The notes under the pieces are model-generated. The model ran no database searches. It was not told the origin of the DNA and worked only from the letters and a program-made list of their open reading frames with translations. This document shows, one piece after another, positions 1 to 64,000 of a stretch of DNA of 64,000 nt (its first letter is position 1; each line of letters starts with the position of its first letter). The translations under genes and the position numbers were made by a program. This stretch comes from Stegostoma tigrinum (lineage: Eukaryota): the NCBI RefSeq assembly GCF_030684315.1, contig NC_081397.1, forward strand, positions 11,928,421 to 11,992,420, given 5' to 3'.

Positions 1-379
1 CTTGCCGTCTACTCCTGATTGATGCGAGACGAAAAACTTCAAACAGAATCTGTTCGTTTTCCAGGTGCAGTCCTGCCAAGTGAATATCATCAAAGATTCC
101 CAGCTTCCCAAAGTGGTCTGTGTCTACTTAATGACCTATTCTACAGGTGTGGGGGTGGGGGAGGGGGGTGGGTGGTGGGGTTGTTGGGAGGTTGGCATTG
201 GGTGTGTGGTTTGGCTGGGGGGGGTGGTGTGGTGTCAACTTCAGAGAGATACATGATCGCGATAACGGTTTGTACAAAGTACAGCTTTCTGTCGGTATTT
301 ACTGTTTAAAAAGCAATTGGTGCATCAATTACAGATCATGGTCAATTCACCACAGTCTTACCAGATCATTAGAGCTGCT

Positions 380-545
380 CTCCCGTTGGAGAGAGCGGAT
401 TGGAAGGTGATGGAACCTGAGGGTCACTGCGCCTCAGGTGATTGGGAGGTTCAAAAGGAGAGTCCTTCACGGTAACCCCATCCGGTGTAGGATTTGAACC
501 CACACTGTTACCATTCTAATGCATCACAAAGCAGCCATTCTGAGG
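380..545 (-). mobile_element. tRNA-derived SINE fragment
   Basis: Minus-strand pol III B-box GGTTCAAATCC at ~490-500 followed by a SINE-like body (CCTGAGG...CCTCAGG hairpin). Confidence 0.5.
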
Positions 546-639
546 CAGGAATAGTCGCTGATCTGGAGAGGGGGTGTAATTACAAAACAAATAGCCTTGC
601 CCCTCTCCCCACCTCAACATCATTGGAGATAAAGAGCTT

Positions 640-1280
640 TGTGATGATACTGTCGCTTTAAGAGATTATTTTGTCCTGGTTTCTTTTGAGAGAGAGAGAT
701 TGAATGAGAGCCATTGAGCTCCCTGGTTAAGGCCACTTGACTAAACAGTTTGAGTTTTTTTTTCCAGCTCTGGTGGGTGTGGCCAGCTCTCTCAGAAGAT
801 CAGGATTTCTCGGTTTTGTTTCATTTCACATGCACCTGAAGCTGTTGGCATCTCAAGTGCCTTTGAAGCTTCAGTGGATGTCTCCCGGCTCCTGCTGTCT
901 CTGTATTTTCTGTTGACTTTTTATCCTCCTGGATTGGAGATCTGCACGTGAGAACCTGTGTCTCAATTTTCCATTTCTGTCAAGGACTCTGTTTATGGGA
1001 TGTTACTTTTTCTTAAAACAGTTAATTAGCAATAGTTACTATATCTACTATTTTGTTACATTTCCAACAGTGATAAGTTATTCTTAAATCGTCTTTCTTT
1101 TGTTGCATTTTAACTATAGTGTTTAAATAAATTGTTTTGCTTAACATTGAGTTGTTTGCCCAATCGCATTGCATCTGAAACCAGCACTTCATGTTTGCTT
1201 TGAAAAATAAAGTTAGGGGAGAGACTACCTTCTGAAAATTCTTTGAGTGGGTCTGGCCTGGTCTAGTCTTGTCCATAACA
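640..1280 (+). mobile_element. Probable solo LTR
   Basis: Starts TGTGA (640), ends ATAACA (1280), AATAAA at ~1126 and ~1206, no coding content. No clean TSD seen. Confidence 0.5.
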
Positions 1281-1534
1281 GACTGAATAATTCCAAAGAT
1301 TTCTCTTGGGAAGACAGACTGAGCGGTTTTGGCCGATACTCTCTGGACTTCAGAAGAATCAGAGGGGATCCAAAATGCTAAAGTTGGGGGATTGACAAAG
1401 GAGATGGAGAGAGGATGTTTCCTCATGTGGGAAAATCTAAAATGAGAAGTCAAGTCAAGATAAGGAGTTGGGGCAGATTGAAAATGGAGATGAGGAGGAA
1501 TGGCTTCTCTCAAAGGTTGGGGAGAACGGGCATG

Positions 1535-1702
1535 TCTAACCTGCACATCCATTGGAGTGTGCCAGGAAACAGGAGCACCTGGAGGAAACCCACACCATCA
1601 CAGGGAAAATGTGCAAACTTCACACAGACAGTCACCTGAGGCTAAAATCAAAGCTGGATCCCTCACACTGTGCAGCAGCAGCGCTAACCACTGAGCCACC
1701 AT
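1535..1702 (-). mobile_element. HE1/V-SINE, 5' half
   Basis: Reverse complement has a tRNA-like head (GGTGGCTCAGTGGTTAGC) and the V-domain (GTTTGCACATTTTCCC...GGGTTTCCTCCAGGTGCTCC). Confidence 0.8.
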
Positions 1703-2939
1703 GTCATCCATTGAGCCTGTTCCACCTTTCAGTATGTGCCTTCACACCATTAACTTGCCTTTAGTCCCATCCCCTTATTATCTCAGCCAAACAAAAATCT
1801 GTCAGATTGGAAACTAACCACTGATCCAGCCACTGCTGTGTTTGTGGAAAAGAGATTTAAACGTCGATAACCCTTGTGTGTAATCATTTAACGGAATGTT
1901 TTCAGCCTAACGTTAGCAACATACCATGGCGATCCAAATATGAAGCCGTTCTTACTATTTTTTTTGAAACAGAATTTTCCTTACACCTGTGAATGCTCTC
2001 AGTTTCGATTATAACCTCTGGAAAACGCACACGCCCACCTGATCATGTGTTATTTGCTTACAGAAATCTACTGGTTGAATTCCTGTAGCCACAGGTTTTG
2101 GGGCAGGATTTTTGTTTGTCAAAGAGATACATCATGCTTTATGCCCCAAGTTTGTATGTTTGCTTTAGAAGTCCCGTAACCAGTAAGGGGCGGCAGGCAC
2201 TAACGTCCAACTGGCAAGCTGAGCCCAGAATATCAGGATGGAGCTGGGGAATACTTTACGACAGAGAATCGAGGAGAAAGTGGGAGAAAGAAACAGAGTG
2301 GTGATAAGGGAGGGTCCTGGGAATGAAGCTTCATTGAATTGAGATGCCTGGTCAATTTGCTCATTTCGAAAGTTTGGGGCATCTCACAATAAAGTCATAG
2401 AATCGTACAGTACAGAAACAGGGCCTTAGGCATAACTTGTCCAATCCAACTGGGCTTTCCATAATAAACTAGTCTCACGGCCTGCAAATCCCTTTTGCAC
2501 CCTCTCCAATTTAATACGATCTTCCCTTTTGCTGAGGTACCAGAATTATACACAGTCATCTAAAAGTGGCCAGACCAATGTCCTGTACAATGGCAACATG
2601 ACGTCCCAAATCCTATTATCAATGGTCTGACTGATGGATGCAAAAATGAAATCTGAATGGTGGCATGTGATCAGGAATGTACACTTTAATACAACAGAGT
2701 CTCACAGTACTGGAGAGTCTTTTCGATCCATCCAGACTATACCGACTAACAATAAAGGATGTTCCCAGTCACGATGGGGCAGCTCAGAACCAGGGGGTGA
2801 CGGTGTAAAGGGGACAAGGTAGGACTGAAATGAGGAAAAATGTCTTCACCCAGAAAGTGGGGAGCATGTGGGATTCTCTGCCACAGCAAGCGATTGGGGC
2901 CAAAACATTGAATGTGACTCCATCTCTCAGTCCTGTCAT

Positions 2940-3092
2940 CATCTCTGTATATCTGTCTCTCCCTCTGTCTCTCTCCCTCCCTCTGTGTCTCTCGCTCTGT
3001 CTCTGTCTCTCTCGCTCTCTCTCTGTCTCTGTCTCTCTCCTGTCATCATCCTTTTCTCTCCCTTCATCCTGCTGTCATCTCTCTCTCTTCCT
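2940..3092. repeat. (CT)n/(CTGT)n-rich microsatellite
   Basis: Direct inspection. Confidence 0.85.
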
Positions 3093-3534
3093 CACCCGAC
3101 CCTCACTTCCAGAAATTTTAATTGCAGGCTCGAGCGCGCGAAAACAGCCTGGTCCTGGCATCTCAGTCGTATGTGAATAATCTGGGAGATAAATGCACAC
3201 CATGTTTCATTTATATATACATATGTAACAACCACTGACAGAAAGTAAACATGGAAAACACCTTCACATGCATCGCACGGGTCCAAATGTAAAGTCAACC
3301 TCTTTCTGTCTGGGAGGGGAAACACTTTGGGAATTCAATTAATTTCACCTCTGACATTTCTGAAAAAGAAAATAAATAGGAGCAGAGAATGACGCCACTC
3401 GGTCCATCTGCCAGTGGTGTAATTTGTAATCTGTGACCATCCATCTCCCTGAGAGTGTTACAAACTAGTTTCTCCCCACCTCCCCCTTCCTCCACAATTT
3501 ACTCCCTTTAACTGCAGCAAGTAAAAGGAACACA

Positions 3535-4030
3535 TCAAACACTAATACAGCAGAAACAGACCCTTCAGCCCAACCTGTCCATGCCAGCCAGGTTTTCTAA
3601 TCTACCCTACTCCCATCTGCCTGCATTTGACCCATGTCCCTCGAAACCTTTCCTATTCATGTCCCTGTTTAAATGCCTATTAAATGTGTGATCGTACCCA
3701 CATCTACAACATCGTCTCCCAACTCATCCCATACACGCACCACTTTCTGTGTGCAACAGTTGTCCATTAGGTCCCTTTTAGATCTCTCCCCTCTCACCTT
3801 AAACCTACGCCCTTTAGTTTTGGACTCCCCCGCCCTGGGGAAAAGACCTTGGCTATTCACCTTATCTCTGGCTTTCATGATTTTGTTGACCTCTGTAAGA
3901 TCACCCAGCAACCTCCACTCTCGGGGGGGAAAAAATGTCCCATCCGAATTAGCCCCTCCCTCCAACTGAAACCCTCCATTCCCAGTAACATCCTTGTCAA
4001 TCTTTCCAGTTTAATAATATCCTGTCCATA
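3535..4030 (-). mobile_element. CR1 LINE 3' fragment
   Basis: ORF 3669..3965 matches the CR1 ORF2 C-terminus (GDLTEVNKIM...LFPR...FKVRG...TQKVVRVW). Confidence 0.8.
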
Positions 4031-4839
4031 GCATTTAATGCATTTCTGTTTTGGTCATTTAAGGATTTCTCATGATCAATCTTGCCAATGGATCCACCAA
4101 AGAGAATGAATTGCCTCCAGTTATCCCTTCAGTTTCTCTCCCATCAATAATGCTGGAGAAACACGACCTACTTGTGCACAGCCTTTCCAAAGCATACATG
4201 ATCTTGAGGGACCGACTCCCCACCCCAGGGAGACAATCTAAAGGGGGAGATTAGGGTCCACCTTCTGCAGATTGGTCTGCAGCTCTAAACCTTCTGGCAC
4301 GGGGTTGGGGGGGGGAAGCTCTAGTGGCTTCTGTGGGATGACCTTGGGCGAGAGAGAACAGAAAATGATACTAACCACCCAGAGAGAAGTCGAATGGACT
4401 GTCTGCAACCGGAACACACAAGACAAGGAACTAAACCTCATCTGTTGGTCCTTATCTGATAGAAACACTTGTCAGTAAGGCATTAGAATGGATGCAGAGT
4501 CGACAATCTCAAAATACTAACTCACTCTCTCTCTCTCTCTCTCTCTCGATACCCCACGCCCTCCCCTCGCTGACAGATGCTGTCAGACCTGTTGAGTTAC
4601 CCCAGTGCTCTCTGTGTTGGTTTCAGATCTCCAGAACCCTGCACTGTGTTGCTTTTGCAACCTTACAAGCTGTGTTCCTTGCTTCAGACACCAGTGCCCC
4701 GACTTCTGGTGAAATGGTGTCCTCTGTTGTTCAAGCATAGAGGAAAGATATGGCTAACACATTTCAAAATAGCATTGCATCACTGTCAGAAAGGAAACAC
4801 AGGACAATGAGACGACATTGCTTGGTAATGGTGTACATA

Positions 4840-5400
4840 TGACCAGAGGATCAGAAGTAGGCCATTCAGCCCATCTGGCTGCTCCACCTTTCAACCATGA
4901 CTGTGGCTGAACTGCTCATTCTTAACTCTACTTTGCTGCACTTCCACCCCTTGCCCCATAACCTTTGATTCTCCTTCCTGATTGAAAATCTCTCTCAGAC
5001 TTGAATATACTGAATGACCTGGCAGTGACAGCCCTCTGTGGTAAAGAATTCCACAGATTCACTCCCCTCAGAAGAAGAAATTCCTCATCTCCATCTTCAA
5101 TGGATGAACGCCTATTAAGAGATGATGCCCCTCTGGTCCCAAATTCTCCCACATGAGGGGCAACAGCTCCCCATCAAATTCCTCAAAGGATCTTCAATGA
5201 GGCCACCTCTCATTCCTATAAACTCCAATGAGGATAGGCCAACAGACTCAATCTCTCCCTCATCAGACACTCCCTCCATACTCGGGATCAGCCGAGTGAA
5301 CATTCTTTGAACCTGCCTCCAACGCTAGACTCCAACGCTAGACTCTCCTTCTTTAAATACGAGGCCACAAAACTGCTCAACATATCTCAGCTGTGTCTTG
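4840..5400 (-). mobile_element. CR1 LINE 3' fragment
   Basis: FTRLIP..., VNLWNSLPQ... peptides in minus-strand ORFs. Confidence 0.8.
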
Positions 5401-5529
5401 TATAGTTTTTTTTAGAAAAATTTCCCAACGTTTATCTTACATTGAAGGCTGACGTTTCGGGCCTTGATCCGATGGTTCATTTAAACCCTTCTTCCGAAAA
5501 AAGGATCTTGGCCCGAAACTTCAGCCTTA

Positions 5530-6520
5530 CCTTACCAGTGGTGTACCACAAGGATCTGTTTTGGGGCCACTGCTGTTTGTCATTTTTACAAATGACCTGG
5601 GCACAGAAGGATGGGTTAGTGAATTTGCAGATGACACTAAAGTCATTGGATTTGTGGATAGTGCAGAAGGATGTTGCAGGTTACAGAGAGACATAGATAA
5701 GCTGCAGAGATGGGCTGAAAGATGGGAAATGGAGTTTAATTTGGAGAAATGTGAGGTGGTTCCCTTTGGAAGGAGTAACAGGAATACAAAATACTGGGCT
5801 AATGGTAAGATTCTTGGTCGTGTGGATGAGCAGAGAGAGCTCAGTGTCCATGTGCACAGATCCCTGAAAGTTACCACCCGGGTTGATAGGGTTGTTAAGA
5901 AGGCATACAGTGTATTCGATTTTATTGGTAGAGGGATTGATTTTCGGAGCCATGAGGTCATGTTGCAGCTGTACAAAGCTGTGGTAGGCTACAGTTGGAG
6001 TATTGTGTACAGTTCTGGTCGCCACATGATAGGAAGGATGCGTAAACATTAGAAAAGTGTGCAGAGGAGTTTTACCAGGATGTTGCCTGCTATGGAGGGA
6101 GGATCTTATGAGGAAAGGCTGAGGGACTTGAGGATGTTTTCATCAGAGAGAAGAAGGTTAAGAGGTGACCTAATAGAGACAAACAAGATGATCAGAGGAT
6201 TAGATAGTGTGGAAAGTGAGAGCCTTTTTCCTTGGATGGAGATGGCTAGCACGAGGGGACATCGCTTTAAATTAAAGGGTGTTAAGTATAGGACAGATTT
6301 CAGAGGTAGGTTCTTTACTCAGAGAGTAGTAAGGGTGTGGAATGCCCTGCCTGCAACAGTAGTCGACTCATCAAGTTTAAGGACATTTAAATGGTCATTG
6401 GATAAACATATGGGTAATCATGGAATAATGTAGATTGGATGGGCTTCAGTTTGGTTTCACAGGTTGGTGCAACATCGAGGGCCAAAGGGCCTGGGCTGTC
6501 TGTAGTGTTCTATGTTCAAT
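5530..6520 (+). mobile_element. 5'-truncated CR1 LINE (RT C-terminal half and 3' tail)
   Basis: GVPQGSV-GPLLF, FADDTK, RRLRGDLIE, FFTQRVVRVWN and a TTCTATG-type tail; frameshifted. Confidence 0.92.
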
Positions 6521-6529
6521 GTAATTTAA

Positions 6530-7730
6530 TGGGTAATTAACAATGGGTTGGGAGTGTATGGGCTGCCAGCAGGAAAGTGCAGTTGGCGTGGGGTGAGATC
6601 AGCCACAATTTTATTAAATGGCTGAATTGCTACTCCTGCTGCTAATTCTTTTGTTCTCAGATTATGGGAGGATACGGACTGGCTGATCAGTAGCAACTGG
6701 AATTCAATTCAGGTACATGTGAGGCAATGCACATGGGCAGGGCAAACAAGTGAATGGAGTACATGACAAACAATGTAGGACTAAGGATCAGAGGGACCTT
6801 GCATTATTTGCCCATCTGTCCCTTAAGGTAAGAGAACAGCTCGCTAAAGGGGTTAGAAACCAAATGAGACACTTGCCTTTGTTAGTCGAGGCACAGAGTT
6901 TGGGAGCGAGGAGGTTATGCTGGAACTGCATATACAGTTGCTGCGGCCCCAGCGAGAGTGTTGTGCACAGCTCCGGAATCAACAGAATAGGAGGGATGTG
7001 ATTTCACTGGACACAGCACAGAGGAGATTTATCAGAAAGCTGTCTCAGATGGAAAGCTTTAGTTATGAAGAAAAGTTGGGTAGACTGGATTTTTTTCTGG
7101 AGCAGAGGAGATTGAGAGGCACAGGGTTGAGATATATAATTTAGACAGTCATGGCGGATTTCAAGCCTGGATTCCCTGAATTTCTGAATTACCACTAAAC
7201 CGAGGCATTCCCGAGAATTTTGACACAGCAACAATTGGCACGAACTGCAATATTGTTCCAAGTTTGCACGAAGGAGATATTTACAGGACAGATGAGGGAA
7301 TGTGTGTCTTTGCTGCATATGCTACCTGGGTTAATGCTTGGTGCTCTGACCATTTTCATTCCCTTTGGACTTTTCTGTGGTGGTTTGATATTGAATAAAA
7401 TATTTAATACAGAGCACTCGGAAAGCAGGGGCTGGGTTGGACAGAGGCGGTATGGATGTCCAAATGGGAAATGATGCTGTCCAAATCTCCAGGAATTCTT
7501 CAAGGAAATAAATAGTGGAGTTGATGAGGGGGAGTCAGTGGTTGTGCTTTATTTGGACTTTGAGAAGGCTTTTGACAAATTCCAACGGAAGATACCAGTG
7601 TGTAAAGCTAAAGCGCCCGGGATTGGGGTAGTGTACTGAGATGGGTAGGATACTGTTTGCAGATAGAAACAAAGAGTAGGGATAAACAGGCCTTTATTTA
7701 AATGATGGGCAGTGACTAGTGGGTGCCATA
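6530..7730 (+). mobile_element. Degenerate CR1 fragments
   Basis: QRRFIRKL...SYEEKL and LDFEKAFDK-like segments. Confidence 0.65.
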
Positions 7731-7734
7731 AGAC

Positions 7735-10620
7735 AGTAAGATATAGGGGCAGAATTAGGTCATTTACATCATTGAGTCTGCTCCCACTATTTGATCATGT
7801 TTCTCAACCCTGTTCTCCTGCCTTCTGCCCTTGACCCCCTCACTGATCAAGAACGTATCTATTTCTGCCTGAAGTACACTCACTGACTTGGCCTCCACAG
7901 CCCTCTGCAGCAATAAGTTCTACAGGGTCACCAGTTTGTGGCTGAAACAAATTCCTTATCTCAGTTCCAAAATGTCATCCCTTCACCTCGATTGTGCTCT
8001 TGGGTTTTAGTCTCCCTTACTAGTGGAAACAGCTTCTGCTTGTCTGCTCGATCCACAGCTCTCAGTATCCTGTAGGTTTGAATTACCAATCATCCTTCTA
8101 AACTCCAATGAATACAGACCCAGTGTCCTCAACTACACATCATTCATCCTCAGGATCATTCTTGTAAACTTCTTCTGCACCCCCTCCAATGCCAGCCCAT
8201 CCATCCTCCGATATGGTTTGCAAAACTTCTCATGATATTCCTAAAGCAGTACAGATCTGCTCTTGTATCCTTGCCCTTTTGATATGAATGCTAACATCAC
8301 ATTTGACTTCCTAACTGCCAGCTGAACCTGTATGTTAACCTTAAGAGAATCCTCAACAAGGATTCCCATGTTACTTTGCTCTTCAGATTTCTGAAGGTAT
8401 TCTTCGCTCAGAAAATAATCTGTGCCTCTAATTTTCCTCCAAAATGTATAACCTCACACTTTCCCATGTTGTATCTGTCACTTCTTTGCCTACTCTCCTA
8501 GCTTGCTTGCTTCCTCGGTACTACATGTCCCTCCACCTGTCTTTGTGTCAATAGCAAACCCAACACCAATGTTCTGAGTTCCTTCTTCCTGATCATTAAT
8601 GTATAACCTGAATAGTTGTGGTTGTAATGCTGACCCCTGTGGAACACCACTAGGCACCTGCTGCCATCCTGACAAAAAACCGAGTTCCTGGCAGTCTGCC
8701 AATCCCATATCCATGCCAGTACTTTGCCCCTGACACCATGAGCTCCTATCTTCTTTCACAGCCTCTTGTCAAAGGCTTTCTGGAAATTCAAAGTGTTCAT
8801 GCCCACTGGATATCCTTTCCTAGCTTAGTCATGACCTCCTCAAAGAATTCTAACAGATTTGTCAGGGATGACATCTCTTTGATGCAGCTGTGCAGACTCT
8901 GCATTATTTTATCATGCACTTCCACGTATTCCACCACCTCATTCTTAATAATGATCTCTAAAATCTTACCAATGACCGAGGTCAGGCTTAGCCTCTCTTC
9001 TTAAACCATGGTGTTGGATTAGCTACTCTCAAGTCCTCTAGGACCCTCCCTGACTCCAGTGATTCCTGACAGATCACCACCAATACGTTTACAATTTTCT
9101 CAGACATCTCCTTCTGAACTCTGGGGTGTAGCCTGTCCGTGATTTATCCACTTTCAGGCTTTTCGCCTTCACCAGAACCTCCCCCTTGATGATAACCACA
9201 AACCTCACCTCTGCCCCAAACTCTTTTGAAGTTCTGGTGTTGTTGCTGATGGTCTTCTACTGTGAAGGCTAATGCAAGGTACCTATTCAGTTCCACCACC
9301 ATTTCTTTGTTAGTTCTTCTCCAGCCTCATTTTCTACTCTTTTTTTCTCTCTTAATGTTTAGTATCTTAAAAAAAAACTCTTGCAGTCTTCCTTTCTCTG
9401 ACTGGATAGGCTGCTCTCCTATTGCATCCTCTGCCCCCTTATTGTTGTTTTTGTGATCCTCTGGCTTTTAAAGGCTTCCCAATCTTCTGTTGCTGGCACA
9501 GTGACTCAGTGGTTGTCACTGCTTTTACATGGTGCCAGGGACCTGGGTTTGATTCTACCCTCGGGCAACTGTCTATTGGAGTTTGCACATTACCTGTTTG
9601 CTGGCTTTCCTCCCACAGACCAAAGATGGGCTGGTTAAGGGGATTGACCATGTTAAATTGTCCATCATGTCCAGGAATGTGCAGGCTTGCAGGATTAGCC
9701 ATGGGAAATTAAGGGTTACAGTGACAGGGGAGGGGTCTGGGTCTTGTTGGGATGTGCTTTGGAGGATCAGTGTAGAATCGATGGGCTGAATGACCTGTTT
9801 CCATATTCTTAGGGATTCTATGATTCTGGCTTCCCACTAATCTTCACCACTTTGAATGCTTTTTCTTTTGTTTTTACGCTGTCTCTGACTTCCCTCGACT
9901 GCCATGGTCCCTCATCCTGTCCTTAATATGTTTTGTTTTAAACCCTTGGATGAACATCTGCTGTGCTTCTTCAATTACTCCCAAAAACCTCTGCCATTGC
10001 TGCTTCACTGCCTTCCCTACTATATGTCCCTTCCAACCAACTCTGGCCTGCCTCTCTCACATGTCTTCATAGTTAACTTTGCTCAATTATAATGGCATCA
10101 CATCTGATTCACGCTCAACCATTTCAGACCATAGGGTGATTTTTTAAAAAATGTGATCATTACTGCGCCCGAGGCATTCGTTCACCTTCTGATCTCTAAT
10201 CAAGTCTGCCCCATTACATGTCATTAAATCTGGTATTGTCTGTTCCTTTGTGGGTTCTCCTGTAAGGTGCTCTTTAAAAAAAAGATCTCGCAGACATTCC
10301 GCTGTTTATTTTTTTCTTGAGATACACTCCTTAAGTGATTTTCCCAGTCTGCCTGCATATTGGAGTCTCCTGGTTTATTTTACTCCCCACGTCTTGATCC
10401 TGCTCAAAGGCCTATACACAGCTCCCATCATGGTCTTGTCTTCTTTTGCAGTTCTTCAACTCGATCCATGCAGATTCTATGCCTTCTGATGTTATATCAC
10501 GTTTTGTTCAAAATATAATTTCTTATGGACAAGGCAACGTCACCCTCCTGCCCATCTGCCCATCCATTTGACAGGATGGCTATTCTTGGATGGTCTGTTC
10601 CCAGCCCTGATCCCCTGCAG
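7735..10620 (-). mobile_element. Old, long CR1 LINE interrupted by a SINE
   Basis: Minus-strand SGVPQGSAL, FAIDTK and DFQKAFDK-like motifs with many stops. Confidence 0.75.
9495..9827 (+). mobile_element. HE1/V-SINE
   Basis: tRNA-like head, V-domain and CR1-derived tail ending GATTCTATGATTCT. Confidence 0.8.
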
Positions 10621-11059
10621 CCAAAATGCGTGTTAGGACCCCAGGCTATTCACCAAATATGTCAATGCTTTCGATGAGGGGAACTAAACGTAATATCTCC
10701 ACATCTGCAGATGACACAAAGCTGGGAGGGAGGGGGAGCCCTGAGGAGGATACAGAGATGCTTCAGTGTGATTTGGACAAGTCAAGTGAGTGGCACACGC
10801 AGTTTCATGTCAGTAAATGTGAGTTTCAATCTCTTTATTTGAGGAAGGAGATTCTTGCAATAGCGGGGCTGCAGTGAAGCTTTACTGGGCTGGTTCCTGG
10901 AATGCAGAGCTGATGTCTGAAAGGTACAATCGGTGAGGGTTGTATTCACTGGAGCTCGGAAGAAAGAGGGGGTTTGTCACAGAAACATAAAATCCAAACA
11001 GGACAAGGTCGATACAGAAAGGTTGTTCCTGAATCCAGGGGACTCCAGAACCAGTGATC

Positions 11060-11530
11060 ACAGTTTGTGGCTGTGATGACATCACACACTGACAATTGCA
11101 CAATGACATCACCCACTCCCTGGGGATTTCCTCGAAGGTGGGATTTTTCTGACTCCGGTCTTTCTGATATCTTTGCAGGTGCCGGCTCCAGCAGGAGATT
11201 TCCAAATTGCAGACGGTGAAATTGTTGAACGGTGAGTACCTTTGACCATTCTTTCACAAATTTGAACTTTTTGGTACTGTGCCAGTTATCTGTGAGAGGA
11301 TCCACATGTCTGGGGCTGGTACAACTCCTTCATTGTGGATCTAAATCCACATCCATCCATTGCTCTGCTTCACATCGGTCCTACCTGTTCAGCTCTCTGC
11401 CATTGTCTCACCTCCTCTCTTTTATATTTCCATGTTTGTTTGCTGTGTCTCTGAGGTTTCTAGATTGCCCATCATCCAAATACATGCTGCGGGCTTACCA
11501 GCTTCATCTTCACTTGGCACCTCTCACCAT
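11060..11530 (+). mobile_element. Very degenerate Penelope-like fragment
   Basis: Remnant similarity to the GIY-YIG/HLIFxLGT region seen in the younger PLE copies in this window. Confidence 0.4.
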
Positions 11531-12789
11531 CAGGAATCATAATCGTCATAGAATCATACCGTTCAGAAGAGGCACTTTAATTCATCCTGTCAGCACCAAC
11601 AAAACTACTTGATCTATACCTTTCCCACTTTCTACCACTTTGCCCATCATCTTAAAGGTTATGGCATTTCAAGTGATCATCCTTTTCGTTTTGAAGGTTA
11701 TGAGATTTCCTGCTTCAGTTACCCTCCCACTTGGTGCATTCCAAATACCCACCGCCGTCTGGGTGGGAAAAAGAGTTTATCAATTTCCCTCAATACACTG
11801 TCTTTCACCTTGAAATGATGTCCTATTGACCCTTAAACTGAAGGGAACAAATGCTTCCCATCTGCCCTGTCCATGCCCCGCACAATCTTACAGGAACAGG
11901 AGGAGGCCATTCAGTCCCTCAACCCTGTTCCACCATTCAGTGCTGTTCAGCCACCCTATACTGTCAAAGTGTCTTCAGCACATTGAATTGAGTTACGGCG
12001 AGTCTTAGAGTCATACAACATCGAGGCAGGCCCTTTGGTGCCCCATGTCTCTGCCAACCAACAAACACAAAGCCACACTAATCCCTTTTGGCTGCATTTA
12101 CTTCAGAGACTATTATGTTCTGGCATTTTAAATGTTCATCCAGATGCTGTTTAACTAGTATGGATGTACCTGCCTCCACCACCCTCTAAGCTAGCACATT
12201 GCATATTTCTACCATCAGTCACTCAGAACAATCAAAATTGATGATGAGGAAGCAATGTAGAGAGAAGTCAGATTTTACTGGATCCAGGAAAATGAGGGAA
12301 AACCTAAATTGCATCTGGATGGCAACTCTCAGATTACCGTTCTGGTGCTGCAAGAGGAGTGAAGAATTGCAAACATTCAGCATGTTCAAAACGCCAAAGT
12401 AGGACAGTAGCTTAACTTCTAAATTCTAGAGGGAACGAAGCCACCCGCCAAAGGAAGCAAGCCAAATCGATTGGTAATAGCGAAAATGGCCAGAACAGGA
12501 AGCTGTGAATGGATATTCATTTCTGTGGAAGTGCCTGGCACTTTGGAGAACTTTTGAGAGGATTGTGGCAATACTTGTGATTCCTCCTTTTGGGAAGAAT
12601 ATAAGTCCCCTTTAGTTAAAGGGTTAATAGGACATTGTGTCAAGGGGAAAGACAGGAAATTGAGGAAATTTGATTTTTTTTTTCACCCAGTGGTGGGATG
12701 CAACATGTGGGAGGGTAACTGAAGCAGGAAATTTCTAAAAAAAAATTCTTAGAAGACAACCTTAGAAAAGGAGGAGGAGAGGGGGCCGA

Positions 12790-13135
12790 ATTGAGGTATA
12801 CAAGATAATGAGAGGCATAGATAGAGTTGATAGCCAGAGACTATTTCCCAGGGCAGAAATGGCTAACACGAGGGGTCATAGTTTTAAGCTGGTTGGAGGA
12901 AAGTATAGAGGGGATGTCAGAGGCGGGTTCTTTACACAGACAGTTGTGAGAGCATGAAATGTGTTGCCAGCAGTTGTGGAAGCAAGGTCATTGGGGTCAT
13001 TTAAGAGACTGCTGGACATGCATATGGTCACAGAAATTTGAGGATGCATACATGAGGATCAACGGTCAGCACAACATCGTGGGCTGAAGGGCCTGTTCTG
13101 TGCTGTACTGTTCTATGTTCTACGTTCTATGTTTA
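12790..13135 (+). mobile_element. Young CR1 3' end
   Basis: EVYKIMRGIDRVD...FFTQ and a (TTCTATG)n tail. Confidence 0.85.
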
Positions 13136-13961
13136 ACCTGAAATGTCATATTGTCCAATTGTTACTCAGGGAATTAAGTATTGAACGGGAATGCATAGGA
13201 TGCTCAGTAATGGCGTCTATGGATCTGTTCAGTGTGCTTGTTTTTTTTCATCAATTCATTTCCTTCCAGTAAAGATTTCATTTTGTTAATAATGTGAAAT
13301 CTTGTACCGCAGTTCTTAATGTCAAACCAGGTTTTGGGGCTTTCTATTTGAACGTTAATGGTCGCCAAGTAGTGGGTAAAATAATTTCCTTGCAAATTTC
13401 CTTGTAAAATCAACATTTCAACAACAGTTTGCTTTTCCTGTACAAGTATACGCTTTGCCTAAGCTTCATGATGTACGAAGGCAGGATTGAGAGACAGTAA
13501 CTTGCTTAAAGCTGTTTCCTGACAAACAAACATGTCATATACATGCTTGTGAGGGTATTAATCACTCATTAACTTAACAATACAGCAATTCAGGCAGGAG
13601 GGTTAGAGGGGATGTGTGGAAAATCTTTTTCACCTTCAGGATGATGGAGAATATGGAACTCAAAAACTGTAAGGGTGGGAGAGGCAGCAACTTTCATCAC
13701 ATTGAAGGAGGATTTAGGTGGAAAGCTTGATGCTACAGACAAAGTGGTGGGAAAATGCGATTGGAATATTTAAAGAGTTGTTTTTGACCAGCATGGACGT
13801 GATGGGCCAAAGGGCCTGTTTCTCTGTTGTAGACCTCACTGAGCCAAATGGGTTTTTACTCAAAGCCGCAGTCTCTTTTGGGCCATTAATTTATTGTTGA
13901 ATTGAATTCATTGCAAACAAGTCAAAAAGGCCAGTTTTTAAAATATTCTGACACAAAGCAT

Positions 13962-13996
<35 letters not shown>

Positions 13997-14009
13997 CCCC
14001 TGCCTCACA

Positions 14010-14300
14010 TTGCCAGGGACAATGGTTCAATTGCACTCTTTGGCGACTGTTTGTGTGGAGCTTGTACATTCTCCCTGTGTCTGTGCGTGTTTCCTCCGGG
14101 TGCTCCGGTTTGCTCCCACAGCCCAAAGATAGGCAGTTTAGGTGGATTGGCCATGCAAAATTGTCCATGGTGTTCAGGGATGTGTAGATTAGGTGGGTTA
14201 AAGGGGGATGGGTCTGGGTAGGTTGCTTTGAATGTTGGTATGGACTTTTTGCGTTGAAGGCCCTGTTTCCACACTGTATAGATTCCATGATCTATGAAAT
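14010..14300 (+). mobile_element. HE1/V-SINE
   Basis: V-domain GTGTGGAGCTTGTACATTCTCCCTGTGTCTG...CCGGGTGCTCCGGTTT and CR1-like tail, preceded by (CT)n. Confidence 0.85.
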
Positions 14301-14676
14301 ATCATGTGGACAGAATAGGTGCATTTAAGGCAAATAACATGAGAGTAATCAATGGAATAATGCACTGAAAATCCTGGCAGTTCGAGACTGGGAGGGGATC
14401 AGTGGTGATCAACAACGCAAGGTCAATTTTCACTCTCCATTGTCCCATTTTCATCACTATCCAAGAGGTTACATTGGACACCTTCAAGTCAGCATGACCA
14501 ACTTCAGAATCTGCAGTTAGGAAAGAATAGCCAAAAATGTGCCAATTATGTTTTTGGCAGTCCCTTAATCTGCTTGATTTCACCTCACAAAACGTTATAT
14601 ATCTTTAGTGATCCTTCATTAGATCCACTGTTCCCGTTGAACGTTTATACATTAAAAGAATGTACAACCGTTGTGG

Positions 14677-14737
14677 AACCTGAAGTAAAAACTGAAAGAC
14701 CTGTGAAACCTGAAGTAAAAACTGAAAGACCTGTGAA
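14677..14737. repeat. Perfect 30-bp tandem duplication at the edge of a short PLE-derived element
   Basis: AACCTGAAGTAAAAACTGAAAGACCTGTGA twice. Confidence 0.9.
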
Positions 14738-15459
14738 TGCTGTAAATCGGGAAAACACCAGACTTCACGTTTCGGGTCCAGTGATCCTAGTCAGTTCTGA
14801 CTTATTTCTTCACACATGCTGCTGACTTGCCGAGCACTTCCAGCAACTTACAGTCTTGTTTTGGAGCCTGAATTATTTGTTTATAGAATTGCCTATTTCC
14901 TATTGACTATTTTTGTGTATTTTTAAACTTTCCTTCAGATGACCTCTTCTTTTATATTTATATTTTCCTTTGTTCATCTTAAAGCTGAACAATGTCACAT
15001 TCAAACTTAACCAAAATTGCGACATTATGGTCACTATTTCCTAAATTCTATGATGTTACAATCACTATTTCCTATGGGCTAATCTGAAGAACAGGTATTC
15101 ATGAATCCTTTCTCATTACAAAATACCAAATCCTTATATGATCCCAGATTGGTGCCTCAATGTGATAGTCCAGGAAAACATCTTGTATACACACCTGCCA
15201 TTCATCCTCCACCACATTAACACTGACTTGATAATTGAGTCTCCAAATGCAGTGCTCATTATTATTTTATTATCGAAAAACAGTCCCTGGGTGTATTCCG
15301 GAGAGGAGACCTAGGGTACAGGCGCATGGTGCTTGAAAGAGAAGTCACAGGTACACACGATGGTGAAGGTGGTGTTTGGCACAGAACATTCAGTATAGGA
15401 GTGATGTCATGTCGTGGCTGTAGAGGACGTAGGTGAGGCCAGTTTTACAATGCTCCTCC

Positions 15460-17290
15460 AGCTGAAGGAGGATGATGGCTCGGTGACGTCGTCTCGTCCC
15501 GACATTTTGAGGATCAGCAGATCCTTCTACGCCAGACTGTAGGACGCGAAGCCCATGGACAGAACGGCCTCTGAGTGGTTCCTGTCATCTATCACGAAGA
15601 TCTTGGACAACGGCACTGTGGAGTGGCTGGACCGGCCAATATCCCTGGATGAGCTGACCAGAGCCCTCAAGTCCTTGGAGAGGAATAAGACTCTCGGAAG
15701 CAACAGCTTACCGGTCGAGCTGTATTCCGCTCTGTGGGACCTGGTCGGCCAGGACATGCTGGAGGTGTACGATAGTGCGCTTCGGGCAGGGGCAATGTGC
15801 AAGTCCATGACGAAGGGCATCATCATCCTCATTTACAAGAGGAAGGGGGAGAGGGAAGAAATTAAGAATTGGCGTCCCATTTCATTATTGAACGTGGACT
15901 ACAAAATCCTGGCCAAGGTAATAGCCAACCGGGTCAGGTCTGTCCTGGAGTCGGCAATTCACCCTGACCAAACCTGTGCTGTGCCAGGCAGGAAGATCGC
16001 TGAGAGCCTCGCGCTGATCAGGGATATGATCGCCTACATGCAGGACAGGAGGGTGGACACCTGCCTTGTCAGCCTGGACCAGGAGAAGGCCTTCGAAAGG
16101 GTCTCTCATGCTGACATGAGGGACATGCTCTCCAAATTGAGGTTCGGGGAGGGCAGCCGCAATTGGATCCGGCTGCTCTGCACCAACATCTTTAGCCTAG
16201 TCTTGATCAATGGGTGGGAATCAAACAGTTTTCCCATCAGATCTGGAGTCAGGCAGGGCTGCCCGCTCTCTCCTGCCTTTTTCGTGCGCAATATTGGGCC
16301 CTTGGCCAGAACATCAGGGAGGACATGAGCCTTAAGGGCGTGACTATCCCAGGCAGCGGAGGCCTTCAGGTCAAAACCTCCCTGTACATGGACGATGTCG
16401 CCGTCTTCTGCACCGATCTTCGGTCGGTGAGTACGCTGTTGGACATCTGCGGCCAGTTTGAACTGGCCTCGGGTGCCAAAGTCAATAGGGGTAAGAGCGT
16501 GGCCATGTTCTTCAGGAACTGGGACGACCGCTCCTTCGCCCCTTCACCGTCAGGACAGACTACTTGAAGGTGCTGGGTGTTTGGTTCGGTGGAGGTGGGG
16601 TGTGCACTAAGACTTGGGAGGAGCATATCACCAAACTGAAGCAGAAGCTGGACAGGTGGACCCTCCGGTCCCCCTCCATCACGGGTAAGAACCTGTTTGT
16701 CAGGTGAGAGGGGCTTTCGGTACTGTTCTATGTGGCGCAGGCCTGGCCTATTCTCTGGACCTGCGCCGCTGCAGTCACCCGGGCCATCTTCCACTTCATT
16801 TGGGGGTCGAGGCTGGATGGACCAGGTCCGCAGGGACACCATGTACAAAGACCTGGAAAACAGGGGAAAGGGTGTACCGAACGCTAACCTCGCCCTGATG
16901 GCTACCTTTGTGTGTGGCTGCATCAAGCTGTGCGTAGATCCTCAGTCCGCAAACACCAAGTGTCACTGCATACCAAGGTTCTACCTGTCCACTGTGTTGC
17001 GATGGATGGGCCTGGCCTCGTTGCCGCAGAACGCTCTGCGTAGTTGGACCGTCCCGTACCACCTGTCCTTCGTGGAGAAATTTTTGAAACACCTTTGACC
17101 ACAAGGCCGCCAGGCAGTGGTCAGCACGTAATATCCTCGAGACCCTTCGGGAAAAGGAGAATGTGGATCCCGTCGTGTCGTTGCCCACGCAGACTGCCAA
17201 AGTCGATCAGCAGAATGCGTCATCACCAGAATTTTAAAAACAAGCACAAGGGCATTGCTTGGCTGGCGGTGAGAGGGGCTCTGCCGTGCA
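15460..17290 (+). mobile_element. Tx1-clade (L1 group) non-LTR retrotransposon RT fragment, pseudogenised
   Basis: NWRPISLLNVDYKILAK, DQEKAF, GVRQGCPLSP, LYMDD; stops and frameshifts; GC/CpG-rich compared with the flanks. Confidence 0.88.
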
Positions 17291-18120
17291 GGACCTTGTC
17301 AAAGGCCTTACTAAAGTCCATACAGAGTACATCCACTGCCCTCCACTTGGTTCCCTCTTTGAAATGCTCAAAAATTTGTCAGATGTGCCTTCCCGCACAC
17401 AAATCCGTGATGACTATCCGTAATCATACCTTGACTGTGTTCATTGATCCTGTCACTCGGTATCCTCTCCAATAACTTGCTTACTGCTGATGTTAGGCTC
17501 ACTGGCTGGAAGTTCCCTGGCTTGTCTTAGCTCCATCTCTTAAACAATGGAAAACATTAGCCACCCTCCAGTATCCAGAACTTCACCAGTGGCTAAAAAT
17601 GAGGCTAAAATCTCAGCAAGGGAAGGGCCTCTGCAATTTCTTTCTGAGCTTCCCACAAAATCTGAGGATGGACTTTATCAGGCCTTGGGAATTCATCCAT
17701 CTTAAATATGATCTAAGGCTGCAAACACTCACTCTCTGGTCATATATGTGCGGTACAAAATATCTCCACTTCCTTCCCTTATTTCCTCAGTATCCATGAT
17801 TCTCTCCTCAGCAAACACTGAGGAGAAATATTCGTTAAAAATCCTCCTCTTCTGCTGTGGCTTCACACATGGACTACCAACCTGATCTTTAAGGGGACCT
17901 CCTTTCCCCAGCCAAGCTTTTAGTCTTAATATAGCCATGGAGCCTCTATAACCTTTTCTGCCAGATCCATTTCATGCCATCTTTTGCTCTTCTGATTTCC
18001 CTCTGATGTGTGCTTCTCCACTCTTTATAGTTATCTAGAGATTCACTTGAGCCTGATCGTTTAAACCCAATGTATGCCTTCTTCCCTTTCCTAACCAGAT
18101 CCTCAATGTCCCTTGATATT
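17290..18120 (-). mobile_element. CR1 internal fragment
   Basis: Minus-strand DFSKAFDKV and NEYFSSVF motifs. Confidence 0.75.
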
Positions 18121-18129
18121 TCAGCTCAT

Positions 18130-19335
18130 CTGCCTCTATCATTTCTGTTGTCTGAAAGTGTGACATTATTAGTCTGTTCCTTTCAATCTGTGCTCTGTGA
18201 ATGTGTGGGTGTAGTTCTCAATCCATGCCTGACAGTTTCTCCAAGAAAATGCATGAGTGTTGTTACTCGTACCTAAATGTCCATTCGGTGGTATCAATGT
18301 AAGAGTGCAGGCAGTACTCTGGACCTGCCAATTTCTGCTCTGTCAATACGTGAGTTTAGTTTCCGTTCGGCAGATGTGAGAATGTAGTTATCACACTGTA
18401 CCTGGGAGACTTTTGTTCTGTGACTATTTGAGTTCAGGTGTCACGCAGTACCTGCCAGTTTTTGTAGTTTGTGAAAACGAGAGTGTGGTTTTAAATCTGT
18501 GACTGTCAGTTTCTCCTAAGTCAGTTTGTTTGTACAATTATCAGCACATTCCTGAAAGATTATGCTGCATGAACGTGTAATTGTAGTTATCATTCTGTCC
18601 ATATCTGTCTTTGCCTCGTGAATGTATGAGTGTATGTACTAATTTTTCCCCATCAGTCTCCTGTCACGTGAAAATGGGTGTTTAGTTATCAATCTGTTTA
18701 TTTTCATATGTGCTCTGCGAATGTTTGGCAGCAGTCATCACTCTGTATCTGTCAGGTTCTGCTTGATGAATAAATTTTAAGTCTATCCATGACAGTTTCT
18801 GTTATAAGAATGAGAGAATTTAGTTGTCACTCTATTTCTGCCAGGGTCTGCGATGTGAATGTCTGAATGCTTTTATCAGTTCTTTCCCTGTCAGTTTCTG
18901 TGACTGTGGATGCGAGAGTGTGGTTGTCAATTTATACTTGCCATTTTCTGGTATGTGATTATGAGAGTTTGGATATTAAACAGTGCTGGTCAGCTTCTGA
19001 TGTGTCAACATTTGAGTGCAGTTATCAATCTGTTCCTGACAGTTTCTGCTATGCAATAGGTGGGATTGAAGCTATCTGTTTGTCATTGCCAGTATTTACA
19101 GTGTGAATGTATGAGTGTAGTTATCTATCTGTACATGTGAGATGCAGCTGACAAGATAATGTGAATGCAGTTTCCAATCTATGCCAGTCAGTTTCTGCTA
19201 TGTTAAGATATGAGGTTAGTTATCAATCTATGCCTGTGAGTTCCTGTTCTGTGAATGTACGACTGTAATTATCAGTCTCTCGCTCAAAGATTCCTCAATG
19301 TGAAGATGTGAGTTTAGTTATCGATCTGTACACTG
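18130..19335. repeat. Degenerate 49-bp tandem repeat array
   Basis: Recurrent TCAGTTTCTG...GTGAAT...AGTTATCAATCTGT units. Confidence 0.8.
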
Positions 19336-19436
19336 GACCTTAAATGTTAACTCTATTTTCTTCCTCACAGATGCTGCCAGACCTGCTGAGCTTTTCCAGC
19401 ACCTTGGTTTTTGTTCCCGATTTACAGCATCCGCAA

Positions 19437-20480
19437 ATAACAAGGCGTGGGGCTGGATGAACACAGCAGGCCAAACAGCATCTTAGGAGCATAAAAGCTG
19501 ACATCTCGGGCCTAGACCCTTCATCAGAAAAAGGAGGAGAGAGAGAGGACTCTGAAAGAGATAGGGAGAGAGGGGGAGGTGGACTGAAGATGGACAGAGG
19601 AGAAGATAGGTGGAGAGGAGAGTATGGGTGGGGAGAGGTCAGTCTGAGGAGGACGGACATGTCAAGGGGGCGGGATGAGGTTAGGAGGTAGGAAATGGAG
19701 GTTCGGCTTGAGGTAGGAGGAGGGGATAGGTGAGAGGAAGAACAGGTTCGGCAGGCGGGGATGAGCTGGGCTGGTTTCGGATGTAGTGGGGGGGGGGAGG
19801 GGAGATTTTGCAGCTGGTGAAATCCACATCGATACCATTAGGCTGCAGGGTTCCCAAGCGGAGTATGAGTTGCTGTTCCTGCAACCTACGCATCGTTATG
19901 GCACTGCAGGATGCCCAAGATGGACATGTTGTCTAAGGATTGGGATGGGGAGTTGAAATGGTTTGCGACTGGGAGGTCCAGTTGTTATTGGCAAACCGAG
20001 TGTAGGTGTTCTGCAAAGCGGCCCCCAAGCCTCCGCTTGGTTTCCCCAATGTGGAGGTAGCCACAACGGGTACAGCGGATGCAGTATACCACATTGACGG
20101 ATGGGCAGGTGAGCATCTGCTTGATGCGGAAGGTCATCTTGGGGCCTGTGATGCGGGTGAGGGAGGATGTGTGGGGGCAAGTGTAGCACTTCCTGCGGTT
20201 GCAGGGGAAAGCGCCAGGTCTGGTGGGGTTGGAGGAGAGTGTGGAGCAGACAAGGGAGTCGCGCAGAGTGGTCTCTCCAGATGGCAGACAAGGGTGGGGA
20301 AGGAAAAATGTCTTTGGTGGTGGGGTCGAATCGTAGATGGTGCAAATGTCAGTGGATGATGTATTGTATCCAGACGTTGGTGGGGTGGTATGTGAGGACG
20401 AAGGGGGATTCTCTTTTGGCAGTTATTGCGGGGGCAGGGTGAGGCTATGAGGTCATTCTCGACCACTGCGGGGGGAGCAT
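19437..20480 (-). mobile_element. Penelope-like element 3' portion (GIY-YIG and pseudo-LTR)
   Basis: RLQEQQLILRLGTLQPNGIDVDF and cysteine-rich linker; terminal repeat with a hammerhead-like core (~19498-19527). Confidence 0.85.
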
Positions 20481-20514
20481 CCGTAGTTCTTTCCATTTTT
20501 ATTTTGTCCATTTA

Positions 20515-20945
20515 AGCTGTGTGATACAGAGAGTGAGGGTATCTATATGGGCCTTTCAGTTTCAGCTTTGTGAATGTCTGAGTGCAGATTTACTTTGCAG
20601 CTGTCAGTTTCTGCTCTGTGAATGTGAGAGTGTGTGTTGTCAACCTCGTCCTCACAATTTGTGCTGCGTGAATGAATGCAGTTATCTGTCTGTCTCTGCC
20701 ACTTTCTGTTGTGTGAATGTGAGAGTGCAGGAATCAATCTGTACCACTCAGTCAATGCAATTGGAACGAGAGAGTGCAGGGATCACCCTATACATGTCAG
20801 TGTTATCATCAACCTGTTCCTGTCAGTTTCTGCTCTCTGGGTACCTGAGTATAGATGTCATTCTCTTTCAATCAGTTTCTACTCAGTGAATATGTATCTG
20901 AAATTATCAGTCTATCCACGACACTGTTTTGCTGAGTGAATGTTT
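20515..20945. repeat. 49-bp tandem repeat array
   Basis: TCAGTTTC at 20823 and 20872 (period 49). Confidence 0.8.
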
Positions 20946-22801
20946 AGACAATCGACGATAGGTGCAGGAGTAGGCCATTCGGCCCTTCAAGCTAATACCA
21001 CCATTCATTATGATCATGGCTGATCATCCACAATCAGTATGCTGTTCCTGCCTTATCCCCATAATCCTTAATTCCACTATCTTTAAGAGCTCTATCTGTC
21101 CCTTTCATGAAACTATCCAGAGACTTGGCCTCCACTGCCTTCTGGGGCAGAGCATTCCATACATCCACCACTTTCTGGGTGAAGACATTTCTCCTCAACT
21201 CTGTTCTAAATGGCCTCCCTCTTATTTTTAAACTGTGTCCTCTGGTTCTGGACTCCCCCATCAACGGAAACATGTTTCCTGCCTCCAGAGTGTCCAAACC
21301 CTTAATAATTTTATACATCTCACTCAGATTCCCTCTCATCCTCCTCAACTCAAGTGTACACAAGCCCAGTCACTCCAATCTTTCAACGTATGATAGTCCT
21401 GCCATTCTGGGAATTAACCTTGTGAACCTACGCTGCACTACCTCAATAGCCAGAATGTCCTTCCTCAAATTTGGAGACCGAAACTGCACACAATACTCCA
21501 GGTGCGGTCTCACCAGGGCCCTGTACAGCTGCAGAAGGACCTCTTTGCTTCTATACTCAATTCCTCTTGTTATGAAGGCCAGCATGCTATTAGCTTTCTT
21601 CACTGCCTGCTGCACCTGCATGCTTGCTTTCATTGACTGATGTACAAGAACACCCAGATCTCGTTGAACTTCCCCTTTACCTAACTTGACTCCATTTAGA
21701 TCGTAATCTGCCTTTCTGTTCTGGCCACCAAAGTGGATAACCACACATTTATCCACATAAAACTGCATCTGCCATGCATCCGTCCACTCACCTAGCCTGT
21801 CCAAGTCACCTGTATTCTCATAACATCTTCCTCACATTTCATCCTGCCACCCAGCTTTGTGTCATCAGCAAATTTGCTAATATTACTTTTAATGCCTTCA
21901 TCTGTATCATTAATGTATATTGTAAATAGCTGCGGTCCCAGCACCGAACCTTGTGGAACGCCGCTGGTCACTGCCTGTCATTCTGAAAGGGACACGTTTA
22001 TCACTACTCTTTGCTTCCTGTCAGCCAGCCAATTTTCAATCCAAGCCAGTATTTTGCCCCCAATACCATGTGCCCGAATTCTACTCACTAATCTCCTATG
22101 TGGGACTTTATCAAAGGCCTTCTGAAAGTCCAGGTACACTACATCCACTGGCTCTCCCTTGTCCATCTTCATAGTTACATCCTCAAAAAAGTCCAGAAGA
22201 TTAGTCAAGCACGATTTCCCCCTTTGTAAATCCATGCTGACTCTGCCCTATCCTGTTACTGCTATCCAAATAATTCGTAATTTCTTCCTTAATAATTGAT
22301 GTCAGCATCTTTCCCACCACTGACTTCAGGCTAACGGTCTATAATTCCCTATTTTCTCTTTCCCTCCTTTCTTGAAAAGTGGGACAACATTAGCCACCCT
22401 CCAATCCGCAGGAACTGATCCTGAATCTATAGAATATTAGAAAATAATTACCAATGCGTCCACGATTTGTGGAGCCACCACCTTAAGTACCCTGGGACGC
22501 AGACCATCAGGTCTCAGGGACATATCAGCCTTCAGACCTAACAATATATCCAACACCATTTCCTGCCTAATATAAATTCCCTTCAGTTCATCCATTACCT
22601 TAGGTCCTTCAGCCACTATAACATTTGGGAGATTCGATCTGTCTTCACTAGGGAAGACACAAGGAAAGTACCTACTCAACTTCTGCCGTTTCCTTGTTCC
22701 CCATAATAAATACACCCGTTTCTGACTTCAAGGGCCCAATTTTAGTCTGAACCATTTTTTTTCTTTTCACATTCCTAAAAAAACATTTACTATCCTCTGT
22801 A

Positions 22802-23558
22802 TTAAGATAATAAAATGTGAGGCTGGATAAACACAGCAGGCCAAGCAGCATCTCAGGAGCACAAAAGCTGACATTTCGGGCCTAGACCCTTCATCAGAGA
22901 GGGGGATGGGGTGAGGGTTCTGGAATAAATAGGGAGAGAGGGGGAGGCGGACCGAAGATGGAGAGAAAAGAAGATAGGTGGAGAGAGTATAGGTGGGGAG
23001 GTAGGGAGGGGATAGGTCAGTCCAGGGAAGATGGACAGGTCAAGGAGGTGGGATGAGGTTAGTAGGTAGATGGGGGTGCGGCTTGGGGTGGGAGGAAGGG
23101 ATGGATGAGAGGAAGAACACGTTAGGGAGGCAGAGACTGGTTGGACTGGTTTTGGGATGCAGTGGGTGGAGGGGAAGAGCTGGGCTGGTTGTGTGGTGCA
23201 ATGGGGGGAGGGGACGAACTGGGCTGGTTTAGGGATGCGGTGGGGGAAGGGGAGATTTTGAAACTAGTGAAGTCCACATTGATACCATATGGCTGCAGGG
23301 TTCCCAGGTGGAATATGAGTTGCTGTTCCTGCAACCTTCGGGTGGCATCATTGTGGCTCTGCAGGAGGCCCATGATGGACATGTCATCGAAAGAATGGGA
23401 GGGGGAGTGGAAATGGTTTGCGACTGGGAGGTGCAGTTGTTTGTTGCGAACTGAGCGGAGGTGTTCTGCAAAGCGGTCCCCAAGCCTCCGCTTGGTTTCC
23501 CCAATGTAGAGGAAGCCACACCGGGTACAGTGGATGCAGTATACCACATTGGCAGATG
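22802..23558 (-). mobile_element. Penelope-like element 3' portion nested in CR1
   Basis: ORF 23122..23547: VYCIHCTRCGFLYIGETKRRLGDRFAEH (GIY-YIG); pseudo-LTR at ~22805-22900. Confidence 0.92.
22868..22897 (-). ncRNA. Minimal type I hammerhead ribozyme core
   Basis: Minus strand CUGAUGA-A-GGGUC-UA-GGCCC-GAAA-UGUC with catalytic boxes intact; PLEs are known to carry such minimal hammerheads. Confidence 0.7.
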
Positions 23559-24199
23559 TCCTTTATAATCCTCTTATATTTTTGGCCAGTGTGCCTTCGT
23601 ACCTCATTTTTTTCTCCATGTATTGCCTTTTTAGTTATCCTCTGTTGGTGTTTAAAACTGTCCCAGTCCTCCGGCTTCCCGCTCATCTTTGCTATGTTAT
23701 ACTACTTCTTTTTTATCTTTATACAGTCCTTAACTTCCCTTGTCAGCCACGGCCGACCCTGCCTCCCCATAGGATCTTTCTTCCTCTTTGGAATGAACGG
23801 ATCCTGCACCTTCTGCATTATATCCAGAAATACCTGCCATTGTTGTTCCACTGCCATCCCTGCGAGGGTATTGAACCACTGAACTTTGGCCAGCTCCTCC
23901 CTCATAGCTCCATAGTTCCCTTTGTTCAACGCCAATACTGACACTTCCGATTCTCCCTTCTCCCTCTCAAATTGCAGATTAAAACTTATCATATTATGGT
24001 CACTACTTCCTCATGGCTCCTCTACTTTGAAGTCCCTCATCAAATCTGGTTCATTGCACAACACCAGACCCAGAATTGCCTTCTCCCTGGTAGGTTCCAG
24101 TACCAGCTGTTCCAAGAATCCATCTCGGAGGCACTCCACATCAAGCTGTATCTGTCAGTTTCAGTTACAAGAGTCTTGACAGTGCAGTTATTACAGTTT

Positions 24200-27100
24200 T
24201 TAATACATACTGATCAGGTACTCAACTACAACTGCAATCACGCCAATCCCCACTAATGGAGCTGCATCAAAACACTGTTCAAGTGAGCCATAACACACTG
24301 CAGCATCCAGAGCTGCGTAAAGCCGAGGAAGCACATTGACACCAACGACATAGGTAGGAAGAGAGATGGGGATTTAAGGCAGAAATTCAGGGAGCTCGGA
24401 TGGAAGCTGAGAGCTAGGACGAACAGAGTTGTTGTGTCTGGTTTGTTGCCCGTGCCACGTGCTAGTGAGGCGAGGAATAGGGAGAGAGAGGAGTTGAACA
24501 CGTGGCTACAGGGATGGTGCAGGAGGGTGGGTTTTGGATTCTTGGATAATTGGGGCTCTTTCTGGGGTAGGTGGGACCTCTACAAGGAAGATGGTCTTCA
24601 CCTGAACCAGAGGGGTACCAATCTCCTGGGGGCAAAATTTGCTCAGCCTATTCGGGTGGGTTTAAACTAATTCAGCAGGGGGATGGGAACCAAAATTGTA
24701 GGTTGAGGATAGAAAAGGTTGAGAGTAGGGAGGTCAGAAATAAAGTTTCAGGGATGCAAGATGGCGCCGGCAAGCAAGAAGTTGCTTTGAAGTGTGTCTA
24801 CTTCAACGCCAGGAGCGTCTGGAATAAGGTGGGTGAACTTGCAGCATAGGTTAGTACCTGGGACTTCAATGTTGTGGCCATTTTAGAGACATGGATAGGG
24901 CAGGGACAGGAATGGCTGTTGCAGGTTCTGGGATTTAGATGTTTCAGTAAGAACAGAGAAGATGGTAAAATGAGGGAGGTGTGGCATTGTTGGTCAAGGA
25001 TTACAGTTGCAGAAAGCATGTTTGGGGACTCATCAACTGAGGTAGTATGGGCTGAGGTTAGAAACAGGAAAGGAGAGGTCACCCTGTTGGGAGTTTCCTA
25101 TAGGCCTCCGAATAGTTCCAGAGATGTAGAGGAAAGGATAGCAAAGATGATTCTCGATAGGAGTGAGAGAGACTGGGTCGTTGTCATGGGGGACTTCAAC
25201 TTTCCAAATATTGACTGGGAACACTATAGTTCAAGTACTATAGATGGGTCAGTTTTTGTCCAGTGTGTGCAGGAGGGCTTCCTGACACAGTATGTAGATA
25301 GGCCAACAAGGGGCGAAGCCACATTAGATTTGGTGCTGGGCAAGAGCCCGACCAGGTGTTGGATTTGGAAGTAGGTGAGCACTTCAGTGATCGCGATCAC
25401 AATTCTGTTATGTTTACTTTAGTGATGGAAAAGGATATGTGTATACCACTGGGCAAGAGTTATAGCTGGGGGAAAGGCAATTACGATGAGATAAGGCAAG
25501 ATTCAGGGAGCATAGGATGGGGAAGGAAACTGCAGGGGATGGGCACATTAGAAATGTGGCGTTTATTCAAGGAAAACCTCCTGTGTGTCCTACATAAGTA
25601 TGTACCTGTCAGGCAGGGAGGAAGCTGTACGGCGCGGGAGCCGTGGTTTACGAAGGAGGTGGAATCTCTGGTAAAGAGGAAGAAGAAGACTTATGTTAGG
25701 ATAAGATGTGAAGGCTCAGTTAGAGTGCTTGAGGGCTACGGGGTAGCCAGGAAAGACCTAAAGAGAGAGCTCAGAAGAGCCAGGAGGAGACATGAGAAGT
25801 TGTTGGCGGATAGGATCAGGGTAAACCCTAAGGCTTTCTATAGGTATTTAAGGAATAAAAGAATGACAAAAGTAAGATGAGGGCCAATCAAGGATAGTAG
25901 CGGTAGATTGTGTGGGGAGTCAGAGGAGATAGGGGAAGCACTCAATGCATATTTTTCAACAGTATTCACTCCTGAAAACAGCAATGTTGTCGAGGAGAAT
26001 ACTGAGATACAGGCTATTAGACTGGGTGGGATTGAGGTTCACAAGGAAGAGGTATTAGAAATCCTACAGAGGGTGACGATAGATAAGTCCTCTGGGCCGG
26101 ATGGCATTTATCTGAGGATCCTCTGGGAAGCCAGGGAGGAGATTGCCGAGCCTTTAACGTTGATCTTTCACTCGTCATTGTCTGCAGGAATAGTGCCAGA
26201 TGACTGGAGGATAGCAAATGTGGTTCCCCTGTTCAAGAAGGGGAGTAGAGACAACCCTGATAATTATAGATCAGTGAGCATTACCTCAGGTATTGGCAAT
26301 GTGTTAAAAAGATTATAAGGGATAGGATTTATAATCATCTAGAAAAGAATAAATTGATTAGGGATAGTCAGCACGGTTTTGTGAAGGGAAAGGCGTGCCT
26401 CACAAATCTTATTGAGTTCTTTGAGAAGGTGACCAAACAGGTAGATGAGAGTAAACCTGTTGATGTGTTGGATTTCAGCAAGGCATTCGATAAGGTTCCC
26501 CACAGTAGGCTCTTGTACAAAATGCGGAGGAATGGAATTGTGGGAGATATAGCAGTTTGGATCGGAAATTGGCCTGCTGAAAGAAGACAGAGGGTGGTAG
26601 TTGATGGGAAATGTTCATCCTGGACAGCAGTTACTAGAGGTGTACCGCAAGGGTCAGTGTTGGGTCCACTGCTGTTTGTCATTTTTATAAATGACCTGGA
26701 TGAGGGCGTAGAAGGATGTGTTAGTAAATTTGCAGACGACACCAAGGTCGGCGGAGTTGAAGATAGTGACGAAGGATGCTGAAGGTTGCAGAGAGACATA
26801 GATAAGCTGCAGAGCTGGGCTGAGAGGTGGCAAATGGAGTTTAATGCAGACAAGTGTGAGGTGATGCACTTTGGTAGGAGTAACCAGAAGGCAAAGTACT
26901 GGGGTAAGATTCTTGGTAGTGGCGACGAGCAGAACGATCTCGGTGTCCACGTACACAGATCCTTGAAAGTTGCCACCCAGGTTGACAGGGCTGTTAAGAA
27001 AGCATACAGTGTTTTAGCTTTTATTAATAGAGGGATCGAGTTCTGGAACGAAGAGGTTATGCTGCAGCTGCACAAAACTCTGGTACAGCCGCACTTGGAG

Positions 27101-28270
27101 TACTGCGTACAGTTCTGGTCACCGCATTATCAGAAGGATGTGGAAGCTTTGGAAAGGGTACAGAGCAGATTTACTGGGATGTTGCCTGGTATGGAGGGAA
27201 GGTCTTACGAGGAAAGGCTGAGAGACCTGAGGCTGTTTTCATTGGAGAGAAGAAGGTTGAGAGGTGACTTAATTGAAACATATAAAATAATCAGAGGGTT
27301 AGATAGAGTGGATAGGGACAGCCGTTTTCCTAGGATGGTGACAGCGAGCATGAGGGGGCATAGTTTTAAATTGAGGGGTGAAAGATACAGGACAGATGTC
27401 AGAGGTAGTTTCTTTACTCAGAGAGTGGTAAGGGAATGGAACGCTTTGCCTGCAATGGTAGTAGATTCGCCAACTTTAGGTACATTTAAGTCATCATTGG
27501 ATAAGCATATGGACGTGCATGGAATATTGTAGGTTAGATGGGCTTCAGATCGGTATGACAGGTTGGCACAACATCGAGGGCTGATGGGCCTGTACTGTGC
27601 AGTAATGTTCTATGTAAGAACGCTGATACAGTGTCTACAGAAATGACGGGGTTACCTGAAAAGCGTAGTCCTTCAACACCTGCACAACAGACGACAAATG
27701 GATAACACAACACTTCCAGAGACACTGGTCTCCCCACCATACATGAAAAACATATCAGAAATGACCACCATATTACCCCGATCCAACAACCACAACTGAC
27801 AGAACCAACGTTATTTGCGAGATATCGTGGACAGATGCCAAAAACATTACAAAGGCCAAACTGGTAGGAAGCTAGACATCACAATTCATAAACACCATCT
27901 AGCTACCAAGAGACATGGCCAACTATCACTCATCTCAATACACATGGACGAAGTGGGACACCGATTTGACTGGGACAACGTAGTCATCTGAGGACAAGTC
28001 AACCAAAGACATGCATGAGAATTCCTGGAGGCCTGATATTCAAACTGGAATGCCATTAACAAATGCATAGAGCAGGATCCCATATACCAACCACTGAGAA
28101 ACAAATCCGGAAGTGATGTCAGCCACCCCAGCAAACTGCGGCACATAAACAGCCAGCAGGACACAACAGCAATGCATCACCAGAGGTGCACTGAAGGTAT
28201 TATGTCGTATGGTGACAAAATGTCTGTAAACAAGCAACAACAAGCTTGTCAAGCAATTCAACAACAGCAT
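24200..28270 (+). mobile_element. Second-family Penelope-like element split by a CR1 insertion (24200-24330 and 27616-28270)
   Basis: HTDQVLNY...CIKTLFK before the CR1; HYKGQTGRKL...HRFDWDNV...EFLEA after it; degenerate hammerhead at ~28191-28225. Confidence 0.7.
24331..27615 (+). mobile_element. Near-full-length CR1 LINE (ORF1 esterase end, ORF2 APE endonuclease and RT), disrupted
   Basis: ORF1 SGNH-like TNDIG...DGLHLN; ORF2 [36 protein letters not shown]; 3' tail TTCTATGT; several stops and frameshifts. Confidence 0.95.
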
Positions 28271-29050
28271 GGTTATTAATCTGACCCCAACGGTTCCTGC
28301 AATGCAAGTGTGACAGCAGTTATCAATGGGTAGCTGCCAGTTTCTGCAATTTCAATGTCACTGTTATCAATCTCTGAGTTTCTGCTTGGTGACCATGTGT
28401 GCAGTTATCAATAACAGCCTGTCGGCTTCTACTCTGTGAATATGAGAGTAGTTACCAAACTGTACCTGTCAGCTAATGCTTTGTAAAACTGGGAAGGCTG
28501 ACTCCAGTATCTGCAGCTCTTGCTATCTCTAAGGTTATCGTCAATCAGTTCCTATCAATTTCTTACGTATGGATATGTGCATGTCGAGCACCTGTACCTG
28601 TCAGTACCTCATAATTTGCCAGTAAAGTTATCAATGTGTACCTGTGGGAATATACGTTGTGAATATTTGAGTATAGTCATCAAACTGTAACAGTCAGTTT
28701 TTTTTTAATCTGTGGATATGTGATTGCAGTTACAAATCTGTACCTGTCACTTTGTGGTCTATGAAATTGGGAGTTGTCATCAATATGTAGCTGCCAGTTT
28801 CTGCTGTGTGGATATGTGAAAGTAGCTACCGTTCAGTTGCTGTCAGTTTGCTATGTGAATGTGAGTGTTGTTTACGAACGTGTGCATACCAGTTGCTATG
28901 ATGTGAATGTGTGAATATCTTTATTAATCTTTAGCTGTCCGTTTCTGCAATGTCAATGTGAGTCTCGTCATCATTTTTTTTTCATAAGCATTTGCAATAC
29001 AAATGAGTGAGGTTAGGTATCAATCCATACCGGTCATTTTCTACTTGTAA
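28270..29050. repeat. 49-bp tandem repeat array
   Basis: Same monomer (e.g. CTGTACCTGTCAG, AGTTATCAAT). Confidence 0.8.
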
Positions 29051-29391
29051 AACTGGCTTAATTGTCAGCAGCCAGGAATATTATCGGTGGAGGTGTGACT
29101 CATTATGTGATAGTTGCTATGAGAGTAATTTTACGTGGATTTCATTCAGATACTGAGTGTATAATTTCAGTCTATCCATCTTCAAAATGGTGTAAAAGTC
29201 AATGGGTGATGAATTCTGAAATTTGTTGGAACTGTGCATTTGGAATGGAGAGACAAGAAAAATAAAGTTTCATTTCCTCAACGTTGTTTTACTGTTTGTT
29301 TGAACATAACTGTTGGAAATTAAGCTCACTGTGTGTCTGACTCAATCTGCTCTGTGACTGTGGAAAGGATGTTCTGACAGTGGGAACATAC

Positions 29392-29499
29392 CTGCTGTTT
29401 GTCAGAAGGATCTGGTCACACTTGCCATTGTACTGAAGAAATCTTACTTTGTCTTGGTCCTTCAAGTGTTTTTCTGCAGGAAAACAGAAGAGATAGTTC
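29392..29499 (-). other. 108-nt exon-like block, copy B (acceptor mutated)
   Basis: Donor CAG|GTATGT intact; acceptor AG changed to AT; frame open (NYLFCFPAEKHLKDQDK...LLTNS). Confidence 0.45.
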
Positions 29500-29904
29500 A
29501 TGTAAACCAGCATCAGTTGGGTTTGACAATGTTTAACTGATCAACACAACATTTAGTTAATAATCATTTGGATATTTTAATATCACTAGGAATTCTGACA
29601 TAACTATGGGTCTTGGTCCAATCTAGCCCTGAGCTGCTCCTTGTTTGATCATTTCTAAAAACTTCAACACCATTTGAATGAGGTCCTCAAAGTAAATGAT
29701 ACCTGTACAGCTCCATGACTGGAACTCCCCAGTGGAAGCTTGTCAGTGGATATGAGTTTAGTTATTGATCTATTCATGTTGGTTCCTACTTAGTGAATGT
29801 GTGACTGTAGTTATCAATGTGTCCCTCTAAGTCTTTGGTAATTACTCATGAATTACACAGCAGAGAATGGCAGGGACAGAATGATAAGGAACTATTGATC
29901 AATT

Positions 29905-31085
29905 TAAATTATACAGCACAGAAGGTGGCCATTGAGCTCATCATCTCCATGCTGACCCAAACACCCCAAAATGGCCATCATAATCCGATCTTCTTGCATA
30001 CATCCCATAGCCCTGCAGCTTACAGAGTTAATGTGGAGGTCCAGGTATGTTCTTACAAGAGTTGAGAATCTCTGCTATCAGCAACTCAGGTAGCATATTT
30101 GAGATAAGCACCCTCTCATAAAAATGGTTTTTCTCCCATCATTTCTCATCCTCTTGCCACTTCACTTAATCAACTCCCGATGGTTTTAAACTCTATGCCA
30201 AGGGAAACAGATTCCCCCTGTTGATTCTATCTCTGCCCATCCCAATTGCCTCAAACATGGCACTCCCAGCTTTCACTGTTCAAAATAATACAGCTTCAAC
30301 CTCTACAATTATTCCTCATAGCTACAACTCTCCAGCCCTGGCAACATTCCAGTAAATCTTCTCTGTAATATATCCAGAGCAATAACATCTTGCTGTAATG
30401 TGGTGACCATAGCAGTGCACAATACATCAGTTCCAGCCTCACCAGTGTCTTCTATAGTTTCATCGTTCTGGCCCTACTTGCGTGCTTCATACCTCTGTCA
30501 AAGAAGGACAGCATTCTATATACCTAGTTTAACAACCTTATCCACCTGTACTGCTATTGTCACACTCCAGTACACTTGCACACCAAGACCACTCACTTTA
30601 TCTACAATTTCCACACCACCTCATGTATTCCCATTTCATGTCCTTTCACCTCTTGAAATGCATTACCTCACATTTATCAGAGTTGAACTCCATGTGCTAC
30701 TCATCTGCCCCTTCCACCAAACCTTCTCTATCATTTTGGAGCCGACAGTTATCCTCTGCACTACCAGTACTCTGATAAATTTTTGTGTTGGCTGAAAATT
30801 TCCCAATCGTAACCCACACGTTCAAGTCCAAGTTGTTACCATATAAAACAAACAGCAGCGGTCCCAACACTGAGCTGTGCGAAACACCACTTGAAACAGC
30901 TTTCCATTTACAAGGGCAGCCATTGACCATTTGATTCCTGTTGCTGAGCCAACTTTGCTTCCAATTTAACACATTGCTCTGTATCCCATGAGCCTGTCTA
31001 TTTCTGATTCATCTGCTGCATGGTACTTTATCAAATGTCTTACTAAAATCCATGTAGTTAACATGCATTACACTACCCTCACATT
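29905..31085 (-). mobile_element. Degenerate CR1 LINE
   Basis: [14 protein letters not shown]...KFSANTK in ORF 30697..30972. Confidence 0.8.
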
Positions 31086-31089
31086 CACG

Positions 31090-31710
31090 TGGCAGTCACT
31101 GACAGGTATCGATTGACAACTAAAATCACACATCCACATTGTGAAAACTGGCAGGGACTGATTGAAAAATACAACTGCATCTTCAGACAGCAATCAGTAT
31201 CTGTTTCTGTTATTTAGATGTGAGTTTTCTTATTAATCTGTTGATAATGATGTGTGAACATGCAACGTGAACATTTGGGTGCAAATTTCAATCCGTACCT
31301 GTCCACGTCTGCTCTGGGAACCTGAGAATGTAGTTATTCATCTGCAACTATCAGTTTCTGTGATGTGAATATATAAATGTAGTTATGAATTTATAACTCA
31401 GTTTCCTCTACGCGAATACGAGAATACAGTTATCTATTTCTACCGATCATTCTTGGCTATGTGCATATACGGACATTGTGATCAATCTGTCCCTGTCATT
31501 ACCTGCTGTGTGAATGTTGAAGTGCAATTGAAAACCTTTTCCACTCAGTTTCTGTGATGTGAATATGGAAATATAATTATTATTTCCCCCTGTCAGATTC
31601 CGCTCTGTGAATACAAGTGCCTCGTTATGCCACATGAGGCTTGGGAGTGTTACTGCAAGTTTCTTCCGATCGGTTTCTGCTTTGTGAATTTGAGGGTAGT
31701 AATATTGTCA
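31090..31710. repeat. 49-bp repeat array (first ~100 bp inverted)
   Basis: Reverse monomers CTGACAGGTA...ATTGACAACTA, then forward monomers. Confidence 0.7.
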
Positions 31711-34189
31711 AAGAGTCATACAGCTGCGAAACAGACCTTTGGTCCAACAGTCCCTGATGACCACAGGCATCAATTTCATTCCTTTCCTTTCAGCATCTGT
31801 TTGTTGTATGAGAGAGAGTTTTCTGATGAGCTGCCAATCTGAATTAAAGATAGGTATTGGTCTAAGTCACACTGTCCTTTAAATGTCTGTTTGTGTTTCT
31901 AGCTCGGCATGTATGATCTGATACCCTTGGTGAGGTGTATTATAAAATCATCATAGCACTAACTTATAACACATTAATCATAAAGAGAGTGCGAGAATTC
32001 TCTGAAATAGTCAGTCTCCCACTGAGATTGCAAGTGTGGTTATTGTTAGTTTCATCAGCATCGGGCTGACGTTCACCATGGGATCAATTCAGTCTCTGGC
32101 ATTGTGTGTCAATGTGTTCCTCATGCTTTGTCATCATATTTCACACGGACACCGAATGGGTAATGTTGTGGGTAATGTTCAAATGGGTAATGTTGCATTG
32201 AACATGTTACTTGTAGGAACTGCTGACATCCTTCTGTTGTTCAAATCTCTGCTGCTCAACATGAATGAGATTTTACCCAATGCCCTATGAATCAGATCAT
32301 GTAAATGAAACTGTTTTAATACCTTTGTCAGTCTCTGACTCTGTAGATGCAGTTTGGTTAATGTCCACAAATATTGAGTCTCTGTACAGGTTATGATAGT
32401 AAGTTTGGTTCTGGATTGGGCAGTCACTCATCTGACTGTGTATTTCAAATTTATTCCTCCTGTAACAAGATCATTATGTGAGCGTTTCTTCAATCCATTG
32501 CCAATAATCTCCAGTTATCTGTTTGCATCTGTATCTGTTCACGACCCTATTTGCTTTCTTCTTTGGTCCATTTAATAACACCTTTATGCAGTACTTGTGT
32601 ACGAGATGAGAGCTGCTTTTTAATTTGTACCTCTTTGGAGGCAAATTACATTGTAATGTTTATTTCATTTTAGACTTGGCCTACTATAGTTCAGTTCCAA
32701 CAAAGGAAATTGATACATTAGTTACATGTCCAAATCTAAGACATGGTGCGATATTTGGAGGCATATTTAATCTGGCTTTCAATTTACTTCTTGAGCTGTT
32801 TCAGTAGAATTCATCATTGATCATGCAATAGCTTCAGTATTTTCTAATGTAGTGAACATGACTAATTTACTTTATGCCAAGCTGATACCTCATACTTAAT
32901 CCTAAAGGAGAGCATTCACATACCGGGATTGAAGTACTTCACTCTTACCCTGTCCTATGAATGCTGAATGAAAGAGGAGCTCTCCCACCCAGGTGATATT
33001 TAAGAGAAATGGCATTTTCTTTTGTTTTCGCCTGGGTATCTACTAACCTGGCAGCATCTCCGTGCTTTGTAAGTTATTCTGTACCCACCGTGCATTGGCA
33101 CAGGAGCTGCTGTTATGAAACAAGACAGACAGATACACTCAATTGATCCTATTTCCATCTTCCTGTATTGCGTTACTGAGCAGATTAAGTATTTCTTGGA
33201 AAGTGGGCAGCCAATTACCACCATGGCAGAGGACAGAGTTTTCAGTTCATCTCTCCTTTCGCATATGGGAAACAGCCTATGTTCTTCAGTTGTTTGTGCC
33301 TACAACATTTATAAGCAAGTGAAAATGCAAGACATTGCAACTGAAATGCGTCTGTGCTTTTCCTCAAGAGTTGAGGACAGAAAATAAATGGATCTTTGTA
33401 AAGGATACATTGCAGAGACTAATCGCTGTGGTGATATCAAAGGATATTTTCAGGATGATATTAATATCATTCAACATTGCATAGTGGCACAAGTCTTGGA
33501 ATGCTGCTAAACTAAAGATGTTAATTTCGTATGTTATTGCCAAAGATGAAGTGCAATGAACAAATGAACTGCATTGCGGCTGACTGACCACAATGTTGCT
33601 TGTGCAGGAAAGAAAATTAGCTTTCTCACTTCGATTTTGTTTTATGGCGCAGACATTAACATGCTCGGTGTTGAACTTTTGTTTTCTGTCATGTAGTGGG
33701 TAAAACTGGGGCCGTCAAACTGAATTTACTGAAGAATAAACACTGTTGAACCCTCTTTGCAAAATATAAATGAGGACGGTTATGTAGTTATATTGCTTGT
33801 TTGAAAAAAATGGCATGAAGCGTCCTTGTGTTTGATGTAAAAATTCAGATGGAATGTCAAGAGGAACACAGGGCTATTTGAACAAAATTTAAGCTAATTT
33901 GAAAACAAAAGGTCTATGATTATAAAGTCCTCTTGCTTAAGATAGAATAAAAGATATTCTAATCATGCTAGGTGAAGCAATTGACAACTGATAAAGGTGA
34001 GGATGATACTTCATCTGCCAACATGACACATTTATGGAATTTGAATACTGGCTGAATTGATGTAGAATTGTCGGCTGGTTGTTTCTAAACAGTGCAGGTT
34101 CAATGAGAGAAAGGTCTGTTTGCTGTGCTGCAGACATCTATGAATATATGGGTGTGAGTGATAAGCATTGATCCGTACTTGTTGGTAGC

Positions 34190-34680
34190 TGTCACGTGAA
34201 GATATAAGCGTAACCATCCAACTGTCCCTCTCAGTTTCTGCTGTGAAATATGAGAGTTTAGTTATCAATCTATATCCATCAATTCCTCTCTCATGAATGC
34301 AAAAGTGTTACAAATATGTCCTAGTCAAAATCTTCTGTGAATATGCAAATGTTGTTATCAATCTACATATGCTTATGCTTTTGCTTTCCTGTCATGTGTG
34401 GATGTATTTATCAGCCTGTACCTGTCAGTTTTTGCAGTCTGAATGTGTGTGTAATTATCTTACTGTCCCTGTCACTTTCTGATGTGTGAATGAGTGTACT
34501 GTTATCAATATGTGCCTGTCAGTTTCTTCTCTATGGCTGTGCAAGTGTATTTACCCATTTGGCCCTGTCAAATCCTGTCCTGTAAATCTGACAGATGAGT
34601 TATTAGGCTATGCCTGAAGCTATCTGGTTTGTGAATGTGTGAATGCATTTATCATTCTCTCCCTGTATAATTTCTAGGGT
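34190..34680. repeat. 49-bp tandem repeat array
   Basis: Same monomer. Confidence 0.75.
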
Positions 34681-35129
34681 CGGGTTTATGTCTTATTCCG
34701 GCTTGGTCTGTCTCTGGTCTGGACACATTTAGAGTTTAATGTTCATTTCTTGTTGCAAGCTCACTGTATGAGACATTATTAATTGTATAGTCAACAATCT
34801 AGGTTATCTGCCTGAATGTAGGTTTTTTTTGTATCATTTCAGGTCAATATTTGATTTCCTTCTGGTCTATTTAAATAGCAAAGTTTATATACAGTAGAAG
34901 TGTTTCAGATGGTTTTCACTATTCAGTTTGTAGTTTTATGCAAACAAATGCAATGTCAATGTCAATTTCAATCTGAAACCTGTCCTGATGTGCAATTTCT
35001 CCAGTTTGTAGAAAAGGAAATGACACATTAATTACCTCTAAGTCGATGAGATGGTAACACGTAGAGAGGTGAAATTAATCTCTTGCTCAATATATTTCTT
35101 GGACTACTTCTTGGGAATTCAGTGTGTCA

Positions 35130-35950
35130 AAGAACAAAAAAAAAATTCCAGCAAAGGAACAGGCCCTTTGGCCCTCCAAGCCTGCGCCGATCCATATCCT
35201 CTGCCGAAACCTGTCGCCTATATTCCAAGGATCTGTATCCCTCTGCTCCCTGTCCAGTCTTGTGTCTGTCTCGATACATCTTAAAGTGACACTATCACGC
35301 ACATCTCTACCACCTCCGCTGGCAAAGTTTTCCAGGCACCCACCGCCCTCGGTGTAAAGAATTTTCCATGCATATCATCCTTATACTTGTCCCCCCTCAC
35401 CTTGAAATCATTACCCCTAGTCATCGAGTTCCACACTCGAGGAAAAAGCTTCTTGCTATCCACCCTGTTGTTGCAACTCATGACTCTGTCGGCCTCAATC
35501 AAGTCCCCACTCAACCTCCATCTTTCTAATGTAAATAATCCTCATGTACTCAAACTCTATTCAGAGCTAGCACCCTCCATACCAGGCAACATCTTTGTTA
35601 ACTTCCTCTGCAACCTTCTCCAAAGCATCAAGATCCTTTTGGTAATGTGGCGACCTGAACTGTATACAGGATTCTAAGTGTGTACAAACCAAAGTCCAAT
35701 ACAACTGTAACATGACCTGCCAACTCTTGCACTAAACGACCCATCTGATGAAGCAAAGAATGCAACATGTCTTCTTGGCCATTCTATCGAACTGTGTTGC
35801 CATCTTCGGGTACAATGGACCTGAACACCCAGATCTCTGAGCATCAATTTTTGCCAGGGCTTGTCCATTTTCCGTATAGTTCACTTTTGAATTGGATCTT
35901 CCAAAATGCATCACCTCGCATTTGCCTGAACTGAACTCCACAAAATTTGT
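35130..35950 (-). mobile_element. CR1 LINE 3' fragment
   Basis: KCEVMHFGRSN, GDLIEADRVM, FFTPRAVGAW. Confidence 0.88.
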
Positions 35951-36790
35951 CCAATTTTTTTTCCCCCCCATATAATGAATGAGTGATATTCACATTATGA
36001 ACACGGGAGTGCATGTGCACATGAGGATTGAAGTATTTAGCTCACATTCTGTTCTATTTGTCTCTTATCATGAAAGGCTACCTCTCTGACCTGAAATCCG
36101 TGAGTGGAAGTCATCTTCAATATTACACATTCTGAGGTTTGCAATATACATGATCTTCATGGCTGTTAGATGGTGTAACACATGTGATGGGGATAGTGTA
36201 TATATTTACAACTCAGTGGAGTGCGTGTGTGCCAGAAAGTGTGCACACACACTCTGCTGGCATTCTACGTTAGGCTTTGGGACAGGATGTGCATTTTGAA
36301 GGCACATTATTTAATTGTTCTGGCTGTGCCTGGGACATCTATTTGACAAAAGATTAATGCTGTCCTGCTCGGTTACTGATAATAATGTCAATGTTTTCCT
36401 CCATATCTGTCCTCATTATCTGCTAGATGTATGGTTGGTGTAACTATGTAGCAGCATGAACTATTTCTTCACCTTGACAGTAACTTTGAAAACATAGTTA
36501 CTAAATGCAGATTTACTGCAGTTCTTTTGTGTCTATTTCAGATGAAAATTCAGTCTATTCATTTTCAAAAATGTTGTAAATGCCAATAGGCTACAAATGA
36601 TGAATTTTTTTGAAATGGGGTGGTGTGTGTTGAGAAAACAGAGGGAGAGAAAGAACTATTTGTATTTTGTTGGTTGTGTTTGACTGTTGTCTTGAAAGCA
36701 TGTCACCAGAAATTGAGTTTAATGTATCTCTGACTCAATTTGCTCTGTGCCTGTGGAAAGGATGTTCTCTGCTCGGACATGGTAACATAC

Positions 36791-36898
36791 CTGTTGTTTG
36801 TTAGAAGCAGCTGGTCACCCTTAGCTTTGTATTGGCCAAGTATTACATTGTCTTGTTCCTGCAAGTATTTTCCTGGGGGAAGACAGAAGAGTTTACTC
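36791..36898 (-). other. 108-nt putative exon 2, copy A (intact splice sites)
   Basis: Acceptor GTTGATTTACAG|G and donor CAG|GTATGT; the only open frame is the one set by a spliced AT|G. Confidence 0.55.
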
Positions 36899-37639
36899 CT
36901 GTAAATCAACATCAACTAAGTTTTACAATGTCAAAAAGATTAATGTAATATTCAGTTAGTAATTATTAGGATGATTCTTTTCTTTAACTTCTTCTGATGA
37001 AGACCAGTGCTCCAAAAGCCTATCATTTTAAAATAACCTGTCGGATGATGACAGCGTCATGAGACTTCTGCCTTTACTTTAAAGTCATCAATTCAAACAC
37101 AGCTCTGATTCCATTTTAACCTTGAGCTGCTCCTTGTCTAAGGATAATTTCTGTTTTAAATATATATGCTTCGATACCAATTGAGTAAAATCCAGAAGTG
37201 GAACGATAATTGGACAGCTCTACGTAAGGTGCTACCCAAAGCCACTGCGATGTCTGCGCCGTTACCAAATCCCAAAGCACTAACTGTAGAATACATTGAC
37301 TCTGATCAATGTCCGTTACAGGGTTCTTATACTTCCATAGTCTTATCTGTGTTTCGACTTAGACTGCACAATGTTAACAAACAGCATGAAACAGAAGCCA
37401 AACAATGAATTTCCAGTAGTGTTTAGAAGACTAAAAGCTACAAGACTGACCCCCAGCAGCAGCTTCTTGCCGCTGTGTCTCCCTCAGCAGGCCCACACAC
37501 AGCCCGAGAAAGGCCTCTCTCTTCAAGTTCCGGGACCAGTTCCTGCTCCGCTCGGCCTCTTACCTACAGCCCCCGGTTCTCCCTGAACTGAGCCCGAATC
37601 AATGCCGGTCTCGGAGCCCCCTCTGTGTCCCAGACTCAC

Positions 37640-37850
37640 ATCTCGATGCGCTGCTGGAAGGAGCCTGCTGTTCCCTCGCTTCCCTGGGCGCTGGTCTCTC
37701 CATTGCGGCCTGTTTCAAACAAACCTCTTCTACTCACTGAGTCAATGCTCCTCAATGGCAGCGCTGGGGGAAGGCCTTACGCATGCGCTCCTCTAAACAA
37801 ACAAATGCTCTTTTTCGAGTGGGTGGGGGAAATCGCGCATGCGCTACTTT
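37640..37850 (-). promoter_or_regulatory. CpG-rich promoter and putative first exon, copy 1
   Basis: NRF1-type ACGCATGCGC (37779-37788) and GCGCATGCGC (37835-37844), TGAGTCA (37738-37744), donor GAT|GTGAGT at 37640/37639. Confidence 0.55.
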
Positions 37851-38179
37851 TCCGAATAATTCCCAGAAACAAATATCAATTGATCATTTCCCCGATTCAC
37901 TTTTCTCCCAGTTTCAGCAAAGCAACTGAGGGCTGTGGGGGAAAGAGCAGAGAACGTTTGTATGTAATGACTTTTCTTTCCCACGATTCAATTCCAATTC
38001 GCAAAAACAAGAGCGTGAAACAGAAGCTGAACGATGAACTTCGATCGTTTCCCGGAACATGTCAGTAACTGCCTCCCTGCGGCTCTCTCACAATCTGATG
38101 GGCAAGTGGAGTAGCTGCCGGCCATTCGACCCTTTAGATGTGCTCCCTAATTCAAAACATCACGTCTAATCTTATGACA

Positions 38180-39960
38180 ACACAGTGTCGAGCTGGATGA
38201 ATACAGCAGGCAAAGCAGCATCTGAGGAGCACAAAAGCTGACGTTTCGGGCCTAGACCCTTCATTAGAAAAGGGGGATGGGCAGAGGATTCTGAAATAAA
38301 TGGGAAGAGAGGGGAGGTGGACTGATGATGGACAGAGGAGAAGATAGGTGGAGAGGAGAGTATGGATGGGGAGTTAGGGAGGGGATCGGTCAGCCCGGGG
38401 AGGACAGATAGGTCAAGGGGGCAAGATGAGGTTAGCAGAGTGGAAATGGAGGTGCGGCTTGAGGTGGGAGGAGGGGATAGGTGAGAGGAAGAACAGGTTA
38501 GGCAGGCTGGGACGAGCTGGGCTGGTTTTGGGACGCAGTGTGTGGAGGAGAGATTTTAAAGCTGGTGAAATCCACATTGATCCCATTGGGCTGCAGGGTT
38601 CCCTAGCGGAATACGAGTTGTTTTTCCTGCAAACTAAGGGTACTGCAGGACGCCCAGGATGGAAATGTCGTCTGAGGAATGGGCCCAAGCTACGCCTGTC
38701 TCTTTGTAGGTAATGTGGAACAGTCCCTCTTCCGCACCTACACTGGCCCCAAACCCCACCTCTTCCTCAGTTACATTGATGAATGTATTGGTGCTGCCTC
38801 ATGCTCCAAAGAGGAGCTCGAACAGTTCATCCATTTCATCAAAACCTTCCACCCCAACCTCAAGTTCACCTGGACCATCTCTAACACATCCCTCACCCTC
38901 CTGGACCTTTCTGTCGCGATCTCAGGCGACCACCTATAAACCAATACAACAAAATGTGAGGCTGGATGAACACAGCAGGCCAAGCAGCATCTCAGGAGCA
39001 CAAAAGCTGACGTTTTGGGCCTAGACCCTTCATCAGAGAGCTCTCTGCTGAAGGGTCTAGGCCCGAAACGTCAGTTTTTGTGCTCCTGAGATGCTGCTTG
39101 GCCTGCTGTGTTCATCCAGCCTCACATTTTGTTGTCTTGGATTCTCCAGCATCTGCAGTTCCCATTATCTCTGACCTATAAACCAATGCCCATTTCAAGC
39201 CCACCGACTCCCACAGCTACCATGAATACACCTCCTCCCAACCACCTTCCTGCAAAAATTCCATCCCCTATTCCCAATTCCGTCACCGCTGCCGCATCTG
39301 CTCCCAGGATGAGGCATTCCACTCCTGCACAACCCAGATGTCCTCGTTCTTCAAGGGCCGCAACATTCCACCCCACCCTCCCCCGACAGTGGTCAAGAAC
39401 ACCCTCGGCCGTGTCTCCCGCATTTCCTGTACCTCATCCCTCACACCCCACCCTCTCAATAACTGCCCCAATAGAATCCCCCTCGTTCTCACATACCACC
39501 CCACCAACCTCCGGAAACAACACATCATCCTCCGACACTTCTGCCATCTACAATCCGACCCCACCACCAAAGGTATTTTTCCATCCCCACCCTTGCCTGC
39601 CTTCCAGAGAGACCACTCTCTCCGCGACTGCCTCATCCACTCAACACTCCCCTACAACCCCACCACACCCGGCACTTTCCCCTGCAACTGCAAGAAGTGC
39701 TACACCTGCCCCCACACCACCTCCTTCACCCCCATCCCAGGCCCCAAGATGACTTTCCATATCAAGCAGATAGTCACCTGCACATCTGCCAATGTGTTAT
39801 ACTGCATCCGCTGTACATGGTGTGGCCTTCTGTGCATTGGGGAAACCAAGTGGAGGCTTACAGACTGCTTTGCAGAACACCTACACTCGCAGTAAATAAC
39901 CGCACCTCCCAGTTGCGAACCAGTTCAACTCCCCCTCCCATCAATGTGTCCTCAATTTGA
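38180..39960 (+). mobile_element. Penelope-like element (RT C-terminus and GIY-YIG) with inverted 5' piece (38180-38680)
   Basis: MGPSYACLFVG, FLSYIDECIG (YIDD), FHPNLKFT, KPTDSHSY, LCIGETKWRL. Confidence 0.88.
38941..39140. repeat. 200-bp spacerless palindrome of PLE pseudo-LTR inserted with a 14-bp TSD
   Basis: Centre 39040/39041, about 4 mismatches between arms; ACCTATAAACCAAT at 38932-38945 and 39174-39187. Confidence 0.92.
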
Positions 39961-39999
39961 CCCAGGAATGCACTGTATAATATAAGGTTATACACGTTG

Positions 40000-41720
40000 G
40001 TAGCAAAATAAAAGGAAGGCACTTTATTTTCTGGACGTCGATAGTTGGACACAGTGGAATTTGCAATGAGATCTGGGTGTCCTCACAAACCAATCACTGA
40101 AATTAAGCATGTAGGTGTAGCAGACAGTGAGGAAGGTAACTGGTATGTTTTCCTTCATGGAGAGGTAATTAGAGTACAGGAGAAAAGTAGAAATTGTGGC
40201 AATTTAACAGGGTATCTGTGAGACAACATCTCGAATACTGACAGCAGGTGTGGCCTCCTTATCTGAGGAAGGATGGTGTTACTATAAAGGTAGTTTTAGT
40301 GGGCAGATTGCTGGGATGGAAGGAGAGATTGAATTGTTTGTGAACTTCTGTGCTAAAGTTCATAAAAATGAGGGATTTTTGTAAAAACCTGTTAGCCACT
40401 GGCAGACTTAAACAATATAAATGCTGGAAAAATATTCCTGATGGTAGGAATTACATGTTTCGGAAATAGGATAGGACATTTAGGGCTGAGAAAGTGAGAG
40501 CTTTCTTCATTCAGAGAACGGTATGCCTCTGGAATTCTCGACCGCAGAAATCAGCTCCATCCAACACACTATATGATTTCAAAATGTTATTGTGTGCAGC
40601 AATTGTGAAGAAATAGAATCAAGGTATAATTGGCTTAATGGCAATAGAGAGAGAGTGAAAGTGGAGGGCTGTTTTGTTTTCAGTCTGGGGGCCTGTCACC
40701 AGTGGTTTCCACAGGGATTTGTACTGGCTCTGTTTTTGTTTGTCATTTATAAAAATGATGTGGATCAGAATATAGAAGGCATGGTAAGCATGTTTGTGAA
40801 TGCTCGCAAAGTTATTATCATAGTGAATGGAGAAGGTTTTCTGAGATTACAAAGGGATCGTAACCCAATCGGTTGGGCTGCAAAATGGAGTTCAACTGGA
40901 TAACTGTGAGGTGTTGCATTTTGGTGCAACAATCAAGGGTAGGCCCTGTACAATTAATGGGTAGTGTTGTAGAAGAGAAGGACCTAGAATTCTTTTCAGT
41001 CTGCATCACACCTCAACAGGATGGTTAAGAAGGTGTTTGGCACGCTTTCCTTCGCTGCTCAGTCCTTTGTGTTTAGGAGGTGGCATTCACATTGACGTTA
41101 CACAGGGCATTGGGTGAGGCCACTTCTGAAATACTGCCAACAGTTCTGGTCGGCCAGTTAGAGGAAGGACAGGATTAAGGTGGAGACGGTTCAGATTAAG
41201 TTCACCAATATTTCGAGTATGTAAGGTTCGAGTTATAAGGAAAGGATGGATAGGCTGCGAGTCTTTTTTTTCACTCGAGTGTGGCATGTTGAAAGTCAGC
41301 TTATAGAAGTTCATAAAATAATGAGAACTGCAGATGCTGGAGAATCCAAGAAAACAAAGTGTTGAGCTAAATGAACACAGCAGGCCAAGCAGCCTCTGAG
41401 GAGTACAAAAGCTGACATTTCGGGCCTAGACACAATGGTAGCTGTCCTTTGCCTGGGAAGGGGGGAATTGAAGAGCGGCATGAACATTTTTAAACTGACA
41501 GGAGAAAGATCAAAAAAATATACGCGAGGGTTTTATTATCACAGAGCCTGATGCAAGTCGAATGAACTTCCTGACGAAATGGTCGATGTGGCTACAATTA
41601 CAACATTAAAACGGCATTTGGATTAGTACGTGAACATGACAGGTTTGAAAGGAAACAGGCCAGGGTCAGGTGGGTGGAACTAGTTCAGTTCGGCATTAAA
41701 TTCGGCATGTTATGGCTGGA
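40000..41720 (+). mobile_element. Degenerate CR1 fragments with a short PLE-terminus insertion (~41320-41430)
   Basis: LEYxxQVWPPYLRKD-like, FPQGFVLALFLF and FFIQR-like remnants. Confidence 0.65.
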
Positions 41721-42176
41721 CTGAAGGATATGCTGAATGATTCGATATGAGAGAGAAACGGACACAGGCTATTGAGTTGGATGACCTGCCATTTTCATGA
41801 GGACTGGGAGGAGAGGTTTGAAGGGCTGATTTGTTAGTTTCAGTTGCTATTATTTGTGTTTCTCTGCCTGTTTATTCCCAGAAAAATACTGACCTGGGTG
41901 ATCAATGTAACTTCAAACCAGATGATTGGCTCTTGCAGCTGAATCAGGAGAAGAGCGAATCTCCGGCGCTCCGTCCTCAGAGAGTTTAACAGTGACTGAG
42001 GAGAGAGAAAAAAACTACAACGAACTCCCTGGGTATCGGAGCAAAGGCTGAAAGGAAAATAAATTATATCCGCCCACATTTATATTTCGCGATATTTCTA
42101 GCCTGCGACTGTATGGATGTGAATATTGTGCCAGAGAGACTGTAGGTAAAGGGCGGTCGGGAGAGTTTAACGTAAC

Positions 42177-42610
42177 TGTGTTTGTGTGTCCGCTCATATC
42201 ATGAGATTTCCCAGTCTGTCTTGAGCAAATTAAAAAGATTTTCGATTCAACTTATCCCCCTGCTCCCTCACTAAACCCCAAAGCTAGAATTCAAGGCAAC
42301 GTGTTTGTTGCTTTCTAGATTTCAGCCCAAAAGTGATGATAATGCCAGCGCTCAGCTCAGAGAGAGCGATCAGTGCAGCAGCAAAATGCGTTTAACTCGA
42401 CAACGGAGCCGTCAATTCGAGAGAAAACGCTTCGGCCGCAAACCTTCCCGAGTCAGGGTCAGGAACGATCGAGCCTGGCTCTCTGGAGATGCGGAATTGC
42501 AGAGGAATTGGAGAGTTTCTGCCGAGAGAGAAACACAGACAGGCAGCAGGAGCAGGGAGCTGAGGGCAGGTTGTCTCCGCGCCGTCCGCTCGCTGCCTTT
42601 AAGTTGCTCA
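42177..42610 (+). promoter_or_regulatory. Histone H1 promoter (TG-box and H1/AC-box)
   Basis: TGTGTTT at 42177-42183 and AAACACA at 42531-42537 (354 bp apart); weak TATA-like TTTAAG at ~42598. Confidence 0.75.
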
Positions 42611-42683
42611 GTGCCGCCACCAGCAGCTTCATTGCTGACCCAGTTCAGTTTGACAGAGAGAGATTCAGCGCAGAGTTCCCGAC

Positions 42684-43307
42684 ATGAGCGACAGTGCAGC
42701 CGCCGAAACGGCTCCTCCAGCCTCCGCCAGCACCAAACCCAAGTCTCCCAAGAAGAAGAAGGCGACAGCTCCCAGGAAGAAACCAGCCGGTCCCGGGTTG
42801 GGCGAGCGGATTGTGAAGATTGTCGGGGAGAACAGCGATCGGAAGGGAACGTCTCTGGTCGCTATAAAGAAGGCGCTGCAGAGAAGCGGGGTCAATGTGG
42901 AGAAGCAAAATGCACAGATCAGGATGGCTGCCAAGAGGTGCCTGGCGAAAGGCTCCCTGGTTCTGGTGAAGGGCCAGGGCGTCTCCGGCTCCTTCAAACT
43001 CGCAAAGAATCCAGTCAAGACAAAAGTGGGAAAGAAGGCGAGACCAGCAGCAGCCGCCAAGAAAGCAGCCGTGAAGAAAACAACGAGCAAGAAGGTGGCA
43101 GCGAAGAAAGCGACAGGCAAGAAAGCGGGCGGCAAGAAGGCAGCAACGCCGAAGAAACCGGCGAAGAAAGCAACGCCGAAGAAAAAGACTCCCGTGAAGA
43201 AAGTGAAAAAGACCAAGAGCCCCAAGGCCGCAAAGCCGGCCCCGAAATCGGCGAAGGCAAAGGCCAAGCCCAAAGCGAAAGTGACCAAGAAAGCAGCAAA
43301 GAAATGA
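42684..43307 (+). CDS. H1: Histone H1 (replication-dependent type), 207 aa
   Basis: Intronless; AETAP N-terminus, globular domain ending KGQGVSGSFKL, K/A/P-rich tail with S/TPKK motifs; 3' stem-loop. Confidence 0.97.
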   Translation: MSDSAAAETAPPASASTKPKSPKKKKATAPRKKPAGPGLGERIVKIVGENSDRKGTSLVAIKKALQRSGVNVEKQNAQIRMAAKRCLAKGSLVLVKGQGVSGSFKLAKNPVKTKVGKKARPAAAAKKAAVKKTTSKKVAAKKATGKKAGGKKAATPKKPAKKATPKKKTPVKKVKKTKSPKAAKPAPKSAKAKAKPKAKVTKKAAKK

Positions 43308-43343
43308 TGCAGTCGGTGTAACATGTAACAACCTGAACCCAAA

Positions 43344-43383
43344 GGCTCTTCTCAGAGCCACCACATCTTTCAGGAGAGAGCTG
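43344..43383 (+). terminator. Histone 3' stem-loop and HDE (H1)
   Basis: GGCTCTTCTCAGAGCC at 43344-43359, preceded by CCCAAA; purine-rich AGGAGAGAGCTG downstream. Confidence 0.95.
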
Positions 43384-44390
43384 AGCCCGGATCAAATGAT
43401 CCCTGTCCTAGCTCCGAGTGCAGGAATAATTTAGACACTGATTTATGTGAATAACCGTTCCGTATTTACCTATCGGATTTACACTCAGCCCCTCTTCCAT
43501 ACTCTACAATATGTGAGTGTGAGGTCCTGCTCACATAGACCATAGGCTCTAGTGCTTTGTCAGTTCATGTCAGTCTGCTTGTCACACATGCAGGGAGAGA
43601 GTCTCAAAGAGTCAAACACAGGCTCTGAAACCCCTCTTCACCACACAATCCTCAAGAAATGATTTTGTCTCATTCAGCTGGGGGAATAGAAACTGACGTA
43701 GAAATGGAAGAAACCGTGTTGTCTTGTTAAGAAAGGCCTGATCATGGGCGTTTAATTGTATCACAACTGCTTTGAAAAAAAGTCCCTGTTTTTATCTGCT
43801 TCGAACATGAAGCTCGAGATCGCAGTTCTTTTGCCGAAAATTGTGTTCACTGCATTGTGGAGAATAGTTTTATTTACAGATCCAGTTGGGGGCTGGAGTT
43901 AGCATATATTGCTGTATTTGTATTTCATTAACCGTTACAGGAATGATATTTCTTTCAGTTTTGATTCTGGGACAACTGTGAAAGTTTTAATTTACTTTCC
44001 ATCAGCCTGTTGCAGGAAGCAACGCCAAATTATCTTGGGACTAATTATAACCTAGGCGAAAGGTAGAAATGCCGCTAAATTGAGTTTGTGTAACTTTATT
44101 CGTTACACTGTGTTGCACCATATTAGCTTTTAAAATGCTTTATTCGGCGGTATTTAGATGCATTAACGGCAGTTATACGTTCCGTTCATCATGTTTGTCC
44201 GGCTGTATTACACGCCCTCCCCCTTTCCTCACGCCTGTTACAGACAGATGAGGCAGTCCTGTCGTCCTGTCTCCGCTGATGTAGAGTTTATTCAAAAAAC
44301 TTAGTTTGCAAAGTACACGATTTGATCGGAGGCGGACTTTATTATCCTTTTAAATATTTACTTTAAACTCAGGATCGCGAGGGTAAAATC

Positions 44391-44560
44391 GGCGGGCTTT
44401 TTGAAAGAGGCCAACTGTCATTTCAAGTTAACCAATCAGCCTCCAAAAAATATTATTCGGCCTTTTCTGTCCCTTCCGGAGCTGTTTCTCAGGGGATTGA
44501 GGGACGGGACTGTATCCAATCCCAGCTCTAGGGCGGGCTCTCCATTCCCTTAAATAGGCA
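44391..44560 (+). promoter_or_regulatory. H3 promoter
   Basis: GGCGG-N4-TTTGAA (44391-44405), CCAAT at 44432 and 44516, GGGCGG at 44531, TTAAATA at 44550. Confidence 0.8.
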
Positions 44561-44584
44561 GCGCAGCAGCGGCGTCGGCATTGA

Positions 44585-45025
<441 letters not shown>

Positions 45026-45069
45026 ACGGAGCGTGCCCGGCCCTGCACATTCACCCCGAGAAACGCAAC

Positions 45070-45108
45070 GGCTCTTTTCAGAGCCACTAAACTGTCCCGA
45101 GAGAGCAG
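45070..45108 (+). terminator. Histone 3' stem-loop and HDE (H3)
   Basis: GGCTCTTTTCAGAGCC at 45070-45085; GAGAGAGC downstream. Confidence 0.95.
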
Positions 45109-45408
45109 CAATCGATTGGCAATGTTGGTTACTTTATTATGCGCCCAGTTTTTTTCTGCTGTTGTATTGTGTCGTTTCGTCTGTTATTAAACAATTTCAA
45201 TCTGGCCGAGAAGTGGATTTGTCACGTTAATTAGAAGACAAAACGGACATTGCTGTGGGGAAGATATAAATTGATGGCAGTACATAATTGAAGCCTCCCA
45301 GTGTGCTGGAGATTTGAGTGACAGGAAAGCACCTCCCTGCCTATGCATCCCTTGGTGTTACCCCACTCGAACTGAACACGGCTGGGAAGTTGGGCGGGAG
45401 AAATAATT

Positions 45409-45460
45409 GGCGCCAAATCATCAACCGCTTTTATTTCAAATCTGAAAAGCCCGCCAATAT
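45409..45460 (-). promoter_or_regulatory. Orphan copy of the H2A upstream E2F/CHR module
   Basis: Near-identical to 51176-51226 but with no adjacent histone ORF in that orientation. Confidence 0.6.
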
Positions 45461-45530
45461 GTAGGGGGTTCAGACCAGACATCACACTTTCCCTCAGGCC
45501 CCAGCCTGTTTCGGTTGATGCTTGTCGCAG

Positions 45531-45765
45531 CAAAACCAGAAGTTGCTGAAACAGCTCAGCAGGTCTGGCAACATCTCTGAAGAAGAAAAAAAAATCAGAG
45601 CTAAGTTTTCGGGTCCCGTGAGCTTTCCTCAGAACTGCAAGGGTGGCCGGAGCTGAAACGTCAACTCTGGATTTTATTTTCTTCACGACTGCCAGACCTG
45701 TTGAGCTTTTTCAGCTACTTCTGGTCTTGTTCCTGATTTATAGCATCAGCTGTTCTTTCCATGTT
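45531..45765. mobile_element. Short fold-back PLE-derived element
   Basis: Inverted arms ~45531-45630 and ~45640-45730; CUGAGGA...CCCGAAA core on the minus strand. Confidence 0.7.
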
Positions 45766-45849
45766 CTTCGGAGGATCGATCAGGCTCGAAAGGCCATTTC
45801 CTGCTGTGTCGAGATTCCACGAAAGTTCATCCCTGTCAATGTATCAATG

Positions 45850-46945
45850 GGGCACCAATGGAGAATGAGTTGCTGTTCCTGAAACCTATGGGTGACATCA
45901 CTATGGCATTGCAGGAGGCCCAGGTTGGACATGTCGTCTGAGGAATGGGAGTGGGAGTTAAAATAGTTCATGAGTGGGAGGTGAACTCTGACACTTCCAC
46001 CATCTACAATCCGACCCCACCACAAGACATTTTTTCCATCCCCACTCTGATCTACCTTTCGGAGAGACCACTCTGTCTGCGACTCCCTTGTCCACTCCAC
46101 ACTCCCCTCCACCCCCACCACGCCTGGCACTTTCACCTGCCACTGCAGGAAGTGCTCCACTTGCCCCCCACCCCTCCTCCCTCAACTACATCCCAGGCCC
46201 CAAGATGATCCACATCTAGCAGATGTTCACCTGCACATCTGCCAATGTGTTATTCTGTATCCACTGTACCCGTTGTGGCTCCCTCTACATTGGGGAAACC
46301 AAGTGGAGGCTTAGGGACAGCTTTGCAGAACACCTACACTCGGTTTGCTATAAACAACTGCACCTCCCAGTCGTGAACCATTTTAACTCACCCTCCCACT
46401 TCTTAGGCAAATGTCCCTCCTGGGCCTCCTGCAGTGCAATAATGATGCCACTCGAAGGTTGCAGGAACAGCAACTCATGTTCCACTTGGGAACCCTGCAG
46501 CCTAGTGCTATCGATTTCACCAGCTTCAAAATCTCCCCTCTCCCCACTGCATCCCAAAACCAGCCCAGCTCGCCCCCACCCTGTCTCCCTAACCCTTTCT
46601 TCCTCTCACCTATCCCCTCCTCCCACCCACATCTCCATTTCTTACCTACTGACCTTATCTCCCCCCCTTGACCTGTCCATCCTCCCCAGGCTGATCTATC
46701 CCCTCTCTAACTCCTCACCTATACTTGCTACTCCACCTATCTTCTCCTTCATCCATCTTCAGTCTGCCTCCCACTCTCTCCCTATTTATTTCAGAATTGC
46801 CTCCCCAGCCCCCATTTTCTGATGAAGGGGCTAGGCCCAAAACATCAGCTTTTGTGCTCCTAAGATGCTGCTTGGCCTGCTGTGTTCATCCAGCCCCACA
46901 CTTTGTTATCTCAGATTCTCCAGCATCTGCAGTTCCCATTTTCTC
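45850..46945 (+). mobile_element. Penelope-like element 3' part with short inverted 5' piece
   Basis: FCIHCTRCGSLYIGETKWRL (GIY-YIG); pseudo-LTR with CTGATGA core at 46819-46848. Confidence 0.88.
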
Positions 46946-47999
46946 TGACTGAAATAGATGGTAATTGCTTTGTTTGCCAGGGGTGAAGCACATGATCCAT
47001 ACCCCACTAAGGCTTGTCACCCTGGAAATGGAGTCAAAAAAAGCAACTTGAGCAAATGGAAGTGGCTGAACAATGAGTTACTGGAGTTTATTATGTTCTC
47101 TCTCCCTTTTAGGTGTGACTCCACACTCCCATCACTGATATTGACTTATATATAATGGCTCTATGGCAATTACAGGTGGTTTAGCCGAGCCAGTGATGCT
47201 CATAATCTGATGAACAAATTCAAACCGCTTTAACCTCTGTATTTATAATAAATGTAACATGCATGCAGGCTTCAGGGCTTTGATGATTAGGGTTGAATAT
47301 GTTTCTAGTGCTGACACCTGCTCACAAGCTACTGGAGGCATGAGGGGTTGACAGTAAATATGCCAGTTTCCCACATTTTGAACAAATGGGTGAAGGTAAA
47401 TTCAGCAATGTGTCTTGTTTTTAAGGACGTGCTCTTTTCATATAATTGAGGCAGAGACAGATGTTCAACGTGAAATGATTGCCTTTTAAAACTGCTTGGA
47501 AAGAATGTGTGAATTGACAATATCTTGGCCACACACCTTCTCTTCACAAAAAGAAAAATCAGTTGTGAAACTGGAACCTGATCAGAAGTTGCCGTTTTTG
47601 TTTTTATTTCATGATATTTGAACACGTACAATTTAGCTGCATTAACCACCACTGAACTGAAACCTCCAACTGGCCCATTATCACATTATCACATCTTGTA
47701 CAAAACTTCTTTCAGGGGGCACTGGGGTGGCTTTTTCAGCCTTTTGAAAATAAGGTTGTATCTTGTTTAACTTCTGTTTCAACATTTGTTGCTGATGGTA
47801 TCCTTCGGAAAATTTGGCCAGTATATTGAGAACAGTAGTTGGGAGGACAAGTTGCAGCTTTACAGGACATGGATTAGAACACTTGGAATAATGCATTCAA
47901 TTCTGGTCTCTCTGCTACAGGAATTTAGTTAGATTTATTGTGACATGTTCCTAAATAGTGAATGGTTTTGTTGGCGAGCAGTATAGCCAGATCATAGTC

Positions 48000-49830
48000 A
48001 GTAAGCACATACAGGTCATAATGTGAAAAATGGAAATGATAAGGCATACAAGTTACACTCCACAGGATGTATGCAGGCAAGATCAACACTTTTGAAATTT
48101 AAGATTCCATTCGTCAGTCTGACAATGACAGGGAAGAATCTGTTCTTGAACCTGCTGGTGTGGGTGTTCGAGCTTCTGTATCTTCTGCCTGATGCAAGAG
48201 GTTGTAGGAGGGCACCACTGGGGTTGGATGGATTTTGATGTCTCAGGCTTTGCACAGCAATGAGAGCCCATGGTTGGGAAGTTGGGTGCCGTGACGGTGT
48301 GGGGTGTGAACACAACCTTCCATAGTTGCTCGTGGAACAGGACAGAGCAGGTTCCATATCAGGCCTTGATGAACCCAGACAGTATGCTTTCTATGGTGCA
48401 TGAGTAACATGCCAAATACATGAGCAGCCTCAGGAAGACGAGGCCTTTTTGTGCCTTCATTACCATTGCATCTATGTGGGAAGTCCCATGAAGGTTGTTG
48501 GTTATTGTAACTCTTGGGAAATTGACACTCTCAGCACCCTGCTCTGTTGATGGACCTGAGGGTGTGTTCTGCTCTTTTCCTTCTGAAACCAATTATAAGT
48601 TCTTTTGTTTTGTGACCATTCAGTTTTCTTTTTATAATTGCACCACGTCACCAAACCCTCCATCTCCTTCCTGTCATCTGAATCATCATTATTTATTATC
48701 CATCCCATCATAGTGTTGTCAACAGCAAACTTATAGGTGGCATTCATTCAGAATTTGACAACAATAGTGAGTATACAAGGAGTACAGTAGGGACCTGAGA
48801 ATGCATTCTTGAGGGTTGCAGTGTTTGAATGTCCTCGCAGAGGAGATTCAGTTGCCTATCTTCTTGATTTGTGGTCTGTGTTTCAGGAAGCTGAGGAGTC
48901 AGTTGCACAGGGAGGAGCCAAGCCTGAGGTGTTAGTTTTGAGTTCCGTCTTGCAGGGATAATGGTGTTGAAGACTGAGCTGTAGTTGATGAGCAGAAGCC
49001 TGATTGTAGGTGGCCTTGTTGCCCAGATGTTCCAGGGATGATTGCAGGGCTGGGAAAAGGGCATCTGCTGTGGGCCTGTTGCATTAGTGGGAAAATTGCA
49101 AGGGATTGAGGCAGGCTGAAAGTCGAGAGTTCAAGTGGGCCATGACCAGCATCTCTGAGCACTTCATGATTTTGGATGCCAGAGCCACTGGGCAGTACAG
49201 ATGAAGTCATATTGCATGTAGATTTTAGGACTGGGATAATGGTGGTCTTCTCAAGCAGGTGCAGAGTACAGCTTGTCAGAGGGAGACAAAGATGTCAGAG
49301 AGTACCTCCCCACAGGAATTACATGCAGAGTTGGTGCTTCAGTCCAGGTCTGTTACTTTCCTTGGGTGTTCTCACCAGGAAGACGGATCTGACAACTGCA
49401 GTGACCGATAGAACAGGTGCGTTGAGGCCTGGCGGGGCAGTGGACACCACGCTGCTGGCATTCTGTGTCAACCAAGCATAGACAGCATCAGGGTGGGAAC
49501 TGTCTTTGTCCACGATCTTGCTTTGCTCAGTTTGGTTGGTTGGGGCCACTAAACTGTTCCAGTCCTGCCCCTTGGTATCTTTGATGGATTTGCTGAAGCC
49601 TTCTCCGCTGAATTTTCTGAAACAGCCCTGGTCGTCCCCTTTTGATGCTGCACTCCTGGTCTGCCGTAGGGAATGGATTAGACAGTTCATCCAAGGTTTC
49701 AAGATGATGAACAGCCAGATTGACGAGAAGCTTTTGTTTTTAACTTTAAGCTTAAACATTCATAAAAGATTTGTAAGGGGCTCAGCTTCAGGGAGAAGCT
49801 GTACAGGCCAGGGCTACTTCTCCCAGGATA
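48000..49830 (-). mobile_element. Degenerate Rex1/Babar-clade LINE
   Basis: IRLLLINYSSVFNTIIP, YKFAVDNT (KFADDT), CTIESILSG, TSRFKNRFFP. Confidence 0.75.
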
Positions 49831-49834
49831 AAAG

Positions 49835-50065
49835 GTAGGCTGGTGGGTGGCCTTCGTGTCTTTGAGGATTTCCTCTAGGTGCTCTGGTTTCCTCCATAGT
49901 CCAAAGATGTGCACTTTATGTGGCATGGCTATGCTATGGGCCCAGTGTGTCCAGAGAAAGACAGAGTGACAGGGATATGGAAGGGCACTTTGTGAGAGAT
50001 GCTCTTCAGAGGGTCAGTCGGGCCTCGATGGGCCGAATGGCCTGCTTCCACACTGTGAGGACTCG
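49835..50065 (+). mobile_element. Degenerate HE1/V-SINE
   Basis: TTTCCTCTAGGTGCTCTGGTTTCCTCC...TCCAAAGATGTGC and GATGGGCCGAATGGCCTGCTTCCACACTG tail. Confidence 0.75.
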
Positions 50066-50506
50066 ATAATATCAAAGGCAGGAAAATGAGCTGCACCTGA
50101 GATTAATGCGCAGAGGGTCAGCGGCCGTTCATTATCAGAAGCAAATGACCCTGCAACGTGCTGTCCCGGGTCACTTTCGCTTTCTCTAATGCGATGAAGG
50201 GAGATGTGAAATTGGCAGTGAACAACAAGCAGTGGGACTGGAAAACGTATTTGCAAAACGATTATTCTGTTCTCCAATTATGTCATACATTGTAATTTAT
50301 AATAAGCTCATCATAACTTCTTCCTGATCATCGGCTGCCAGCTCTGAATGGAAATATTACCGAAATCAGGAGCAGCAGGATGGATTTCATTTTCTATCGA
50401 ACTGTGACAACTACAGGATCAATGAATGATGTGATTGAAATTTGACGTTGCGAAGTTCCAGGCTCTGTATATTTAAAATTAAATCAATCGAACAAAAACG
50501 AGGTCT

Positions 50507-50548
50507 GAGACTCTTTCACTGATGTTGTGGGTGGCTCTTAAAAGAGCC
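50507..50548 (-). terminator. Histone 3' stem-loop and HDE (H2A)
   Basis: Minus strand GGCTCTTTTAAGAGCC (50533-50548), then ACCCA and GAAAGAG. Confidence 0.95.
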
Positions 50549-50578
50549 TTTGGATTGTCAAGTTACAGAACGGTCTCT

Positions 50579-51226
<648 letters not shown>

Positions 51227-51719
51227 TTAACGAAAACTCGGACGTTGAACAGAACAGAATGCGCGAATACATTTACTTTTAGATTATGAATGTATATTTG
51301 ACTTCATCTCCCTTTCCCGCATTCCCGAACCGAGTGGAATGTCCATTTCTGACCTTGAATCGGATTTTCAAAAACTTAAATGCAAGCGGCAAAAAGGGGC
51401 CGAAATCTGCACTCTGCACCTGCATATTCATTTCACATTTCAAAAACACCTCGATATGTTAATAAACCAAACGATAACTTTTTTTTCCCTGAAAGAGAGC
51501 ATTAATCGTGCGCACCATCTTTAGACACTATTTTAAATTGCCTGTTCCGTCAAGACCCTTTACTTTTTGTTTCCTCGAAAGGTTTGACGTCCTTCTTCAA
51601 ATCTCCAATATATCGAGGCCCAAACTATTCGTACATTCCTCAGACACCTGCCAGCGTGTCTTGGTATCAGTTTTACTCGGAGTACCTTGGTCACAGACGA
51701 GTGCTGACGTGCTGTGACC

Positions 51720-52640
51720 AGTGCTTTTTGCTTTCTGTTGATTTGACAAATTTTACTCTCTCTCCCACTTCGGCTCTCCAATCAGTGTCACTATCAGTTT
51801 CTGCTGCAAGATATGAGTGTAGTTATCCATGTAGCCTGTCAATTTCTGCAATGTCAATATGTCTGTTTAGTTATCCATTTATATTTCTCATTTTCTGCTC
51901 CGTGAGAGTGTGTGTGTGAGAGTGTGTATGTGTGTAGTTACCAATACATAGGTGTCAGATACTGCACTGTTGATATGCATATAGTTATCAAAGTGTACCT
52001 GTCAGTTCAAGCTGTATGACATTGGGAGGGTTATTACCAAGCTGTTCCTGTCCATTTCTGCTTCATGGATACGTGAAGTTCATGATCAGTACGTACCTAT
52101 GAGAATCTGCTTGTGAAAATTGGAGTGTAGTTACATTGAACATTACAGCACAGTACAGGCCCTTCAGCCCTCAATAGTATGCCAACCTGTCATACCGATC
52201 TGAAGTCCATCTAACCTACACTATTCCATGTATGTCCACATGCTAATCCAATGACAACTTAAATGTACCTAAAGTTGGTGAATCTACTGCCATTATCACA
52301 CCGCACCTAAAAAAAACTGTTAAGTCTGTGGATATTTAAATGCATTTATAAAATTGGACCTGTGAAGTTATGCTGTGAAACTGGAGTGTTAGCAACAGAG
52401 AAGAACGGATTGTTGATATGCTGTGGATATATAAGCGTAGTTATCATTTGGGTACATGTAGTTTGATATGTGAGCATAAATATTAATTTGTACATATCAT
52501 TTTTCAAATGTGAATTTGAGAATGGTATAGCAAACTTTTTTTCCATATATGAGAGAGTGTCAACCTGTTTTTTGCCTGTTTCTACAGGGTGAATGATTGA
52601 GCAGAGGAATCAACACATGCTTGTCAGTTTCTATTTGACA
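51720..52640. repeat. 49-bp repeat array interrupted by a CR1 3' tail (52134-52290, minus)
   Basis: Same monomer; the CR1 tail matches 27460-27615. Confidence 0.8.
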
Positions 52641-52824
52641 ACACGGCTGAACTTTGGCAGCCAGTAATATTCTCTGTGACGATGCAATTTGTTATGTGGT
52701 AGCTGTTATCAGAGTCATTTAATGCAGATTATATTCAGTTTGAGTGTGTATTTTGGACAAGTATTCAGTCTGTCCATCTTCAAAAACGGTGTAAATGTCA
52801 ATGGGCTGTGAATGCAGAAATGTG

Positions 52825-53665
52825 ATGTTGTTGACTTGGTCAGTGAGCTGTCATGTTTTTGTTCGGACGTTTTGCCACCATGCTAGGTGACATCATCAGT
52901 GGAGCCTCTGCTGATGCAATGTGATTCTCCTCTGCTTGGAATTTGCACTGTCAGGTCTGTTATGCTGAGTACTGTCATTTCAGTTTTGATCTATATGGGT
53001 TTATACATGGGGTCCAATTCTATGTTTGTGTGGAGAACAATGTCTCTAGGAATTCCTTAACATGTCTATGTTTGGCTTAGGCTGCTATGGTTATCTTACA
53101 CAACAAAAATAAAAGGTGCTGGAAAAAGCTCAGGTCAGGCAGCATCGGTGAAGGGAAAAACAGAGAGTTAGCCTTGCGGGTCCAGTAACCTTTCCTCAGA
53201 ACCAGTTACTGCTGAGCTGCAGAGCTTGTCCAGCAAGTCTGTCTTTTGTTCCTGATTTACAGCATCCACAGTTCTTTCTTTTTAATATGGTAACTTTGCC
53301 CCATTTCAACTGATGGCCTTGGTTGTCTGAATGTATCACATATTCAGACAATAAAGGCCATCAGGTTAACATGGGACAAAGTAACCATGGTAGCCCAAGC
53401 CAAACACAGACACACAGCAATTCCGAGAGGCATGGTTTTCCATGCATACTTCAATCAACAAGATTATAGAATCGGACCCCAAAAATGAAAACTCAGACAG
53501 ATCAAAACCAGAAGTGATAGTAGTCACCATAATGGACCATACAGTATAAATTCCACAGGGCGTGGAATAACATTGACTCATTGGAGGCTCCACTGATGAT
53601 ACCACTGAGCATGGTGATGAAATATATGAAGAAAAGCAAGCCAGCTCAACATTATCCGCTATCCG
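52825..53665. mobile_element. Fold-back PLE 3' end with nested short element (~53095-53286)
   Basis: Inverted symmetry centred ~53338; hammerhead-like cores at 52866-52899 (-) and 53593-53626 (+). Confidence 0.72.
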
Positions 53666-53872
53666 AGCTGCAGATCTCGCAAAACACTTGAAATGCTGAA
53701 ATTTGTTCGAACTGGGCAGGTGTGCATTGTGAATGGTGGAAAAAAACAAAACTTCTATTTCCTCTGTGTTGTTGGAACAAATCTCACTGGAAATTGACCT
53801 CAATGTGTGTCTGACTCAATCTGGTCTGTGACTGTGGAAAGGATGCTCTCTGCTCTGACAGCGGTAACATAC

Positions 53873-53980
53873 CTTCCGTTTGTTAGAAGCAGCTGGTCAC
53901 ACTTGGCTTTGTGCCGAGGGAATATTACTTTCTCTTAGTCCCTCACGTATTTGCCTGGAGGAAGACAGAAGAAAACCCTC
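53873..53980 (-). other. 108-nt exon-like block, copy C
   Basis: Acceptor GACTTGCAG|G, donor AAG|GTATGT; one CAA>TAA stop in the homologous frame. Confidence 0.5.
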
Positions 53981-54329
53981 CTGCAAGTCAACATCAGCCA
54001 AGTTCAGTGATATTTCATTATTGGATGCAATGTTCAGTTAATAATCATTACAATATTTAATTTCAAGCCAGGAATCTGAACAGAATTAGGTGTTTGATTC
54101 CACTCTTGATCTGAGCTGCTTCTTTGTCTTGTGATTTTTCTTTTTGTTAATTCCATCCCAATTGAGTGAAGTCCAGAAACAAACTAAGTGTCCAGATCCA
54201 TGAATGGGACTACACAATGTGAGTGGGTCTGTGGATATGAGTTTATTTGTTGATCTATTCATGTCTCACACATTGGTGAGCCTTTGTTAAATTACTTATG
54301 TATTCACACAGCAGAGACTGACGGGGACC

Positions 54330-57300
54330 TGTGAGATTCTGCCCTGTGTTTATTTGAGAAGTTATCAAATTGGACTTGACTGTGATTATTTTTTTTCCCC
54401 CCTTTGTGAATATGAGAATGCCGTTGTAAGTCTTTACCTGATTGTTGGTGATGTGGGAATGTTCGTGTCAGTGTCTGCAAGGTGAGTATACTTATCCATC
54501 TGTGCCAGTCGTTTTCTGCTATCTGAATGTCAGAGAGCAGGCTTCAGACTGTGCTTCTCAGTTTCTGCTATGTCAACACGTGAGCTTGGCTTTTCATCTT
54601 TACCTGTCAGTTCCGAGCTTTGAATGTGTGGGTGCAGTTGTTAGCGTAACCTTGAATGTTTCTGCTTGTAAAAATGCACCATATTCATTCAATCCTAACA
54701 GTCATTTTCAGACATGTGAATATGAAAATGTAGTTATCCGTCTGTGATTGTCAGTTTCTGTTCTGTAATTATGAGACTGTGCTTTTCAGTGCGTACCAAC
54801 CAATTTCTGTTGTATGAATGAGATTGTCATTATCAATCTGAACCTTGTCAGTGTCTCCCCAGTGAATATTCTTGTGTAATTATCAGGATTATACCTCTAG
54901 GTTTCTGCTGTGAATTATTAATTAATTAGTTCTCTTGCTTTCTTGTAACATTTTGCAGGAAGGATTATCCCATCCCTGTCACATATTGCAAAGCAAATGT
55001 GTGGCTATGGTTATCAAATCTGTACACTCAGTTTTTGCCATGTGAATGAGAGGGTGCAGTTATCAATCTCAGTTTCTGCAATGATAATGGAAGTGCAATT
55101 ATCAGTCTCTGTCAGTTTCTGCTGTATCCATAGATGGGTTTAGTTATTATCAGTACATGTCAGTTTCCGTCACATAAGTGTGTGAGTGTTATCAACCTGC
55201 CCCTGACAGTTACTGTAATGCAGGTGGGTGACTGTAGTTATTAAGCTGTAGCTCTCTGTTACTGCCATGTGAATGAGTGTAGCTGTGCACCTACACATCA
55301 GTTGCTGGTGGTCAATGCATGAGTGTAGTTGTCACTTCTATACCTGTTTTGTATTTGCTTGTCAATCTGAGTTTAGTAATCGATCAGTTATTGTCAGATT
55401 CTGCTGTGAAAATCTGATAGTTATCAAACTGTACCTGTCAGTTTAAACAAATATGAAACTGGGAGTTTTATTATTAATCTGTTTCTGTCAGTTTTTGCTG
55501 TGTGGATATGATAGATTTGTGATCAAAAGTTCAGGAATAGTGCCAGATGACTGGAGGATAGCAAATGTGGTTTCCCTGTTCAAGAAGGGGAGTAGAGACA
55601 ACCCTGGTAATTATAGACCAGTGAGCCTTACCACAGTTGTTGGTAAAGTGTTGGAAAAGGTTATAAGGGATCGGATTTATATTCTAGAAAAGAATAAAAT
55701 TGATTAGGGATAGTCAGCATGGTTTTGTTAACGGAAGGTCGTGCCTCACAAACCTTAGAGTTCTTTGAGAAGGTGACCAAACAGGTAGATGAGAGTAAAC
55801 CGGTTGATGTGGTGTTTATCGATTTCAGCAAGGCATTTGATAAGATTCCCCACAAGACGCTATTGTGCAAAATGCGGAGGAATGGAATTGTGGGAGATAT
55901 AGCAGTTTAGATCGGAAATTGGCCTGCTGAAAGAAGACAGAGGGTGGTAGTTGATGGGAAATGTTCATCCTGGAGAGCAGTTACTAATGGTGTACCGCAA
56001 GGGTCGCTGTTGGGTCCACTGCTGTTTGTCATTTTTATAAATGACCTGGATGAGGGCGTAGAAGGATGGGTTAGTACATTTGCAGACGACACCAAAGGTC
56101 GGTGGAGCTGTGGATAGTGACGAAGGATGCTGTAGGTTGCAGAGAGTCATCGATAAGCTGCAGAGCTGGGCTGAGAGGTGGGAAATAGATTTTAATGCAG
56201 ACAAGTATGAGGTGATGCACTTTGGTAGGAGTAACCAGAAGGCAAAGTACAGGGCTAATGGTAAGATTCTTAGTAGTGTAGATGAGCAGAGAGATCTCGG
56301 CGTCCATGTACACAGATCCTTGAAAGTTGCCACCCAGGTTGACAGGGGTGTTAAGGTGGCATACAGTGTTTCAGCTTTTATTCATCGAGTTCTGGAACCA
56401 AGAGGTTATGGTGAAGCCATACAAAACTCTGGTGCGGCTGCACTTGGAGCATTGTGTACAGTTCTGGTCACCGCATTATAAGAAGGATGTGGAAGCTTTG
56501 GAAATGGTGCAGAGGAGATTTACTAGGATGTTGCCTGATATGGAGGGAAGGTCTTGAGGAAAGGCTGAGGGACTTACATTACAGAGAAGGTGGTTGAGAG
56601 GTGACTTGAAACATATAAAATAATCAGAGGGTTAGATAGGGTGGATAGGGAGAACCGTTTTCCTCGGATGGTGACGGTGAGCACAAGGGGGCATAGCTTT
56701 AAATTGAGGGGTGAAAGATATAGGACAGATGTCTGAGGTAATTTCTTGACTCAGTAGTAAGGGAATGGAACACTTTGCCTGCAACGGTAGTAGATTCGCC
56801 AACTTTGGGTACATTTAAGGCGTCATTGGATAAGTATATGGATGTACATGGAATAGCGTAGGTTAGATGGGCTTGAGATCGGTATGACAGGTCGGCACAA
56901 CAACATCGAGGGCCAAAGGGCCTGTACTGTGCTGTAATGTTCTACGTTCTATGTTTTGTCATTAACTACCAGACGAATGTCCGAGTCCATTTACCGGTCA
57001 GTCCCTGTCAGTTTCAGCTGTGTGTCTGAGTGTGCAGTTATAAATCTGTAACTGGTAGTCTCTGTTACATGACTATTTCAGGACATTTATCAATCGTTCC
57101 CTATCAGCCAGTGAGTGTGCTGTGAATGTGCTTAGCAATTTGGATTTGCCAGTCCTGGTATTGAAATATAAATAATTTCTCCTTGTCAGTTTCTGCTCGG
57201 TGTGTCAATGAGTGGAGTTAGAAATCTGTACCTATAATGTTTATACCACATGAATAAGAGTACAGATGTCAATCTTTCTCTGTCTGTTTCTGCTCTGTGA

Positions 57301-57445
57301 ATATCGAAGTATATAGTTATCAATCTGTACATGCCAGCTGCTGCTTTGTGAACCTCCGAGTTTAGTTATCAGCCCAAGCCTGTCAGTTTCTGCTTTAAGA
57401 ACGCAGGAGTGCAGTTATCAGCCTGTGCCTGTCAGTTATTGCTCC
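54330..57445. repeat. Long 49-bp repeat array split by a CR1
   Basis: AGTTATCA at 57364 and 57413, TCAGTT at 57383 and 57432 (period 49). Confidence 0.82.
55530..56955 (+). mobile_element. 5'-truncated CR1 LINE, same young subfamily as 24331-27615
   Basis: [27 protein letters not shown] and TTCTATG tail; highly similar to 26185-27615. Confidence 0.93.
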
Positions 57446-57489
57446 ATGCATTTGTTTTGTGCAATGGATTGTGTGATGTAAAAGCAAAA

Positions 57490-58030
57490 AGGTTTTGTAA
57501 CTCCAAGAGAGCAGAGTCTAACTGACAGAAATTGTATCAAGGGCTGTTCTTCAAGGTGACATCAGCTTTTCTGTGTACACAGGAACAGAATTTTGTGAAT
57601 AATGCTGAGGGAATAGATTGATGTGGCATTCCTTTCTTTGAGTCTAAAGAAAAGGGCAATGAACAAATCAACTGTATTCAGCTGAATGACCACGAGGTTC
57701 CTTCTACAGGGAAGGGTATCGGCTAATTCACTTAAATTATACTACCATGGATATAACAGAACCCTGCTGTTGTGCAATGGCACATGGCATCGGCAATACA
57801 CTGACAATGCGCTGTCGTGGGGATGAAGAAAGAAAAAGGAATTGTATTTTCTGTCTTACAGTGGAGAAGATTTAACCTTATTGAATATGGTCAAACTGTG
57901 AGAAAGTAAAATTTGACAATTACAAGATTTAGTTAAATGGATCATTCTTCGTTGCTTTAAATGATGATTACATCACTAACGTGAAGAAACAGCATTCTGT
58001 TTTCTTGCGTGTTTCTGGAATATTTCATTG
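57490..58030 (+). pseudogene. Possible highly decayed NLR (NACHT) exon remnant
   Basis: Frameshifted peptides VTPREQSL/EIVSR, EQINCIQL, GIGNT, IVFSVLQWRRFNLI and ILFSCVFLEYF occur in the order expected for fish NLRC3-like proteins; judged by eye only. Confidence 0.3.
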
Positions 58031-58559
58031 GGAGGGACAAGTGACACTAGAAAACTGTTTAACTTAGTTGCCAAATTCACTTCAATGCTTCACCCCACAC
58101 AAAAAGAAGAAATTTTGCAAGACAGACGGAAAATATGGTTTCTATTCCTGAAGGTGAACACATTGAGAATCACGCTGTGATAAGGTAGATTGGCAAATCG
58201 TATACTGCCATGGCACACTTATTGAAATGGAATGCTGGCTGAACGGGATCAGAAATGTCAGGTGCTTGTTTTTGTCTACTATCAACCCCATGGGCTGAAA
58301 GGTATTTTTTTCTGTCTGGTAGACTCTCTTGCTTTTCTTAAAACAGAGCTGTAAACATTTTCTATGTATTTGCTTCTGTTCCCTGCAGTGTGTATGACAA
58401 CAATGTATACCCAGTCTTTGTATGTTATGTGTTGATACAATGAGCATATTTGGGACTCAGTCAGCAGCTTTGTCTATGTGTTTGCATGTGCTCAGTAGTG
58501 ATTTGCTACTTGTCAGACGTGGTTGTTCAAACTATGTAACATGATGTCTTCCTTTGAGG

Positions 58560-60360
58560 GGGTAACAAGGTGTAGAGCTGGATGAACACAGCAGGTCAGG
58601 CAGCAGAGGAGCAGGAGAGCTGACATTTTTGGACTGGACCCTTCTGTCAGAAATGGGGGGGGGGGGGGGGGGGGGAAGGGAAGAGAAGAGAAAGGGACTC
58701 TGCAATAAATAGAGAGAAGTGAGGAGATGATGACGAAAGGTGGATAAAGGACCAGATAGGTGGAGAAAAGATGGCCAGTCAAGGAGGCAGGGCTGGAGCC
58801 AGTAACGGTAAGTGTAGGGAGGGAGGTCAGATGTGGGTTGAGGGAAGGCTGACAGGTCAAGGAGGCAGGGCTAAGGTTAGTAGGCCAAAGTGCCGGTGGG
58901 GGTTGATCAGTGAGGTGGGAGAACCAGATTGGTTGGAGAAAAGATGGACAGGTCAAGGAGGCAGGGATGGGTTTGGGGTGGACAGATTTTGACGCCCTTG
59001 TTGAGAACATTGTGCTGCAGGGCTCCCAAGTGAAATACGAGCTGCTGCTCGTGCACCCTACCGGTGGCAATGTTGTGGCACTGGAGGCGGCCTGGGATGG
59101 ACATGTCGTCCAACGAGTGGGAGGGGGTGTTGAAGTGGTTCATGACTGGGGAGGTGCAGTCGTTTGTCACGATGTGAGCGTAGGTGTTCAAAGTGGTTTC
59201 CAAGCCTCCGCTTGGTTTCCCCAATGTAGAGGGGGCCACATCGGGAACAGTGGACACAACACAATGTATTACTGGACATACAGATGAACATCTGTTTAAC
59301 ATGGAAGGTTTTCTTGGGACCTGGGATGGAGATAAGGGGAGAGAGATATTGGGGCAGGTGTAGCACTTCCTGTGGTTCCAGTGAAATGTGCCAGGGGCGG
59401 TGGGGCTATGGGGAGTGTGGAGTGGACGAGGGAGTCAGAGAGAGCGGTCCCTCTGGAAGGTTGATAGGGTTGGGGAGGGAAAAGTGTCCTTGGGAGTGGG
59501 GTGAGATTGAAGGTGGCAGAAGTGGCGGAGGAAGATGCGTTGAATCCTGAGTTTGTTGGAGTGATCCGTGATGACAAAGGAGATTCTGTCTTTTTTGTTA
59601 TTGTGAAGAGGTTGTCTAAGGGGCAAGTTGCAGAAATGAGAGCGATGAGGTCAAGGGCATATTCAGCCACTGTGGAGTGGAAATGGCAGTCCTTGAAAAA
59701 CAAGGACGTCTGCAATGACCGGGATTGGAATGCCTCATCTCGGGAGCAGATGAAACAGAGGAAGGAATTGGGAATAGGGGATGGCATTCTTGCAGGAAGG
59801 TAGGGGAGGGGAGGTGTATTCTAGGTAGCTGTGACAGTCGGTTGGCTTGAATTAGTTACCAGTTTCCAGAAATGCAAACAAACAGAGTTGTCCAGGAAGG
59901 AGAGAGATGTACTTAAGATGGTCCAGGTGAAGTTAAACTTGGGGTGGAAGCTGTTAGTAAAGTGGATGAACTGTGAGTTCCTTGAGGGAGTACGAGGTGG
60001 CACCGATACAGTCATCGAAATAACAGAGGAAGAGGTGGGGGTGGGGACAGTGTAGCTGCAGAAGAGGGGCTGGTCCATGTATCCTACAAGAAGCAGGAAT
60101 AGCTTGGGCCCATGCGGGTACCCGTGGCCACCCAATTTGACTGCAGAAAGTGGGAGCGTGAGAGACAGTGTGCATCAACGGGGCAGTCGGGTATGTGGAT
60201 TTTGGGGATAAGGCAGAAACAGTTAACATGGCGTTGGGGAAAGATGAGGTCAGAGGCTGTTGGCAGGACAGCACCTGAGGTGCTGAGGTTGTGGATGGTC
60301 TGGGAGTTGATATTGTTTTGGCGATTGGGGCAGGGTCATGATCAAAGGGGGTGGTAGGAG
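58560..60360 (-). mobile_element. Penelope-like element (RT C-terminus, GIY-YIG, pseudo-LTR)
   Basis: FLCYFDDCIG, FHPKFNFT, CSRCGPLYIGETKRRL. Confidence 0.88.
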
Positions 60361-60688
60361 GAGTCTCTCTATCCGGTTTGAGATATTATAAAATACCTTT
60401 CCTAAATGCAAACTTGATTCAGTTCCTGTTTTCAGTACTTTCAACAAGGAGTTAGCTGTTAACATTTCAAACATGATGTGAATGTTAATGGGTGACAAAT
60501 GATATTAATTGGAACGAGCATGATGTCAATTGACAATGAAAACAAAAAAAATAAACTTGCCTTTCCTCAGTTGTGCTTGGTTAGTTGTTTCCTTGGACAA
60601 GTTTCTGGAAATTGAGCTCAAAACAAGTCTGATCCAATCCACTCTGACTCTGGAAAAGATATTCTCCATTCTGATCGCAGGAACATGC

Positions 60689-60786
60689 CTGGTGTTAGTT
60701 AGAAGCAACTGCTCACACTTGGCTTTGTAACAAGGAAATATTGTTTCTTCGAGTACTTTCCTGGAGGAAGACAGAAGAGTTATCTC
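60689..60786 (-). other. Exon-like block, copy D (98 nt, degenerate)
   Basis: Acceptor GATTTACAG|G intact; donor CAG|GCATGT; net 10-nt deletion and early TAA. Confidence 0.4.
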
Positions 60787-61549
60787 CTGTAAATCAACAT
60801 CAGCCAAATTTGACAATATCAATCAGATTAACATATATTCAGTGAACAGTTTTTAGGGTGTTTCGTTTCTTGAACTTCACCTCCCAAAGCAACAGAACTC
60901 CAAAATAAACCTGTTGGACCACAGCAGAGAATTCTCTTGACACAGTCTTTTCTTTAAAGGGCATCAATTCAAACACAAGTCTGATTCCATTCTTACATCG
61001 AGCTGCTCCTTGTCTGAGGAATTGTTTTTCAAATATGTAATTCGATACCAACGGAGTGAGATTCAGAAACTGAGCAATAATTGCAAAGCTCCATCTGAGG
61101 TGCGACCTGAAGATGCTACACTGTTGACACAGCTCATGTTACCAGATCCCAACACACTGTTGAAAAGAACAGCAGCCGCTGTTTCAAATGTGTTTTTTCC
61201 CCCCCGAGACGTATAATCTGTTAACTCCAATCTACGTCCTTTATCGGAAGCCCCACAACTGGCAGCTAACAGCGTGAAACAGCAGCCAAACAATGAATTT
61301 CCATCAGTGTTTAGAAGACTAAAAGCTACAAGACTGATCCCCAGCAGCAGCTTCTTGCCGCTGTGTCTCCCTCCGCAGGCCCACACACAGCCCGAGAAAG
61401 GCCTCTCTCTCCCCGCCCCCAGGCCGCTCACTCCAAGTTCCGGGACCAGTTCCTGCTCCCCTCCGCCTCTGACCAACAGCCCCCGGTTCTCCCTGAACTG
61501 AGCGCGAATCAGTGCCGGTCTCGGAGCCCCTTCTGTGTCCCAGACTCAC

Positions 61550-61705
61550 ATCTCGATGCGCTGCTGGAAGGAGCCTGCTGTTCCCTCGCTTCCCTGGGCG
61601 CTGGTCTCTCCATTGCGGCCTGTTTCAAACAAACCTCTTCCATTCACTGAGTCAACACTCCTCAATGCCAGCGCTGGGGGAGGGTCTCACGCATGCGCTC
61701 CTTTC
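61550..61705 (-). promoter_or_regulatory. CpG-rich promoter and putative first exon, copy 2
   Basis: Paralog of 37640-37795; ACGCATGCGC at 61689-61698; donor GAT|GTGAGT at 61550/61549. Confidence 0.5.
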
Positions 61706-62341
61706 ATCGGCTGCCGGCGTCTTGGTGGTTTGGGAGTAAGGAACACCCCTGCGCTGCTAACACACCAATTTGCTTGAAACCGACCTTGCCCACAGCGCGG
61801 ACAGGACACGGGATCATTGCCTGATCTGTCTGCAACAGGCAGGAGGGAAGCGCGGATATTGATACAGCCCAGGCAAACTGATCAACCAGCCGTGTAACCG
61901 TGGGTAATCAATCTTATCAAACACGCCGAATTAAACATCTTCAAAGAGATTAATTGCAAAATCCCTTTTTTTCGGGACATGTTTATTTCTCCCAGATTGT
62001 AAGCATTCCGAACACAATTTGTAATTACTGCCTGAAATGTCTTTCGCAGGTAAATGGGAGGAATACACCGTTAAAACATCGCCAGAGGTCCTAACATCAA
62101 AATTAAACAAATTAACATTCCTGGAAGGGTTAATGAGATGCATGTACTGCATTATGTAAGATTTGTGTCTGGGCAGAATTACAAGTCGCGGTATGAAATA
62201 GCCAGATGCAGTTCCAGTGACTCTCCCCATGTGATACCATCCCCATTCTCAGTTTCTGCTCTCGGAAATGTGATATTTAAGTTACTCGAATCAATTCAAG
62301 TTTATGCTGTGTCTGCACTCGGATCCGGGACAGGGATCATT

Positions 62342-62527
62342 TGAGAGATAGACGGAATTGCAGATGCTGGACAATCTGAAATAACAAGGTGTAGAGTCGG
62401 ATGGACAGAGCAAGCCAAGCAGCACCAGAGAAGCAGGAAGAAGGATCTGGGCCTGAAACGTCAGCTTTCCTGCTCCTCTGATGCTGCTTGGCCTGTTATG
62501 GTCATCCAGCTCTGCACCATGTTATTT
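62342..62527. mobile_element. Short fold-back PLE-derived insertion with 11-bp TSD
   Basis: CAGGGATCATT at 62331-62341 and 62528-62538; the site is empty in the paralogous H1 flank (~43394-43410). Confidence 0.85.
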
Positions 62528-62549
62528 CAGGGATCATTCGATCCAGGCT

Positions 62550-62589
62550 CAGCTCTCTCCTGAAAGATGTGGCGGCTCTGAGAAGAGCC
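62550..62589 (-). terminator. Histone 3' stem-loop and HDE (second H1)
   Basis: Minus strand GGCTCTTCTCAGAGCC (62574-62589) and AGGAGAGAGCTG. Confidence 0.93.
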
Positions 62590-62625
62590 TTTGGGTTCAG
62601 TTTGTTACATGTTACACGGACTGCT

Positions 62626-63264
62626 TCATTTCTTTGCTGCTTTCTTGGTCACTTTCGCTTTGGGCTTGGCCTTCGGTTTCCTCGATTTCGGGGCCGGCTT
62701 TGCGGCCTTGGGGCTCTTGGTCTTTATCACCTTCTTCACGGGAGTCTTTTTCTTCGGCGCTGCTTTCTTCGCCGGTTTCTTCGGCGTTGCTGCCTTCTTG
62801 CCGCCCGCTTTCTTGCCGGTTGCTTTCTTGGCTGGGGACTTCTTCGCTGCCACCTTCTTGGCCGTTGTTTTCTTCACGGCTGCTTTCTTGGCGGCTGCTG
62901 CTGGTCTCGCCTTCTTTCCCACTTTTGCCTTGACTGGATTCTTTGCGAGTTTGAAGGAGCCGGAGACGCCCTGGCCCTTCACCAGAACCAGGGAGCCTTT
63001 CGCCAGGCACCTCTTGGTCGCCATCCTGATCTGTGCATTTTGCTTCTCCACATTGACCCCGCTTCTCTGCAGCGCCTTCTTTATAGTGACCAGAGACGTC
63101 CCCTTCCGATCGCTGTTCTCCCCGACAATCTTCACAATCCGCTCGCCCAACCCGGGACCGGCTGGTTTCTTCCTGGGAGCCGCCGCCTTCTTCTTCTTTG
63201 GAGACTTGGGTTTGGTGCTGCCGGAGGCTGGAGGAGCCGTTTCGGCGGCTGCACTGTCGCTCAT
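62626..63264 (-). CDS. H1: Histone H1 paralog, 212 aa
   Basis: Intact ORF, roughly 10 substitutions and a 5-aa KKSPA insertion relative to 42684..43307. Confidence 0.96.
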   Translation of the reverse strand: MSDSAAAETAPPASGSTKPKSPKKKKAAAPRKKPAGPGLGERIVKIVGENSDRKGTSLVTIKKALQRSGVNVEKQNAQIRMATKRCLAKGSLVLVKGQGVSGSFKLAKNPVKAKVGKKARPAAAAKKAAVKKTTAKKVAAKKSPAKKATGKKAGGKKAATPKKPAKKAAPKKKTPVKKVIKTKSPKAAKPAPKSRKPKAKPKAKVTKKAAKK

Positions 63265-64000
63265 GTCGGGAACTCTGCGCTGAATCTCTCTCTGTCAAAC
63301 TGAACTGGGTCAGCAATGAAGCTGCTGGTGGCGGCACTGAGCAACTTAAAGGCAGCGAGCGGACGGCGCGGAGACAACCTGCCCTCAGCTCCCTGCTCCT
63401 GCTGCCTGCCTGTCTCTCGGCACAAACTCTCCAATTCCTCTGCCATTCCGCATCTCCAGAGAGCCAGGCTCGATCGTTCCTGACCCTGACACAGGAAGGT
63501 TTGCGGCTGAAAGGTTTTCACTCGAATTGACGGCTCCGTTGTCGATTTTACCGCATTTTGCTGCTGCACTGATCGCGCTGTCTGAGCTGAGCGCTGGCAT
63601 TATCATCATTTTTAGACTGAAATCTTGAAATCAACAAATATATTGCCTTGAATTCTATCTTTAGGGTTTAGTGGAGGAGCAGGGGGATGATTTGAAATGA
63701 AAATCTTTTTGATTTGCACAAGAGAGACGTGGAAATATCATGATATGAGCGGACACACAAGCACATTTCCGTGTGACTATCCCGCCCGCCCTTTTCCTAC
63801 AGTCTCTCTGACTCAATATTCACATCCATACAGTCACAGGGCAGAAATATCTCTAAATGTACCTGTGGGAGGATGTACTTTCTCCCCCTTTCAGCCTGTG
63901 CTCCGGTACCCAGGGAATTAGTTGTAGTTTTTCTCCTCAGTAATTGTGAAACTCTCCGAGGTCTGTGCGCCGGAGATTCGTTCTGCTGCATATTCAGCTG

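What the first reader, a model, noticed from the sequence alone, without database searches (positions are those of the whole stretch)
36791..37850. Candidate unannotated spliced minus-strand gene whose start codon would be created by splicing
Seen: a CpG-rich block with two NRF1-type GCGCATGCGC sites is followed leftwards by a consensus donor (GAGAT|GTGAGT, 37640), a 741-nt intron and a 108-nt exon (acceptor TTTACAG|G at 36898, donor CAG|GTATGT at 36791). Joining gives AT|G and the only open frame of the exon: MSKLFCLPPGKYLQEQDNVILGQYKAKGDQLLLTNN. An upstream ATG (37703, MERPAPREAREQQAPSSSASR) would stop at the same junction (T|GA), an overlapping ATGA stop-start. Inference: the 5' end of a lineage-specific gene or lncRNA interleaved with the histone cluster. 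I do not recognise the peptide and found no convincing third exon.
Basis: partly seen in the sequence, partly recalled or inferred. Interest (0 to 1): 0.75.

Follow-up and report, generated by a model that had tools for sequence, protein, structure and literature searches.

The report
Multicopy spliced leader, shark histone cluster
This is one of at least 141 copies of a promoter-plus-short-exon module among a shark's histone genes; it likely makes a spliced non-coding RNA (gene models of sister copies run it into histone H2B), and the start codon made by splicing is probably a coincidence rather than the start of a real protein.

Summary
The motifs and coordinates are real, but the block is not a lone gene. 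A 22-base piece of exon 1 occurs 141 times in the genome, and the module recurs between histone genes. The split-ATG route is open in 3 of 17 modules. In this copy it would open a 221-residue frame, but half of that is antisense LINE, it varies neutrally and it is broken in 5 of 5 older copies. This copy has lost its downstream H2B. The 400-base promoter core is homogenised across copies. No RNA reads were examined, so the exon 1 junction is untested.

The parts
37835..37844 (-). Distal NRF1-type site, full consensus
   Evidence: two such sites in 11 of 17 modules although the DNA around them is only 64% conserved per column
37779..37788 (-). Proximal NRF1-type site (last base T); marks the 5' edge of the homogenised core
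37390..37790 (-). Homogenised core of about 400 bases: proximal site, exon 1 and the first 250 bases of the intron
   Evidence: 90-96% identical to 16 other modules whose exon 2 blocks are 65-91% identical; no Rfam match; folding z -0.41
37640..37760 (-). Predicted exon 1 (5' end unknown), ending AT before the GTGAGT donor
   Evidence: AT and GTGAG kept in 17 of 17 modules; use of this donor is untested
37640..37703 (-). Upstream ATG frame, 21 codons plus one base, strong start context
   Evidence: present in 16 of 17 modules; no database protein found with it
37558..37566 (-). Competing donor TAG|GTAAGA after 37564; using it removes the split ATG
36791..36898 (-).
   Evidence: AG kept in 15 of 20 paralog types; this acceptor type is implied once, at a second exon copy in bamboo shark model P0011
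36791..36872 (-). Exon 2, conserved form (82 nt)
   Evidence: AG kept in 20 of 20 types; homologous acceptor and donor implied by database models
32323..32459 (-). Exon 3 (137 nt); donor and coding part from database models of sister copies, acceptor at 32459 inferred
   Evidence: broken or absent in 5 of 5 older copies
29392..29473 (-). Exon 4 (82 nt), an old internal duplicate of exon 2
26654..26990 (-). Exon 5 to the stop codon, antisense inside a LINE reverse-transcriptase remnant (25027-27511, + strand)
   Evidence: absent from 5 of 5 older copies
60689..61702 (-). Second module of the window: core plus exon 2 with a 10-nt deletion and a GC donor
53873..53954 (-). Second exon 2-type copy of that module, with an in-frame stop; H2A follows on the same strand

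Best explanation
This is one copy of a promoter-exon module repeated at least 141 times in the genome, which likely makes a spliced non-coding leader RNA, and its split ATG is probably incidental. Shown: the repeat anatomy (paired NRF1-type sites, exon 1, two or three copies of an 82-nt exon), its place beside histone genes, the lack of coding constraint, and the loss of the downstream H2B block in this copy. Inferred from database models of sister copies: the exons are spliced, and the transcript ends either in an H2B gene (acceptor 11 nt before its ATG) or, in this young subfamily, in an antisense LINE exon. Inferred: NRF1-type factors drive the promoter; exon 1 joins mainly the 36872 acceptor; the upstream ATG frame stops at or soon after the first junction, so the RNA would give little protein and may be degraded by nonsense-mediated decay; gene conversion between copies keeps the 400-base core alike.
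For: 141 exact copies of an exon 1 22-mer, 0 for the reversed control, the 100 listed all on the window's contig. All 17 exon 1 copies in 1.014 Mb are followed by an exon 2 copy; of 11 that could be followed to an end, 7 reach H2B and 2 reach H2A on the same strand, 2 reach no histone (one of the 7 crosses an opposite-strand fragment; the modules are not independent). Codon positions equally conserved (0.845, 0.833, 0.829) and exon equal to downstream intron (0.836 both). Downstream frame in 14 young copies: 24 amino-acid-changing and 7 silent variants, pN/pS 0.97-1.26. Database models read exon 1 and exon 2 in different frames (P0013 against P0019; P0008 against P0009). The junctions of P0002, P0008 and P0009, one with a GC donor, are reproduced from a fetched older copy. 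Core tree needs 2 region changes (the minimum), exon 2 tree 6.
Against: No RNA reads were examined, so transcription and the exon 1 junction of this copy are not shown. Database models are predictions; that their introns rest on RNA alignments is my recollection of how such models are made, and reads could not be assigned among copies up to 99.9% identical over 32 kb. The donor GT is kept in only 16 of 20 types, not above background. The exon 3-5 frame is open in 13 of 14 young copies and the split ATG would be in frame with it. The core tree has weak support (43-76% bootstrap for the three regional groups). The dN/dS intervals are wide and do not exclude mild constraint.
Confidence: 0.68

Rival explanations
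1. The module is a dedicated second promoter for histone genes: spliced leaders deliver H2B (and perhaps H2A) mRNA outside S phase or in the germ line, and this copy is an orphan that lost its H2B.
For: 9 of 9 modules that reach a histone gene reach it on the sense strand. Database models P0002, P0008, P0009, P0010 join the exons to H2B. Older copies of this very module have H2B 17-18 kb downstream. Paired NRF1-type sites persist in diverged DNA.
Against: All 6 H2B genes aligned keep two CCAAT boxes and a stem-loop, 5 of 6 a TATA box, so they do not need the module; only 3 of 6 have the CAG acceptor, the others AAG. The leader carries a strong upstream ATG. The frame joined to H2B differs between models and depends on copy-specific indels.
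Confidence: 0.14
2. One reading: a young protein-coding gene whose ATG is made by splicing 37640 to 36898, giving a 221-residue protein through exons 3-5.
For: The frame is open across all five exons in this copy; exons 3-5 are open in 13 of 14 young copies; longer isoforms of the three database genes (P0001 and P0005 are X2, P0004 is X4) exist that I could not see; the upstream acceptor type is implied once in P0011.
Against: Neutral variation; 111 of 221 residues come from an antisense LINE absent in older copies; 13 of 16 older copies have a stop in exon 2; 2 of the 13 parsed young copies have a changed acceptor tract but all keep the weak 10-of-18 type; no protein with this start in three searches; a competing donor removes the split ATG.
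Confidence: 0.07
3. Decayed remains of an older coding gene with a short first exon and tandem 36-residue exon repeats, carried along by histone-cluster duplication.
For: The majority exon has one open frame; exon 1 (phase 1), the 82-nt form (phase 1-2) and the 108-nt form (phase 2-2) would chain in that frame; bamboo shark model P0011 does exactly this from the same ATG position; the upstream ATG route is open in 5 of 17 modules.
Against: No parent protein: profile hits that carry the exon are only unnamed carpet-shark predictions; no Pfam or Atlas match; no sign of constraint since the copies split. A single open frame that fits an upstream ATG arises often by chance.
Confidence: 0.06
4. This copy is silent passenger DNA; the signals persist only through recent duplication and gene conversion.
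For: Exon no better conserved than intron; donor retention not above background; no database protein matches this copy exactly (its last exon differs by one residue from P0001).
Against: Models exist for three copies 98.8-99.8% identical in the last exon; CpG retained; downstream acceptor invariant among types.
Confidence: 0.05

Closest known systems
RefSeq automated models in Stegostoma tigrinum: LOC132207171, LOC132206964, LOC132206966 (XP_059498353.1, XP_059498079.1, XP_059498089.1) and late histone H2B.L4-like isoforms (XP_059498003.1, XP_059498004.1, XP_059498468.1, XP_059498483.1)
   Same: Same exons and junction types; the first three match copies at 14.05, 10.08 and 10.33 Mb of the window's contig exactly in the last exon
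   Different: They are unreviewed predictions of proteins; none seen includes exon 1 or starts at the split ATG; this copy itself has no exact model among those found
Spliced, polyadenylated mRNAs of mammalian replication-dependent histone genes (HIST1H2BC, H2BD, H2BK, H2AC, H4H; PMC5100578, passages read)
   Same: Normally intronless histone genes that also give spliced RNAs, mostly H2B
   Different: There the intron is 3' of the stop codon and the gene's own promoter is used; here the predicted introns are 5', from a separate promoter 10-24 kb upstream, and the H2B stem-loop stays
NRF1-type CpG-island promoters (consensus GCGCATGCGC; PMC10810270, abstract and outline read)
   Same: One full and one 9-of-10 site, 55 bases apart, in CpG-rich DNA just before the predicted first exon
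   Different: Present in over a hundred homogenised copies; binding and activity untested
Multi-exon long non-coding RNAs and 5' leaders with upstream ORFs (general knowledge, recalled)
   Same: Promoter and acceptor kept, no coding constraint, terminal exon recruited from an antisense transposon
   Different: Amplified as part of the histone repeat unit, with internally duplicated exons

Membership tests
Protein-coding gene with a start codon split by an intron | ATG formed across an exon junction | tested here: met
   AT|G at 37640/36898 in the sequence; also at 36872
Protein-coding gene with a start codon split by an intron | The junction is used in RNA | not tested
   No reads examined; no database protein found that starts there
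Protein-coding gene with a start codon split by an intron | Reading frame under purifying selection | tested here: not met
   dN/dS 0.89-1.21, 14 of 20 types broken; pN/pS 0.97-1.26 downstream
Stop-start (termination-reinitiation) pair | Overlapping ATGA kept together with both frames | tested here: not met
   Downstream frame open from a junction ATG in 3 of 17 modules, one of which lacks the upstream ATG
Multi-exon lncRNA / non-coding leader | No conserved reading frame | tested here: met
Multi-exon lncRNA / non-coding leader | Spliced transcript over 200 nt | tested here: inconclusive
   Only indirect: database models of sister copies
Multi-exon lncRNA / non-coding leader | Promoter features at the 5' end | tested here: met
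   CpG o/e 0.71-0.85 and NRF1-type sites above chance; sequence features only
Alternative upstream promoter of H2B | Same-strand H2B downstream with an acceptor in its 5' UTR | tested here: not met
   Not in this copy; met in older copies
Transposable element | Dispersed copies with independent flanks | tested here: not met
   100 of 100 listed matches on one contig (41 not listed); 17 of 17 followed by exon 2. No repeat library was available to compare
Known structured RNA family | Rfam match or stable fold | tested here: not met

The most novel reading that the evidence does not exclude
Carpet sharks built a second, NRF1-driven control layer into their histone repeat: over a hundred promoter modules, kept alike by gene conversion, send spliced 5' leaders into H2B and H2A genes to make histone mRNA outside S phase, and orphaned copies such as this one spawn new open frames (here 221 residues, started by a splice-made ATG and ended in a LINE).
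Probability: 0.15. Interest if true: 0.7.

Novelty: new variant of a known kind. Interest (0 to 1): 0.36.

Why it matters
Replication-dependent histone genes are normally intronless and use their own promoters; the spliced forms described in mammals use 3' introns. A distant, multicopy promoter with a spliced 5' leader would be a different route to histone mRNA and is directly testable with long reads. The sharply bounded homogenised core is also a clean natural marker of gene conversion at promoters. If the RNA is only read-through noise, the practical lesson is that the N-terminally extended H2B and 'uncharacterized' proteins annotated here are probably not real proteins.

Tried and rejected
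Pfam on four window peptides and on P0001 and P0011: no family. ESM Atlas on the 35-residue exon frame: no usable hit, low recognition. Rfam: only two histone stem-loops in the window, nothing at E up to 1 in 36600-38000. Folding of the core: not better than shuffles. Search with the exon 1 ATG frame for proteins of 78-2000 residues: 8 candidates, none scored (weak evidence). tRNA scan of the window: none. A zinc-finger, NLR or TRIM gene downstream: no C2H2 array and no long non-repeat, non-histone frame in 264 kb; short exons of such genes would be missed. Three profile hits (P0018, P0022, P0024) are long repetitive proteins that lack the exon motif and were set aside as chance. About 600 kb sampled beyond the clusters held no module. 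Rows dropped before counting: 1 of 38 exon 2 hits that did not cover the exon, 16 near-duplicates at 95% identity and 1 partial copy, leaving 20 types; one collapsed duplicate has lost the downstream AG, so by copy it is 17 of 18 in the 264-kb stretch.

Full report
Observation. CpG observed/expected reaches 0.71-0.85 over 37501-38250, and the NRF1-type 9-mer is far above chance (4 strand-matches at 3 sites, 0.04 expected). Only the distal site is the full ten-base consensus.

Setting. The window is G000:C56:11928421-11992420 and holds H1, H3 and H2A genes. Database proteins that match it are named Stegostoma tigrinum and lie on a contig of the same length as C56, so the organism is most likely the zebra shark. 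A 22-base piece of exon 1 occurs 141 times in the genome, the reversed control 0 times; the 100 listed places are all on C56, and further copies lie on C62. In 1.014 Mb of fetched DNA I found 17 exon 1 copies and 32 exon 2 hits, all inside histone clusters. Each module is a promoter core, exon 1 and usually two or three exon 2-type copies. Of 11 modules that could be followed to an end, 7 reach H2B and 2 reach H2A on the same strand; this one and its facing neighbour reach no histone. Older copies of this module (about 89% identical) have H2B 17-18 kb downstream; homology with the window stops near 17280, about 2 kb short of it, and neither young copy examined has H2B there.

Which acceptor. 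In 13 of 17 modules this acceptor is followed by GC, which puts the upstream ATG in frame with exon 2; the GA that makes the stop is found in 4 of 17 and in 29 of 29 parsed close copies (1 of 30 not parsed). So the stop at that acceptor is a subfamily substitution. Exon 1 also has a competing donor after 37564; with it the split ATG does not form.

Coding tests. The three codon positions are equally conserved and the exon is no more conserved than the intron after it. The split-ATG route is open through exon 2 in 3 of 17 modules; a fourth is open but reads ATA. In the second module of this window it meets a stop at codon 3.

Database models. Profile searches found only unnamed carpet-shark predictions and H2B isoforms. 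P0002, P0008, P0009 and P0010 join exon 2-type sequence to H2B. I reproduced their junctions from a fetched older copy: the exon 2 donor, the conserved acceptor of the next copy, a GC donor inside it, and an acceptor 11 nt before the H2B ATG. At the gene with P0010 (X1, 187 residues) and P0002 (X2, 164) no isoform seen starts at the split ATG, although the frame is open there. The models read the same exons in different frames, as expected when a longest-frame rule is applied to non-coding RNA. That such models rest on RNA alignments is recalled, not shown.

Joining 37640 to 36898 and then exons 3-5 gives an open frame of 221 residues in this copy, and exons 3-5 are open in 13 of 14 other young copies. 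But 111 residues come from the antisense strand of a LINE reverse-transcriptase remnant that is absent from 5 of 5 older copies, where exon 3 or 4 is also broken or missing; 13 of 16 older copies have a stop in exon 2; and variation among the young copies is neutral, 24 amino-acid-changing to 7 silent. I read it as a recent chance frame. Longer isoforms of those genes were not visible, so a model with the split ATG may exist.

The core. From the proximal NRF1-type site to about 250 bases into the intron, column conservation over 17 modules is 0.93-0.98, against 0.64 upstream and 0.70 downstream. This copy's core is 92.7% identical to its own older counterparts (exon 2 block about 90%) and 93-96% identical to unrelated module types nearby (exon 2 block 65-76%). 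The core tree groups by genomic region, with weak support, whereas the exon 2 tree groups by module type with strong support. That pattern fits gene conversion among neighbours better than strong selection. Recombination is reported to favour promoter-like features where PRDM9 is lost or partial, and some cartilaginous fish lack a PRDM9 domain (PMC5519329, passages read); the link to this locus is only my inference. One consequence is that the near-perfect conservation of exon 1, its ATG and its donor is not evidence that they are under selection. The distal NRF1-type site, kept in diverged DNA (two sites in 11 of 17 modules), is the better sign of a working promoter.

Comparison with the literature. 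Spliced mRNAs from mammalian replication-dependent histone genes have their intron after the stop codon (PMC5100578, passages read). The NRF1 consensus is from PMC10810270 (abstract and outline). A shark and ray genome preprint mentions histone clusters beside tRNA loci but, in the passages read, not this module (10.1101/2025.06.08.657570; its supplements were not seen). Searches listed no paper on the module, judged from titles and abstract starts only; the library lacks most subscription journals. Earlier AI notes on other copies reached a similar reading; they are not independent support.

Verdict. Real sequence features, ordinary split ATG, and a moderately interesting family: a multicopy, probably non-coding spliced leader in the carpet-shark histone repeat, of which this is a copy without its H2B. 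RNA evidence for the first junction remains the open point.

Noticed in passing
window 61500-65900 (extends into L041): Twin modules face outward on either side of the H1 gene at 62626-63264; the same arrangement recurs about 147 kb upstream and in both older regions sampled.
   Followed up: partly
window 37593-37640: Donor turnover between sharks: bamboo shark models imply no GT at the zebra shark donor and an exon 1 that is 47 nt longer; in zebra shark the same base gives both the donor and a stop right after the genomic ATG. Direction of change unknown.
   Followed up: partly
window 50970-51000: The H2A 5' UTR has a pyrimidine tract and AAG like the acceptor-type site of some H2B genes, and a module lies upstream on the same strand; a leader-to-H2A junction is possible.
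   Followed up: no
L031-L050 and window (264 kb): Histone genes are unevenly represented: 4 H2B, 4 H2A, 4 H3, 4 full H1 but 2 H4 found; H2B and H2A lie in tandem, not divergently; H2B promoters have no canonical octamer.
   Followed up: partly
   Followed up: partly
window 28300-29100, 31300-31700, 34100-34700, 51800-52700, 54400-55500: The module's introns hold a decayed short repeat of about 45-50 bases, shared between modules.
   Followed up: no
G000:C56:2197000 and 2249000 (in L079, L084-L085); C56:2270000-2309000; C56:7000000-7200000: Between the histone islands lie single-exon frames that look like G-protein-coupled receptors (by eye, recalled motif) and long GC-rich tandem repeats with long open frames.
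   Followed up: no
G000:C56:14035001-14085000 (L056-L060): A copy 2.1 Mb away is 99.92% identical to window 14434-47000 over 32.5 kb, with a 7-kb insertion relative to the window after that: very recent segmental duplication.
   Followed up: partly
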